A DNA stretch of 64,000 nt from Bryobacterales bacterium (GCA_963738375.1 CAVTWL010000010.1:212921-276920), one strand, 5' to 3'; positions 1 to 64,000 are shown, counted from the first letter of the stretch. Numbers and translations: made by a program. The notes: generated by a model from the letters alone, not told the origin.

Positions 1-253
1 GCAAGCTAGCGCCGCTCAATAATCCAGCCATGCAAAAGACGAGTAAATTCCGCATGAGTGCGAATCTACCACAGTTCCCCAAGCCTAAGCCCCGTAACGT
101 TCACACCAGTAGAAAATATTTCCTCGCCCCGTCATCCAAAACAAAACAAACCAACTCAATCAATCCGCCCCCAACCGGCAAGTCCGTTTTCCGCCGCCCG
201 CCCTCTACCCTGAAAGCGGGGATCGCCCCCAAATCGACTAACAGGAGTTTCCA

Positions 254-841
254 ATGTTAATATCTGAGAAACAGCACCAGGCCAATAAACAAAACGCCCA
301 GAAAAGTCCGGGACCCACCAGCGAAGAAGGTAAAGAACGTTCCAGCCGCAACGCCATCACCTGGGGCCTCCGCACCCGCTTCACCATCTGCCCCGAACTC
401 GGCGAAGACCCCTTCGAATACTACTGCCTCTGGGAAGACTTCGAATCCGACTGGAGTCCCGTCGGCCGCACCGAACACTGCTACGTCGAAGCCATGGTCC
501 ACGCCCAATGGATGCTCGCCCGCCTCGCCCGCGTCGAACGCGTCGCCTTCCTCCGTCACATGAATACCGGCGAAGACCGCAACATCGATATGCTCCAACG
601 CGTCGATAAATCCAGCGCTCATCACCAGCGCACCTTCGACCGCGCCCTCGAAAGCCTGGGCAAGATCCAGGCCGAACGCCGCGCCCGTGAACGCGAATTC
701 CAATCCGAATCCGAATCCGAACAGCCCAAGCCCGTCGCGGTGGCCCCCAGTTCCACCCCCCATGTCTCGCCGCCCGCTTACGTCATGTCCCCGCAATCCG
801 AACCCGCGCCCATGACTTGCGCCCCCGCCGATACCCGCTAG
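254..841 (+). CDS. conserved hypothetical protein
   Basis: 195-aa ORF in the track. The ATG is preceded by AGGAG (acaggagtttccaATG). The N-terminal 'NAQKSPGPTSEEGKERSSRNA' segment resembles an uncharacterised family I recall from Acidobacteria/Planctomycetes (memory only). The antisense ORF 257..796 is a GC shadow. Confidence 0.5.
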   Translation: MLISEKQHQANKQNAQKSPGPTSEEGKERSSRNAITWGLRTRFTICPELGEDPFEYYCLWEDFESDWSPVGRTEHCYVEAMVHAQWMLARLARVERVAFLRHMNTGEDRNIDMLQRVDKSSAHHQRTFDRALESLGKIQAERRAREREFQSESESEQPKPVAVAPSSTPHVSPPAYVMSPQSEPAPMTCAPADTR

Positions 842-1017
842 CGTCCTGGTATTACGTTCTTTGGCAATTCAGCCCACGACCCAAGACCTAACACCCCAAC
901 TGCGTCTGTACTACCCCCAAAATCCCCAAAAAACGCCCCCAAAACTGCCCGCCCCGGTACCTGACACCTCTGTCCGGCTCTCCCCCGCTCCACCCACAGC
1001 ATGTAACCCGCATTTTA

Positions 1018-1467
1018 TCAATCGTTTGGGCTTCGTTCGAGCCGTTCCCGCGCCTCCCCGGCATACGATTCCGCCACCAGCAGCCGGTACCCGCCACCCG
1101 CCGCGCTGTCGTTCTCCACGAACGCCGGAATGGACCCCGTCTGTAGCACCGCCCGCGCCACCATCGCCTCCGCTCGCGTCGTGAAAACCGCCGCCGGCGC
1201 CAGATCCTCCTCCTCCTCCCGCTCCACTTCTTCTTCCCCCAGCGGTTCCAGCGGAATCGCCGCCGGCCTTACGAAATCCGGCGTATCCATCCGCGGCGCG
1301 TGATCCACCGCCCGCGCCACCGGCCTCGCCTGAAAACCGCGCTTCGCCAGCTCCGCGTCGTATACCGGACGCGCCACCTCGGACAGATCCTCCCTCACCA
1401 GCGAACGCAATTCCTCATCCGGCATATCGGCGTACAAGTGTCTGAAATCGTCGGCGGTAAACTTCAT
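1018..1467 (-). CDS. DUF2007-like (putative signal-transducing) small protein
   Basis: The plausible start is the internal ATG (MKFTADDF...) at 1467; the upstream part of track ORF 1018..1710 is Arg/Gly/Trp junk. The C-terminal 'AAVFTTRAEAMVARAVLQTGSIPAFVEND' matches the DUF2007 pattern. Confidence 0.55.
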   Translation of the reverse strand: MKFTADDFRHLYADMPDEELRSLVREDLSEVARPVYDAELAKRGFQARPVARAVDHAPRMDTPDFVRPAAIPLEPLGEEEVEREEEEDLAPAAVFTTRAEAMVARAVLQTGSIPAFVENDSAAGGGYRLLVAESYAGEARERLERSPND

Positions 1468-1492
1468 TCGATCCTCCGTGCAAGACCCGGTA

Positions 1493-2717
1493 TTATAGCC
1501 CCTGGCACTCCCGCAATTTCCGCGCCAAAAACCGCCGCTCCGGCTCCGAGCACCGGCACTCCAGCGCCGCCCGGAAACATGCCGCCGCTTCCGCTCCCCG
1601 CCCCAACTCCCCCAGCAGGTGTCCCCGCACCGCCAGCCGCAGATAATACCCCGCCAGCTTCGCATCGCCCTCCACCCGCTCCAGCGCCGCGAGCCCCGCC
1701 CCCGCGCCATACACCTTCGCCACCGCCACTGCCCGGTTCAACGCCACCACCGGCGATCCGTTCATCGCCAGCAGTCGATCGTACAGCTCCAGGATCGTCC
1801 GCCAGTCCCGCGAAGCCGCATCCGCCGCCCGCGCGTGCGTAGCCGCAATCGCCGCCTGCACATGATATTCGGATACCTCGTCGCCCTCGGCGGACCTTTC
1901 GAAATGGTGGAATCCCAGTGCGATCAGTCCCTCGTCCCAACGGCTGCGATCCTGGTCTTCCAGCAGGATCAAATCGCCCGACGCATCCACCCGCGCTGGC
2001 AGCCGCGCCGCCTCCAGCGCCATCAGCGCCACCAGCGCATCCGCCCGCGGCTCGCGAATCGAAGACATCGCCACCAGCCGCCCCAGCCGCAGCGCTTCCA
2101 TGCACAAATCCTGCCGGATCAGATCCTCGCCCGCATGCGCCGCGTAGCCTTCGTTGAACATGAAATAGATCGCCTCCAGCATGGAATCCAGGCGCTCCTT
2201 CAGTTCTGCTCCCCGTGGCATCTCCAGCGTCAGCCGCCCCTCCCGGATCTGCCGCTTCGCCCGCACCAGCCTCTGCGCGATGGTCGCCTCGTCCGCCAGA
2301 AACGCCCGCGCGATCTCCCGCACCCCGAACCCGCCCACCGTCTTCAAGCTCAGCGCCACCCGCGCATCCCGCGCAATCCGCGGATGGCAGCACATCGAAA
2401 TCATCCGCAGTTCATCGTCGCGCAGTTCATCGTCCAGGTAAGCGTCCTGCGGCGCTTCGCCGCCGCGCGTCAGTTCCGCGACTAGCGCCTCCGTCTTTTC
2501 CCCCAACGTCCGGCTGCGCCGCACCGCGTCGATCGCCAGGTTGTGCGCCACCCGGTAAAGCCACGCCGCCGGATTCTCCGGTGTACCCTGGTAAGGCCAT
2601 GTCTTGCAGCGCGCGGACCATGGTTTCCTGCACCGTCTCTTCCGCCAGCTCCAAATGCGCCGGGCCGAGCAGCCGCGTCAAATGCGCGACCATTCGGCCC
2701 GCTTGCTGCCGGAACAA
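1493..2717 (-). pseudogene. ECF-type RNA polymerase sigma factor with long C-terminal TPR-like extension (the type paired with YCII/DGPF proteins); one apparent frameshift
   Basis: The N-terminal region-2 fragment (ORF 2427..2717, 'FRQQAGRMVAHLTRLLGP..LAEETVQETMVRAL') continues in another frame as '..ENPAAWLYRVAHNLAIDAVRR' (ORF 1493..2551). The frame change is near 2603. Region 4 and a roughly 230-aa C-terminal domain are intact. The start codon is ambiguous (TTG 2717). Confidence 0.8.
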
Positions 2718-2749
2718 ATGTTCCAGCAGCCCTCCAGCCCCGTCTTGAG

Positions 2750-3088
2750 CTAAGTCCCCCAGACGTGCCTTACCTCGATCGTCCCGCCATGTTCCAGCGT
2801 CGGATGGTCCATCGCCAGCTTGACGGCTTCGTCGTAACTCGCCGCCTCAATCGTGTAGTACCCGCCCAGGATCTCCTTCGTCTCACTGTACGGTCCGTCG
2901 GTCGTGCGGATCTCACCCGTGGCCGACCGCATCACCTTCCCCGCGTCATCGCCCAACCGGTGCGCGTCGCGCGTGAAAGGCTTCTTGGTCCAGGCCATGT
3001 ACTTCTCCAGGGCCTTCTGCATTTCGTCCGGGCTCAACTTCTGGAATCCCGCCGGATCGTCGTAAAGCAAAAGCATGTAGTGTGGCAT
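2750..3088 (-). CDS. YCII-related (DGPF-domain) protein
   Basis: 'MPHYMLLLYDDPAGF...DGPYSETKEILGGYYTIEAASYDEAVKLA' is the classic YCII/DGPF signature. Start ATG at 3088. It lies immediately upstream of the ECF sigma gene, a known pairing. Confidence 0.85.
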   Translation of the reverse strand: MPHYMLLLYDDPAGFQKLSPDEMQKALEKYMAWTKKPFTRDAHRLGDDAGKVMRSATGEIRTTDGPYSETKEILGGYYTIEAASYDEAVKLAMDHPTLEHGGTIEVRHVWGT

Positions 3089-3099
3089 CGTCGTCTCCC

Positions 3100-3606
3100 T
3101 TATTTTACGCGCGTGTATTGCGCGGTCTCGGCCTTCTTCAATTGGCCGCCCTGGTAAAACTCCCACTGCGAGCTGAAATGCTCGTTGTCCGTCACCCGAA
3201 TCGTTGCGTTGTGCATGTGCCCGTCGCCCGGCTTCAGATTGGTGCCGTCCAAAAAGCGGAACTGTACTTCGCCCGTCGCCGGATCGAACCCCTTCGCCTC
3301 CATGCGCGGCTGGTTCCCCGCCATGCAGTAGTGCGTCAGCAGCAGCCGCTCCCCGTCCAGATAGTAAACCGTCACCATCGCGGGCATTTTATCGCTGCTT
3401 TCACGCTCCACCAGCGACGTCCCGCCCGCGATCGCTTCGTAGCTCACGTGCAGCTTCCCCATGCTGCTGTCCGCCTCCCACTCGCCTGCCAAAGTTTTCA
3501 GCCGCGCGTAAGCCTCCGCGCCCGCCGATTGCTCCGTTTTGCCCGCCGCCTGCATCCCGGCCGCTGCCAGCGCCATCACTGCCGTTCCCAGAATCAGTCG
3601 TCTCAT
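3100..3606 (-). CDS. secreted hypothetical protein
   Basis: Internal ATG at 3606 gives 'MRRLILGTAVMALAAAGMQAAG', a signal peptide. Same strand and tightly packed with the YCII and sigma genes. Confidence 0.6.
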   Translation of the reverse strand: MRRLILGTAVMALAAAGMQAAGKTEQSAGAEAYARLKTLAGEWEADSSMGKLHVSYEAIAGGTSLVERESSDKMPAMVTVYYLDGERLLLTHYCMAGNQPRMEAKGFDPATGEVQFRFLDGTNLKPGDGHMHNATIRVTDNEHFSSQWEFYQGGQLKKAETAQYTRVK

Positions 3607-3731
3607 GCTGTTTTCTCCTCTGCAACTCGTGCGTTGCATCCTGATAACGAACCATCCCCCCAAAAATCGACACCACCACCGAAAAAATCTGAGCGAATTG
3701 ACGTGAGGAAACGTCCAATCATAGATACCTC

Positions 3732-5367
3732 ATGCTTTCTCGCCTTTCCGTCCTCGGATTTCTCACTGCCGCCGCCGCGTTCGCGCAGTTAGCCTCATTC
3801 CCCAAACCATCCTATTTCCGTGAGACGTACGCTCGCCCCGTCACTCACATCGAGCTGAAGCCCCCCGCCCGCCTGGAGGAATTCGTCGTCGGCGACAAGC
3901 TCGAGCTCTCCATGCGCTCCTATCTCGAACTGGTCATGGCCAACAATACCGACATCGCCATCCAGCGCCTGACCATCGACGTCGCCCAGAACGCCATCAC
4001 CCGCGCCTTCTCCGTCTTCGACCCCTTCGCCACCGCCAGCTTCAGCTATACCCAGGAGCGCACCATCTCCGGCGATCCCTCTATCGCCGGCGCCGCCACT
4101 CTGTCCGAAACCACCGAGCCCGCCAACTTCACCTACAGCCAGACCCTCCCCACCGGGCTCCAGTATCAAGCCGGCTTCTTCGCCCAGCGATTCTTCACCA
4201 ACAGCGGCAACTATGATTACAATCCTGTGCTCAACTCCAGCCTCTCCCTCAACGTTTCCCAGCCCCTGCTTAAGAATCGCGGCGCATACATCAACCGCCT
4301 CCCCATCACCTTCGCCACCAGCCGCCTCCGCAAAGCCGGCTTCGACCTTCATACCACCCTGCTGCAACTGGTCAGCAATGCCGAAAACGCTTATTGGGAC
4401 TGTGTCCTCGCCCGCGAAAACCTGCGCGTCGCCATAAGCGCCCGCGACCTCGCCGAGCAGGCCCTCAAACGCTCCCAGCGTGAACTGGAACTCGGCGCCC
4501 TTTCCCCCCTCGATATCTTCAATCCCGAGCAGCAGTTCGCCACCTCCAAAATCGGCGTCTCGCAGGCTCAATACGCGCTCAAGCAAACCGAAGACGCCCT
4601 CCGCCGCCAGATGGGTGCGGATCTCGATCCCAAAATCCGCCTCCTGCCCATCCAACTCACCGAAACCGTCAGCCCCGAAGTCGATGCCCCGCCCATCGAC
4701 CCCGAAAAACAGGTCGTCAAAGCCCTGGCCGCCCGTCCCGACCTGAAATCCGCCATGCAGGATCTCGACATCGACGACCTCGGCATCAGCCAGTCCCGAA
4801 ACGAAATGCTTCCCGATCTGGAACTGACCGCCGGCTACACCACCCAAGGCCTCGGCGGCATCTTCTATCCCACCAGCCTCGACCCCTCCGTCACCGCCGC
4901 GCCCATACCCGGAGGCTTTGGCAATGCCTTAAGCCAGATGTTCGGCTTCGGCTACCCCATGTATTCCTTCGGCGTCACCTTGCGCCTCCCTATCAAGAAT
5001 CACCAGGCCTCGGCCGATATGGCCGACTCCCTGGTCGCCAAAAAACGCGATTCCCTCAACGTCCGCACCGTCCGCCAGCAGGTCCGCCTCGACGTGCTCA
5101 CCGCCGTCAGCCAGGTCGAATCCAGTAAGGACGCCATGAAGCTGTCGGTCGTCGCCCAGGATTATTCGCGCAAGTATATGGAGGCGGAACAGAAAAAGTA
5201 CGAACTAGGGAACAGCACCATCTTTTTCGTGCTGCAGGCGCAAGGTTCCCTGGTGTCCGCCGAATCGAGCGTGGTCCAGAACGCCGTCAGCTATCGCCGC
5301 AATTTGATGAATCTGCTGGTGCCGCACCGGCGAACTGCTGGAAGCCCGCGGCATCACTGTCCAATAA
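3732..5367 (+). pseudogene. TolC-family outer-membrane efflux protein; one frameshift near the 3' end
   Basis: Signal peptide plus two OEP repeats with TolC-like sequence throughout. Around 5318 the frame slips. The shifted frame reads '..RTGELLEARGITVQ*' and stops at 5365-5367. The rest of the 740-aa track ORF is read-through antisense to the S53 peptidase gene. Confidence 0.8.
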
Positions 5368-5368
5368 G

Positions 5369-8300
5369 CTACTCGCCCGTTCCGCTCAGCCTGGCGGTCT
5401 GGTTGAACACCACCCCGTTGCCGCTCACCGTAAGAGTGCCCGTACGCGCCCCCGTAAGTGTTGGCGCGAATGTCACCGTCACCGTGCAGCTTTGTCCCGC
5501 GCTCATCGCCGCCGTGCAATTGTTCGTCTCCGAAAATCCGTCCGACGCGCCGATCCCGTTAATCGTCAGCGACCCGTGGCCGCCGTTGCTTACCGTCAAC
5601 GTCTGCGGAGCGCTGCTCTGCCCAATTGGCGTCGCCGGAAAGCTCAACGAAGTCTTGGATAACTCGATGACCGCCTTCTCCGTCCCCGTCCCGCTCAGCG
5701 CCACGGCCTGCGGACTGCCCGTTGCGTTATCCGTAAGCGAAAGCGATGCCGAACGCGCGCCGGTGGCAGCCGGGTCGAAAACCACCGACACGCCGCACTT
5801 CGCCCCCGCCGCCAGCGACCCGCAAACGCCCTTCACCGTGAAATCGGCGGCATTGGCGCCCGTAACCGCGATCTTTGAAACCGTCACCCCGATCGCGCTG
5901 CTGTTGACGATCTGCACCGTCTTCGCCGTGCTCGCCTCTCCCACGCCTTGGTAGCTGAAGTTCAGGCTCGCCGGCGTCAGCGACAGATTCACTACGCCCA
6001 TCCCGCTCAACCCCACCGTCTGCGTGCTGCCGGTCTTGGCGTTGGCATTATCGGTGAACGTCAGCGTCGCCGCTTCCGCTCCCGCCATCGACGGATCGAA
6101 TCCCACTTGCACCGTGCAGCTCCCATTCACCGCAATCTGCGCCGGCAAACTCCCGCACGTGTTGGTCTGTTTGAAGTCGCCCGCGTTAGCCCCGCTCATG
6201 GCCACCGTCGCGATCGTCAGCGGCCCATTCCCGATGTTCGTCAGCACCACCGACTGCGTCCCGCTCGCGACACCCGCGTTCTCGTTCCCGAAATTCATGG
6301 AACTGGTCGACAGCTTCACCAGCGGCAATGACCCCGTGCCTGAGAAATTTGCCGACCGGTTCCCACTCAAGTTTTGGAAACTCTGGGTGGGGGGAGTAAA
6401 TGTATAGCCATTCGCGGCAGGCGTCACCGTATAAGTATTTTTTCCGGGAACCACGAAAGTGAATTTCCCAGCGCTATTGGTAGTCGCTTTGCCCGTCCGC
6501 CCGCCCGTCAAAGTCACCGCCGCACCCGCCAGCGCCGCTCCATTGAGGGTTACTTGACCGGAAATCACATAATCCTGCGACAAACTCCCCCACCCGGTGG
6601 CCAGGTTCGCTGCATTCACGCTGCCGATCCCGGTTGCGAAATCCCAGCCCGTCGTTGCCGTGAAAGCTGCCGCCAGTGCCGTAGCCGAAGTCGAAAGCAC
6701 CCCCTGCGCATCCCCAGCCTGCGCCGTGAAGCAATTGGGACTTCCCGTCGCGCACGGCACGGTGGTGTCGCCCTGCGTCACATCGTAGAAAACGCAGGTG
6801 CTGCTCACCTCGTTGCCTTGGCCCGCATTGCAAGCCGCCATCGCCTGCGTGTTCGGCGCGGCCGCCGTCCCGTATTCCGCGCCCGCCAGCCCATAAAGCG
6901 TATAATTCACGTTGCCCTGCGCCGATCCGGTCTGCTGCCCGATCAGCGCCATAATCCCCGCGAATGCCGGCGCGGCAAACGAAGTCCCGCCTCCGGAATT
7001 GAAGAACGTGTCGCCCGCATTCGTATAATCGCAAGCGTTGCCGCCCTGCGCCGCGTCCGACATGCAATAGATGTATGCGTGGCTCCACGCGTTGTCGCTG
7101 GCAAACAGCGCAACGTCCGGCAAATCGCGCACGCCGTCGTTCGCCAGGCCCGCCACGTTCGCCTGCCACGTAGGCTTCGTGTACAGAGTGCTAGCCCCGC
7201 CCGATCCCGCCACGATGTTCAGCACACTCAATGGGTTCGTTCCAAAGAAATAGGGCAGCACCTCGCAAACCGCCTCGCCTTCCGGAAATCCCAGAAATCC
7301 GCTCAGCACGTTGCTCGCGCAGGAATTGTTCCACGTCATTTCCGGCACATACGAAAGCGCCGATTCCAGCGTCCCGCCCGCATTGCTCGCCGCCCAATAC
7401 CCCGTCTCAGTCCCGGCAAACGTATCGCTGAAATCGGTTCCGCCGATCGCAATATCGTCCGGCGTCGAAGCGATCCCGTTCACCGACAATCCCAGCGTGG
7501 CCTGTGCGGCGCCGGGGTTCAGATCCGCATCGCACACCGCCCCGCCCGAGTCCCCCGCCGCCGCGATCACCGTTTGCCCTTGCAGCGCCGCCGTCTGCCA
7601 CAGCCCGCTCCAGAACAAATTTCCGCCCGGACCCAGATCCGCCTCGCACATGCTGAAGCTGATGCTCACCACCGGCGCAACATTGTTTTCCACGATGTAA
7701 CTCGCCGCATCCTCCAGCGTGTCCGCCGCCACATACAAAATGTTGGCCGCCGGCGCCGCCGCGCCCGACCATTCCGCGTCGATCGCGCCCTCCGTTTCAT
7801 CCGCCGTGGTGGTGCAATCGGTGCCCGTCGCGCAAACGATCTGCAATTGCCCATTCGCCAGCGCCGGCAGCCCCAATCCCAACCGGAACGCCGCCACATC
7901 GTCCGCGTTGATCAGGCTGTCTTCCACCAGCGCGATGGTCTGCCCCTGGCCCGTTGTCCCCGCATTCCACAACGGCAGCAAATTGTAAATGGTCGCGAAA
8001 TCGTAAGGCGCAACCAGGTAGAAATTCATGTTGCTGTACGACAGCGTATCGTCCGCCACCGGCTGCCACTTTCCGGACTCGCTGCTTTTCCGCATCCGGC
8101 TTCCGGTCCGGTAGGCCGCGTGCGCCTGGAAATCGTTCAGCTTCGCCACGCCCGCCACGATGCCCGTCAGCTCCGCCGGGATCCGCGCCTCCCACGCCGC
8201 CGCCCAGTGCTCCCGGCCCTTCGCTTCAAACCCGCGAATCTCCGTCTGGAAAGCCCGGCCCACCTGTGCCGCCGTCCCGGAAAACGCGACTGCCGTCCGC

Positions 8301-8602
8301 GCCGCATTCACGCCTTCCACCTGCAACCCATGCGCGCCCAGCCACATTGCCACCGTATCGACAGCCTGCTCGGTCGCCCCAAACCGCTCGCCCACTTCAC
8401 GCGGCGTCAGCCAGCGATGGAAGTCCGGCGAACCCGGTTCCTGCAACCGGTCCAGATACTCCCGCGCCGCCTGCTCCCGCTCCGGCGCGCGCCGCAATAG
8501 CAGCCGCAAATGCTTCAATTCCAAAGGTTGGGCAGCACACAACGCACAGCCAAGGCCGGCGCTGAACAACAAACGAAAAATCGGGATACGCATTGGAACC
8601 AA
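5369..8602 (-). CDS. secreted S53 (sedolisin/kumamolisin-like) peptidase with C-terminal carboxypeptidase-regulatory-like and repeated Ig-like (choice-of-anchor-D-like) domains
   Basis: Intact 1077-aa ORF. It has a signal peptide, a pro-kumamolisin-type activation domain ('FHRWLTPREVGERFG..VDTVAMWLGAHGLQV') and the catalytic Ser motif 'GGGTSFAAPAFAG'. It then has 'GQVTLNGAALAGAAVTL..TNSAGKFTF' and about 4 repeats of the 'LTF/LSF..G..S..Q.V.L.N.G...L.I' type. Confidence 0.85.
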   Translation of the reverse strand: MVPMRIPIFRLLFSAGLGCALCAAQPLELKHLRLLLRRAPEREQAAREYLDRLQEPGSPDFHRWLTPREVGERFGATEQAVDTVAMWLGAHGLQVEGVNAARTAVAFSGTAAQVGRAFQTEIRGFEAKGREHWAAAWEARIPAELTGIVAGVAKLNDFQAHAAYRTGSRMRKSSESGKWQPVADDTLSYSNMNFYLVAPYDFATIYNLLPLWNAGTTGQGQTIALVEDSLINADDVAAFRLGLGLPALANGQLQIVCATGTDCTTTADETEGAIDAEWSGAAAPAANILYVAADTLEDAASYIVENNVAPVVSISFSMCEADLGPGGNLFWSGLWQTAALQGQTVIAAAGDSGGAVCDADLNPGAAQATLGLSVNGIASTPDDIAIGGTDFSDTFAGTETGYWAASNAGGTLESALSYVPEMTWNNSCASNVLSGFLGFPEGEAVCEVLPYFFGTNPLSVLNIVAGSGGASTLYTKPTWQANVAGLANDGVRDLPDVALFASDNAWSHAYIYCMSDAAQGGNACDYTNAGDTFFNSGGGTSFAAPAFAGIMALIGQQTGSAQGNVNYTLYGLAGAEYGTAAAPNTQAMAACNAGQGNEVSSTCVFYDVTQGDTTVPCATGSPNCFTAQAGDAQGVLSTSATALAAAFTATTGWDFATGIGSVNAANLATGWGSLSQDYVISGQVTLNGAALAGAAVTLTGGRTGKATTNSAGKFTFVVPGKNTYTVTPAANGYTFTPPTQSFQNLSGNRSANFSGTGSLPLVKLSTSSMNFGNENAGVASGTQSVVLTNIGNGPLTIATVAMSGANAGDFKQTNTCGSLPAQIAVNGSCTVQVGFDPSMAGAEAATLTFTDNANAKTGSTQTVGLSGMGVVNLSLTPASLNFSYQGVGEASTAKTVQIVNSSAIGVTVSKIAVTGANAADFTVKGVCGSLAAGAKCGVSVVFDPAATGARSASLSLTDNATGSPQAVALSGTGTEKAVIELSKTSLSFPATPIGQSSAPQTLTVSNGGHGSLTINGIGASDGFSETNNCTAAMSAGQSCTVTVTFAPTLTGARTGTLTVSGNGVVFNQTARLSGTGE

Positions 8603-8608
8603 ATTATA

Positions 8609-8845
8609 ATGAGTTTCGAGCCCGAAATCCGTTTTCTATGCCCGGCGGCCGCCAACGCAGCCGCGATCGCGCCACTGCACGCTCGGCTACTTTGAACGCT
8701 CCCCAATTACCTCACGCAAGGCGAGTCGTTGAGCGACCTGGAAGAAAACCTTTGTGACTTGTACCGGGACTTGACCAACGGTGCGGTTCCCAGCATCCGC
8801 GGCATTGCCGAGCCTGCGCACCCTACGGCTGCAGCGCCATCGTAA
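8609..8845 (+). pseudogene. possible HicB-like antitoxin remnant (degenerate)
   Basis: The frame ending at TAA 8843-8845 reads 'TQGESLSDLEENLCDLYRDLTNGAVPSIRGIAE', like the C-terminal half of small HicB-family antitoxins (from memory). The N-terminal part (ATG 8609, 'MSFEPEIRF..') is in other frames with a stop. No HicA-like partner is present. Confidence 0.25.
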
Positions 8846-9494
8846 CCGTGCCCGCCGCGCCCGTATACGTCAACTCCAGCTTGTAAATGCTTTCCACCTT
8901 GCCGCGATACGGAAAGAAGATGAGCCCCGCCGCCGGCAATGCGCGATCGCCTTCCGGCAGCGCCACCTTCTGCACATGCTGGTTGATGATCCGCTGCAGC
9001 GGCAGCGGCATGTGAACCGGGGCCGGTGGATCGGAGTTCTGCCCGCCTCCCGTCTTGATCGCCGTCTTGGACGACTTATCCACCGGCTCCGGCGGCTCCC
9101 AATCCGGGTCCTTCAACGAATGAAACACCATCCCGAACGGCGCGCTGGGCGAAGGGTTCTTCTTCTCGTTGATCCGCAGCGCAAAGTCCCCAGTCGAGAT
9201 CTTCAGCCGCGCTTCCGGTGGACCGAAAAACGCCAGTTCCACCGCCACATAGTCTTCCGCGATCAACGGAGATCCCTGTGGCCGCGGAATCGAATGGCCC
9301 AGAAACTCAGCCGCCAGCGTGATGTCTCCCGCTTTCCCGTTCGCCTGGTAGTCGCCCGGCGTCGCTCGCGCCGGTACCCCGCGGATCTCGCTGGCGGCGG
9401 CAGCGTCTTTCGCCGGCGGAGCCGTCTGCCCGAAAGCCACAAGCCCCACACCGGCGGCTAAAATGGGGGTTCTGAAATAACCGAAAAGTCGCAT
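8823..9494 (-). CDS. secreted hypothetical protein
   Basis: Internal ATG at 9494 gives the signal-like 'MRLFGYFRTPILAAGVGLVAFGQ'. No recognisable domain. Confidence 0.55.
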   Translation of the reverse strand: MRLFGYFRTPILAAGVGLVAFGQTAPPAKDAAAASEIRGVPARATPGDYQANGKAGDITLAAEFLGHSIPRPQGSPLIAEDYVAVELAFFGPPEARLKISTGDFALRINEKKNPSPSAPFGMVFHSLKDPDWEPPEPVDKSSKTAIKTGGGQNSDPPAPVHMPLPLQRIINQHVQKVALPEGDRALPAAGLIFFPYRGKVESIYKLELTYTGAAGTVTMALQP

Positions 9495-9540
9495 TTCCAA
9501 CTCACAACCTAACATAATCTTAATGCGCCGTGGACCGCCC

Positions 9541-10805
9541 TTATTCGTACCGCAGCGCCTCAATCGGGTTGATCCTCGAAGCCTTCATCGCCGGATAAAT
9601 CCCGAACACCACGCCCACCGCCACCGACACACCGAACGCGATCAGCACCGAAGCCGTGGTCACAATCGTCTTCCACTCCGCCGTCCTGCGCGATCAGCCA
9701 CGCCAGAAAGAATCCGAACGCGATCCCCAGCAGCCCGCCCGCCACCGAGATCAGCACCGATTCGGTCAGGAACTGCCGCACGATGTCGTTCCGCCGCGCC
9801 CCCGTCGCCCGCCGGATGCCGATCTCGCGCGTCCGCTCCAGCACCGTCGCCAGCACGATGTTCATGATCCCGATGCCGCCCACCAGCAGCGAGATCGCCG
9901 CGATCGCCACCATCACGTACGTGAAAATCGTCTGCGTCCGCTGCTGCTGCGCCAGCAGCGCCGCCGGAATCGTCACCGTGAAATCCTCCGTGTTGTGGTG
10001 CGTCGAATTCAGAATCGCCGTCACCACCTTCGCCGCTTCCATGCTGTCGGCACCCGGCTTCAGGCGCAGGTCCACGCCGTCCAGATCGTCCTTCATGAAG
10101 TTGCTGTGAGTCGCAATAGCGGTACTGAAACGTATTGAGCGGAATGTAGACGATGTTGTTCAAATCCTGCATCTGCCCGCCGCTCGACTTGGCCAGCTCG
10201 CCACCAGTTGGTCGCCCAGCACTCCCACCACTTCCAGCCAGTATCGTTCACCTTCACGAACTTGCCCACCGCCGGCTCCATAGCCCAGCAGACTCACCTT
10301 GGCGCTCTCGCCCAGCACGCACACCGGCGCGCTGGCGGCTATCGTCCCGCTCGTCGAAGAACTTGCCCTCCGCCACTTGCAAGCTGTGGATGACCGCGTA
10401 CGATGGCCGCACGCCGTACAACTCCGGCACGCTCTGCGACGGCTTCGGCAGCACCCGCGCCGGATGCAGCGCCCGCCGCGGCGAGAGCGTCTCCAGGGCC
10501 TCGACGTTCGCGCTTCAGAATCCGCACGTCGCGATCCGTCAGTCCAGGCGAGATCGCCGCCGCTCTGCTGCAATCTCCTGTTGGCTCGCCGCGGGCCGCG
10601 AATCCACCAGCACATTGCGCACGCCCAACTGTTCGATGAACCGCAGCGATTCCTCGCGCGCCCCCGCGCCGATCGCCAGCATTCCGATCACCGAGCCCAC
10701 GCCGAACACGATGCCCAGCGCCGTCAGCAGCGTGCGCGTCTTCTGCGCGCGCAGGTTGTCGAACGCCTGCGCCGACGTCGGAAAAATAGCGCACAGCCCC
10801 TTCAT
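9541..10805 (-). pseudogene. FtsX/MacB-type ABC transporter permease (no fused ATPase); at least 5 frame changes
   Basis: N-terminus 'FDNLRAQKTRTLLTALGIVFGVGSVI' (ORF 10539..10805). C-terminal FtsX domain '..[46 protein letters not shown]' (ORF 9560..10096). The true C-terminus '[44 protein letters not shown]' is in another frame and stops at 9541. The periplasmic domain is scattered over three frames. Confidence 0.8.
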
Positions 10806-12091
10806 TGCGATAGTGCCTTCATCGCGCTGCCCTTGGTCTGCGCACTCTTGTTGCTCCAGTGTCGGGATTCGCCAGCGCCACCAGTTGCCCTTCCTTCAGC
10901 CCCGTGATCACCACCTGGCTCTCGCTCCGCCGCACCAGTTTCACATCGTGCGGCGTGAACCCGCCCGGCGTCTGCAGCATAAACGAACGTGCGGCTGTCG
11001 CTCTCAAACAGCGCCTGCGAAGGCACCCACAACGAATTCGGCAGCGTCTCCGTGGTGATCACGATATTCGAGGTCATCCCCGGCCGCATCCCCGGCGACA
11101 AACTGGTCCAGCGCAATCTTGCTGTCGAAATGGCGGTCCCAAAACGCGCCCACCGTGCCGCCAATCTCCTTGATCGTGCCCGTTAAACATTTGTCCCGGC
11201 AGCGCCACAATCTGCCACCTCCACCTTCTGCCCCACCGACAAATGCCCGCGATCCAGCTCGCCGATGCTCGCGCGTCACTTCCCAATTCTTCAGATCCGG
11301 AATCTGCGCCACCGCCATGCCCGCGCTCACCGTATCGCCCACCTGCAAGCGCCGGCAGTAGCATCCCAGAACATGCATGTTGCCGTTCGTGTTCTGCATG
11401 ACGTTCACATACCCGCCGGCCTTGGCCTTCAGCACCATGTTCTCGATGTTCTGCCGCGCCGTTTCCGCCTTCACCTTCGCCTTGTTCCGCGCCGCTTCCT
11501 GAATCGCCACTGCCGCCTTCGACGTGGCTTGCCGGTTGGCCGCATCGTGTTCCAATTGCTGCAAGTGATCCTTCGCCGCTTCGAGCGCCAGCGTGTTCTC
11601 CCGCGCCACAATATCGGCCAGAATCGGATTCCGCCGCGCTTCCAGTTCCGCCGTCCGCACGTCCGTCTTGGCCTGCAACAGCGAATACCGCGTCTCTTCT
11701 TCCTTGGCCGCGTTGTCCGCCTGCGTCTGCATCACCTGCTGCTCCGCTTCCGCCAGGTCCGCTTCGGCTTCCTTCAGTTTGTACTCCTGCTCCGTGGTAT
11801 CGAACTTCACCACCACATCGCCCGCCTGCACCGCTTCACCCGCCTCGCGCAGAAAGGTGATGGCCATGTCTCCGCCCCCAGTCATGGGAGCCGACAGCAT
11901 CTCCGTATGCCCGCCCGATAGTTCCCCTTCGGCGTTCACCGTGATCGTGACATCGCCGCGCTTCACCGCCGTCACCGGCAGTTGCGACGTGGGCGCCGGC
12001 GTCACCGCCTTCATCAGCCGCAAACCGCCCCAGGCCGACAGCGCCAGAACGCCGCCGTCACGCCGCCGCCGATGGGCATCTTGCGCGTCAT
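10802..12091 (-). pseudogene. HlyD/MFP-family periplasmic adaptor (paralogue 3); several frame changes
   Basis: The start 'MTRKMPIGGG' at 12091 overlaps the stop of the upstream MFP gene. It has a coiled-coil 'KLKEAEADLAEAEQQVMQTQADNAAKEEE..' and the beta-barrel/MPD parts '..LWVPSQALFESDSRTFVYAADAG', 'HDVKLVRRSESQVVITGLKEGQLVALANPD' in different frames. Confidence 0.75.
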
Positions 12092-13318
12092 TTCTTCTCG
12101 TCCTTCTTCACTTCCACCAGCGTCACCATCGTCCCCGCCGCAATCCCTTTAATCGCCACCTCGTCCGGATTGCGCGCCAGCAACTCGACCTCTACCGGAC
12201 GATACGCGCCCTTCAACGCGACATAAACAATCGGCTTGCCGTCCCGCGTGAAAACCGCTTTCGCCGGAATGCTGATAGCGTTCGGGATGCGGTTGACGAT
12301 CACATCCATATTGCCGTTCATGGCCGGCCGCAGCCGGTTGTCCGGTTGCTGTATATGCCCGTAAGCGCGAAAATTGCTGGTGCGCGGCCACTCGAAGGAA
12401 GTCTCCGTCAACGGCGAGATCGCAGTCAGGTCCGCCGGCATGGTCAATTCGGGCAGCGAGTCGATGTGAACCCGAGTCTCTTGGCCGACATCGATCCGTC
12501 CGCGATCGATCTCTTCCACTTTGCCTTCCATCTCCAGCGTGCTCAAATCCGGAATCTCCGCCACCACCCCGCCCGGCCACACCTGGTCTCCCACTTTAAA
12601 TGGCTTCGCATTCATCCAGCCCTGCGAGTAGTTCTGCATGTACATCACGACGCCGCTCAGCGGCGCCTTCAACTCCATCTGCGCCAGCCGCTGGTTGGTG
12701 AGATCCACTTCCGCTCTGCGCCTGGTCGCGCTGCCGCGTCAACGACGCCATCTTGGCTTGATCGGACGTCGCGTGCAGTTCGACAGTGGCCTCCTGTACC
12801 TTCAGCTTCTGCTCCGACAGGCCCAGATCGATGCGGCTCTCTTCCCCTTGCAACGCGCTCACGATTTCGGCTTTGGACGCCTCCATCTTGGCCTTCTCCA
12901 CGTCATACTTGGCGCTGCTCAAATCGCGATGGTCCTGCTCGGCCGTGATGCGCGCATCCGCCGTGGCCTGATCCAAAGTGGCTTGCGCCTGCTTCAGCGC
13001 CGCCTCTTTCTCCTGCAACTGCTGCTGTGTGCTGCTCGGATCGAACCGCACCACCGGCTCGCCTTCCTTAACCGCGCTGCCCGCCGGCGCCTGCCACACG
13101 ATGCGCAGCGACGGCACATTCACCGGCGCCGTAATCTGCACCGACCGCCGCGCCTTCAACTCCCCGCGGCAGCGCACGATCACCGAAAAATCGCCCTGCC
13201 GCGCCGGCGCTGTCGGCAGCGTTCCGGCGGCTTCCACTTGCCTCAGCCGGTAGATGCCGAAGGCGGTTCCCGCCGCCGCCAGCAGTACAATGGGCACGAC
13301 GGTCCGCGCGCGCGGCAT
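12088..13318 (-). pseudogene. HlyD/MFP-family periplasmic adaptor (paralogue 2); one frame change near 12715
   Basis: ORF 12596..13318 covers the N-terminus, lipoyl and coiled-coil parts. ORF 12088..12708 ('APLSGVVMYMQNY..VGDQVWPGGVVAEIPDLS..') covers the C-terminal half. The two overlap in different frames. Confidence 0.8.
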
Positions 13319-14349
13319 TATGGCTCCAGCACCACCGCCGCCGAAAGATCCGGCAGCAAATGCGGATCGCTCCCTTCCAGCCGGAATCGCGCTGAAAATG
13401 TCTTAATCGGGCTGCCCAGTCCCGACGACGCCACCGGACTCGATGAAATCAGATGCGCCTGAAACACTAGATCCGGATAAGCATCCAACCGTACCGTCGC
13501 CTTCTGTCCCGGCCTCAGCGCCGCATCGTCCGGCTCACCCACCTGCGACCGCACTTCCATCTCCGTCGGATCGAACAACCGGATCAGCGACTGCCCCGGC
13601 CAGAGTTGATCGCCTTCCTGCGGCTTTCCCATGCTGCTGTTGCGCCACACATTTTCGAGCGCCGCCATGCCGTCCAAGGGCGCATGAATCTCCAATTTAT
13701 CGGCATTGCTCAGCGCGCGGTCCAGGCCGACTTTCTGCCGGTCCCGCTGCAATTCCAGAATCTTCACCGCCGCCGCATCCGCCTGGTCGTGAAACCCGCT
13801 CGACTTCTTCAGGCTGGCCACATGCTCCTTGGCCGCCTCCGCTTTGACCTCGTTCTTCAGCCGGTCGATCTCGCTCAGCAGCGGACCCTTGCGCAACTCC
13901 AGATTGGCTTTAGCCAAGTCCGCCTCCGCCGACTGCAGATCGCTGGCGCGCTTGGCCGCATCCGCGCGATTTTGCGCCTGCTTTTGCTCCACCTGGTGCG
14001 ATAAATCGTCGAACTTCGCCTTGGCGTCCCGCGCGTTGTCCACTTCCTGCGTCCGGTCGAACTCCGCCAGAATGTCGCCCTTCTTCACCCGGATGCCGTT
14101 GGCCACGATTTTGGTCAAAGTCACCCGCCCGCCTTGCCCCCCAAGCTGCGGCGTTTGCACCGTGAAAAAGTGGACCGCCTGTACCGTACCCGTCAGCCTC
14201 ACTTCATGCCGCGCGGGCTGCGCGCTCGCGGGCTTCGCATCCGCTCCCGCCGCATGTACCACCTGCACCATCGGCGCTGGACCGCGCCCGCACGACGCAC
14301 AAAAGGCGAATAGAACGCACCACAACGCTGCTTTTTCCGGCAATTCCAT
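13318..14349 (-). CDS. HlyD/MFP-family periplasmic adaptor (paralogue 1), intact
   Basis: 343-aa ORF with a signal/anchor, 'VKKGDILAEFD', a long coiled-coil and 'IHAPLDGMAALENVW'. Its stop overlaps the start of the next MFP gene. Confidence 0.85.
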   Translation of the reverse strand: MELPEKAALWCVLFAFCASCGRGPAPMVQVVHAAGADAKPASAQPARHEVRLTGTVQAVHFFTVQTPQLGGQGGRVTLTKIVANGIRVKKGDILAEFDRTQEVDNARDAKAKFDDLSHQVEQKQAQNRADAAKRASDLQSAEADLAKANLELRKGPLLSEIDRLKNEVKAEAAKEHVASLKKSSGFHDQADAAAVKILELQRDRQKVGLDRALSNADKLEIHAPLDGMAALENVWRNSSMGKPQEGDQLWPGQSLIRLFDPTEMEVRSQVGEPDDAALRPGQKATVRLDAYPDLVFQAHLISSSPVASSGLGSPIKTFSARFRLEGSDPHLLPDLSAAVVLEP

Positions 14350-14397
14350 AGCGCGGCCTTTCGTAAACTGGTTAGACGGCGCAACTAGCCAAAATGT

Positions 14398-15189
14398 TTA
14401 TAAACGGTTGAGCCCTTCGGTCAATTCGATATTCGTGCCCCAAGGATCCCGGAAAAAGGCGATCGCCAGCCCCAGCGCCGGAAGCTTCTTGTAAGGTAGA
14501 TCGAAAGTAACCCCGGCCGCCTGCAGCGCTTTGCAAAACGCCTCCAGGTCCTTCACTTCAAACCCGATATGATCGAGCGCCCGCCCCTTGGTGGGAGCCA
14601 CCGCCCCGGTGGCCTTCGAAAACGTCAGGTTCACCCCCGGCAGATCCGCCGCCTGGAACGGCCCTCGCGTACCAGGCTTGGCGCCAAATGTCTTCACGTA
14701 CCAGGCCTTGGTATCTTCCACCGAATCCGTATAAAAGTGAATATGGTGATTCGCGATTGGCGTCTCCATCGCGGGATCCTCGGTGATCTCGATCTTCACT
14801 TCTTCCGGCGAGATGACGAAAGCCTGGTGCGCGCTCGCGCCCGGAAGCACCTTCAACCCCGCTGCCTTCCACTTCTCCAGCGACCCATGCAGATCCTTCA
14901 CCCGAAATCCGATATGCCCCACCACGCTGCCTTCTGTGCCACCGGTCGGCTCCGCTTTCTGCACCAGCACCAGGACATCCGGGAACCTGATCAACTGCAT
15001 GTCGCCGAGTTTGGCCGGCGTGCCGCCGAGCGTGGTCCAGAAGGTACGCGCCGCCTCCGGATCGCGCACATTGAAGTGATAGTGCCCCATCGAAACGCCG
15101 GCGGCGTTCGGAGCCGGGATCTGTGACCAGCCGGTGGTGCTAACCAGCGCAAAAAAAAGGATGGCGGATGCCAGAGTTCGAATGTCCAT
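14398..15189 (-). CDS. secreted two-domain VOC (glyoxalase/bleomycin-resistance/dioxygenase) family protein
   Basis: 263 aa with a signal peptide and two VOC repeats ('GHYHFNVRD..', 'HIGFRVKDL', 'HHIHFYTDS', 'HIGFEVKDLEAF'). Confidence 0.8.
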   Translation of the reverse strand: MDIRTLASAILFFALVSTTGWSQIPAPNAAGVSMGHYHFNVRDPEAARTFWTTLGGTPAKLGDMQLIRFPDVLVLVQKAEPTGGTEGSVVGHIGFRVKDLHGSLEKWKAAGLKVLPGASAHQAFVISPEEVKIEITEDPAMETPIANHHIHFYTDSVEDTKAWYVKTFGAKPGTRGPFQAADLPGVNLTFSKATGAVAPTKGRALDHIGFEVKDLEAFCKALQAAGVTFDLPYKKLPALGLAIAFFRDPWGTNIELTEGLNRL

Positions 15190-15344
15190 TTAAGTCTATA
15201 GTGTGCCACTTTTGAAACCGCCCGGCACAAAAACATGGCTCACGGGGCGAATCCAACCACCCAGCCCGGCATGGGATACATCAGCCTGAGCGCAAGCATT
15301 TCCTGACTTACCAACCTCATGAGCGTCTCTTCATAATTTTCTTG

Positions 15345-15374
15345 TTGACACTTTCACAACATAAGAGCTATTTT
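15345..15374 (+). promoter_or_regulatory. sigma70-like promoter for the riboswitch leader
   Basis: TTGACA (15345-15350), 18 nt, TATTTT (15369-15374). It lies in an intergenic region whose upstream gene is on the other strand. Confidence 0.5.
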
Positions 15375-15404
15375 GGGATTGGTAGTTGTATTGCATGGAT
15401 CCTC

Positions 15405-15634
15405 GGTAGGCGAGGCGTCCGCGCGGCAAATAAGCCACTGCCCTAAAGCGTCCAAAGATGCTGGCAATCAGGGTAGACCAGGAATTCCCGGGTTAAGGGT
15501 TTTTCTAATGTGGCTGAGGTCTTCGGATCTCTCACGGCGCGCGGTGCTGAAGCTTGGACCCGTTGGGGAATCCGTCAGCGATCGCTTTTTGATGGTTGGC
15601 CATTTCTCAATTGGGGGAAATGGTCTTTTTTTTT
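15405..15634 (+). promoter_or_regulatory. M-box (ykoK-type) Mg2+ riboswitch including terminator expression platform
   Basis: Blocks match the Bacillus M-box as I remember it. 'GGUAGGCGAGGC' matches GUUAGGUGAGGC. 'CUGCCCUAAAGCGUCCAAAGAUGCUGG' matches CUGCCCAAAAAUGUCCAAAGACGCUAAUGG. 'UAAGGGUUUUUCUAAUGUGGCUG' matches AAGGUGAUUUUUAAUGCAGCUG. 'GGUGCUGAAGCU' matches AGUGCUAAAGCU. It also has a UUCG-tetraloop hairpin (15516-15531) and a P1-like GGAUCC/GGAAUCC closure. G+C is lower than in flanking genes. Needs a covariance-model check. Confidence 0.7.
15598..15634 (+). terminator. intrinsic terminator (riboswitch expression platform)
   Basis: Roughly 9-bp stem (GGCCAUUUC/GAAAUGGUC), 10-nt loop, then nine consecutive T (15626-15634). 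Confidence 0.8.
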
Positions 15635-15963
15635 CCCGCCAACTTCACTCGTCTCCAGAAAGGTATATGGAACCCAAAGACGATCGCCCTCCTAGTACGG
15701 ACGGGCAAATCGTGGAAGAGCCGATCTTGATCCGGTAGCGGTTTCCCCCCTATCGCCTCACCCGCGCTCCTTCCACTCTTGATTCGGTGGTGAACGCGGG
15801 GGCCGAGGCAGCAGTTTTCCTCTCCCTCCCAGTCAACGTTTTGTTCCGCTGATTCGCCGCGGTATTTTGCGTTCCGCTTTCGCCGGCGCGCATCCCGCTG
15901 GAGCATCGCGGCTACGTGTCCGTCCCGTTGCGGCGGCGCGAACCTGAGAAAGGAGGAGAGGCC

Positions 15964-17316
15964 ATGACCAACAAAACGCTGAGCATGTCCGCGGCGGTCG
16001 CCGCACCCGAAGCCGGCCTGATCCCCGCTCACGGCCGCGTCGTGAAATCCAAATGGATGCGCGACCTCCTCACCTTCCTCATGGTCTTCGGCCCCGGCCT
16101 GATCGTCATGGTCGCCGATAACGACGCCGGCGCCGTCTCCACTTACAGCCAGGCCGGCGCCCAATACGGCACGCACCTCCTGTGGATCGTTCTGCTCCTC
16201 CTGCCCGTCTGCTACTTCATCCAGGAGATGGTGGTCCGTCTCGGCATCGCCACTGGCAAAGGCCATGCCGCCATGATCTACCAGCGCTTCGGCAAGTGGT
16301 GGGGACTGTTTTCTCTCGTCGACCTCCAACTGGTCAACTTCCTGACCCTGGTCACCGAGTTCGCCGCCATCAACCTGGCCCTGACGAAAATGGGTGTCGA
16401 TCCCCGCTACGGCGTGCCCGTGGCAGCCGCCGCCCTTAGCCTGCTGGTCCTCAGCGGCAGCTACCGCCGTTGGGAGCGGACCGTGGTGCTGCTCTGCATG
16501 CTCGATTTCGCCTGGTTCTGGATCGCCTTCCGCCTCGGCCCGCCCGCCGCGCAGATTGTGAAGCACGCCGTCGTGCCCAACCTGCCGCCCGGCGGCATCA
16601 CCGCCGACCTGATGTTCCTGGTCATCGCCATCGTCGGCACCACCATCGCGCCCTGGCAGCTTTTCTTCCAGCAAAGCTGCATCGCCGATAAACGGCTGCG
16701 CTTCGCCGACCTGAAATGGGCGCGCCTGGATACGCTCCTGGGGGCTTGCGTCACCATCACCGCCGCCGTCTGCATGATGGTCGCGGGCGCCGCCTCCCAC
16801 GCCCACGGTTTTACCTTCACCGATCCGGCCCAAATGGCCATGAACATCGGGACTTTCGCGGGACCGGCCATGCGCAACGTCATCCTGCTGATGATGATCA
16901 ACGCCGCCGTGCTGGGCACCACCGCCATTTCGCTGTCGAGCGCCTGGGCCTACGGCGAAGTCCGCGGCTGGCCGCACAGCCTGCAGTTGCCTTGGCGCGA
17001 GGCCCGTGGATTCTACGCTTTGTACTTGCTCTGCGTGGGCGCGGCCGCCGCCATTGTGCTGATTCCGCGCGCGCCGCTGCAACTGATCATTCTCGGCGTG
17101 CAGGTGCTGGCGGGCGTGATTCTCCCCTCGGCCATCATCTTCTTGCAGCTCTTGCTCAACGATAAGGAGCTCCTGGGCGAGTTTGCCAACAAGCCCTGGA
17201 ATAACTGGGTGAACTGGACCATCATCGCCGTCCTGTTCATTTTGTCTTTGATCTTGGCGGCGCAGGTGGCCGCTCCCAATCTGTTCCCGTCGGGTCTACC
17301 CGGCTCGACCACGTAA
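15964..17316 (+). CDS. NRAMP-related transporter, probably Mg2+-transporting NRMT type rather than MntH
   Basis: ATG 15964 after GAAAGGAGGAGAGG. NRAMP fold throughout, but the canonical TM1 'DPGN' is 'DAGA' ('MVADNDAGAVSTYSQAGAQYG'). The TM6 'MPHN' is 'APWQ' ('GTTIAPWQLFFQQS'), so the soft-metal Met and the Asn are lost. It lies downstream of an M-box. Confidence 0.85.
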   Translation: MTNKTLSMSAAVAAPEAGLIPAHGRVVKSKWMRDLLTFLMVFGPGLIVMVADNDAGAVSTYSQAGAQYGTHLLWIVLLLLPVCYFIQEMVVRLGIATGKGHAAMIYQRFGKWWGLFSLVDLQLVNFLTLVTEFAAINLALTKMGVDPRYGVPVAAAALSLLVLSGSYRRWERTVVLLCMLDFAWFWIAFRLGPPAAQIVKHAVVPNLPPGGITADLMFLVIAIVGTTIAPWQLFFQQSCIADKRLRFADLKWARLDTLLGACVTITAAVCMMVAGAASHAHGFTFTDPAQMAMNIGTFAGPAMRNVILLMMINAAVLGTTAISLSSAWAYGEVRGWPHSLQLPWREARGFYALYLLCVGAAAAIVLIPRAPLQLIILGVQVLAGVILPSAIIFLQLLLNDKELLGEFANKPWNNWVNWTIIAVLFILSLILAAQVAAPNLFPSGLPGSTT

Positions 17317-17331
17317 ATGGAGGAAACGAAA

Positions 17332-17521
17332 ATGAAAAATCAACGACCAATTCGTAGTGGTTCATCCCCTGGACGACGTGCAGGAAACTAAGGTCGACAT
17401 GGAAGCCCTCGGCCCCATGCCCATGACCCGCAGCGTACGGCTCTCGCTACTGAGCCTGCGGGCCTATCTGATTTTGATGGTTTTGCTGGTTGTCTATCAC
17501 GTAGTCATGCTGGCTCGCTAA
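17332..17521 (+). pseudogene. small membrane protein, +1 indel in an A-run just after the start codon
   Basis: 'ATGAAAAATCAACGAC': with A4 instead of A5 the frame reads 'MKINDQFVVVHPLDDVQETKVDMEALGPMPMTRSVRLSLLSLRAYLILMVLLVVYHVVMLAR*' (C-terminal TM helix), stop 17519-17521. Length is 190 nt, not a multiple of 3. Confidence 0.35.
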
Positions 17522-17557
17522 ACTCTGTGCCACAACTACGGAAAGGAGGTCTAACCG

Positions 17558-17665
17558 ATGCGGACGAAAACCCAGGTCGTAGTACGCTGCGCGGGACGCT
17601 GGATCCAGAAGTTTCTGGACGTGCGCTTTCCCATCGACGTAGCTTGCGGGCGCCGCACCCAGTAG
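17558..17665 (+). CDS. 35-aa small ORF with strong Shine-Dalgarno
   Basis: GGAAAGGAGG lies 7 nt upstream of ATG 17558. The product is 'MRTKTQVVVRCAGRWIQKFLDVRFPIDVACGRRTQ*'. There is no homology evidence. Confidence 0.3.
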   Translation: MRTKTQVVVRCAGRWIQKFLDVRFPIDVACGRRTQ

Positions 17666-17795
17666 TGAGGCGTTCAAAGATTTTATGACAGAACCTTCCA
17701 GTAACACGGGCCAACCCGGCCCGGCCAACAGTTAGCAGGCCCCTCCCCGTTGCGACGGCCTGCGCGCTGCTGCCAGGCCGGTAAATCCCCTCTAG

Positions 17796-18947
17796 TTATG
17801 TTCCATGCTGCGTTAGCCGGATGGCAATCTTCTTCGGCGCGACGTTCTCCATTTCAATTCCCGGCGGCAGATTCAGATTCCCCGAATCCACCGGCAAGTT
17901 CAAAGTCCCCGGACGCGCCCCGCGCAGGTTGAAGCTGGCGAAGAGCCGGGTCAGGCTCACCGAATCCATCAGCCACGCGCTCCCTCGAACCTCCACTTCC
18001 AGCCGATCCACCGCCGCCGCTACATCCAATCCAGCCGGCACGCCCACAAACTGCACCGGCACGCTCACCGTCCGCACCGTCGTCCCGCTGGACAAGAACG
18101 ACGTGCTCCAGATCGCCGCCGCCACGCCGATCGCCGCCAGCTTCACCCGCACGTTCGAGAACACCCACCGCCGCAGCGTGCCCGTCACCGTCACCGGCGG
18201 CGTCGCGCACAGCTTTTCGAGCGTTTCCGCGAGCTTCCCTTCCTCGTCGAACCGCACCATCCGCCGCGATTCCATCAGCGTGACTTCGCCGCGCTCCTCC
18301 GATACCACCACCACCAGCGCGTCGCAGCGTTCCGAAAGGCCCATCGCCGCCCGGTGCCGCGTGCCGTACTCGCTCGGTACGCGCTCGCGCTCGGTCAAGG
18401 GCAGCACTGCCGCCGCCCGCACGATGCGGTCTCCGCGCACGATCACCGCCCCATCGTGTACCGGCGATGTCTTCTGAAAAATCGCTTCCAGAATCTCCGG
18501 CGAAACCGCAGCCTCCAGCACGATCCCGCCGCTCACCAGTTCCGTCACCGCATTCCGCCGCACAATCACCATCAGCGCGCCCACTGACCCTTTCGCCAGC
18601 CGGAACGCGGCCTGCGCCAGCGCAACGTAAGTCTCGCTCAGCCGCGAAGCTCCTTGCGACCGCCAGCTCAGCAAGCTATCCAGGCGCATGAAGAACCGCC
18701 GCAGCTCCGCCTGAAACACCAGCAGTAAAACCACAATCGCCAGAATCGCAGCGCCATCCAGCACCCAACTGGTCAGCGCCAGGTCGAAATGCCGCGCCAC
18801 CAGCGCCCCCGCATGCAGCCCCAGCACCACCAGCGCCACACGCAGCGCCCGCGCCTGTTGTGCCCAACGCAGCAGGACATAAAGCGCCGCCGTCAGCACC
18901 ACGAAATCGACGGCGTTCTGCCAGCGCACCAAAAGGTGAGGATTCAT
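17796..18947 (-). CDS. cdaA: diadenylate cyclase CdaA fused to a C-terminal YbbR (CdaR-like) domain
   Basis: 383 aa with 3 N-terminal TM helices. DAC domain motifs are 'VSPEILEAIFQKTSPVHDGAVIVRGDRI' and 'EYGTRHRAAMGLSE..DALVVVVSEERGEVTL'. A further TM segment ('VKLAAIGVAAAIW') follows, then a YbbR-like beta domain ('VSVPVQFVGVPAGL..VEVRGS..'). Confidence 0.8.
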   Translation of the reverse strand: MNPHLLVRWQNAVDFVVLTAALYVLLRWAQQARALRVALVVLGLHAGALVARHFDLALTSWVLDGAAILAIVVLLLVFQAELRRFFMRLDSLLSWRSQGASRLSETYVALAQAAFRLAKGSVGALMVIVRRNAVTELVSGGIVLEAAVSPEILEAIFQKTSPVHDGAVIVRGDRIVRAAAVLPLTERERVPSEYGTRHRAAMGLSERCDALVVVVSEERGEVTLMESRRMVRFDEEGKLAETLEKLCATPPVTVTGTLRRWVFSNVRVKLAAIGVAAAIWSTSFLSSGTTVRTVSVPVQFVGVPAGLDVAAAVDRLEVEVRGSAWLMDSVSLTRLFASFNLRGARPGTLNLPVDSGNLNLPPGIEMENVAPKKIAIRLTQHGT

Positions 18948-19116
18948 CGTCTAACTCCAGTGTCTGCCTAACCGTGCGCCACTACAAGGATGGTGAATCA
19001 TCGTACCGGAAAAACCCCCTGCGGCGTAACCTTTCGTACCGTTTAAGCCGTCTTTTCAAACGACCACCGCAAATGGCCGGCCGCTGCCTAACCGGCTGCG
19101 CCCGAAGCAAATCAAA

Positions 19117-21953
19117 ATGAAATTTCTACTTTGTTTGGCGTCGTTCCTTGTCGCCCTTCCACCGCTTTCAGCCCAAACAGCAACACTTCGCGGGCAGGTG
19201 ATGGATGAATCCGCCGCCGTCGTGCCCGGCGCGGCCGTTACCTTGCACGGCCCGTCCGGCATCGCCAAAGCCGCTACCTCCGCCGCCGACGGATCTTATT
19301 CGTTCCTGGGCCTGCCTTACGGCGCCTACACCGTGCGCGCAACCGCGCCCGACCTGGTGCAATCCGCCCCCGTCAAAATTGTTTTGCAATCCGCCGCGCA
19401 GTCGCTCAACCTCACCATGAAGGTTGCCTCGGTGACCCAACAGGTGACCGTGCAGGACACCGGCGGCCCCAGCGTCTCCACCGATCCCTCCAGTAACTCA
19501 AGCGCCACGGTTCTGCGTGGCGAAGATCTGCAAGCCCTCTCCGATGACCCCGACGATCTCCAATCCGACCTGCAAGCCCTCGCCGGACCCTCCGCCGGCC
19601 CGGAAGGCGGCGAAATCTACATCGACGGCTTCAGCGGCGGACAGCTTCCCGCCAAGGATTCCATCCGCGAAGTCCGCATTAACCAGAATCCGTTTTCGCC
19701 CGAGTATTCCAAGCTCGGCTACGGCCGCATCGAAATCCTGACCAAGCCCGGCACCGATTCCCTGCATGGCCAGGGCTTCTTCAATTTCGGCGACGACATC
19801 TTCAACTCGCGCAATCCTTTCGCCCAGCAGAAGGCGCCCTTTGAGCTCCAGGAATACGGCGGCTCGCTCAGCGGCCCGCTCAGCAAGCGCGCTTCTTTCT
19901 TTCTCGATTTCGAACGCCGCGCCATCGACAACGGTTCCGTCATCGACGCCGTCACGCTCGATCCCGCGACTTACGGCATCAGTCCTTACACCGGCGTCCT
20001 GCTCTCCCCCCAGCGCCGCGTGCGCATCAGCCCGCGCCTCGATTACCAGTTGAGCCAGAACAATACTCTGATCGTGCGCTACGCCTTCACCCGCAACAGC
20101 GTGAACGATCAGGGCATCGGCAGCTTCGATCTTCCCTCGCGCGGATATTCCACGCTCGATCAATACCACTCCGTGCAAATGACGGAGACCGCCGTGCTCG
20201 GCCCCACCACCGTCAACGAAACGCGCTTTCAGTTCTATCGCGAAAACGAAAATCAGTTGGCCAACAGCTTGGCCCCGGCCCTGCTCGTGCTTGGGTCGTT
20301 CAACAGCGGCGGCGCGCAATCCGGCCTAGCCTACAATACCGATAACCATTACGAACTGCAGAACAATACCTCAATCGTGAAAGGCACGCACACCTGGAAA
20401 TTCGGCGTGCGCGCGCGCGGCGAATCGTTGGCCAGCACTTCACCCCAGAACTTCGGCGGCACGTTTACTTTCGCCGGCGGCGTGGCCCCCGAACTGGACG
20501 CCCAGAATCAGGAAATCCTCGATGCCTCGGGCCAGCCCGTGTTGGCGCCCATCACCTCCATCCAGCAATATCAGCGCACCGTGCTCGGCTTGCCCGGCGG
20601 CGTTCCCACCCAGTTCAGCATCGCCGCCGGCAATCCGTATCTCGCCCTCGACCAGGTGGACGCCGGCCTCTACGCCGGCGACGATTGGCGCGTCCGCCCC
20701 AACGTGACCCTCAGCCTCGGCGCGCGCTACGAAATGCAGACCAACATCCACGATCGCGGCGATTTGGCTCCGCGCTTCGGCTTCGCCTGGGCCCCCGGGT
20801 CGAACAAAATCGATCTGCATCCCAAGTTCGTCATCCGCGGCGGATTCGGCATGTTCTATTCCCGCTTCGATATCTCCAACATCGAAACCGCCGAGCGCTA
20901 CAACGGCCTCGTCCAGCAGGATTACATCGTCAGCAACCCCGCCTTCTACCCCGCCATTCCCACGATTGCCCAGTTACTGGCCATGCCGGGCATTCAATCC
21001 ACCCAGACCATCCAGGAACTCAGTTCGCTCCTTGCGCTCGCCGTATATCATGCAGTCGGCCATCACCGTCGAGCGGCAGCTTCGCCCGCAATAGCACCGT
21101 CTCGGTCACTTATACCAATTCCCACGGGCTGCACATGCTGCGTTCGGAGGAACTCAACGCCCCCGGTCCCACTTACATCATGGAGTCCTCGGGCCTCTAC
21201 AATCAGAACCAGCTCATCACCAACGTGAACTCCAAGCTGAACGCGAATGTCTCGCTGTTCGGCTACTACACGCTGAACCGCGCCATGAGCAATACCGACG
21301 GGCTGGGTACCTTCCCCGGCAATCCGGCGACCATGGCCGGCGAGTATGGACCGGCCGCCACCGACATCCGCCATCGCGCCTTCATCGGCGGCTCCATCAA
21401 TACCAAGTGGAACCTGCGGCTCAGCCCCTTCATCGTGGTCCAGTCCGGCGCCCCGTATAACATCACCGTCGGCGAGGATCTTTACGGTGACACGCTCTTT
21501 AACGCGCGTCCCGGCATCGCCACCGATCTGAGTAAGTCCGGGCTGATCGACACGAAGTACGGCTGGCTCGACCCCAACCCCTCGCCCGGCGAACAAATCC
21601 TCCCCCGCAATTACGGCCGCGGCCCGGGCGCCATCAGCGTCAACGCGCGCCTCGGCAAGACCTGGGGCTTCGGACCCGAGCGCCAGGCCGCCAGCGGCGC
21701 ATCCCCCGTCGCCGCCGGACACAATGGCGGCTATCACAGCATCTTCTCGGATGTCTCCACCACGCGCCGTTATAATCTGACGGCTTCCCTCTCCGCGCGC
21801 AACCTGCTGAACCACGTGAACGACGGCCCCATCATCGGCCAGATCACCTCGCCCTTGTTCGGCGAAGCCAACTCCGTAGCCGGCGGCTATGGCGCGTTCG
21901 CGGAGACGGCCAACAACAGGCGGCTGGAACTGCAAATGCGATTTACGTTTTAA
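19117..21953 (+). pseudogene. carboxypeptidase-regulatory-domain / TonB-dependent-receptor-like outer-membrane protein; about 3 frame changes within 21.02-21.09 kb
   Basis: It has a signal peptide, 'LRGQVMDESAAVVPGAAVTLHG..ADGSYSFLGLPYGAYTV' and plug-like 'VLRGEDLQALSDDPDDL..GGEIYIDGFSGG'. A long beta-barrel ends '..NRRLELQMRFTF*'. 'YIMQSAITVERQL' lies in a third frame between track ORFs 19117..21228 and 20685..21953. Confidence 0.8.
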
Positions 21954-21974
21954 AGACTGGGCAGAGTGGACAGG

Positions 21975-22148
21975 CTATCGGTGTTCGAGGCGCTCTTCCA
22001 TGTGTTTCAGCCGCGCGTCCAGCACATCCTCCACGCGCCGGAGCTCAGCGCGCCAGACATCCCGTAGCAGCGTGACCATGAGGGTAAGCATGGCAGCATT
22101 AAACAAAATGGGCACGCCGATCGCAAGATACAGTTGGGTGTCGGTCAT
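21975..22148 (-). CDS. 57-aa small membrane protein (hypothetical)
   Basis: 'MTDTQLYLAIGVPILFNAAMLTLMVTLLRDVWRAELRRVEDVLDARLKHMEERLEHR*': one TM helix plus an amphipathic tail. Below the track length cutoff and read by eye. Confidence 0.35.
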   Translation of the reverse strand: MTDTQLYLAIGVPILFNAAMLTLMVTLLRDVWRAELRRVEDVLDARLKHMEERLEHR

Positions 22149-22271
22149 GGCTGCTCGGCTTCAGTATAGTTAAGCGTTGACACTTGTGCACCCCTGAGGG
22201 CAACTTTGAGGCCCCTTCCCGCGAGCCGAGTCTCCCAGCTCTTTCGGCAAAACCCTGCTAGCCTTAGCGAG

Positions 22272-24354
22272 ATGACCACCCCAAGGCGGTACGCCCACAG
22301 TCTGAAGGATGCGCCGCTCGAACGCTGGCACGATTTACTTGAACACTTGGAGGGAACCGCTGCGCGCTGCGAAGCATTCGCTTCCTCGTTTGCGCCCGGA
22401 TGGGGTCGCTTGGCCGGCCTATGGCACGATGCCGGCAAATACCGGGACGCCTTCCAAAAACACATAGGGGTGGACTCCGACGGGCATTGCGACGGACGCG
22501 TAGATCACTCCAGCGTTGGGGCTTTGATCGCCAGGCAGTGCGCGGCGGATCCGTTGGCGTTCCTAATCGCCGGACATCACGGTGGGCTCAAGGACAGCGA
22601 GAGTCTTCGGAGGCGCTTAGATAGCGCCAGGGAATTGTTGGCCGAAGCGAAGCGCGACGGCTTGCCCCAATCGATGGAGACCGAAACGCTTCCACCGAGG
22701 CCCTCTTGGATGGATCGGATAAAAGTAAACTCGCCTTTTGGATGCGATTCTTATTTTCCGCGTTGGTCGACGCAGATTTCTTGGATACTGAGCGCTTCTA
22801 CAGAGGCGTCGAGCGGGATTTCGGTGGACGCCCTGCCCTTGACGCTTTACGTAACCGACTCGACCGCCTTCATTGACCGGCTTGCGGCGCAGAAAGCCGA
22901 GTCAGCCGTAAATGCGATGCGCGCGCGGGTCTTGAAGGACTGCCAGGCTGCAGCCAACCTGCCACCCGGGGCATTTACTGTTACTGTTCCCACGGGCGGC
23001 GGCAAGACACTGGCAGCGCTCTCTTTTGCGCTGCGCCATTCGGTGAAGCACGGTCTTCGCCGCGTGATCGTAGTCATACCATATACCAGCATCATCGAGC
23101 AGACAGCGCAGGTCTACCGTGACGCGCTTGGCACCGAGGCGATTATCGAACACCACAGCGCCGTGGACCCGTACAAGGAGAACAGCAGTAACCGAATTGC
23201 CTGTGAGAACTGGGACGCCCCGGTGGTGGTGACAACCAGCGTGCAGTTCTTCGAGAGCCTGTATGCGAACCGTACGTCCAGATGCCGCAAACTGCATCGA
23301 ATTGCTGACAGCGTTGTGCTCTTTGACGAGGTGCAGACGTTTCCGCCCAGACTCTTGAAGCCTATTGAGTCGGCCCTCGAGCAACTCATTTCGTACTATG
23401 GAACCACGGCCGTATCTTGCACGGCCACCCAGCCCGTACTGAGAGTGCCATCACCACGCGAGATCGTTCGAGATAAGCGCAGCGAATTCGAGCAGTTGCC
23501 AACAGGTGCGAGATCTTGCTTCCTGAATCGCGCGAGCCGGTGACGTGGGAACGGCTCGCGGAGGACTTGCGCCGGCACGAATCCGTCCTCGCGATAGTCC
23601 ACAAACGGGCCGACGCGCAAGAACTCGCCGGGCTGGTGGGCCCTGGATGCTCTCACCTCGGCAAGGATGTGCGCTGCGCATCGCTCCGCAGTGCTCGACG
23701 AGGTTAGGGCAAGATTGAGAGATGGCAGTCCTTGCCGCTTGGTGGCCACACAACTCGTGGAGGCTGGCGTCGACTTGGATTTCCCCATTGTCTACCGGGC
23801 GATGGCAGGTGCCGACTCTCTCGCACAGGCAGCCGGCCGCTGCAATCGCGAGGGCCGGTTCGAGAGCGGGCGATTGCACGTGTTCATTGCTCCAACCTGA
23901 AGCCTCCGCAGGACTTGCGGGCCGCGAAGAAGACGGCGGCAGTGTCTGGCGAATCAGGGATTTCTCGACCTAAAGAGTCCCGACCTGTTTCCAGACTATT
24001 TCAGAAGGCTATATGCGGTGATGCCGGACGACCCAGGCGTGCTGGCGGCCAAAAATGAGCTCTGCTTCGAGAGGTCCGCAGAGCTATTCAAAATGATCGA
24101 CGAGGACGGTACCTTTGCCGTCGTTGCGCCGTTTGGCGCGGCGGCGGAGCGCGTGGCCGACATTAGAGGGAATATCACCCGGCTCTGGCCTACGTCGGCT
24201 GCAACCCTTCCTGGTGAACCTCTACCGACAAGAAGTCGACGAACTCCTCTCCTCCGGAGCACTCGAGCAACTCGACGAAAGACTCTATTGCACGGTGACA
24301 GGCTTTGAGCGAACATACGATCAGTGGTTCGGGTTCGCCTGGAAGGGGAGTTGA
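22272..24354 (+). pseudogene. cas3: type I-C Cas3 (HD nuclease + DEAH helicase); at least 7 frame changes
   Basis: HD motifs are 'LAGLWHDAGKY' and 'IAGHHGGL'; 'LAFWMRFLFSALVDADFLDTERFY' is in a second frame. Helicase motifs are 'VPTGGGKTLAAL', 'VVLFDEVQ' and '[36 protein letters not shown]'. The C-terminal domain '..DLFPDYFRRLYAV..' ends at 24354. Fragments alternate among the three frames. Confidence 0.85.
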
Positions 24355-24430
24355 GCGGCAGAGCCAGAGAGCCTGATAGCCTAACAACGTGCCCGTGGAT
24401 TGAAACTCTAAGGAATTCCTTAGAAAAGCC

Positions 24431-24459
24431 TTGACTGCCTCCTTGTCTGGGAGTATTAT
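24431..24459 (+). promoter_or_regulatory. sigma70-like promoter upstream of cas5c
   Basis: TTGACT (24431-24436), 17 nt, TATTAT (24454-24459). It is followed by the palindrome GTGAGCTAGCTCAC (24467-24480), AAGGAGG and TTG start 24494. Confidence 0.55.
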
Positions 24460-24493
24460 CCAAGTTGTGAGCTAGCTCACCAAGGAGGCTTTC

Positions 24494-25138
24494 TTGGCGT
24501 CGTATTTAGTCCGTATTCGTGGCGAATACGCCTGTTTCACCAGGCCGGAGTTCAAGACTGAACGGGTTTCTTATGAATTAATCACGCCGTCCGCCGCCCG
24601 CGGCGTTTTGGAGGCTGTCTTGTGGAAGCCAGCGATCCGCTGGCACATCCGCCGGATACTTCTTCTGGCACGACCGCGATACATTCAGTTCAAGCGAAAT
24701 GAAGTTACGAGTCGCGCCTCCGTCGCCACGGCACATAAGGCGATGCGGTCGGCACAGCCAGAAGACTATTTCGCGGACGAGGACCGCGCCCAGCGCAACA
24801 CGCTGGCGCTGCGCGATGTTGACTACGCGGTGGAGGCGGAATTCCGCTTCACGGAACGCCGAGGTCCGGACGACAACGCCAACAAGTTCGATGAAATGTT
24901 CCGCCGGCGTCTCGAAAAGGGGCAATTCCACATGCAACCGTACCTTGGGTGCCGCGAATTCCCGGCTTGTGTCGAGATCTACGACGGATCGCCCCTGCCC
25001 CTCCACGACGAAACGCGCGGCCTTGGAATGATGTTGCATGACCTGCGCTATGGCCCCGCCGGTAACAAACCGGTGTTTTTCGATGCCCGCCTCGATCGAG
25101 GAATCCTCCAAATACCCGAATGGGAGGATCGCCCATGA
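24494..25138 (+). CDS. cas5c: Cas5c (Cas5d) pre-crRNA-processing subunit, intact
   Basis: 214 aa with a TTG start. 'YLVRIRGEYACFTRPEFKTERVSYELITPSAARGVLEAVLWKPAIRW' and 'HMQPYLGCREFPA' are typical Cas5d motifs. Confidence 0.9.
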   Translation: MASYLVRIRGEYACFTRPEFKTERVSYELITPSAARGVLEAVLWKPAIRWHIRRILLLARPRYIQFKRNEVTSRASVATAHKAMRSAQPEDYFADEDRAQRNTLALRDVDYAVEAEFRFTERRGPDDNANKFDEMFRRRLEKGQFHMQPYLGCREFPACVEIYDGSPLPLHDETRGLGMMLHDLRYGPAGNKPVFFDARLDRGILQIPEWEDRP

Positions 25139-26809
25139 TTCTGCAAAGCCTGCGCGATCTGGCTGATCGCGAGCGACTCCTCGCAAATCCGGATTATGAA
25201 CCAAAAGCCGTAGCCTGGATCATCGACGTCGATGACGCTGGCAAGTTTCTCGGCTTAGTCCCGACCGGCGAGGGAAAGAGGCTCAACATTCCTCGGCGAT
25301 CGGGGCGAACCTCGGCCGCCGTTCACCGATTTCATAGGACAATCGAGTACGTCCTCGGTGTCTGCCGGCAGGACCAACTATCGAAGCCGAGACCACCCGG
25401 CGAGCTCGCGAAACGCAATGGGCTGTTTCGATCCGCTGTAGCCGCTGCCCTCGAGGACACCGGACTCCCCGGACTGCAAGCCGTCGTCTCCTTTCTTGAT
25501 GACAGCGCAGAGCGCATCCGCTGCGCCTCGGAGGCGGACGCCGGCGGGTACAAGAATAACGACTTGTTCGCGTTTCGTCACAGCGGTGTCCTCGTTCATG
25601 ATCTCCCGCAGGTCCAGGCGTACTTCTCTGCGTGGCGTGCGAATTCGACCCAACCGGGGACACAGTGCCTCGTGTGCGGCCGGAAACGCGTTCCCGTGGA
25701 TAAGCATCCCGGCATCAGGGTCCCAGGCGGGTCTACCAGCGGCGTCGCCCTGGTCAGCTTCAACTCGACGCATTTGAGTCCTACGGACTCTCCCGGAACG
25801 AGAATGCGCCCGTTTGCAGAGAGTGCGCCGACAGCTACACCACTGCCCTCAATCGCTGCCTCGACACCAAGTACGTTGACCAGAGCGGAAGCGTTTTGTC
25901 CCGCCGTTCAGTCCGGCTGTGTCCAGACACCGCAGCGGTTTACTGGGCCGAACAGGATGCGTCTGCAGTCGATTTGTTTAGCAGCTTGTTGGACGCACCT
26001 ACCGAAGAGGCGGTTCGACGCCTTTTTCTGGCTCCCTCTGAGGGGCAAGAGCCCGCGGGGGTCAACGACCCCCGCTTCTATTGCCTGCTGATTTCGGGCG
26101 GACAGGGCCGCGCAGCGCTCCGTGGCCTTCATACGCAGACGCTCCACGCCGCCGAGGAAAATATCCGCGAATATTTCCGCATAGTGAAAATCGGCCAGGA
26201 GACCCCATTGCCCCTCTGGATGCTCCTGAGATCGCTCGCCCTGCAACGCGAGTCCAAGAATCTCTCGCCCAGCCTGGCGAGCGATTTCTTCCTCGCTATC
26301 CTCTTCGGGCGGCCGTTCCCGCGGGCAGTCTTGGCAGCCGCCGCGGCTCGCAGTCGCGCCGAGCACAAAGTCACCCGCGAACGCGCTGCAATCTTGCGCG
26401 CCTGTCTGATGCACTACAAAATGGAGGTTTGGATGAGTTTAGACAAAGACGATATGGAACGGGATATCGGCTAGGACGCCTGCTAGCCGTCCTCGAACGG
26501 CTACAGAGCGACGCGCAGAGAAGTCTCAACAAAAGCGTAGTCGATCGATTTTACGGCGCTGCAAGTACGCGGCCGGGCACGGTTTTCCCGTCCCTGATTC
26601 GCTTGGCTCAGCACCACCTGGCCAAGGTCGCCTCCCCGGCCTACCATCAGATCAATCTGAGCGAAGTGCTCAACGGAATCGCCGCGTTCCCACCCACTTT
26701 GCGACTCGACGAGCAGGGCCTTTTTGCTCTAGGATATTACCACCAACGCCAAGAATTTTACCGTCGCAAAGAACCCGAGTCCCAAACACAGACAGGAGAA
26801 CAAGAATGA
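25135..26809 (+). pseudogene. cas8c: Cas8c (Csd1) large subunit; at least 2 frame changes (about 25772 and about 26450)
   Basis: ATG 25135 overlaps the cas5c stop. It contains 'MILQSLRDLADRERLL..PDYEPKAVAWIIDVD', 'CLVCGRKRVPVDKHPGIRVPGGSTSGVALVSFNS' and, shifted, 'DAFESYGLSRNENAPVCRECADSYTTALNRCL'. The C-terminus '[49 protein letters not shown]' is in a third frame. Confidence 0.85.
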
Positions 26810-27758
26810 ACGAGTCACCAGTCCTCGACACCCGCTGCGAGATCGTCTTGCTGTTCGATGTTATTCACGGCAATCCCAACGGCGATCCCGACGCCGGCAA
26901 CGCGCCACGCGTCGATCCGGAAACGGGATACGGCATCGTCACAGATGTTTGATGAAGCGCAAGGTGCGCAACTTTGTCGCGCTCACGAAGAGCTACCAAC
27001 CTCCGTACGATATATACGTGAAAGAGCGGGGGATTCTGGCGAATCAGCAACGGCGTGCCTATGAGGCGATTGGCGCACAGCCAGACACCTCTGGCCGCGC
27101 TAACGAGCAGGCCCGCGCTTGGATGTGCCAGACGTTCTTCGACGTACGCAGTTTGGTGCGGTCATGACAACCGGCAAGACCGGCGAGGAGGATCCCGCCA
27201 CCGGCGCCCCCAAAGGCAAAGGCGCTAAGGAAGAGCCAGAAGCTCTGGAACTGCGGACAGGTGCGGGGCCCGGTGCAAGTCGGGTTCGCTCGGTCGCAGG
27301 CGCCGATCCTTTCGATCGAACACACAATCACGCGCGTCGCTCTTACTAACCCCGGCGATACGGATCGTGCCGCCGCCGAGGGCAGCGACGGCGAAGAGAA
27401 GGCCGGCAGCGGGCAGATGGGGCGTAAACACGGCATCCCTTATGCGTTGTACCGCGCGCACGGCTTTGTCTCGCCGTTCCTGGAACGACACCGGATTCTC
27501 AAAAGCCGACTTCGACGTCTTACTGAAATCGCTCGAACATCTTTTCGAGCACGATAGATCGGCTGCGAGAGGCGAAATGGAGGTGCGCGGGCTGTTTCTC
27601 TTTGAACACGATAACGCCTCGGAAACGCGCCGGCCACAAGCTCTTCGACTCAATTCGGATCGAAGGCCCGGCCACTCCGCGCTCTTTCAGCGAATATCAA
27701 CTTAGCCTACCACCGAGTCCGAATTGCCGCAGGCGTAAAGCTGCGGCGGATCGTGTGA
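26806..27758 (+). pseudogene. cas7c: Cas7c (Csd2) backbone subunit; at least 5 frame changes
   Basis: Motifs present are '[38 protein letters not shown]', 'KRKVRNFV', 'FFDVR..FGAVMTTG', 'NCGQVRGPVQVGFARS', 'GRKHGIPYALYRAHGFVSPFL', 'SAARGEMEVRGLFLFEHD' and the end '..GVKLRRIV*'. They are spread over all three frames. Confidence 0.85.
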
Positions 27759-28230
27759 CGTCAGGCTTTCTCGAAGACGACCTGCTGCCGCTCTCCGGCC
27801 TCCAACACCTCGCCTTCTGCGAGCGGCAGTGGGCCCTCATTCATATCGAGCAGTCCTGGGCCGAAAACCGTCTCACCGCCCAAGGCCGCGTCCTCCACAA
27901 CCGCGCCCACGACGGCCCCCCCGAGTCCCGACCCGGCCTCCGCATCGCCCGCGGACTCCGCCTCCGCTCCCTCCGCCTCGGCCTCTCCGGCGAGGCCGAT
28001 GTCGTCGAGTTCACCCCGCACCGGACGGCATCGCCCTCCCCGGCGAAACCGGCCTCGGCGCCCCTTCCCCGTCGAGTACAAACGCGGCCGCCCCAAAGCC
28101 GGCCGCTGCGACGAGGTCCAACTGTGCGCCCAAGCCCTCTGCCTGGAGAGATGTTCGCCCGCCCAATCCCCTCCGGCGCGCTCTTCTACTGGGAGACAAT
28201 TGGCATCGCCGGGTGGAGCAGGTGGGAGCA
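27755..28230 (+). pseudogene. cas4: Cas4 (RecB-like nuclease), frameshifted and 3'-truncated
   Basis: GTG 27755 overlaps the cas7c stop. It contains 'LSGLQHLAFCERQWALIHIEQSWAENRLTAQGRVLH', 'GEADVVEF' and 'PFPVEYKRGRPKAGRCDEVQLCAQALCLE' (second frame), then 'MFARPIPSGALFY'. Homology ends near 28225. The C-terminal segment that should carry three Fe-S cysteines is absent. Confidence 0.75.
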
Positions 28231-28261
28231 AAGCAGTCGTACGATCCGCAAGGACCGATGA

Positions 28262-28449
28262 TTATATGACGCGCGGACCCCAAGCGAGCAAGAAAACGCC
28301 GGTGGGTTCGCGGCACCCGTACCGCACTGAATTCATTGAGCCGCTGTGCCCTGAAGCCGCAATTCACAGTCGAATCTGGCAGGATCGGGCCACGGTGCGC
28401 GAAAATGGCTTGCAGGACGCTTGCCCTTCAATTACTTAGGAGGCAGGCG
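28262..28449 (+). promoter_or_regulatory. putative CRISPR leader
   Basis: Non-coding stretch directly upstream of the conserved first repeat. The array decays at the far end, which sets the orientation. No specific promoter motif was identified. Confidence 0.4.
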
Positions 28450-30204
28450 GTCGCCGCCCGCGCGGGCGGCGTGGATTGAAACATGCCCATCCGGAGCCCG
28501 AAAGCCGCGCAAGTCCGTCGCCGCCCGCGCGGGCGGCGTGGATTGAAACAGATCGAGGTAGTGAGTGCGATCCGCTCCCCCAGCGTCGCCGCCCGCGCGG
28601 GCGGCGTGGATTGAAACTGTGGATCAATCGGCACAAGCGAATACTGTGGTCGTCGCCGCCCGCGCGGGCGGCGTGGATTGAAACTCCGTGCCGCACGGAC
28701 CAAGCTAGGCGGCATCCGCCGTCGCCGCCCGCGCGGGCGGCGTGGATTGAAACGAGCGTGGGCGCGCGCTGGAACGCGTTCGCGCCTCGTCGCCGCCCGC
28801 GCGGGCGGCGTGGATTGAAACTCTCATTTTGGCTGGAGGCATCTAATCGGGGTGCGTCGCCGCCCGCGCGGGCGGCGTGGATTGAAACACGGCGCCGACC
28901 GCGTCATCGTGCCGGCTGCAGGCGTCGCCGCCCGCGCGGGCGGCGTGGATTGAAACTACGTACTCGATCGGCTACCGATGGGCTGGCTCAGGTCGCCGCC
29001 CGCGCGGGCGGCGTGGATTGAAACCCTTGGATTATGGTATGAATGGGAACGATGCTCGAGTCGCCGCCCGCGCGGGCGGCGTGGATTGAAACATCGCGGA
29101 CAGATCGAGGATGATACAGCAGGCGCTGTCGCCGCCCGCGCGGGCGGCGTGGATTGAAACCCACTGCGACGCGGACGGTAAGACCGTGTGCGCCCGTCGC
29201 CGCCCGCGCGGGCGGCGTGGATTGAAACGTCAACAGGCCTGAAACGTATGTTGCTGGCCAGCGTCGCCGCCCGCGCGGGCGGCGTGGATTGAAACTTGGG
29301 GCAAGGTCGAAACCCTGAAGAAGTGGAAGGCGTCGCCGCCCGCGCGGGCGGCGTGGATTGAAACACGGTGCCGACGAAGTGCCGTAAGTGTACTACGTCG
29401 CCGCCCGCGCGGGCGGCGTGGATTGAAACAGGATGTCCTTGCCTTTCATTGGTGCTCCTTTGGGGTCGCCGCCCGCGCGGGCGGCGTGGATTGAAACGCG
29501 TGGCTTCCATTATATGGATGCCAATGGTATGGTCGCCGCCCGCGCGGGCGGCGTGGATTGAAACGCAGTGAAGCCGGTACCCGTGCCGCCGGTGGTTGGG
29601 TCGCCGCCCGCGCGGGCGGCGTGGATTGAAACCAATACGGAATCCGTTGAGGTTGACGGCGACAAGGTCGCCGCCCGCGCGGGCGGCGTGGATTGAAACA
29701 CAGCTTATGCACGAGTTTAGAGGCTAGTTGTTCCAGTCGCCGCCCGCGCGGGCGGCGTGGATTGAAACACCGGTACGCGCAACATGATCTGGTGACCGGC
29801 GTGTCGCCGCCCGCGCGGGCGGCGTGGATTGAAACGGCTCGAGTCGAGTTTACCGCCTCGAATCCCATGCCGTCGCCGCCCGCGCGGGCGGCGTGGATTG
29901 AAACACTTACGAGCTCGGCCACTAAGATGCGCGCGCTTCGTCGCCGCCCGCGCGGGCGGCGTAGGATTGAAACGCAAGCGTGCAAGCGGCGGCGGTCGCC
30001 ACGGCTGTCGCCGCCCGCGCGGGCGGCGTGGATTGAAACTCAAGGCCGTCGTCAACAAGCTTGCCCAACGGCGCGGGCGGCGTGGATTGAAACAACGGGG
30101 CGGTATAGTTAGGGCAAGGGCGGCATGGATTGAAACACCGCGCTACCTCCAGCGCTCCGCCGAATAGCGGCGTCGCCGCCCGTGCGGGCCGTGTGCCATG
30201 CACA
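28450..30204 (+). CRISPR. type I-C CRISPR array: 24 full repeats (33 nt) plus 3 degenerate terminal repeats, spacers 32-36 nt
   Basis: The repeat GTCGCCGCCCGCGCGGGCGGCGTGGATTGAAAC starts at 28450, 28517, 28585 ... 30007. It has a GCCGCCC/GGGCGGC stem and the ..GGATTGAAAC end typical of I-C. The repeat at 29940 has a 1-nt insertion (GTAGGATTG). Truncated or degenerate copies end at 30093, 30136 and 30204. Confidence 0.97.
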
Positions 30205-30339
30205 GCCCCGCTCCTCCTTCACCCCTCCAACCTGGTGACAACTTTCCACAGGCGCTTTTTTCCTTACCCATCAATCGCTTCCCGCCTCTATGGCCGCCTT
30301 TCCCGCTGCCGTGCTGCCATGGTATCGAGGATACCTTTT

Positions 30340-30864
30340 ATGTCAGACCTTCCCCTCTCGGCCACGCAACAGACCGTCCTGGCCATGATCGCGTCCGGAT
30401 CCAACGCCCGCCAGGCCGCGGCCACCGCTGGCGTCCACCGCAACACCATCGCAAATTGGCTTTGTTTGTCCGAATTCCGGCAGGCCTTCACGCTCGCCCA
30501 ATATGAAAAGGCTATCTTCCTCCGCGAGCAGGCTCAATCCATTGCTGCCGACGCTTACGCCGCCATCCGGGCCCTTATCGCCGATCCCGGCGTACCGGCG
30601 GGCGTCCGCCTGAAAGCAGCACTGGCCATTATCGATCGCGCCTCCGCCCCGCTGCCCGAAGTTCCCGAAATCGTGCCCAATAATGCACAATCGGAAGCCG
30701 CACCGCAAGAAGGCGAGCCCCTCGCCGTCGTCCCGATCCGCAACGTTGGCCCCAAAATCGGATGCAACGATACTTGTCACTGCGGGAGTGGCTTGAAATT
30801 CAAGCGTTGTTGCCTCGGCAAGGCCGTCCCGCCCCCGGCGTCGGCGCTGTCCGCAGCCGGATAG
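30340..30864 (+). CDS. HTH-containing hypothetical protein with C-terminal SEC-C metal-binding motif
   Basis: ATG 30340. 'SNARQAAATAGVHRNTIANWL' is HTH-like. The C-terminal 'CHCGSGLKFKRCC' is a SEC-C motif. Confidence 0.65.
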   Translation: MSDLPLSATQQTVLAMIASGSNARQAAATAGVHRNTIANWLCLSEFRQAFTLAQYEKAIFLREQAQSIAADAYAAIRALIADPGVPAGVRLKAALAIIDRASAPLPEVPEIVPNNAQSEAAPQEGEPLAVVPIRNVGPKIGCNDTCHCGSGLKFKRCCLGKAVPPPASALSAAG

Positions 30865-30943
30865 CGCGCCGGAAAATTGCCCCCTCAAATTCGCTACGCC
30901 CGAAGTGTGCCCTTTTGCAATCTCTGCCCCTGAGTTGCGAAAC

Positions 30944-31222
30944 GAAATTGGCTTCGTTCGTCAAAACCCCTGCCAGGAAAAACTTCGACGCCGGACCGGC
31001 CGCACTCCCCAGCCATCGTGTACCGCCTCCGGCCCCTATGTCCCGAAATCCCCGAACTCGTGCCCAAAAAAGCACAAATTGGGTTCGTTCCACAAATCCG
31101 TCCCAGGAATAATTCGATTCGTGCCTGGTAATGCACAACCGCCGGTCAGTCCCACCAGCGATTTTTCCCCAGTGAGCCGCGCTCACGGCCGAAAATTCCA
31201 AATTGGGTTCGTTCCGCAAAAA
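30944..31222 (+). repeat. three dispersed copies of a roughly 50-nt motif (core AAATTGGSTTCGTTC)
   Basis: Copies start near 30944, 31075 and 31198. Copies 1 and 2 also share the downstream 'CAAAnCCnnnCCAGGAAnAAnTTCGA'. Spacing is about 125-130 nt. The region is non-coding. Confidence 0.6.
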
Positions 31223-31265
31223 AATCGCTGCGGAAAAACCCATCGCCGCTCCAGCCCGGCTGCCC

Positions 31266-31612
31266 TTACTGCCGGCACAACCCGCAGGGGCAGATACTGC
31301 GCAGATGATCGAACGAGTAGATCCCCGTGTTATGCCCGTCGCTCCAGTGAATGCGGATCGCGTAGTTCCCCACCGGTTCCACGCTCAGCATCTTCAGCGT
31401 GGGCTTGTACATCTGGAACGGATTCGCCGTGCAGCCGCGCTGGTTGGGCTCCTGCGGCTCCGTGCCATGCGCGCCGGTGCAGCTGGCGCAGGGACATTCG
31501 TCGCGCAGATAGGCGAGCCGTACTCGCTACTGATGCCCGTCCTTCCAATCGATCTTGATGCCTTTGGATTTGGAAATGGCGATGTGTTCGGGGTCGATCA
31601 CGAGTGTCATGT

Positions 31613-31616
<4 letters not shown>
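31266..31616 (-). pseudogene. DUF971 (gamma-butyrobetaine hydroxylase-like N-terminal domain) protein with an in-frame TAG
   Basis: Read by eye: 'MNMTLVIDPEHIAISKSKGIKIDWKDGHQ*RVRLAYLRDECPCASCTG...IRIHWSDGHNTGIYSFDHLRSICPCGLCRQ*'. Length is 351 nt and in frame throughout. The amber codon is at 31527-31529. Confidence 0.65.
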
Positions 31617-33863
<2,247 letters not shown>

Positions 33864-33901
33864 TACTTTGATTGTAGCCGCGATCCGCGGCCGGGAGGAA
33901 A

Positions 33902-33978
33902 TGGTGGGGCTGCACAGGCTCGAACTGTGGACCTTCTGGGTGTAAACCAGACGCTCTAACCAACTGAGCTACAGCCCC
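33902..33978 (-). tRNA. tRNA-Val (anticodon TAC), CCA encoded
   Basis: The reverse complement GGGGCTGTAGCTCAGTTGGTTAGAGCGTCTGGTTTACACCCAGAAGGTCCACAGTTCGAGCCTGTGCAGCCCCACCA folds as a cloverleaf. It has a 7-bp acceptor stem, anticodon loop TTTACAC and T-loop TTCGAGC. Confidence 0.95.
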
Positions 33979-34018
33979 GAAACCCCAGTGTACCAAGCCT
34001 TCGGCGTCGTGCGGTATA

Positions 34019-34969
34019 GTGATAGCCGGGTTCGCGCACATGTTCATACTATCCGAGCAGGAAAGGCAACAGCTGATCGATCTGACCCAGGACGACTTCG
34101 TCGTGCAGCAGTATGACGCCTACACCCGAAAGCAGGGCTACAAGCGCTTGGTGCATTTCAAGAAGTGTCTCTATCTGAACCTCTTTCTGCGAACCAGGCA
34201 GACCAATCCATATCCGCCCGATCTCTGGTTTCAGGAGATGAAGAATCGGCTCAACCAGGAAATCGACCGCTTGACCGCTTCGGCCATAGTCACCCTCATG
34301 GCTACGAACCAGGCCACCTGTGCGTATGCCTTCAACCAGTCCGATCTTCTCAGGAACCGCAACACCGGAGGAGTCTGCCGGGCGCTATCTCTCGACTGGA
34401 TGCGCCGAAAGCTCTGGAATCATACGCTGCAGGAAGGAGGACGCCTCAAGAAGCTGTACGATCATCCGGAATTGAAGCGGGACCGTCTCGCCGACAAAAT
34501 GGTCGCACTGCAGAGCGCCGTCGCCGGCGGCAACTTGCAGTCCGGCCATCTGGGCACTCTGGAAACTACCATGACGAACGACTTCCCCCGCAAGACCGTA
34601 CCTGTAGATGGCGCGAGAGGATTCAATCGCTTCGACTTCGTGGGAGAGAGCGTTGAACTCGGCGAGTCGAACAACGCGCGTGAGGGTTCCTACGGCTACG
34701 CTTTGACGCAATACATTGCGCAAAATCTGGCTTTCTATCCGCGAGGAATCTACCTGTCTTACAACCGCATCACCAAGGGCGCCCTGCAAGGCCATGCGGT
34801 TGCCCTTCTCCAACTCGATGCCCAAAGCCCATGGATGTTCTTTGATCCAAACCACGGCCAGTATACCGTGCCGCATAATCTGATGCCGCAATTCGCCGCG
34901 GACTGGTATCAGCTTTACCGGCCTCTAATGGATATGGAGCCGCTCGCCCAGGGACTTCGCTGGAACTAG
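34019..34969 (+). CDS. YopT/AvrPphB-type (peptidase C58-like) papain-fold cysteine protease homologue
   Basis: 316 aa (GTG 34019, alternative ATG 34040). The Cys-His-Asp arrangement is 'NTGGVCRALSLDWMRRK' (Cys120), 'LQGHAVALL' (His259) and 'MFFDPNHGQY' (Asp276). Spacing is close to YopT C139/H258/D274. A sampled 100 nt has about 54% G+C, lower than the neighbours. Confidence 0.65.
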   Translation: MIAGFAHMFILSEQERQQLIDLTQDDFVVQQYDAYTRKQGYKRLVHFKKCLYLNLFLRTRQTNPYPPDLWFQEMKNRLNQEIDRLTASAIVTLMATNQATCAYAFNQSDLLRNRNTGGVCRALSLDWMRRKLWNHTLQEGGRLKKLYDHPELKRDRLADKMVALQSAVAGGNLQSGHLGTLETTMTNDFPRKTVPVDGARGFNRFDFVGESVELGESNNAREGSYGYALTQYIAQNLAFYPRGIYLSYNRITKGALQGHAVALLQLDAQSPWMFFDPNHGQYTVPHNLMPQFAADWYQLYRPLMDMEPLAQGLRWN

Positions 34970-34989
34970 TTGGATTAACGGGAGAAGGT

Positions 34990-35063
34990 TGGCTGGGAGG
35001 CAGGGATTCGAACCCCGATACGCAGATCCAGAGTCTGCAGTCTTACCGTTAGACGACCTCCCA
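34990..35063 (-). tRNA. tRNA-Gln (anticodon CTG), CCA encoded
   Basis: The reverse complement is TGGGAGGTCGTCTAACGGTAAGACTGCAGACTCTGGATCTGCGTATCGGGGTTCGAATCCCTGCCTCCCAGCCA. It has acceptor TGGGAGG/CCTCCCA, anticodon loop CTCTGGA and T-loop TTCGAAT. Confidence 0.95.
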
Positions 35064-35215
35064 AACGGTATTCGTATTCTAGCATTGCGCGCCCCGCCAA
35101 TGCTTCTTGCCAAGTGCAAATGCGGGGTCCATTCCTGAAAAGGATAAACAGAACCGTAAGCCTTTTATAGGGTATAATGGGTACGGCAGGGAACAGGGAT
35201 ACTAAAGGAGATCGC

Positions 35216-35890
35216 ATGCGAAGTCTCATAGCCCTTCTTTTTGCGATTCCCGTTTTTGCAGGCACGGTGGACACCTCGACAGCTACGTGTAATGGAAGCG
35301 TCTACCAGGGAACTGACTACGCTTCCTGCGGTGCCCCATGGGAGGTACCCGGGGCGTTTGCAACGGCTGAATATCAGTTTGCGAGCGCTGGCGAGTCCGG
35401 GGGCGGCTCGGCAAGCGCGTCGTTCGTTCAAGACTTTGTTTTCGATGCCTGGGACGCTTACCCCGGCGGTACGTTCTCTCCCTCCGTGATCGTGGGAGGC
35501 GACCTTCGCGGCGGCAGCAACACTGCCACGGCCGGCGTAACCATCTCATCGCCTCTGTACGGTACATGCAATCTCGCCGCGTGGAACGAAACCTGTTACT
35601 TCCCCTTTGTATCCGGAGTTCCTGAAACCTTCGCCATCAACGTATGGGCCACGGCCGAAGGCAGCGCCGATTATCTCGGTGTTTCCGCCGAGGCGGTCAT
35701 TACCGGGTTTGAATGTTTCGATGTAAGCGGCGCGGGGCCGTGCAACTTTAATGTTCCCGCCCAGCCGGTGCCCGAATCTGGTACGTACCTGCTCACCGCC
35801 TTGGCGAGCGCCGCATTCATAGCCCGGAATCGGCGTCGTAGCCGATGCGGCTCCAAAGCCGATTCTAATCGCGTGTTACACAATATATAG
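35216..35890 (+). CDS. PEP-CTERM-type secreted protein
   Basis: ATG 35216 after AAAGGAG. Signal peptide 'MRSLIALLFAIPVFAG'. C-terminal 'PVPESGTYLLTALASAAFIARNRRRS' has the PEP motif, a TM helix and a basic cluster. The tail after the Arg cluster is unusually long (16 aa). Confidence 0.75.
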   Translation: MRSLIALLFAIPVFAGTVDTSTATCNGSVYQGTDYASCGAPWEVPGAFATAEYQFASAGESGGGSASASFVQDFVFDAWDAYPGGTFSPSVIVGGDLRGGSNTATAGVTISSPLYGTCNLAAWNETCYFPFVSGVPETFAINVWATAEGSADYLGVSAEAVITGFECFDVSGAGPCNFNVPAQPVPESGTYLLTALASAAFIARNRRRSRCGSKADSNRVLHNI

Positions 35891-35999
35891 CGGCCAACGA
35901 AAAATACCCCCTCCACCCTGCGTAGAAGGTGCTTTACTTTTCCCTCCAACGAGATTAGTATGGTTACGATCCCCCGAGCAAAAATCGAGGTGAACGTTT

Positions 36000-38900
36000 T
36001 TGCTGAAATTAAAGCGCGTCGAAATTCAAGGCTTCAAGTCGTTTTGTGACCGCACCGAACTGCGCTTCAATGGCGGCGGCATCGCTGCCGTCGTCGGCCC
36101 CAACGGCTGTGGAAAATCGAATCTGAGCGATGCCATCAGTTGGGTGCTCGGCGAACAGTCCGCGAAAAGCCTGCGCGGCGCCCGCATGGAAGACGTGATC
36201 TTCGCCGGCACCCGCGAGCGCAAGCCGCTCGGTATGGCCGCCGTCACCATGACGCTGGTCGATCCCATGATCCACCACGAAGCTCATGAGACCGCCGCCT
36301 CCGTCGCTTCCTCCAATGGCCACATCCCGCACCCCAACGCCGGCCCAATCCCCATCACCGCTCATCAGGGCAAGAACGGCGAAATCACCATCACCCGCCG
36401 CCTCTTCCGCTCGGGCGAAAGCGAATACCTGATCAATGGCCATACTGCCCGCCTGCGCGACATCCAGGACATCTTCATGGGCACCGGCCTCGGCCCGGAA
36501 AGCTACGCCATCATCGAACAGGGCCGCATCGGCCAGATCCTCAGCTCCAAGCCCCAGGATCGCCGCGCCGTCATCGAAGAAGCCGCCGGCATCACCAAGT
36601 ACAAAACCCGCAAGCGGCTCGCCGAGGCCAAGCTCGAAAGCGCCAAACAGAACCTCGCCCGCGTCTTCGACATCCTCGAAGAAGTCACCCGCCAGGTGAA
36701 CTCCCTCAAGCGCCAAGCCGCCAAAGCCAAGCGCTACGGCGAGTTAAAAACGGACATGGATGCCCGTTTGCGTCTGGCGTTGTCCGGCAAATTTCGGCTT
36801 CTCGAGCGCGAAGCCGCCAAGGCCGCTCTTGATCTAAACGTCGCCTCGGCCGACCTACGCGGTCTCTCCGAACAGGTCGCGGCCAAAGAGAAAGCACATA
36901 CCGAACTGCAGGGCCAGTCCTACCACACCGAGCAGCAACTCACCGCACAGCGTCGCTCGCTGGCGGAGTGCCGCGTCGAAACCGAGCGCACCCGCGGCCG
37001 CCTCGAATCGCAAGTCAAGGAAAGCGGCGCCATTGAACAACGCATCGGCCAGGCCGAGCGTGAGTCTCAGGAACTGGAACAGCGCCTCGCCATCATCGCC
37101 GCCGACCTCCAGACCCACCAGGGCCAAGTTGTCGCTCTCGACCAGCAAATCGGCCAGTCGCGCCAGCGCATGGCCGAAAAGAATCGCCTCCGCGAAGAGC
37201 TCCAGACTGCTGTCCGCGAGCGCGAAAAAGCCATCGAGGCCAGCCGCACTGCCGTCCTCCGCCTGCTCGGCGAAGCCTCCACCCTGCGCAACCAGCTTGC
37301 CCAGATGAATGAGTACCTCGCCGGCATCGAGCGCGAAACCGCTCGCGTCCAGAAGGACGAATTAGGATCCGCTGCCGAACTTGAACGCCTCGGCGCCGCC
37401 CGCGAAGCATTGTCTCAGACCATGGCGCAACGCCAGCTTGAGCTCGAATCCGTCGCCGGCGAACGCCAGCGCACCGATGCCGACCTGTCCGGCCGCCGCC
37501 AAAGTGCTGTCGAAGTGCGCGGCACGATCGACCAGCTCCGCACTGAGTGCTCCAAGCTCAAAGCGCGCAAGGAATCCCTCGAAGAAGTCCTTGCCCATCG
37601 CAGCTACACCACCGACTCCGTGAAGCGCCTCTTCGCTTCCCTCGAAAAAGGAAAGGCACAGGACCTGCGCCCGCAAGGCGTCCTCGCCGATTTCGTCGAA
37701 GTCGATCCCCAATTCGAAAAGCCAGCTGAAGAATTCCTCCACGACGAGCTCGAATATGTCGTAGTCGAAAACTGGCAGCAGGCCGATCGTGGTCTCGACT
37801 TCCTTCGTGCTGAACTCGACGGCCGCGCCACCTTCCTCGTCCATCCCGATAAGAACGGCAACGGCCATGCCCATCTGCCCGAGCCGTCCATCGGCCCGGA
37901 AACCGGCATCCTCTCGCGCCTCTCCGACTCCCTGCGCCTCACCAATGGCCTATCCGATCGCGCCGCCACCCTGCTCCCGCGCGTTTCCCTCTGCTTCATC
38001 GCCGAAGACCGCGCCTCCGCCCAGCGCCTCGCCACCAGCTATCCGCATCTCTACTTCCTGACAGTCGAAGGTCTCTGCTACCACGGCTACACCGTCACCG
38101 GCGGCAAGAAGACCGCCAGCGGACCCTTGGCCATGAAACGCGAAGCGCGCGAATTGAAGGTCGCCCTTACCGCGAAACAGAAGGCCCTCGACGAGCAAAC
38201 CGCCCGGCTCCAGGATCTCGACCGCGAAATCGGCGTTCTATCCGCCGAATTGGAACGCCTCCGCGGCGTCCAGCAGTCCCGCGAAAAGGATCGCGTCGCC
38301 CTCGAACATGAAATGCGCAAGCTGGCCGACGACACCAATCGCGCCAACTCCCGCCTATCTGTCGCCCGCCTGGAACTCGATCGCCTGAAACGCGATGCCG
38401 AGCGCTCTCAGGAGCAGCGTGCCCGGAATCAGTCGGTGGTCGCCGAGAAAGAGGAGCTACGCGCCCATCGCGAACAGGAACTGGAAGACCAGCGCCAGTT
38501 CCTCGACAAGCTCGAAATCGAAGCCGCTTCACTCAGCGAAGATCATTCCGCCCTCCGTGCGGAGCTGGCGGGCCTCGAAGAGCGCCATCGCTCCGAACGC
38601 GCCGCCATGGGCCGCCTCGAGGCGCAGCATAAAGAGGCGACCGCGCGTCAGTCCGCCATCGCCTCCGAAATCGGACGCCTGGGCGTGCATCGCGCCGGCT
38701 TGTTGACCAACAACATCGAACTGGATACCAGACTCGCCACTCTGGCCGCTCAGGCCCTCGAAACCGAAGCGGTCGTCGATCGCCTGGCCGCCGAAGAATC
38801 CGCCATGCGCGAAGCTCTCGCCGCCACCGAAGATGAGTTAAAGCTGCTGCGCATCATGGTTGAGGACGCCCACACCAAGCGCTCCCAGATCGAAGTCGAT

Positions 38901-39673
38901 CTGGTCCGCCGTCAGGCCGAACTGAAGATTCCTCGACGAGACCAGCCGCAAGGAGCTGAACATCCCGGTCGAAGAGTTGGCCGCCGGCGTAGAAGAGGTT
39001 CCCGATATCGAAGCCATCTCCGAAGCTGAGCGCCTCTACCAGGAAGTCCGTGCCCGCATCGAAGCGCTCGGCCCCGTTAACGCCCAGGCCATGGAAGAAT
39101 TTCAGGAAGCCTCCCAGCGCCAGGAATTCTTGAGCGTGCAGCGCCAGGATCTGCTCGATTCCATCCGCGACACCGAAAAGGCCATCGCAGGACATCGACG
39201 TCGTATCCCGCCAGAAATTCGCCGAAGCTTTCGAGCGCATCAACGAGAATTTCCGCGAAGCCTTCCAGACCCTGTTCGGCGGCGGCACCGGCGAAATGCG
39301 CCTCACCGACGAAACCAATCTGGCCGATTCCGGCATCGACATCGTCGCCTCGCCCCCCGGCAAGAAACTCCAGAACGTCCTGCTGCTCTCCGGCGGCGAG
39401 AAGGCCCTGGCCGCGGTTGCTCTGCTGATGGCGATCTTCCGCTATCAGCCCAGCCCCTTCTGCATCCTCGACGAAGTGGACGCCCCGCTCGACGAAGCCA
39501 ACATCGAGCGGCTCACGCGCCTCTTGCGCGAGATGTCCGGCGAAACCCAGTTCATCGTCATCACGCATTCCAAGAAGACCATGGAGTCGGCCTCCGCCAT
39601 GTACGGCGTCACCATGCAGGAACCCGGCGTCTCCAAGCTGGTTTCGGTGAAGTTCCAACACGCCGCAGCGTAA
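36000..39673 (+). pseudogene. smc: chromosome segregation protein SMC; about 3 frame changes in 38.92-39.20 kb
   Basis: TTG start 'MLKLKRVEIQGFKSF..VVGPNGCGKSNLSDAI'. It has long coiled coils and a hinge ('GVLADFVEVDPQFEKPAEEFL'). The C-terminal head 'LLSGGEKALAAVALLMAIFRYQPSPFCILDEVDAPLDEANIERL' is in ORF 39296..39673. The first 2.9 kb is intact. Confidence 0.9.
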
Positions 39674-39946
39674 ATGTTGCGGCCGGTTCTGCCGCATGCG
39701 GATCTTTAGGTGGCAGAACTGGCTTATTGAGTGATAACGGCGTACTCATCCTGCCCATCTGAAGACTTATGGCGGACCGCGATCAGCCGAACGCCAGAAC
39801 CGCTCCCAACGATTTCGATGAAGATTCCGATGGATACAGGTGCTTGTATCCATTCCATCCGCGACGGCCCTGCGGCGATGCCTCGAAGTAAGCGTTCTCC
39901 AGGATCGCCTGTCTTCGCTTGGCGGATTGGGTCGACAGTGAACCCA

Positions 39947-42100
39947 TTACCCGCCGCCACGCCGCGGCATTACGGCCTTCGCCCGGATATCCTGCGACGA
40001 AGCGCCCACCAGCACCGTGTAACTCCCCGGCTCGACGGCCCAATCGTGGCGCGCCGCGTCGTAATACGAGAAATCCGCCGCCGTCAGGACAAACGAAACG
40101 GTCCTCGTTTCCCTCGGCGCCAGCATCACCCGGGTGAATCCCTTCAGTTCCTTCACCGGCCGGTCCACGGCTCCGTTCGGCGGCTGCAGGTATAACTGGA
40201 CCACCTCCGCGCCCGCCCGCGTACCGCTATTCCGCACCATAACCGTAACCCCTTCCGCCGCGACCTTCAGGTCGCTATACGCGAACGAGGTGTACGAAAG
40301 CCCGTGCCCAAACGGAAACAACGGCTCGATACCGCGCTGGTCGAATCCGCGATATCCCACATAAATCCCCTCCGCATAAGTCACGTGCAGTTTCTCGCCC
40401 GGATAGCTCGCGTATGCCGGCGAATCGGCCAGCGCCTTCGGAAACGTCACTGGCAGTTTGCCCGATGGATTCACTGCGCCGAACAGCACATCCCCGATCG
40501 CATGCCCCATCTCCTGCCCCGCGTACCACGCATACACCACCGCCGAAACCCGCCCGATCCAACGCGACATCGTCACCGGCGCACCCGCTACCACCACCAC
40601 AACAGTATTCTTGTTCGCCCCGGCAACGGCCTCGATCAACTCATCCTGACCCGCCGGCAGATCCATCGACTTGCGGTCGGACCCCTCTCCTTCCAGTTTC
40701 GGCGCATACCCCACCACCACGATCGCCACATCCGAATGCCGCGCCACCGTCACCGCTTCCTCGCGCAACTCCGCCGCCGGCTTGGGCCCATCTTCGCCTT
40801 CCATCACCACGCCCAGCGCATGCACGACGTCGCCGCGCGGCCCCGCCGCCTCGCGAATCCCCTCGAGCGGAGTCACCGCGTACTTCGGCTTCACCAGCGA
40901 ACTGCCGCCGCCGCCCGTCCGCGCCACCGCCGCGTTAGGACCAATTACCGCGATCTTCGGCGTCCTTCCCGCATTCATCGGCAGCACCCCGGTATTCTTC
41001 AGCAGCACCATGCTCTCATTGGCCGCCTCCCGCGCTACCAGGCGCTGCTCGGAAGTATCCACTTCGCCGCCCGCCTCATGCTGACGGTCGAACAGCCTTG
41101 CCGTAAACATCACGCGCAAAATGCGCCGCGCGCCTTCGTCGACCACTTCCTGCTTCACCGCGCCCGCTGCAACCGCCGCCAGCACCTTGTCCGCCGTGAG
41201 CCACCCCGCGCCATTGCCATCGCGCTGCGTCTCCGGCTTGTTCAGCCAGTCCCGCATGCGCTGCCCGCCGGGCATCTCCAAATCCATGCCCGCATGGATC
41301 GTCGCAGCGGTGCTATAAGTGCTCCCCCAATCCGAAATGACAAACCCCCGAAAGCCCCACCGCTTGCGCAGCGTGTCCGTCAGCAGGAACGGATTCTCCG
41401 CGCACCACAGCCCGTTCACCTTGTTGTATGCCGACATCACCACCCATGCGCCCGCTTCCTGCACCGCCGCCTTGAATGCCGGAAAGTAGATCTCGTGCAG
41501 CGTCCGCTCGTCGATGGTCTCGTCAATGCGATGCCGCTCGTACTCCTCGTTGTTGGCCGCGAAATGCTTCACCGACGGAATCACCCCTTCCGCCTGCACA
41601 GCCTTGATGTAAGCCACGGCCATGCGCGCCGCCAGAAAGGGATCTTCGCCGTACCCTTCGAAATTGCGCCCCCACAGCGGAGTCCGGTTGATGTTCACCG
41701 TCGGCCCAAGGATCATATCGCGCCCGTGCGCCTTCACTTCCTGCGCCACCACCCGCGCCCCGCGCGCCACCAATTCCGGATCCCAACTCGATGCCATCGC
41801 GATCCCCGACGGCATCGCCGTCGAAAGCACCTGTGGCGTCGCAGCCGCATTCGTCACCGCCGACGATCCCCGCCAGTTCCGCACACCCAGAGGACCGTCC
41901 GCCATCTTGATCGCCGGTATCCCCAGGCGCTCGTTGGGCTGGCTCTCCATCCAGCCCGAACCGCTCAACATCGCGGCTTTCTCTTCCGCAGTCATGCGCC
42001 CAAGCAAATCGCTGACCCGGGCCTCCACATCAAGCGCCGGATTCTTGTACGGTTGAGCAACCGCGGCCATCGCCGTCAACAACAGCAGAAGAAATCTCAT
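39947..42100 (-). CDS. secreted glycoside hydrolase family 3 beta-glucosidase
   Basis: Intact 717 aa with a signal peptide. GH3 N- and C-terminal domains ('GFRGFVISDWGS') plus a fibronectin-like C-terminal domain. Confidence 0.9.
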   Translation of the reverse strand: MRFLLLLLTAMAAVAQPYKNPALDVEARVSDLLGRMTAEEKAAMLSGSGWMESQPNERLGIPAIKMADGPLGVRNWRGSSAVTNAAATPQVLSTAMPSGIAMASSWDPELVARGARVVAQEVKAHGRDMILGPTVNINRTPLWGRNFEGYGEDPFLAARMAVAYIKAVQAEGVIPSVKHFAANNEEYERHRIDETIDERTLHEIYFPAFKAAVQEAGAWVVMSAYNKVNGLWCAENPFLLTDTLRKRWGFRGFVISDWGSTYSTAATIHAGMDLEMPGGQRMRDWLNKPETQRDGNGAGWLTADKVLAAVAAGAVKQEVVDEGARRILRVMFTARLFDRQHEAGGEVDTSEQRLVAREAANESMVLLKNTGVLPMNAGRTPKIAVIGPNAAVARTGGGGSSLVKPKYAVTPLEGIREAAGPRGDVVHALGVVMEGEDGPKPAAELREEAVTVARHSDVAIVVVGYAPKLEGEGSDRKSMDLPAGQDELIEAVAGANKNTVVVVVAGAPVTMSRWIGRVSAVVYAWYAGQEMGHAIGDVLFGAVNPSGKLPVTFPKALADSPAYASYPGEKLHVTYAEGIYVGYRGFDQRGIEPLFPFGHGLSYTSFAYSDLKVAAEGVTVMVRNSGTRAGAEVVQLYLQPPNGAVDRPVKELKGFTRVMLAPRETRTVSFVLTAADFSYYDAARHDWAVEPGSYTVLVGASSQDIRAKAVMPRRGGG

Positions 42101-42102
42101 AG

Positions 42103-43194
42103 TTAGAATACCGTCCGGTGATGCGTCTCCGCTTTCGTCGCCAACGAATATCGCGGCTCGATCGCGCCCCCATTCACGATCCGCTCCGCGGCATACTCGC
42201 CCACCGCCGGACCATGCTTAAATCCGTGCCCCGAGCCTCCGCCGACGATCCACACACTGCCGCGTTCCGGATGCCGGTCGATGATAAAGTCGCCGTTCGA
42301 CGTGTTCTCATATTGGCAAACGCGCGCCTCCAAAAGCGGAGCATTCCGCAACGCCGGCATCCGCGCGCTCAGCACCTCCCGCGCCGTCGCCAGGGCTTCT
42401 GCTGACGGCACGCGATCCATCGTATCCGGATCGACGCGTGGCCCATGTTGATCGAGCGCAATCTTCACGCCCCGGTTTTCCAAGTCCGGGAATCCATACG
42501 GTCCGCGCGCATCGCTGAAGTCGATCCACAGCGGCATTGCCGGGGCCGTGAACCGCGCATCGCCTGGCGGCGCACCGAAGAAGTACGCTTCCTGCCGCGT
42601 CACTTCGATTCGCTTACCCAGCAATTCCGGGAACACTTTCGGCAGCCACGGCCCGCACGCATACACAAACACGGCCGCTTCCCGCGGCGCCTCGCGCTTC
42701 AGGTCTACGCCGCTGCGCCCGGCTTCCGCCGCCACCGCCTGCACCGCGCGCCGCGCCATCAGCGCCCCGCTCTCCGCCTCGAAGATGCCCCACGCATCGT
42801 CCGCGCACTCCATCTGCGGATACCGCGCTTTCATCTCCGCTGCGTCAAGTATCTCGAACTTTACGCCGCATCGCGCCAGCGTTTCCCGTGTGGCTTCCGT
42901 ATATGAATCGCCGCGGCTGGCGGTCCACAACACGCCGGTCTCATGAAAGATCCGCTCGCCCGTGCGAGCGCAAAACTCCTTCCAAAGCACCAGCGACCGC
43001 ATTGCGGAATGCGTATAGATTTCGTCCGCGCCATAGCCCATGCGGATGATGCGCGATTCGCCGCCGGAACTGGCGCGCGAATTAGCAGGTGCGTAGATGT
43101 CGGCCAGCGCCACGCGTAGCCCCAGCCGCCTCAGATGGTATGCCGTCCACGTGCCGAATACACCGGCCCCGATTACGGCTGCATCGTAGTTCAT
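42103..43194 (-). CDS. FAD-dependent oxidoreductase (DAO / sarcosine-oxidase-like)
   Basis: 'YDAAVIGAGVFGTWTAYHL' dinucleotide-binding motif. 363 aa, intact. Confidence 0.85.
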   Translation of the reverse strand: MNYDAAVIGAGVFGTWTAYHLRRLGLRVALADIYAPANSRASSGGESRIIRMGYGADEIYTHSAMRSLVLWKEFCARTGERIFHETGVLWTASRGDSYTEATRETLARCGVKFEILDAAEMKARYPQMECADDAWGIFEAESGALMARRAVQAVAAEAGRSGVDLKREAPREAAVFVYACGPWLPKVFPELLGKRIEVTRQEAYFFGAPPGDARFTAPAMPLWIDFSDARGPYGFPDLENRGVKIALDQHGPRVDPDTMDRVPSAEALATAREVLSARMPALRNAPLLEARVCQYENTSNGDFIIDRHPERGSVWIVGGGSGHGFKHGPAVGEYAAERIVNGGAIEPRYSLATKAETHHRTVF

Positions 43195-43208
43195 CTTGCC
43201 GAATTATT

Positions 43209-43985
43209 CTAATCGACGGCGGCGTGGCCGCGCGGCAGCAGCAGCCGGAAGCATCCCAGCACCGCGAGCATCAACACCAGGCACGCGACGATACCCGGAT
43301 TGAATGCTAGATCGGTTTCCAGTTCGCGCAGCAGATTGCCCCACGACGGCAGTGGATCCGCCACGCCCAGCCCGAGTAATCCAAGATTCGCCTCGCTCAA
43401 GATGAACAGCGGAATGGATGTCCAAAACTGTGCCAGCAGCACCGGTTTCAAATTCGGCGCCAGCTGCCGCGCCAGCAGGCGGAACCCCCGGCAGCCGCAA
43501 GCCTGCGCGTGCAGCATGAAATCGGAGTTGCGCATGTCTCGCACCCCCGCGCGAACCACGCGCGCCGGCGCCGCCCAGCCCAGTGCGCCCAATAGCGCGA
43601 ACGTGACCAGAATGGAAGCCGATGGGGAGACGTTCAGCGGCAGAATGGCGCGCGCCGCAATCAACAGAAAGATCCATGGCAGTGAAAGCATCAGGTCGAC
43701 GCCGCGCGTAACGATGCGGTCGACCAATCCTCCGCAATAGCCCGCCAGCCCGCCGATTACAGCCGCCAGCGCCGTCGAAAGAATCGCGGCCGCGGGAGCC
43801 AATAGCAGTGAGATTCGGGTCGCCGCCAAAAGCCGCGACAATCGGTCGCGTCCCAAAGCATCGGTTCCCAAAAGGAATCGACTCGACACATGCGCGCCTG
43901 GAAACTCTCGGAACTGATGCGCGTACGACGAGCCTGCGATCTGGTCCGCGAATAGCGACGCCACGAACAACGCCGCCAGGAACAC
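43209..43985 (-). CDS. ABC transporter permease (DppC/OppC-like)
   Basis: 'LGTDALGRDRLSRLL' and the EAA-like loop '..NSDFMLHAQACGCRGFRLLARQLAPN'. The annotated GTG start may be too far downstream ('LKKLRQFAWV' is in frame upstream without a canonical start). Confidence 0.75.
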   Translation of the reverse strand: MFLAALFVASLFADQIAGSSYAHQFREFPGAHVSSRFLLGTDALGRDRLSRLLAATRISLLLAPAAAILSTALAAVIGGLAGYCGGLVDRIVTRGVDLMLSLPWIFLLIAARAILPLNVSPSASILVTFALLGALGWAAPARVVRAGVRDMRNSDFMLHAQACGCRGFRLLARQLAPNLKPVLLAQFWTSIPLFILSEANLGLLGLGVADPLPSWGNLLRELETDLAFNPGIVACLVLMLAVLGCFRLLLPRGHAAVD

Positions 43986-44008
43986 CCATGCGAATTGGCG
44001 CAGTTTCT

Positions 44009-44878
44009 TCAGGCGCCCACCTCGCTCTTACTCTTAACGAACACATCGCCCAGCCCGTTCGCCACCTGGGTCGCCAGCGCCACAAACATCGTCAGCGTCA
44101 CCAGCAACGGCAGGTCGCGCGCCAGCGCCGCCTTCCACGCGAGTTGCCCAATGCCCGGCAGATCGCAAACTACCTCAACGGCCACCGCCGCGCCGAATGC
44201 CATGCTCACCGAAACGCCGGCCAGCGCCAGTGCCTGAGGCGCCGCCACCGGAATGATGTGGTACAACAAGATCCGCGACGTGGCGATTCCTCGCGCGCGC
44301 GCCGCCATCACATGCGGCAACTCTGCGGCATGCGACAAAACATTCTGTAAGTATTGAAAGACCTTCGGAAAGACCGCCAAAGCCATCACCGCGCGCACCG
44401 GACCGCCGTGCACGAATATCAACAGTGCCAGCGCGGCCGAAGGCAGGCACAAAAGCAGTCCGCTGGTGCCTGCTCCCAGCGCCACCCATATCCGGCTGCG
44501 CCACACGGCTGCCGGCAACGCAAAAGCCAGCGCCAAAGCCCATCCGCCAATCAGGCCAACCGCCATCAACTGCCCAGTCACCGGCCAGCGCTCGCGTAAC
44601 AAACCGGCCACGGGGCGGTTCCAGTTTCGCGAACTCCCCAAATCCCCGCGAAATATCGCCGCGGTATGCTCCACCGCGTACCTGGGCAAATTCCCTTGCT
44701 CCGGCCGCGCCGCCTCTATAGCCCTCAAAGCCGCCGCATCGCGCGTCGCATCCAATTCGTGTTCGTCGACGCCAAATCCCGGACTCAGCCGGATCATCGC
44801 CGCTGTCAAAAAACCGCCCGCCACCACCGTCACCAGCAGCGACGCCAGCAGGCCCGCGAAGTGTTTCAAAACCCGCAT
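44009..44878 (-). CDS. ABC transporter permease (DppB/OppB-like)
   Basis: 289 aa with 6 predicted TM segments and 'VMAARARGIATSRILLYHIIP'. The start overlaps the stop of the upstream GGDEF gene (ATGA). Confidence 0.8.
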   Translation of the reverse strand: MRVLKHFAGLLASLLVTVVAGGFLTAAMIRLSPGFGVDEHELDATRDAAALRAIEAARPEQGNLPRYAVEHTAAIFRGDLGSSRNWNRPVAGLLRERWPVTGQLMAVGLIGGWALALAFALPAAVWRSRIWVALGAGTSGLLLCLPSAALALLIFVHGGPVRAVMALAVFPKVFQYLQNVLSHAAELPHVMAARARGIATSRILLYHIIPVAAPQALALAGVSVSMAFGAAVAVEVVCDLPGIGQLAWKAALARDLPLLVTLTMFVALATQVANGLGDVFVKSKSEVGA

Positions 44879-47316
44879 CAGTTTACCGCATTCACGCGTT
44901 CGGAACTCTCCAATGCATTTGACAGCAAGTGTATCCCGTTCGCCCGTCCCGCTTTGTTCGAATGCTTCGCCTTGTACATCCGCCGGTCCGCCTCCGCCAG
45001 CAATTGTTCGGCATCCGATCCGTCATCGGGATAAAACGCTTCGCCCACGCTCAGGTTCACCACACCCGCGCTCAGCATTCCCGCCGCGCTGCACGCAATG
45101 CTTCTGAATTCCGCTACTCGCTTGTTCACCGCATCGCGGTCGCTGCCCGGCATCAGAATTACGAATTCATCGCCGCCCATGCGCGCGACATAATCGTACT
45201 CCCGGCAATTCTCGCGCAGTACATCGGCCACGTACCGCAAAACCTTGTTGCCTTCCAAATGTCCAAACCTGTCGTTCACCAACTTAAATCCATCCAGATC
45301 GCACACCAGCACCGTCATTGGCTCCATCGTGCGGCGGCAGCGCGCCAATTCGCTGTCCAACCGCAAGAATAACGACCTCGCATTCGGCAGCATGGTCAGA
45401 TAATCGGTGGTCGCGGAATCCTCGGCCAGTTGGAATCGAAGCGCGTTCTCAATGGCCATCGAGACCTTCGAAGTGATCGCCAACAGGATGCGCAGGTGGT
45501 CGCGCGAAAACGCATTCTGATCCGACCGGTAAAGCGTCAACGCCCCGATCACGCCATTCACGCCTTCGAGCGGCACTGCCAACGCCGACCGCAGCGTGCT
45601 GTATTTCGCTGGATCGTTCAGATATCCACCTTCCACCGACGGGTTGCCATTGAGCACGCTCTTGCGGTTCTCCGCCACCCAACCGGACAATCCTTCGCCG
45701 AGTGGAATTTCCAGCGACGAAAACAGCCGGTAATTCTCCCCATTCACATAATGAGGCACCAGCACCTTACCGCGGCTCACGTAAACGGCAATGGCATCGT
45801 ACGGCACCATCTTCTTCAACCGCATCGAAACCACCGATAGAGTCTCGTCCAGGCTAAGCGAATTGCCCAAGTCCTGCGTCAACTCGAACAACAGTTGTAC
45901 TTCCTGCCGAGCCGCCGCGATCGAAGCCAGGAAATCTCCCTCGCGGTTCGACCCGGCTGGTTGTGACACCTCAAATCCAGCCGCCGGCTCCAGCCCATTC
46001 ACGATTTTCAAATCGGTCGATAGCTTGGTATCGGGCAGCGGTTGCGACTGCGCCATCTGCTCGAGTTCACGATAGCGGCGCGCCAGCACCTCCACCACTT
46101 TAGGATCGAGGGCCGTACCCGCCAGCGAGATCACTTGTTGCATGGCCTGATCCAGCGGCAGCGCCCGCCTGTATTGCCGGTCCGCCGCCAGCGCATCCAG
46201 GCAATCGACCGCGGCCAGCACGCGGGCGCCTAAAGGGATGGCCTCACCCTTCAGCCCATCGGGATAGCCCGAACCGTCCCACCGTTCATGATGAGACCGC
46301 ACGAGCGGCACAACAGGATATGGGAATGAGACGCGTTCCAGGATCTCCGCTCCCACCACCGGGTGGATCTTCATCTTCTCGAATTCTTCCGGCGTCAAAC
46401 GCCCTGGCTTCGAAATGATGTGTTCGGGCACCGCCAGCTTGCCGATATCGTGCAGCAATGCCGCCGCCCGCAGCGCTTCCAGTTCGGGCTCCGGCAACCC
46501 CATATCTTTCCCGATCTCCACTGCGTAAACACGCACCCGGCGTAAGTGTTCGTGAGTGGTGTGATCCTTAGCTTCAATCGCCAGCGCCAGCGCTTCAATC
46601 GTGCGCAGGTGTAATCCAGCCATCTCTTCTACGTGCCGTTTCTCATCGCGCAACCGATCCAGGTACATCCTGTATGAGCGGTGGATGAAGTAGATGATCG
46701 GTAACAACAACACCGATCCCTGCCAGTGAACTTGCCGGCTGAATAAGTTGATGATCCAGGCGATCGACGAGCCGAGTATATAAAAAGGAAAGGACCAGAA
46801 ATACGCCCCGTGCCAGACTGTGCCGAAACGTTTATGTTCTGTAAGTGCAATGGCCGCCGCAATGGGCAAGGTATTCAGCGCGAAACAGAGCAGAGCCGCA
46901 ACCACCAGCAGGAAAGGCCCCGCCGATCCAAACGAATAAATCGTGGGCCAGTGATAAAACCGGTAAGCGGCTGCCACCGCCATCGCAGTGGTGGCGATGT
47001 TAAAGGCGACCTGGAGCGGCCGTGGACGCTGCCGTGCTTTCCACAAGCACTGTACCAGCGTTCCCAAGCAGCTGATCACGATAGTCTCGGGGAGGGACAT
47101 CTCCGCAATCCCGATCAGGCTGAAGAGGAAGCAAATCGACATCGTCCCCGGTATTCCGGGCAGATTCACCTTCATGCCGGACGCCAGGGTGGACAGGATC
47201 AGGTAAAAGCAAAAGCGGGCGATGTCTTCCGTTCGCCAAGGGTAAGAAGAGGCGGCGATGGTGGCCGCGCCGGCCGCCAGGGTAACGGCAACAAGCATTC
47301 TGGCTTTCAACGGCAT
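44878..47316 (-). CDS. membrane-bound HD-GYP / GAF / GGDEF multidomain c-di-GMP signalling protein
   Basis: Intact 812 aa. It has an N-terminal polytopic domain and an HD-GYP domain ('HEHLRRV..AALLHDIGKLAVP..HHERWDGSGYPDGL'). It also has a GAF region ('GLSGWVAENRKS') and a GGDEF domain ('VCDLDGFKLVNDRFGHLEGNKVL..ARMGGDEFVILM'). Confidence 0.9.
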   Translation of the reverse strand: MPLKARMLVAVTLAAGAATIAASSYPWRTEDIARFCFYLILSTLASGMKVNLPGIPGTMSICFLFSLIGIAEMSLPETIVISCLGTLVQCLWKARQRPRPLQVAFNIATTAMAVAAAYRFYHWPTIYSFGSAGPFLLVVAALLCFALNTLPIAAAIALTEHKRFGTVWHGAYFWSFPFYILGSSIAWIINLFSRQVHWQGSVLLLPIIYFIHRSYRMYLDRLRDEKRHVEEMAGLHLRTIEALALAIEAKDHTTHEHLRRVRVYAVEIGKDMGLPEPELEALRAAALLHDIGKLAVPEHIISKPGRLTPEEFEKMKIHPVVGAEILERVSFPYPVVPLVRSHHERWDGSGYPDGLKGEAIPLGARVLAAVDCLDALAADRQYRRALPLDQAMQQVISLAGTALDPKVVEVLARRYRELEQMAQSQPLPDTKLSTDLKIVNGLEPAAGFEVSQPAGSNREGDFLASIAAARQEVQLLFELTQDLGNSLSLDETLSVVSMRLKKMVPYDAIAVYVSRGKVLVPHYVNGENYRLFSSLEIPLGEGLSGWVAENRKSVLNGNPSVEGGYLNDPAKYSTLRSALAVPLEGVNGVIGALTLYRSDQNAFSRDHLRILLAITSKVSMAIENALRFQLAEDSATTDYLTMLPNARSLFLRLDSELARCRRTMEPMTVLVCDLDGFKLVNDRFGHLEGNKVLRYVADVLRENCREYDYVARMGGDEFVILMPGSDRDAVNKRVAEFRSIACSAAGMLSAGVVNLSVGEAFYPDDGSDAEQLLAEADRRMYKAKHSNKAGRANGIHLLSNALESSERVNAVN

Positions 47317-47636
47317 CGGCGGTTACTCCACGTTAGCGCGCGCAACATGCGTTTTGGCGGATGAGCGCCGCCTTCCGCGATGCAGTTACCCATCGGCCGA
47401 CACAGCCTATCAACGAAGGTAGTAGTATCCCCCATAGAATTAGATTGCGCGAAGCCGACGGCTACCATATAGTTATAATGTGTCGTAAATAGCCGACTTA
47501 CAAGGGTTACTTAAAGACTACGAAGTACTTGCCGTACCACGGTTTATTTAATTCCATACGGCGCCTGGCAATGGATAGTATGTCGCAATTATCCAACGTT
47601 AACTAACTCGATGCCGGCTGGGGAGAATCGAAACAC

Positions 47637-48983
47637 ATGTCAACTGGGTTTACCGCTGGAACACCCGATCCGGGAGTGTTGGCGACGCTCTTAGCTTCGG
47701 ATCGAAACGGGGAATACGTAGGCCGCGACAGGATCCGCCGCTTCGTGCCGGACGCACCCAACACTCAGGAACAGTCCGGTCTAAGCTCGGCCCTAATTGA
47801 AGATCTTTTCCTGCGCCATGTTCATCTGAAGCGATGCAATACCATCGGCGCCGCCAGCGAATCGATGGCGCTCGCTTATCCGATTGTCGACAAAGTATTC
47901 CGCGACGTTCGCAATCAGCGTTTGCTCGAAGTAAGCGGCATGATCGGCGACGATTACATTTTCAACCTCACCAACGCCGGACGCACCGTCGCCGCGGAAC
48001 GGTGCCGCATGTGCCAGTATGCGGGTCCGGCTCCAGTTAGCCTGGCGGACTATCAGAAAGCGATCCTCGATCAACGTCCGCAGGTTGCGGTCAATCGAGC
48101 GGCGCTGCGCCTCGCCTTCGGGGATCTGGTCGTAACTGATCGCCTGCTCGATCAACTCGGCCCCGCGCTGGTAGCGCAGAATTCCATGTTCCTGTACGGC
48201 CCGGCAGGCACGGGTAAAACCAGTCTGGCGGAACGCCTGCTGCGCGTCTACGGCGATCAACTCGCCATGCCCTATGCCGTCGAGGTGGACAATCAGATCA
48301 TCGTCCTTTTCGACCCCGCGGTCCACGAGCGCGTACATGTTGAACTCGACAACGCAGACCCGCGCTGGGTCATTTGTCATCGTCCCTGCGTCATCGTGGG
48401 CGGCGAACTGATCCCCAGCATGCTTGAACTGCGCCGCGATGAGTCCTCCGGAACTTATGCTCCGCCCGTCCAAATGAAAGCCAACGGCGGCATGCTGGTC
48501 ATCGACGACTTCGGCCGGCAGTTAATCTCGCCCCGCGACTTGCTCAATCGCTGGATCGTGCCGCTCGACCGCCGCGTCGACTATCTTTCCTTGAATTACG
48601 GCGTCCGCTTCCAGATTCCCTTTGAAACGATGATCGTTTTCGCCACCAACCTGGAGCCGAGCGAACTCGCCGACGAAGCCTTCCTGCGCCGTATTCCGAA
48701 CAAGATCCTGGTGGACGCCATCGCCCCAGATGTCTTCGACGAGATCTTCCGCCGTGTCATGGCGAGCTTTAAGATGACTGCTGAAGAAGGCGCCTGCGAG
48801 CATCTGCGCAAACTGTGCATTCAACGCGGCGGCGACCTTCGGCCTTGTTATCCGCGAGATATGTGCCGTATTATCCGTGCCTTGAAAACCTACGAAGAGC
48901 AACCCTTGGGCGTACAGTGTGGGGACTTGGACCGCGCCGTGGAACTATTCTTTGGCGGCATGCAAGCCGGGCACTCGAACTAG
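47637..48983 (+). CDS. AAA+ ATPase with N-terminal winged-helix-like domain (unassigned family)
   Basis: 448 aa with Walker A 'LYGPAGTGKTSLAERL' and Walker B 'MLVIDDFGRQ'. 'LLNRWIVPLDRRVDYLSL' and 'FATNLEPSELADEAFLRRIPNKI' are also present. Confidence 0.75.
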   Translation: MSTGFTAGTPDPGVLATLLASDRNGEYVGRDRIRRFVPDAPNTQEQSGLSSALIEDLFLRHVHLKRCNTIGAASESMALAYPIVDKVFRDVRNQRLLEVSGMIGDDYIFNLTNAGRTVAAERCRMCQYAGPAPVSLADYQKAILDQRPQVAVNRAALRLAFGDLVVTDRLLDQLGPALVAQNSMFLYGPAGTGKTSLAERLLRVYGDQLAMPYAVEVDNQIIVLFDPAVHERVHVELDNADPRWVICHRPCVIVGGELIPSMLELRRDESSGTYAPPVQMKANGGMLVIDDFGRQLISPRDLLNRWIVPLDRRVDYLSLNYGVRFQIPFETMIVFATNLEPSELADEAFLRRIPNKILVDAIAPDVFDEIFRRVMASFKMTAEEGACEHLRKLCIQRGGDLRPCYPRDMCRIIRALKTYEEQPLGVQCGDLDRAVELFFGGMQAGHSN

Positions 48984-49025
48984 CAGCTGCTCTACGCTTG
49001 ATCCGGCGATACAAAGAGGAGATAG

Positions 49026-49382
49026 ATGCGACTCCAGCACAACCAAGACATCCGCACCGGGGAAAGGCGCCCGTTTCAAGGCACCCTTCAAGTTTCCTGG
49101 CTGGCCCGTACGGGAGAAACCAAAACCATCAGAGCGAAGTGCCTCGACATCTCCGAACTCGGCGCCAGGATTGAATGCGAACAACCCATCGAGTTTCGCA
49201 CACAAGTGTATGTGCAAGCGCCCGGCCATGGCCTGATGGGCAACGCCACCGTTCGCTATTGCCGCCGCACTGGGATTAAGCACAACATTGGTTTAATGTT
49301 CAATCTGGTAGCCAGCGAAGCGGAGACCGGCAGAAAGCGTCTCAACCAGAAATCGGATCACGGAGAACTTGGAAAGTCATGA
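49026..49382 (+). CDS. PilZ-domain protein (c-di-GMP receptor candidate)
   Basis: 'RTGERRPF' (RxxxR) and 'LDISELGARIE' (DxSxxG). 118 aa. Confidence 0.8.
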   Translation: MRLQHNQDIRTGERRPFQGTLQVSWLARTGETKTIRAKCLDISELGARIECEQPIEFRTQVYVQAPGHGLMGNATVRYCRRTGIKHNIGLMFNLVASEAETGRKRLNQKSDHGELGKS

Positions 49383-49657
49383 GTGTGGAGCGAAGTATTC
49401 GTTTGATGACGCCGCAGGAAAAGCAGGCGAAACGGGAGTGGGGCACCGGCGCGTGCCAGGCTAGCGCATGTACGACGCGTGCCGCGTATCTGGTTCTGGA
49501 GACCTCGCCGGACGCGCCAAACGCAGACTGGTGGCAATATTGTTGCGCCCGACATGCACGAAACTTCGCAGAGAGGCACGGGCTCGAAGTTCCCGCCGCG
49601 CCAGGCCGTGGCGCAGCGCGCGCCACGGTGGCGGCGGAGCCTCTTTCAGCCCTGTAA
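49379..49657 (+). CDS. small Cys-containing hypothetical protein
   Basis: The ATG overlaps the PilZ stop (ATGA). 92 aa with no recognisable domain. The 3' end overlaps the convergent SpoU gene by 12 nt. Confidence 0.4.
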   Translation: MSVERSIRLMTPQEKQAKREWGTGACQASACTTRAAYLVLETSPDAPNADWWQYCCARHARNFAERHGLEVPAAPGRGAARATVAAEPLSAL

Positions 49658-50173
49658 CTCGCGAAATTTCCGCAGCAGTTCATAGATCGCCACACCGCCT
49701 GCCGTCGCGACGTTCAATGAATGCTTGATTCCCAACATCGGAATGCGCACATGAGTGTCGCACGCCTCCGAAATTTCCGGACGGATCCCATCCACTTCAT
49801 GCCCAAAGATCAGGCAGACCGGAAAGCGCGGCCTCCAGTCAAACAGATCCACCGCATGCACGGTCGTCTCTATTGCGACAATCTCGATGCCTCGTCCGCG
49901 CATGCCGCCAATAAACCGCAAGGGATCGGCCGCGTGTTCCCACGGCACACGTTCCTCCGCGCCTAACGCGGTCTTGGTAATCGCCCGTTTTGGCGGATGG
50001 CTGGTGATCCCGCACAGATACAGCTTTTCAACGCCAGCCGCGTCCGACGTCCGGAAAAATGCGCCGACGTTGTACATGCTGCGGACGTTGTCGAGTAGGA
50101 TCGATACCGGCAAGGGGCGGAGACGCTCATAAGCGGCAGCGCCCTGCGTGGCTTGAAAGGGAATGCGCTCCAT
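49646..50173 (-). CDS. SpoU/TrmH-family RNA 2'-O-methyltransferase
   Basis: 'LLDNVRSMYNVGAFFRTSDAAG', 'LIFGHEVDGI' and 'VRIPMLGIKHSLNVATAGGVAIYE'. Confidence 0.85.
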   Translation of the reverse strand: MERIPFQATQGAAAYERLRPLPVSILLDNVRSMYNVGAFFRTSDAAGVEKLYLCGITSHPPKRAITKTALGAEERVPWEHAADPLRFIGGMRGRGIEIVAIETTVHAVDLFDWRPRFPVCLIFGHEVDGIRPEISEACDTHVRIPMLGIKHSLNVATAGGVAIYELLRKFRELQG

Positions 50174-50188
50174 ATGCCGTGTGCGTCC

Positions 50189-50761
50189 TCAGTTGGGATG
50201 CACGTCGCCTACAATCACATACTGGGCATTGGCGATCTTTAAAGCCATCCGGAACGCAACGCTCGCGTAAGGTGGGACGTTAGTCACATCCGTGGTATCG
50301 CTGGCCACCAAGTTTCCCGCGCCGTCAGCGAGATAGCAAGTTACATTCGCGGAAGCAACCGTCTGGCTGGTGTTGTTACGCACCAAGCCGGTAATCGAGG
50401 CCGGATGTGACTCACGAGCAATCCGGAGATTTACTACATCCAAGTCGGAGGATGTGTATACCGTGTAGGAAAGCCGCTTCTGCGGGAGTGGAGGCTCCGC
50501 GGGCTCGACAGCCGCCGTGTGATTGTAGGAATCTACCGCACGGGTGCGAAACACGCCGCTAGCCGCGCCGGTCACGAGCGCTATCAGGGACAGCACCGGG
50601 ACTGCTATCATCGCCGCGGCTCTGACCTTTTGCCGCCGTGTGCGATTGGTCAGATACAGCGGATCGTCGGAAGCATGCCCGGACAGGAATCGATCAACGC
50701 GCCAGCGAAGAGGGTCAAGTGGCTTCAGCAACGCATCATACTTTGACTTTCCCGCAGGCAT
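50189..50761 (-). CDS. membrane-anchored hypothetical protein (FxLYD-like C-terminal domain?)
   Basis: 190 aa with one TM helix ('AAAMIAVPVLSLIALVTGAA'). The C-terminal beta-rich region 'GLVRNNTSQTVASANVTCYLADGAGNLV' only loosely resembles FxLYD domains. Confidence 0.5.
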   Translation of the reverse strand: MPAGKSKYDALLKPLDPLRWRVDRFLSGHASDDPLYLTNRTRRQKVRAAAMIAVPVLSLIALVTGAASGVFRTRAVDSYNHTAAVEPAEPPLPQKRLSYTVYTSSDLDVVNLRIARESHPASITGLVRNNTSQTVASANVTCYLADGAGNLVASDTTDVTNVPPYASVAFRMALKIANAQYVIVGDVHPN

Positions 50762-50794
50762 CGTGCAACTAATTATAACGCGCAGGCCATAAAC

Positions 50795-52051
50795 TCATTC
50801 CCGCATCACCCGCGCAGCCAGAGCCGATACCGCGCCACCCCACGAACAGGAAAGAAATAGTCCCAACGGCTCGCGCGCGTCGATGGTTCGGGGTCTATGC
50901 CGCACCACGTCGAGCACATCGCCCGGGTGAGGTCCGGTATTGCCGGCGATGGCAGGCAGAAACCCCTGCCGTGCACAGAGCAAACCCAATCCCAGTTCTA
51001 CCGCGGCGGTCCCCGCGCCTAGGTATCCCGTGTATCCCTTCAGCGCTGTCACCGGAGCGCGGCCCGCCATACCGCCAAGGGCTACCGCTTCGCAGGAATC
51101 TTCCGCAGCGGTGCCAAGGCCGGAGGCAACCGTGAAATCAATATTAAGGCTGCCGATCGCCTGATGAGAAGCCTGGCAAACCGTTTCGGCAGTCCATGCC
51201 GGGCGCCATTGCTCTTGCGTTCCCATTGCCGATCCCGCGCCGCAGAGTTCGCCGAGAAGCTTAGCTCCGCGTCCCACGGCGTGGTCCCATCGCTCCAACA
51301 CCAGAAAGCCAGCGCCCTCGCCCAGCACCAGACCATCGGCGTCCGCGTCGAACGGGCGATAAGCCTCGCCGGGGTCGCGATGGGAAAGCAGCCCGGCTTG
51401 TTCGTAAGCAAGGAAGTTACCGGGCGTCGCCAGGGAATCATACCCGCCCGCGAGGGCCACATCGCACCGCTCTTCCAGCAGATCCAAGTAGGCCGCCTGT
51501 ACCGCCTGCGCCGATGCCGTGTCCTTTTGGGTGAAATTTCCGTTGGGACCGCGAATGCCGAATTCGGTCGAAAGCAGGGCCAAGCCGCCATTCGCCAAGG
51601 TTCGCAGGCAAATGTAGCGATCGATGAGGTGCGACGACAGACCACCCAGATACTTGTAATCCATATCGCGGCCCGCATCCCACGCCATCAGCAACGACGG
51701 AAAGAAATGATCGTACTCCACACCTGTCTGGCCCGAACCTACATGAATGCCTACGCGAGAAGCGTCCATCTTGCGCGGATCGATACCGCTCTGGTCGACA
51801 GCCTCGCGTGCCGCGCGCATGGCGAACTGCACCGACCGGCCCATGAATTTTGAATTCTTGGGGTACTTCAGGAATTGCTCAACATTGAAGTCACCCACGG
51901 ATGCCAGCGCTCGCGCGGGATGCCCCTCGACCTCGAAGGCGCACGCCCTGGCAATGCCTGATTCTCCGCGATAGCTGCGCGCAACATTTTCCTCAGCGGT
52001 GAGTCCGAGAGGCGTTACCAGCCCCACGCCTGTTATGGCAACGCGTTGCAT
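50795..52051 (-). CDS. beta-ketoacyl synthase (KAS I/II) family homologue lacking the catalytic triad
   Basis: 418 aa with a thiolase fold ('VAITGVGLVTPLG', 'DGLVLGEGAGFLVLE'). Aligned to FabF from memory, Cys is replaced by Asp ('GPNGNFTQKDTASAQ'). His is replaced by Ser ('VASGLGTAAED') and His by Tyr ('LKGYTGYLGAG'). Confidence 0.8.
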   Translation of the reverse strand: MQRVAITGVGLVTPLGLTAEENVARSYRGESGIARACAFEVEGHPARALASVGDFNVEQFLKYPKNSKFMGRSVQFAMRAAREAVDQSGIDPRKMDASRVGIHVGSGQTGVEYDHFFPSLLMAWDAGRDMDYKYLGGLSSHLIDRYICLRTLANGGLALLSTEFGIRGPNGNFTQKDTASAQAVQAAYLDLLEERCDVALAGGYDSLATPGNFLAYEQAGLLSHRDPGEAYRPFDADADGLVLGEGAGFLVLERWDHAVGRGAKLLGELCGAGSAMGTQEQWRPAWTAETVCQASHQAIGSLNIDFTVASGLGTAAEDSCEAVALGGMAGRAPVTALKGYTGYLGAGTAAVELGLGLLCARQGFLPAIAGNTGPHPGDVLDVVRHRPRTIDAREPLGLFLSCSWGGAVSALAARVMRE

Positions 52052-52100
52052 ATCCCTTCAGAGATTTTAACAACACGATGGCCTCATCCGGCTAGCTGGT

Positions 52101-52136
52101 ACTAAAAGGAAAAGGCTCCGCGTGAGGCGGAGCCTT
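52101..52136 (-). terminator. intrinsic terminator downstream of PEP-CTERM gene
   Basis: On the minus strand: 10-bp stem AAGGCTCCGC/GCGGAGCCTT, 5-nt loop, then TTTTCCTTTT. Confidence 0.7.
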
Positions 52137-52170
52137 CGATCCGATTGAACAAGTACAGAAGCGGGAACCT

Positions 52171-52854
52171 TTACCCCCGGCGGGAACGGCGCCGCAGAAG
52201 CCCCAAGCCGAGCAGTCCAGATCCCAATAGAGCCATGCTGATCGGTTCCGGTGTGCCGGTGCCGGTTTCGAAGCTTTGCGTAAACTCGCTCAGCGCACCG
52301 CCTGCACCCGTTTGAATATCTTTGAAGACGTAAACGGGTGTAGTGTTCGGGAAGGGGCTTGAAAATACCGGCTGATTTGGCGTGTCCGAGGCCACAGTAA
52401 TCTGTCCAAGCGGTGGAACGGTACTGGTGCCAGCGGTGTTCGTGCAGAGATCCTCATCCGCACCCGAGGTGGCGATCGGGTTCGCGCAAGCTCGCTCCGT
52501 GATGGTGGCGTTCGCACCACCGATGGACATGTCGATCTGGTTCATGCCGCCGACCACTTCGAACAGGAACTGTTCGTCCTGGTTGGCCTGCAGATTCGGG
52601 TTGAATTGCAAGTACGCGGTGCCGGCCGCGGAATCATAATCGGATCCTGACAGGATGTCGATGATGCCGGAAGCGCCGCCGGAGGGGTTTAATGTTTGGA
52701 AGTTCTCGAATGTCAGAGAACCGCAGCTTACCACCGTGCTACTGGTGACTACACCACCCGTTCCAGTTCCAGAAATCGTGCAGGGGATCAGAGATGCACT
52801 TGCCACGCCGAGCGAGAGCACCGAAAAAGCTACCGTTACTACCAAAGCCTTCAT
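52171..52854 (-). CDS. PEP-CTERM secreted protein (paralogue A)
   Basis: ATG 52854. Signal 'MKALVVTVAFSVLSLGVASA'. C-terminal 'GTPEPISMALLGSGLLGLGLLRRRSRRG'. Confidence 0.85.
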   Translation of the reverse strand: MKALVVTVAFSVLSLGVASASLIPCTISGTGTGGVVTSSTVVSCGSLTFENFQTLNPSGGASGIIDILSGSDYDSAAGTAYLQFNPNLQANQDEQFLFEVVGGMNQIDMSIGGANATITERACANPIATSGADEDLCTNTAGTSTVPPLGQITVASDTPNQPVFSSPFPNTTPVYVFKDIQTGAGGALSEFTQSFETGTGTPEPISMALLGSGLLGLGLLRRRSRRG

Positions 52855-53035
52855 TACATTATCCTCCGAATAAAGCAACACCAGTCGTAGGATACTGCGG
52901 ACGGCGGAGGCAAAGCAATCCGTCGTCTTCTGCATTAGTATCCTGATATACAAGGACTTAGTGATCTAGCTCACAGACTAGGCGGGTTATGTACGGCGAC
53001 GTCCGGAAGAAGGCCGCGAAATAAACGATGGGGGC

Positions 53036-53066
53036 AAAAAAAGGCCCCGCACTTGGCGGGGCCTTT
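53036..53066 (-). terminator. intrinsic terminator downstream of PEP-CTERM gene
   Basis: On the minus strand: stem AAAGGCCCCGC/GCGGGGCCTTT, loop CAAGT, followed by T7. Confidence 0.8.
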
Positions 53067-53099
53067 GGAATTGATAGGAGAGTGAATGGTCAGATCAAA

Positions 53100-53777
53100 C
53101 TAATTATTGCGGGATTTGCGGCGAAGCAGGCCGAGACCAAGCAAACCAGAACCCAGCAGAACCATGCTAACGGGCTCAGGCGTCCCCGTTTCGAAACTCT
53201 GTGTGAACTCGCTCAACGCACCACCCGCGCCAGTCTGGATATCTTTGAAAATATACACGGGCGAGGTGCTGGTGAACGGAGTAGAGAATACGGGCTGGTT
53301 GGGCGTGCCCGATGCAACCGTGATCTGGCCGAGCGGCGGTGCAGAGGATGTGCCACCCGCATTGGTGCAAAGATCTTCGAGATCGCCGGAAGTGGCGATC
53401 GGATTCGCGCAAGCGCGCTCAGTTACCGTTGCGTTGTCGCCGCCGACTGACATGTCGATCTGGCTGATGCCGCCCCAGACCTGGAATAGCAGCTGTTCGT
53501 CCTGATTGGCCTGCAGGTTCGGATTGAGCTGCAAGAAAGCTGCACCGGTGCTCGTGTCATATTCCGTTCCCGACAGGATGTCAACCAGTCCGGAGGCCCC
53601 GCCGGTCGGGTTCAGGACTTCAAAATTGTCAAACGTCAGACCGCCGCAGGTCACTACCGTCGCGCTGCTGACTGCGCCGTCGACGCCGGTTCCGCTGACC
53701 GTGCAGGGTACCAGAGATGCGCTCGCAACACCGAGCGATAATGCCGAAAATGCCAAGATACCCAACAGCTTCTTCAT
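53100..53777 (-). CDS. PEP-CTERM secreted protein (paralogue B)
   Basis: 225 aa, collinear with and highly similar to paralogue A. C-terminal 'GTPEPVSMVLLGSGLLGLGLLRRKSRNN'. Confidence 0.85.
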   Translation of the reverse strand: MKKLLGILAFSALSLGVASASLVPCTVSGTGVDGAVSSATVVTCGGLTFDNFEVLNPTGGASGLVDILSGTEYDTSTGAAFLQLNPNLQANQDEQLLFQVWGGISQIDMSVGGDNATVTERACANPIATSGDLEDLCTNAGGTSSAPPLGQITVASGTPNQPVFSTPFTSTSPVYIFKDIQTGAGGALSEFTQSFETGTPEPVSMVLLGSGLLGLGLLRRKSRNN

Positions 53778-54141
53778 TGCGTTTCCTCCGAATCGCGTTT
53801 CTAAATTTGGTTACAAATCTGCCTGTTCGTTACAACGCAGGCTAAACAAGGACAATTTGAAGGATACAGCAGTCACCCTAAAAATGCAATATTCTTCACA
53901 GAGATTTCTGCGATTTCTTTCCCAACAAACTTTAATGTAATGCTGCACTTGCCTAGGCCTTCCAGTACTATTGGCGCAAAACTACTAAGAAGTCCCGCAG
54001 CACCCCTATAGATTGTGCTCCATCGCACGGCTGCACCATTAGGCGGATGGCGAAAGAGGCAGGGGAGCTTAAGTTCTAGTACCTTGGCGGGGTTCGTCCA
54101 GCAGCTTTTGTTGGTTCTAAACCATACAATGGCAGCGCCGA

Positions 54142-55446
54142 TCAGCGTCCGCGGCTGCGGGCTTCTACTCCCAAGGCCGACTGGGGCTCCATCTCTGGCA
54201 CGGGAGCCTTCTTGGGGCGGACATCGAGATGCGAAGCCAGGAGCGCGTGCCGGTTGCGGCTGTATTTGGGGGAGCCAGGCAGTCCGTCGAGCGCCTGCCA
54301 CTCGGCAGGCGAGATTTCCTGCACCGCCGGCAGGTACTTCTGCAGATAGTTACGGAGCCGCTCTTGTACGGACCGGTTCGCCGAATTACTGAGGACGAAA
54401 AGCAGCTCAGCGATAGGCCTATCCGATAGAATCTGGTAGACTTGTGAAGGCTTCTTGACCCGGGCTGAGCGCAGCGCCTGTTCCAGTTTATGGGCGTGGG
54501 GTTCCAGGTTACGGGTTTGCTCAATTTCCGCTTTGGAGAGCGAAAGGGACTTTAGGAAGCTGACCTTGTCCTTGGGCGAGAACTTGGCAGTGAGCGCTAG
54601 CAGGAAGGGCGCGAACCGGGCTGGAAAAGGGATATTGGCCGATTCGACCAGCTTCGTTGCTTTTTCGAACCGCTCTGCCGCCTGCAAGTTTAGCTTTGCG
54701 CCAGCCAGTGCCGGCGAAAACAATGAGGAGAGCCCCTCATGGTCTAGCGCCCGCAACACCTCCGCCGGGCTCGACTCGCCGGCGATGTGCATTAATTCCT
54801 CTTTGAGCACCAGGGGTGCGATCGATTTTTCCACATGCGCTTCGCGGGCGTTCTGGTACTGCGTCCGCGTGCGCTCTTCGACGGCGAAACCCAGCCTGAT
54901 GCGCAATCGAGTAAGCCGCAACAGGCGCACCGGGTCGTCGTAAAACACGTACGAATGCGCCGCGCGGATCTCGCGCCGTTCCAGGTCAGCCAGCCCGTTG
55001 GTCGGGTCAAGCAGCAGGCCGCGGGACGCACGATTGAGCGACAGCGCCATGGCATTCATGGTGAAGTCGCGGCCTCGCAGATCTTCTTGAATCGGTGCCG
55101 CTGTCACTTGCGGCTTGCCGCCCGTCTTGGCGTAGCGTTCCTTGCGGGACATGGCTAGTTGAGCGGTAACTCCGTTTTCGAACAGCATCTCCGCCGTGCG
55201 CCGATTCTCATCGAGGGCCAGGATGCCGGCGCCTTGCTGCTGGAGTACTTTGGCTAATTTCAGCGCCGGGCCTTCCACGCTGAAGTCCAGGTCGCGCACC
55301 CGGAACCCGCCCAGCATGTCGCGCATGCCGCCGCCCGTCAGAAACAGGTTGACGCCGGCCGTTCCCGCCGCCTCCTGTACCAACGCCAGCACGCGATTCT
55401 GATCTGTGCTGAGGTGGCTCTCCAACCGGAACATATAGTCGCTCAT
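54142..55446 (-). CDS. CCA tRNA nucleotidyltransferase / poly(A) polymerase family protein
   Basis: Head-domain motifs 'LFLTGGGMRDMLGG', 'RDLDFSVEG' and 'RDFTMNAMAL'; 'DDPVRLLRLTRL' is also present. Confidence 0.8.
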   Translation of the reverse strand: MSDYMFRLESHLSTDQNRVLALVQEAAGTAGVNLFLTGGGMRDMLGGFRVRDLDFSVEGPALKLAKVLQQQGAGILALDENRRTAEMLFENGVTAQLAMSRKERYAKTGGKPQVTAAPIQEDLRGRDFTMNAMALSLNRASRGLLLDPTNGLADLERREIRAAHSYVFYDDPVRLLRLTRLRIRLGFAVEERTRTQYQNAREAHVEKSIAPLVLKEELMHIAGESSPAEVLRALDHEGLSSLFSPALAGAKLNLQAAERFEKATKLVESANIPFPARFAPFLLALTAKFSPKDKVSFLKSLSLSKAEIEQTRNLEPHAHKLEQALRSARVKKPSQVYQILSDRPIAELLFVLSNSANRSVQERLRNYLQKYLPAVQEISPAEWQALDGLPGSPKYSRNRHALLASHLDVRPKKAPVPEMEPQSALGVEARSRGR

Positions 55447-55452
55447 GGAGTC

Positions 55453-56367
55453 TCAGGCCCTGGGGTGATGCCGGTCAATGGTCTGGCGCAAGCGCGAGCG
55501 CATTACATGAGTGTAGATCTGCGTAGTGGAGATGTCGGCATGGCCCAACATGGTCTGAACGCTGCGCAAGTCGGCCCCGCCTTCGAGCAAGTGCGTGGCG
55601 AAGCTGTGGCGGATGACGTGCGGCGTCAAATTCCTGAAAACGCCGGCTTTACGCCCATGGCCGCGGAGCAGCTTCCAAAAAGCCTGGCGCGTCATGGGCC
55701 CCCCGCGCGCGGTCACGAAGAGGTGGCGGCTGGAGCGACCCTTCAAGATCGCCGGCCGGCTGGTTTCGAGGTACGAGCGCACGGCGGCTAGAGCCGGCTT
55801 GCCCACCGGCACCATGCGCTGCTTGCGCCCTTTGCCGGTGGCGCGGAGGACGCCAAGTTCCAGGTTCAAGTCCGATACGCCAAGATTGCATAGCTCCGAA
55901 ACGCGCAGACCGGTGGCGTATAGCAGCTCGATCATGGCGTGGTCGCGCGGCCCGGTGGCGCGATTTTCGTCCGGAGCTTGAGAGATACGCTCGATATCCT
56001 CCTGATTGAGGAACTTAGGGATGGTTTGCCATTGGCGGGGCGCGGCCAAATGTTCGGTGGGATCGGTGGTCAATCGGCCTTCCCGTACAAGGAATGCGTA
56101 AAGACTGCGGAGCGTTGAAAGATTACGGGAGACGGACCGCGCGCTGAGTTTGGCCTGATAGAGCGAGTCGACATAGCGGCGAATGCTCTCGGTGTTAGGA
56201 ATCTCTCCCCCACAATGCTTGTCTGCAAACCGCACAAACTGGTTCAGATCGGTTTGGTAAGCGCCGAGTGAGTTGACAGCTAATCCCTTTTCGATTCTGC
56301 AAAAATTGAGGAACAACACGGCCTCGCCAGCTAATACTCCTTTGGCTGGCTCCGGCACGTTATCCAT
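55453..56367 (-). CDS. xerD: site-specific tyrosine recombinase XerD/XerC type
   Basis: Internal ATG 56367. It contains 'RDHAMIELLYATGLRVSEL', 'GKGRKQRMVPVG', 'HVIRHSFATHLLEGGADLRSVQTMLGHADISTTQIYTHV'. No flanking mobile-element features, so it is likely the housekeeping dif recombinase. Confidence 0.8.
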   Translation of the reverse strand: MDNVPEPAKGVLAGEAVLFLNFCRIEKGLAVNSLGAYQTDLNQFVRFADKHCGGEIPNTESIRRYVDSLYQAKLSARSVSRNLSTLRSLYAFLVREGRLTTDPTEHLAAPRQWQTIPKFLNQEDIERISQAPDENRATGPRDHAMIELLYATGLRVSELCNLGVSDLNLELGVLRATGKGRKQRMVPVGKPALAAVRSYLETSRPAILKGRSSRHLFVTARGGPMTRQAFWKLLRGHGRKAGVFRNLTPHVIRHSFATHLLEGGADLRSVQTMLGHADISTTQIYTHVMRSRLRQTIDRHHPRA

Positions 56368-56429
56368 CGTGCCAATGATACAATAACCCCGACCGATGTT
56401 TAAAACATTGTTGACCATTAGAGGTTGAT

Positions 56430-56912
56430 TTGGCAGGTTCGACCTCAAAAAAAGTGCGGATCAGCCGTTTTTCACGCGAGCCGCTACTGGGGTTCGTGAA
56501 CCCAGCGAGCTATCTTCGGCCCGCCGGCGTCGAACTGCTATCCCAGGACGGCAACTACTCCTTAGTCCCGTACGACGAGGTCAGAGCGGTCCAGTTCGTC
56601 AAGGCCTTCGAACCTCCCGACCCGGCAACGGAGCGCAAAACATTCAGCACCCGGCCTAAGATGGACGGCCTGTGGTTGCGGGTTAAGTTCCGTGACGGCG
56701 AAGTAATGGACGGCATCCTTGCCAACAATCTGCTGCTGACTGACTTACAAGGATTCACCGTGGTGCCGCCGGATCCCTATTCCAATAACCAACGATTGTT
56801 TCTGCCCCGCGCGGCTTTGATCGAAGTGCTGGTGCTGGGTGTCGTGGGCAGCCCCCTGCGTACCCGGAAACCTAAGCCGGCGGCGAAAGAACAAATCGGG
56901 CTATTCGACTGA
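56430..56912 (+). CDS. conserved hypothetical protein
   Basis: 160 aa with a TTG start and coding-like composition. No motif recognised. Confidence 0.5.
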   Translation: MAGSTSKKVRISRFSREPLLGFVNPASYLRPAGVELLSQDGNYSLVPYDEVRAVQFVKAFEPPDPATERKTFSTRPKMDGLWLRVKFRDGEVMDGILANNLLLTDLQGFTVVPPDPYSNNQRLFLPRAALIEVLVLGVVGSPLRTRKPKPAAKEQIGLFD

Positions 56913-56913
56913 G

Positions 56914-58602
56914 TTATAGCGGACGCTGGATTCGATGGTCGGTTACCCGTATGCCCCCCGCGTCGATGGTGACACGCTTAGGCATGTGACAGCGGGAACA
57001 TTCGAGCGGCGCGCCGTTGTGCATGGTGGGATGGCAACTGCGGCAGACCGCCCGGTATTCCGCAGCCGTCTTCGAAAAGCTATGGGCCGGGTGGCACGTA
57101 GTACAGGTCAACTTGCCAGCAGAATCTTGAAAGCAGCGCGATGCCAGTAGCCGGTAGCCGGCGCTGTTCAGCTCGATCGAGTCTTCGGCTGGCGTAGCCG
57201 CCCCATGAGTTGGGTTGGTCCCGCGGGCCTTCGCATGGCACGACAAACATACGCTTGCGCCCGGCTTAACCAAGGCCGCGGCGGTGTGGCAACTGGCGCA
57301 TCCGAATTCTGGCGCGTGGTCAGCCGGTTGGAGCGCATGACAGTTCATGCAGGCAGGCGAGAAGCGGAAGCTGGTATGTGTAACGTATTTCCCTGCATCG
57401 GCGGCTTGCCAGGCCACGGGCAATTCGACACCGCCGCTCAGCAGGATGCGCAGGTGCCGACCCGAGCCGATCGCGGCATCGATGGCTTTCCGGCGTGGGT
57501 TGCCGTCGACATCGCGCGTTTCCAGGTAAGTTCGGCCGTCCTTTTGAATCACGCTGTATTTGTCGGCGGTAAAAGGTGACAAAACCGGCGATTCGGAATA
57601 ACTGTGCGCCATCCCGGTTGCGCTAAACTCTTGCGCGGGATCCGCTGCCGGCGCGCGCAATTGCGCCAATTGCAGCCTTACCTTGCCGGATTCCGGCGCG
57701 TCTCGATGATACTGCAGGAAGGATTCTAACTCGCCGGCGGCGGCTTGGCCGTCCTGACGCCGCAAGTCGATCTGAGCCAGCACAAGCTGCGGATGCGAAA
57801 AATGCGCCGGATCGAATGTAACCGCGGCTGTGAGATACCTTCTGGCGAGCTGTAACTGGTCTGAGTAAAAATAATTCATGCCTAACTGATAGTTAGCCAG
57901 CGCATCGTTGGGGCGGATCAGTGCCGCCTGCACGTTATATTGCAGGCCTTGCTGGAACGGGCCCAAATTGAGTAGCACGCCCCCCAGATTCGCCAGGGGC
58001 TGATAGGCTGTGGGGTCGGCAGCCAAAGCTTTTCGAAAGCAGCTTTCCGCGCGCGTATAATCCCGCGACTGGAATGCAATGGTGCCGAGGTGGTTCCATG
58101 CTTCGGAGTATCTCGGCGTCAGCGTGACGGCGCGCTCTAAACGAGCAACGGCTCCCTCGATATCGTGGCGGCCCAACCGCCGCAGCGCCTCATCGTATTC
58201 ATGACGAGCCTTATCAGGAATGGCGAGTTCCCTGCTCGAAACCGTGGCCTCGCGCCGCAGACTGTCGTGTAGTTCAAAATCGTTATCGCGTAGCTCCACT
58301 TTCACTTCAACCCGATTGCGCCCGTCCGCCTGGCTCGGCCCGACCTCGATGGTGCGGCGCATTTCGCCGCGCGCCGGCACGAACAGACCCAGCGTATAGG
58401 CACCCGCGGCAATATGGCGAAAGCGAAATTGGCCGTCGTCTGCCGCCAGAGTGTTCTCTTCGAAAGGCGCGTTGTCGCCATGCAGCCAGACCGTCGCGCG
58501 CGTGGGGGGAAGCGACTTGCCGCGCAGTTCATAGAGGTCGGTCTGCGCGCGCGCGCAGGCGAGCGCCATCAGTACGAGAAACGCGAGGCGCGCCTGCGGC
58601 AT
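56914..58602 (-). CDS. secreted TPR-repeat protein with C-terminal multihaem c-type cytochrome domain
   Basis: It has a signal peptide, a carboxypeptidase-regulatory-like N-terminus and TPR repeats. Six CXXCH motifs are present (CMNCH, CASCH, CLSCH, CTTCH, CRSCH, CSRCH). Confidence 0.8.
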   Translation of the reverse strand: MPQARLAFLVLMALACARAQTDLYELRGKSLPPTRATVWLHGDNAPFEENTLAADDGQFRFRHIAAGAYTLGLFVPARGEMRRTIEVGPSQADGRNRVEVKVELRDNDFELHDSLRREATVSSRELAIPDKARHEYDEALRRLGRHDIEGAVARLERAVTLTPRYSEAWNHLGTIAFQSRDYTRAESCFRKALAADPTAYQPLANLGGVLLNLGPFQQGLQYNVQAALIRPNDALANYQLGMNYFYSDQLQLARRYLTAAVTFDPAHFSHPQLVLAQIDLRRQDGQAAAGELESFLQYHRDAPESGKVRLQLAQLRAPAADPAQEFSATGMAHSYSESPVLSPFTADKYSVIQKDGRTYLETRDVDGNPRRKAIDAAIGSGRHLRILLSGGVELPVAWQAADAGKYVTHTSFRFSPACMNCHALQPADHAPEFGCASCHTAAALVKPGASVCLSCHAKARGTNPTHGAATPAEDSIELNSAGYRLLASRCFQDSAGKLTCTTCHPAHSFSKTAAEYRAVCRSCHPTMHNGAPLECSRCHMPKRVTIDAGGIRVTDHRIQRPL

Positions 58603-58649
58603 TTCATCAATATAACCGGGAGACCGTTCGCCGCAGTTATAATCTCGTC

Positions 58650-59051
58650 ATGATTGACTATGCCGAGGCCGGCCCCGAAGTCCGAGCCGTGTACGACGAC
58701 ATCATGGCAACCCGCCAAATCGACTGGATCAATAATTTTTGGAAGGCGCTGGCGCACGATCCCGCTACGCTGCGCCGCACCTGGGAGAGCATCAAGCAGA
58801 TCATGGCGCCCGGTGCGCTCGATCCACTCACGAAAGAGATGGTCTACCTGGCGGTCAGCGCCTCCAATCAGTGCCCTTATTGCATTGCCTCGCATACGGC
58901 CGCGGCCCGCAAGGCAGGTATGTCCGATGCCATGTTCGGCGAATTGATGGCGGTGGTCGGCATGGCTAACGAAACCAACCGGCTCGCCAGCGGCTATCAG
59001 GTGGAAATCGACGAGCGGTTTCGGTCCGCTGACGTTACTCCTCGATCGTAA
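58650..59051 (+). CDS. carboxymuconolactone decarboxylase (AhpD-like) family protein
   Basis: 'LDPLTKEMVYLAVSASNQCPYCIASHTAAARKAG' carries the CxxC of the CMD fold. Confidence 0.8.
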   Translation: MIDYAEAGPEVRAVYDDIMATRQIDWINNFWKALAHDPATLRRTWESIKQIMAPGALDPLTKEMVYLAVSASNQCPYCIASHTAAARKAGMSDAMFGELMAVVGMANETNRLASGYQVEIDERFRSADVTPRS

Positions 59052-59373
59052 GTTTGACAGGCTGTTCGATCAGCTTCGGCTCTTTGCCCGTCGTCAGCAG
59101 CATCAGCGCGAAGCGGCCCGCTGCCGCGTTGGCGGGAATCTTGAACTTCACGCTGGTCGGCGTTTGCTCGGTCAACACCAACAGCACGTCATTCTTCTGG
59201 TCCGTCAGGTACACCTTGGCAACTTGCGCCTTGTCCAAATTCTCCCCAGCCACGGTAATCTCGTCCCCAGCCTTCCCACTGGCTGGATCGACGGTGCTCA
59301 TCTTGGGCACCGATTGCGCGAAAGCGGTCAGGCCAAAAACCAGCAAGATTGGCGCTGCAAAGGACAGTTTCAT
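59035..59373 (-). CDS. secreted IPT/TIG-domain protein
   Basis: Signal 'MKLSFAAPILLVFGLTAFAQ', then 'MSTVDPASGKAGDEITVAGENL..VKFKIP'. Confidence 0.65.
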   Translation of the reverse strand: MKLSFAAPILLVFGLTAFAQSVPKMSTVDPASGKAGDEITVAGENLDKAQVAKVYLTDQKNDVLLVLTEQTPTSVKFKIPANAAAGRFALMLLTTGKEPKLIEQPVKLTIEE

Positions 59374-59438
59374 CTGAAATCTCCATCTCTAGATTCAATG
59401 TATGTCCATTCCTTCACGAATTCAAGGGGGAGGCCGGT

Positions 59439-59990
59439 TCAAATCATCTCGTTAAGTAGTTCGGGCCGCGGACGAGGGATCACCACTTTGTTCACCAACA
59501 GTCCCTTCCGCGCGATGGCCTGCGCCGCCGCGGCGACCGCGCTCTCCACAGCCGCCACGTCTCCGGTCAACGTCACGAAAGCTTTGCCGCCCAGCGCCAT
59601 GGCCAGCCGGACTTCGATCAACTGCACATCGGCGGCTTTGGCCGCGGCGTCCGCTCCCTCAATCAACGAGGCCACCGAGAACGCCTCCACGATGCCCAAC
59701 GCTTGCAACTGTTCCACCTTCACGGAGCCCGCAATGGCTGGAAAAATCGACTCGTGCAGGTTCGCGATCATGAAACAGTCGATCACCGAAAAGCTGCCCG
59801 CCGTGTTGCCCGAGGCGACGGCGGCCTGCACTGCGCCCACCTCACCCCGCACCATCACCATATATTTGCCCGAGCAGATGGAGCGCGCCAGCACCAGTTC
59901 CACGTCCGCCGCCTTCAGCATCGCATCGCAAACCTGGTAACCCGCCGCGATGCTGCCCATTTCGACCATCCCGATGGAATTCCTGTCCAT
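59439..59990 (-). CDS. tandem-BMC-domain microcompartment shell protein, PduT-like
   Basis: 183 aa with two BMC domains. It is collinear with Salmonella PduT as I recall it: 'SIGMVEMGSIAAGYQVCDAMLKAADVELV.ARSICSGKY' matches '[39 protein letters not shown]'. The C-terminus is 'GLLVNKVVIPRPRPEL'. The Fe-S ligand Cys position (SIC) is conserved. Confidence 0.85.
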   Translation of the reverse strand: MDRNSIGMVEMGSIAAGYQVCDAMLKAADVELVLARSICSGKYMVMVRGEVGAVQAAVASGNTAGSFSVIDCFMIANLHESIFPAIAGSVKVEQLQALGIVEAFSVASLIEGADAAAKAADVQLIEVRLAMALGGKAFVTLTGDVAAVESAVAAAAQAIARKGLLVNKVVIPRPRPELLNEMI

Positions 59991-59994
59991 TGTT

Positions 59995-61305
59995 CTATGC
60001 CACGATTTCGATGAAGTCGGCGGTTACCCGGGCCACCCGCCCGTCGATACTTGCGTGAATGCCAGCGCCCAGTTCGCCTTCTCCCATGCGCCCGATCGTC
60101 TGGCCCCGGCCTACCCTGGCGCCACGCTCCACCATCGCCGTGGCTGCCACCCCGGCGTGCTGCTTCAGCTTCACGCGCACCGCCGCCGGACGATGTTCCA
60201 AGCTGTCGTAAGGCGTATCGGCTTCGTATTCTTCCACCTTCAGGCGCTTGCGCAGCATGCTTAGCGGCACGCGCCGGTATTCCTTCATCGGGTGCGGCTC
60301 AACCGGCTTTTGCTGCACGAACTTCAATCCCGCCGCACGCCGGTCCTGCTTGCCTACATCGCATGCTTCCTTGGGATAGAGGTCTTCCGGACACGCGTAC
60401 AAGGTACACAACCCGCAGGCGCAGCAAAGCTCCGACCACTGGTTCCAGTTCTGCGCGCCCGTCAAAGTAAAGCCCAGGCTCCGCATCACTTTGTGCGGCA
60501 TCACCTCGTAACCCAGCAGATAGCGCGGGCAAAACTCGGTACAGTAGCTGCACTGGTCGCAAGCGGATTTGCCGATGTGGCTCATCTGGGCCTGCGAGCG
60601 GTCGCCGCGCGCGATCAGATAGTGTTCGCGCGGCAGTACGATCAATCCGCCCGTGGTCTTCGTCACCACATCGTCCAGGTCGAAGGTCAGCGACCCCATC
60701 ATCAGCCCGCTGACGAATACGCCGAAGTCCGCCACCTTCGATCCGCCAGCCCGCGCCAGCAACTCGCGAAACGGAGTCCCGATCGGCGCCCAGAACGATT
60801 TCGGCTGGTTCACCGCTCCCGCAATGGAAAGGAACTTCGCCGTCACCGGCGCGTCTCGCGCCGCCTGATGCACGTTATACAGCGTCTCAACGTTGTTGAC
60901 CACGCAGCCCACGTGCAGAGGCAACCCCGCGGGCGGAATCAACCGTCCGGTCGCCGCATACACCAATTCGTATTCATCTCCGGATGGGTAAAAGTCCCCC
61001 AGGGTGACGAACTCGACCCCGCTAGCCGGCGCGTGCGATTGGAGCGCATGCAGCGATTCGGAATTCTTCGACTTGACGCCGATCTTCGCAACTTGAGCGC
61101 CCGTCGCCTCCATCATGGCGAGCGTGCCCGCCACAACCTCCGCTGGAAAATGCTTCATCAGCTCGGCGTCTTTGTGGATCAGCGGTTCGCACTCGGCGCC
61201 GTTGGCAATCACGAATTCCACCCGCGACTTCGCCTTCACGTGCGCGGGAAAGCCGGCGCCGCCGGCACCCACCACTCCGCATTCGCTCAATTTGGCCGCC
61301 AGCAT
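59995..61305 (-). CDS. PduS/RnfC-like Fe-S flavoprotein (Complex1_51K + SLBB + 2x[4Fe-4S])
   Basis: It has 'GVVGAGGAGFPAHVK' and ferredoxin motifs 'CDQCSYCTEFCP' and 'CCACGLCTLYACP'. A C-terminal barrel-sandwich-like segment reads 'VRVKLKQHAG..VERGARVGRGQTIGRM'. 436 aa, intact, 4 nt upstream of the shell gene. Confidence 0.8.
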   Translation of the reverse strand: MLAAKLSECGVVGAGGAGFPAHVKAKSRVEFVIANGAECEPLIHKDAELMKHFPAEVVAGTLAMMEATGAQVAKIGVKSKNSESLHALQSHAPASGVEFVTLGDFYPSGDEYELVYAATGRLIPPAGLPLHVGCVVNNVETLYNVHQAARDAPVTAKFLSIAGAVNQPKSFWAPIGTPFRELLARAGGSKVADFGVFVSGLMMGSLTFDLDDVVTKTTGGLIVLPREHYLIARGDRSQAQMSHIGKSACDQCSYCTEFCPRYLLGYEVMPHKVMRSLGFTLTGAQNWNQWSELCCACGLCTLYACPEDLYPKEACDVGKQDRRAAGLKFVQQKPVEPHPMKEYRRVPLSMLRKRLKVEEYEADTPYDSLEHRPAAVRVKLKQHAGVAATAMVERGARVGRGQTIGRMGEGELGAGIHASIDGRVARVTADFIEIVA

Positions 61306-61371
61306 TCGTCACCCGTTACTCTAACAGCCTGCTAACATTCACGCGCTGTCAGGTCTGCTACGTTGGGGTGC

Positions 61372-62760
61372 ATGCCTACCCGCATGCGCGCTCTCCTCTA
61401 CCTGGCACTGGCATTCGCGCCGCTCCGGCTCGCCGCTCAACTCACCCCAACAGTCACCGCCAAAATCGACGCCATCGCCGAACAGGCCTTGGCCGATAGC
61501 GGAGCGCCCAGCGCCTCACTCGCCATAGTCAAGGATGGCCGAATCGCTTATTTACACGCCTATGGGAAGGCGCGCCTCGATCCCGCCACGCCCGCTCGCC
61601 CCGAAATGCGCTACAGCATCGGCTCGGTCAGCAAGCAGTTCATGGCCGGCGCAATCTTGATGCTGCTTGGCGAGGGCCGCCTCTCGCTCGATGACAAGGT
61701 GGGCAAATATCTGCCGGAGCTGACCCGCGCCAACGAGATCACCATCCGCGAACTGCTCTCGCACACCTCGGGCTACCAGGATTACTATCCCCTCGACTAT
61801 GTCGCGCCTTATATGCTGAAGCCGGTCACGGCCGGCGAAATCCTGAAGACTTGGGCGGGCAAGCCGCTCGATTTCGATCCCGGCACCCGCTGGCAGTACA
61901 GCAATACGAACTTCGTGGCGGCGGGCCGCATCCTGGAGAAAGTCACCGGTTCCGCCCTCGCCCCTTTCATGCGGAAACGCATCTTCCAGCCTCTCGGCAT
62001 GACCTCGGTGATCGACCTCGACGAAACGTCCATGGGCGATTCCGACGCCGCCGGCTACACGCGTTTCGGGCAAGGGCCCGCGCGCCCGGCGCCGCCGGAA
62101 GGGCGCGGCTGGCTGTTCGCCGCGGGCGAACTGGCGATGACCGCGCAGGATCTCGCCCGTTGGGATCTCTCCCTGATCGAGCACAAGCTCCTGGCGCCCG
62201 CGTTGTTCTCCACTATGATCGACCCCGTCCGCCTGGCGAACGGCGCGCCCACCGGCTACGCCTTAGGCGTCGGCGTTACCGATGCCGACGGGCATCCGAT
62301 GCTGCAACACGGCGGCGCCGTCTCCGGCTTCGTCAGCCTCAACACGGTGTGGCCCGATCAACGCGCCGCACTGGCCGTTTTCGTCAACATGGACGGCTCC
62401 AGCGCCCCCGGCGCCATCACGCGCCAGATCGCCCCGATCCTGCTGGCCGAAGCGGAAGATCCGCGCGCAGCGCAACAACTGGAACAGGCACGGACCATTT
62501 TCGTAGGATTGCAGCAGGGCAAGATCGACCGCTCGCTGCTCGATTCGGATGCCGATGCCTACTTCACCCCGCAAGTATTGGCGGACGCGGCCGCGAGCCT
62601 GGGCCCACTGGGCGAGCCGCAAATCTTCCACCAGAGTTCCGTCGAGCTGCGAGGCGGCATGACCTATCGCCACTTCCAAATCGAATTTAAAGGCAAATCC
62701 CTGCACCTGAGCACCTTCACCACGGTGGAAGGGAAGCTGGCGCAATATCTGATTCAGTAA
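61372..62760 (+). CDS. secreted serine hydrolase (class C beta-lactamase / PBP4*-like family)
   Basis: Signal peptide, 'SIGSVSKQF' (SxxK) and 'YSNTNF' (YxN). Confidence 0.85.
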   Translation: MPTRMRALLYLALAFAPLRLAAQLTPTVTAKIDAIAEQALADSGAPSASLAIVKDGRIAYLHAYGKARLDPATPARPEMRYSIGSVSKQFMAGAILMLLGEGRLSLDDKVGKYLPELTRANEITIRELLSHTSGYQDYYPLDYVAPYMLKPVTAGEILKTWAGKPLDFDPGTRWQYSNTNFVAAGRILEKVTGSALAPFMRKRIFQPLGMTSVIDLDETSMGDSDAAGYTRFGQGPARPAPPEGRGWLFAAGELAMTAQDLARWDLSLIEHKLLAPALFSTMIDPVRLANGAPTGYALGVGVTDADGHPMLQHGGAVSGFVSLNTVWPDQRAALAVFVNMDGSSAPGAITRQIAPILLAEAEDPRAAQQLEQARTIFVGLQQGKIDRSLLDSDADAYFTPQVLADAAASLGPLGEPQIFHQSSVELRGGMTYRHFQIEFKGKSLHLSTFTTVEGKLAQYLIQ

Positions 62761-62769
62761 AGGCAGGCG

Positions 62770-63342
62770 TTAGCGACCGATCAAAATTCCGACAGAAGCC
62801 GGCTGCACATCCAACCGTTCAATGCGATGCCCCAGTTCAAAAGGCTCTCCGACCTTGGCATTTGGGTACGCTTCGATCAGGTAATTGCGAATCAGGAAAT
62901 CGAGCAACCGCCCTTCAATGACGATGCCCGACACTTCCACCTGTTCCACATCCACCGTAGCCGTGCCGCCCGACGACCGGATCCGCGCGGTAATGGTCAC
63001 CGGACGTGGCCCATCCAAGAGGTACGACATGATGGCACCGCTCTGTTTACCCTCAGCCCGGCGCAGCTTGCCGAAATCGATCATGGCCGTTGCCGTGGCG
63101 CTTCCTGGCCCCAGTTCGAGCCGTGCATTGCGTACCCCGTCCGGCGCCACTTCCGAAACCTCCTGGAGGACATAGGCGTTCAGTTCGCCCGGCGAAAGCT
63201 CTACGCGCGAACCAGGCTTCAGGCGATCCTGCTCAATTAGCGAGACCTTGCGGACCGCGGCTTGGTAGTCCGGCGAGCCGGCAGGAATGAGCGGCGCAGC
63301 CACCAGAGCGAGCGTCACCAACAGGCGTCGGACCATATCCAT
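62770..63342 (-). CDS. secreted hypothetical protein
   Basis: Internal ATG 63342, 'MDMVRRLLVTLALVAAPLIPAG'. No motif recognised. Confidence 0.5.
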   Translation of the reverse strand: MDMVRRLLVTLALVAAPLIPAGSPDYQAAVRKVSLIEQDRLKPGSRVELSPGELNAYVLQEVSEVAPDGVRNARLELGPGSATATAMIDFGKLRRAEGKQSGAIMSYLLDGPRPVTITARIRSSGGTATVDVEQVEVSGIVIEGRLLDFLIRNYLIEAYPNAKVGEPFELGHRIERLDVQPASVGILIGR

Positions 63343-63497
63343 CAGACGTGTACGCCCGCCGCTTCGTTGCCAAAGCCGGGGCAACGCACCCAACCCAGTT
63401 GCGCAAAATCGCGCTATGAAGTGCCTTCAGCCTTTAAATCAGGTGACATACGGGATGGTGAGGGGCGTGCTGCTAGTGGAGCTGAAAGGTGGCTTCT

Positions 63498-64000
63498 ATG
63501 CATCCGTTCAGCGGGGACGTAGTCGTCTGGGAGTCCCTTGTTCTGTTGACGCTCATGCTGGTCCTGACCATCGTGCTTGGCCGGGTCTATCTGAAGTTCC
63601 GCGGCGACCGGGTGATCACTTGCCCGGAGAATCATCGGCCCGCGGGTGTCACCGTGGATACCTGGCGGGTCCTGCTGACCACCCTAACGGGCAAGCAGGA
63701 CTTACGCCTGAAAACCTGCTCGCGTTGGCCCGAGAAGGAAGGCTGCGATCAGGCTTGCCTTTGTCAGATCGAAGTATCGCCCGAGGCATGCCTGGTGCGG
63801 CACATTCTGACCGAATGGTATGCCGGCAAGAACTGCGCGCTTTGTGGGCAGCCCGTTGGCGAAATCAGGTGGGCCGATCGCAAGCCTGCCCTTCTCGATG
63901 CCAACTATCACACGGTCGAATGGCGCGACGTACCTCCAGCGGATGTGCCCGCCATCCTCGCCAGCCATCAAGCCGCTTGCTGGAATTGCCATGTCGTCAA
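63498..64000 (+). CDS. membrane-anchored Cys-rich hypothetical protein (3' partial, runs off the window)
   Basis: Read by eye (not in the track because it has no stop): 'MHPFSGDVVVWESLVLLTLMLVLTIVLGRVYLKF..TCPENH..KTCSRWPEKEGCDQACLCQ..NCALCGQP..ACWNCHVV'. Confidence 0.5.
   Translation, partial: MHPFSGDVVVWESLVLLTLMLVLTIVLGRVYLKFRGDRVITCPENHRPAGVTVDTWRVLLTTLTGKQDLRLKTCSRWPEKEGCDQACLCQIEVSPEACLVRHILTEWYAGKNCALCGQPVGEIRWADRKPALLDANYHTVEWRDVPPADVPAILASHQAACWNCHVV

Follow-up and report, generated by a model that had tools for sequence, protein, structure and literature searches.

The window, by which we mean the whole stretch of 64,000 nucleotides analyzed here from a Bryobacterales bacterium (GCA_963738375.1, CAVTWL010000010.1:212921-276920), contains a type I-C CRISPR-cas locus which, judging from its sequence, is degraded. 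The I-C set of cas3, cas5c, cas8c, cas7, cas4 and cas2 is recognizable and the array is present; cas5c is the only intact gene and cas1 has been deleted. The cas3 pseudogene (22206-24384, plus strand, as are the genes and the array that follow) was identified by NCBIfam Cas3 HD/helicase matches, by tblastn with the Cas3 proteins of two related loci, L008 and L163, and by stop-codon listing. It carries in-frame stops at 23541 (TGA), 23595 (TAG) and 23898 (TGA), a frameshift around 24184 and a premature TGA at 24352. The intact cas5c (24494-25138; TIGR01876, E=3e-43) has a TTG start and could be aligned in one frame with L163 Cas5c at 80% identity by tblastn. Downstream lie a cas8c pseudogene (25120-26809), split over three frames by two frameshifts near 25770 and 26455, a cas7 pseudogene (26806-27755) disrupted by a frameshift near 26950 and by stops in frame at 27165 and 27703, and a remnant of the adaptation module (27767-28269), in which codons 2-147 of cas4 are joined, near 28180, to the final 30 codons of cas2. 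The distance from the cas5c start to the array is 3.96 kb, compared to about 5.5 kb in relatives.

The lesions were read by tblastn with the Cas proteins of L008 and L163, in which the cognate effector genes are intact, together with the stop-codon listing. L008 has a complete cas3-cas5c-cas8c-cas7-cas4-cas1-cas2 operon; the operon of L163, the repeat of which is identical to that of the window, is intact except for a split cas1 call. Sequencing error is an unlikely source of the pseudogenes, because there are five in-frame stops and a 1.5-kb deletion and the other long open reading frames of the window are intact, the frameshifts being read from the assembly alone. The type I-C array (about 28450-30202) comprises 25 full 33-nt repeats; beyond them its trailer end is eroded and holds two repeats truncated on the 5' side as well as a terminal one that is degenerate. 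The full repeats are identical except for one with a 1-nt insertion, and this near-identity indicates that the decay of the locus is recent.

The feature of interest lies between cas3 and cas5c. The earlier note on this DNA had placed it in the intergenic region, which holds with the correction that cas3 ends prematurely at the TGA at 24352, its ancestral stop being the TAA at 24382-24384. Only 9 nt further on, at 24394-24406 on the plus strand, the sequence CGTGGATTGAAAC is identical (13/13 nt) to the end of the 33-nt array repeat GTCGCCGCCCGCGCGGGCGGCGTGGATTGAAAC, which has the type I-C ending ATTGAAAC. It is the only exact copy of the 13-mer outside the array in the 64-kb window and can be described as a 5'-truncated solitary repeat (PsiR1). 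The note's naive expectation of 0.002 for an exact match is arithmetically correct; when up to one mismatch is allowed, 0.12 matches are expected per shuffled window. As also claimed, the 13-mer contains the whole 11-nt crRNA 5' handle, TGGATTGAAAC, at 24396-24406. Two look-alikes of the handle with one mismatch, at 25425 and 47699, are both located in coding sequence and were discarded.

The rest of the interval was likewise as the note had it. The 13-mer is directly followed on its 3' side by an 18-bp perfect palindrome, TCTAAGGAATTCCTTAGA (24407-24424), after which come AAA, GCC and a predicted sigma-70 promoter of the cas5c-cas8c-cas7 operon on the plus strand (24431-24459), composed of TTGACT (24431-24436), 17 nt and TATTAT (24454-24459). 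With 10 of 12 matches to the consensus boxes it is the sole strong sigma-70-like site on this strand within 3 kb, and relatives are arranged in the same way. A second palindrome of 14 bp, GTGAGCTAGCTCAC (24467-24480, plus strand), precedes AAGGAGG at 24482-24488 and the cas5c TTG start at 24494. The 87 nt between the end of the handle and the cas5c start are thus taken up by promoter, hairpin and Shine-Dalgarno (SD) sequence. A scan of 21500-30500 against Rfam (E<=1) returned CRISPR-DR9 in the array and chance miRNA matches only, with none in the intergenic region.

The sequence that follows the handle has a peculiar relation to its own DNA. If the handle were that of a crRNA-like RNA, the pseudo-spacer would begin at the first base after it, which is the first base of the palindrome. 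Being palindromic, this plus-strand guide is matched over 18 nt by the opposite strand of its own DNA, so that the same 18 bp, read on the minus strand, are its own protospacer. The flank of this bottom-strand target is 5'-TTT-3' (top AAA, 24425-24427), 3 nt from the predicted −35 box. The canonical I-C PAM is TTC. TTT ranks second among the I-C PAMs of L. pneumophila and X. albilineans (PMC5602111; bioRxiv 10.1101/2021.10.18.464778) and may, by analogy, be functional for the element in the window. The flank of the palindrome on the handle side is the repeat end (AAC), a non-PAM; GAAAC, the flank formed by the repeat end, serves as the reference for a "self" non-PAM (bioRxiv 10.1101/2021.10.18.464778). 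A search of the whole 64 kb for TTY followed by the seed retrieved the self site alone, and neither this search nor that for copies of the handle gave any further target in the window. A PAM-flanked partial target of the post-handle sequence, which the earlier note had proposed to look for, is therefore present in the form of the 18-nt opposite-strand match with its TTT flank. As far as the DNA can tell, the target is the adjacent palindrome itself on the opposite strand, a point absent from that note.

Relatives were fetched by Cas5c similarity from genomes and metagenomes, complemented by exact protein look-up; the loci derive from MAGs and metagenome contigs. The best genome matches to the Cas5c of the window were found in Terriglobia/Bryobacterales MAGs, with at most 79% identity. 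Thirteen distinct palindromic loci were obtained (the window, L004, L005, L008, L010, L097, L105, L112, L113, L136, L162, L163 and L181), with Cas5c 67-100% identical to that of the window. Two degenerate extra copies, L032 and L180, were seen beside these. All 13 have a common layout consisting of a GGATTGAAAC-like handle, a palindrome of 14-20 bp starting at the next base, a GAA or AAA triplet and, after a further 1-3 nt, a −35 box resembling TTGACA. The PAM is TTC (GAA) in eight loci and TTT (AAA) in five, the subclade of the window having AAA. In the window itself, two details count against the model developed below, namely the PAM, which is TTT and not TTC, and the spacing to the −35 box, which is 3 nt and not 1.

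The palindromes differ between loci (TCTAAGGAATTCCTTAGA, TCTAAATCATATGATTTAGA, ATAGAAAATATATTTTCTAT, AACAAATAATTATTTGTT, CACAAATAGCTATTTGTG, AAGCTAATATATTAGCTT and TACATATATATGTA), and they do so in a concerted manner. Among the eight 18-nt palindromes, 9/9 pairs changed on both sides and one-sided changes were not found. Of the cells, 97% are paired, a value equaled by 0/500 shuffles, and slid registers gave about 40% pairing. The 72 palindrome cells contain no G-U pair, the changes being strictly Watson-Crick. We therefore conclude that self-complementarity, and not a particular sequence, is under selection. The perfection of the palindromes is what a self-targeting guide would lead one to expect, since in a palindromic guide of length L one change creates mismatches at two positions, i and L+1−i. 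The two imperfect palindromes, in L097 and L162, have a seed mismatch at position 7. The element is absent from about two thirds of the close relatives and can thus be considered dispensable. Conservation in orthologous I-C loci, another check named in the earlier note, was in this way found in 13 loci together with compensatory change.

On the upstream side the repeat origin of the element is directly visible in L181, where a complete 33-nt repeat occupies this position; the palindrome TCTAAATATATATTTAGA, AAA and TTGACT come after it. Alignment revealed a deletion of 29-32 nt that removed the repeat stem-loop in the window, L162 and L163. In line with this, and with the earlier statement that the stem-loop half of the repeat is absent upstream, folding detected no repeat-like stem-loop 5' of the handle in the window (z=+0.6). 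In many relatives a hairpin, in some cases with G-U pairs, ends 1-2 nt before UGGAUUGAAAC. Cleavage by Cas5c is believed to depend on the repeat stem-loop. The palindromes of the window, L162 and L163 nevertheless still differ symmetrically from each other, which implies that function may not need the stem-loop, and this raises the concrete question by which route a mature handle can be obtained without the repeat hairpin. No sigma-70-like promoter was seen upstream of the handle in the window. Given that stem-loop and upstream promoter are both absent there, the RNA would have to come from read-through of the cas3 pseudogene. For the relatives we do not claim a promoter 5' of the handle, the −10-like candidates being inconsistent between loci.

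Further evidence came from relatives in which guide and target are separated. In five loci (L083, L089, L096, L102 and L106) the handle is followed by a guide, a loop of 10-20 nt, an inverted copy of the guide, GAA and TTGACA, with a predicted intrinsic terminator beginning at guide position 18; L092 has the same looped layout in weaker form. Other I-C lineages possess solitary handles, and the sequence that follows them matches a TTC-flanked site 50-700 nt away. Variants that target an ECF sigma factor and divergently oriented ones were also seen in other phyla. For non-palindromic I-C elements from several phyla, we carried out an unbiased search for the best 14-nt match, ignoring position and flank. 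Within guide positions 1-14, 21/25 mismatches fell at position 6 or 12 (P=1e-14). Because some of the loci are phylogenetically related, statistics were also determined per guide family: with one locus per family, 15/18 mismatches were at these two positions (P=1e-10), and a TTC flank was present in 8/11 families (P=6e-13). Every sixth base of the duplex is flipped out in type I Cascade and is not read, as established for I-E and I-C structures. Tolerance at positions 6 and 12 is hence a prediction of evolution under Cascade binding, whereas it is predicted neither by a hairpin nor by a protein operator.

Taken together, these data lead us to propose that the element belongs to the CreR class of crRNA-like RNAs, in a type I-C version by which Cascade would repress its own operon and in which guide and target would be the same DNA. 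We assign this reading a probability of about 70%. A CreR-like crRNA mimic had been one of the interpretations offered in the earlier note, and it is now supported by conservation with compensatory change and by a PAM-flanked partial target.

The palindrome could instead be the operator of a dimeric repressor or activator acting at the cas5c promoter, with the repeat fragment as an unrelated remnant. Its perfect inverted symmetry directly upstream of the −35 box would suit such a site, and the strictly Watson-Crick changes without G-U intermediates fit symmetry at the DNA level; in addition, the palindrome stays where the repeat stem-loop has been lost, and the RAA before the −35 box could be promoter context. 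A conserved regulator would, however, require conserved half-sites, which are not observed among close relatives. Nor does an operator account for the palindrome always beginning at the first post-handle base and always ending at the TTC/TTT flank, or for the looped and remote-target relatives, which show handle and PAM without palindrome and have their mismatches at 6 and 12. Finally, no regulator gene is linked to the I-C locus within the window. We consider an operator unlikely.

Downstream of the −35 box a second conserved structure is predicted. In the window, the anti-SD arm GCCTCCTTG (24437-24445) pairs with CAAGGAGGC (24481-24489), which contains the Shine-Dalgarno sequence, to close a long hairpin on the plus strand (24437-24489), of which GTGAGCTAGCTCAC is, from sequence and fold, the apical sub-hairpin. 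The anti-SD arm is thus located inside the promoter spacer and the −10 box in the hairpin loop, and TTTCTT follows the hairpin. The fold of 24396-24500 has −40.6 kcal/mol (z=−4.4). An equivalent hairpin of −12 to −30 kcal/mol, with different sequences, was found in 13/13 palindromic loci and in the five looped loci folded, the anti-SD being in each case situated between −35 and −10; a U-rich stretch follows it in about half of the loci. Transcripts must begin upstream of the promoter for the complete hairpin to form. In promoter-initiated cas5c mRNA, GTGAGCTAGCTCAC would probably be the 5' hairpin according to the folding model, and it has covarying equivalents in L081 (GTGAGGTACCTCAC), L082 (GTGGG-ATCA-CCCAC) and L136 (GTGGG-GCAG-CCCAC). 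The earlier note had held against a crRNA mimic that no second repeat-like element is present 30-40 nt downstream. The absence is real, as no such element was seen 3' of the pseudo-spacer in the window. The weight of the objection is nonetheless reduced by the conserved, covarying hairpin 24437-24489, since this hairpin starts 30-35 nt after the handle (30 in the window), which is the place of the next repeat's stem-loop, and since non-palindromic relatives have an intrinsic terminator there.

The hairpins might also suggest that the palindrome acts solely as an RNA or DNA hairpin without guide function, for instance by defining the 3' end or the stability of cas3 mRNA, or as a processing site. 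A 7-bp RNA hairpin is predicted for it in addition to the long second one, and the element begins 9 nt after the cas3 stop codon. We rate this as quite improbable. The hairpin is AU-rich and has no U-tract, and G-U pairs are lacking from all its cells in the alignment, whereas the repeat-derived hairpins of the relatives do use G-U. A structural element of this kind predicts neither a handle on one side with TTC/TTT on the other nor the 6/12 mismatch pattern of the looped relatives. In particular, a role of the 18-bp palindrome as cas3 terminator was rejected, the AU-rich hairpin being followed by A's and not by U's.

That the element is a functionless remnant of a decayed mini-array or of an ectopic repeat insertion, and was never regulatory, is very improbable in our view. 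The truncated repeat and the decay of the whole window locus are compatible with it, and CRISPR-cas loci often contain repeat-like sequences that stand on their own. Neutral debris, however, would not retain perfect palindromes of differing sequence, nor would it explain 13 palindromic and five to six looped loci with compensatory evolution, a fixed PAM and a fixed distance to the −35 box. Of the decayed mini-array alternative in the earlier note, what stands is that the repeat stem-loop has been deleted and that Cascade genes are pseudogenes; the covariation across relatives speaks against neutral debris. The toxin-antitoxin "addiction" option raised there was not borne out: a CreA-type antitoxin repressing a toxin in a CreTA-like module would be the same general kind of crRNA-like RNA, but promoter, hairpin and SD leave no room for an extra small gene before cas5c, and the sole PAM-flanked target sits at the cas5c promoter, so that this option is hardly credible.

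For intact relatives, the chain of events that we infer under CreR-class self-repression, from transcription and processing to Cascade binding, repression and the lack of Cas3 cleavage, would be the following. Transcription leaving cas3 would cross the solitary repeat and Cas5c would retain the 11-nt handle UGGAUUGAAAC, which would give a small RNA with the predicted 5' end (U)GGAUUGAAAC followed by the palindrome. The downstream hairpin could supply its 3' hairpin, often with a U-tract. Cas7 and Cas8c would then assemble on the palindromic pseudo-spacer of 18-21 nt. Because the spacer is palindromic, the RNA can pair with both the top and the bottom strand of its own gene; since the "self" flank AAC is a non-PAM and the opposite flank is TTC/TTT, Cascade would bind in a single orientation. 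It would read TTC/TTT on the bottom strand and open an R-loop of 18-21 bp on the top strand, a length that, to judge from CreR, CreA and the I-F1 mini-array, would presumably not license Cas3. With its PAM-proximal end 1-3 nt from the −35 box, the complex would occlude the cas5c-cas8c-cas7 promoter and block read-through from cas3. Repression would be relieved when Cascade is titrated by crRNAs or inhibited. The anti-SD/SD hairpin may add a second layer, acting in upstream-initiated transcripts only and keeping read-through RNA from translating cas5c.

A wider reading would take the approximately 35 bp as a module that is both a guide-RNA gene and its own operator, its orientation being set by nothing but the PAM on one flank and the repeat end on the other. 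There would be a route to the handle that is independent of the Cas5c hairpin, and the coupled anti-SD/SD hairpin would terminate or silence upstream transcripts but leave mRNA from the promoter translatable. The symmetric double substitutions after loss of the stem-loop would imply such hairpin-independent handle maturation. We put forward this wider reading tentatively, at slightly less than even odds; if true, I-C systems would, when the ECF-sigma-targeting and divergently oriented variants are included, carry diverse and largely undescribed self-regulatory guides.

In the organism from which the window derives, Cascade is not producible as a consequence of the frameshifts in cas8c and cas7, and the regulatory circuit is very likely no longer working. 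The element is most likely a recently orphaned relic in which the cis elements were kept while the repeat stem-loop was deleted. For this genome, the I-C system would thus be dead and the element a fossil. Beyond it, CreR-class self-targeting would provide type I-C with a searchable sequence signature of Cascade-guided self-regulation, made up of PAM, seed and mismatches at 6 and 12. The palindromic version, with guide and operator in one DNA, would be the most compact design conceivable and would explain the presence of a perfect palindrome beside a repeat fragment. I-C Cascade is already in use as a small genome-engineering tool, and the element may serve as a small natural model for building self-limiting CRISPRi circuits around this complex.

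In the literature, CreR-type autoregulation is established for I-B, I-E, I-F1 and V-A, and I-C is mentioned only in passing. A palindromic pseudo-spacer that targets itself was not described in the literature we searched, the coverage of which was incomplete, so that novelty is not proven. Viral mimics directed at I-C CreR/CreA have already been predicted. A scan of IMG/VR for handle-N18-20-GAA-N-TTGAC gave 14 matches, none of them palindromic; several were near-unchanged across unrelated viral contigs, and all were taken as chance.

Among known systems, negative autoregulation by DevTRS in the type I dev cas operon of Myxococcus xanthus is an older precedent, in which Cas8, Cas7 and Cas5 products repress the promoter of their operon, presumably as a Cascade-like subcomplex (PMC6061681); a guide RNA or target site is not known to have been defined for it, and the link to the present element is one of analogy only. 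The tracr-L of type II-A, a natural single guide, resembles the element in being derived from a repeat and in having a short guide (11 bp in that case) by which the effector autorepresses the cas9 promoter, and differs in belonging to class 2, in its RNA architecture and in its non-palindromic guide (PMC10120712). CreTA of haloarchaeal I-B (CreA/CreT) has in common with it a crRNA-like RNA that guides Cascade to a promoter by partial complementarity; here, in contrast, there is no toxin gene and the target would be the cas promoter itself.

The two-repeat regulatory mini-arrays (Shmakov et al.) are closer. They likewise lie between cas3 and the first Cascade gene and have a downstream target in the promoter region of Cascade, adjacent to a canonical PAM, limited complementarity being thought to prevent self-cleavage. 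They have been described for I-E, I-F1, I-D and I-B, without palindromic spacers, and contain two repeats, whereas the window and all relatives examined have only one repeat-derived element. The 13-nt remnant of the window also falls below the threshold of the mini-array pipeline, which requires a repeat match of at least 16 bp.

The greatest similarity is to CreR, the autorepression of which has been demonstrated for I-B, I-E and V-A (Liu et al., bioRxiv 10.1101/2023.03.10.532045). For I-C, the same study mentions creA-like elements in a supplementary figure only. CreR targets adjoin the −35 boxes of effector promoters, and PsiR2 is "difficult to predict" in V-A CreR (bioRxiv 10.1101/2023.03.10.532045), for which reason the missing PsiR2 is not strictly disqualifying here. 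As in CreR, a degenerate repeat with a 5' handle is followed by a pseudo-spacer that partly matches a PAM-flanked site at the −35 box of the effector operon; the element is located in a cas intergenic region without coupling to a toxin, and the expected logic would be an autorepression that senses free Cascade. The differences lie in the subtype, which here is I-C with presumed processing by Cas5c, and in the repeats, of which a single repeat-derived element is found, 5'-truncated in the window, with the promoter-spacer/SD hairpin in the place of PsiR2. Finally, guide and target are two separate sites in CreR, whereas in the element described here they would be one palindromic DNA on opposite strands.

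In the close relative L181, one of the loci fetched because they encode a relative of the window's Cas5c, a complete 33-nt repeat precedes the palindromic pseudo-spacer TCTAAATATATATTTAGA, the guide that directly follows the handle (about 2270-2390). The 13-mer at 24394-24406 of the window, which contains its solitary copy of the crRNA 5' handle, is thereby shown to be a truncated repeat. The handle of a further such locus, L180 (3940-4060), is degenerate, TGGAAAGAAAT, and its palindrome is 16 nt long with a shifted register. The array repeat of L180 ends in ...GGGTTGAAAT, and the solitary handle thus tracks the local repeat variant in its final base. Only two imperfect 18-nt palindromes were observed, at 1599-1616 of L097 and in L162 (TCTAAACAATTATTTAGA). 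Their single mismatched pair lies at guide positions 7 and 12 in both loci, position 12 being one of those left unread by type I Cascade; that the two share it may be due to chance.

Five loci (L083 2253-2384, L089 1147-1264, L096 2065-2193, L102 2648-2785 and L106 2453-2595) showed a looped variant, in which an intrinsic terminator comes after a guide of 17 nt. Directly past this terminator is the inverted target, which adjoins GAA and the -35 box of the cas5c promoter. Differences between guide and target were confined to positions 6, 12 and 18.

Within the window, cas5c alone has escaped pseudogenisation in the type I-C cas operon (22206-28269). Stops and a frameshift interrupt cas3, two frameshifts cas8c, and a frameshift together with two stops cas7; cas4 runs into the final part of cas2, and a deletion has removed cas1. 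Since the array repeats remain uniform, the inactivation must be recent. The array shows erosion at its trailer end (29940-30202): a repeat with a 1-nt insertion, CGTAGGATTGAAAC (29940-29973), two 5'-truncated repeats with short spacers (about 30070-30093 and 30119-30136) and a degenerate terminal repeat (30171-30202) were found there. Upstream of cas3, two long overlapping ORFs of 703 and 422 aa occupy the plus strand at 19117-21953. The first weakly resembles a family of anammox S-layer glycoproteins, with a hit (E=3e-7) that falls well short of the cut-off, and the two could be a single frameshifted gene for a large surface protein.

Some I-C loci, namely L012 from a Planctomycetales MAG (5220-5893) and also L118, L119 and L149, have a gene for an ECF-type sigma factor (Pfam Sigma70_r2/r4_2) between cas3 and cas5c. 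Directly after it stands a solitary handle, GGGTTGAAAC. Over 10-16 nt, with mismatches at positions 6 and 12, the sequence behind this handle agrees with a site that is flanked by TTC/TTT and lies some 50 nt upstream of the sigma factor gene. In these loci, a sigma factor driving cas expression may be repressed by Cascade.

Finally, the solitary handle of Thiobacillus-type I-C loci lies on the minus strand (L056 5747, L057 5748, L074 5726 and L078 5724), about 250 nt upstream of cas5c, and points away from that gene. The strand that bears the handle also has a TTC-flanked partial target, some 57 nt upstream. This arrangement is a third geometry among the I-C crRNA-like elements.
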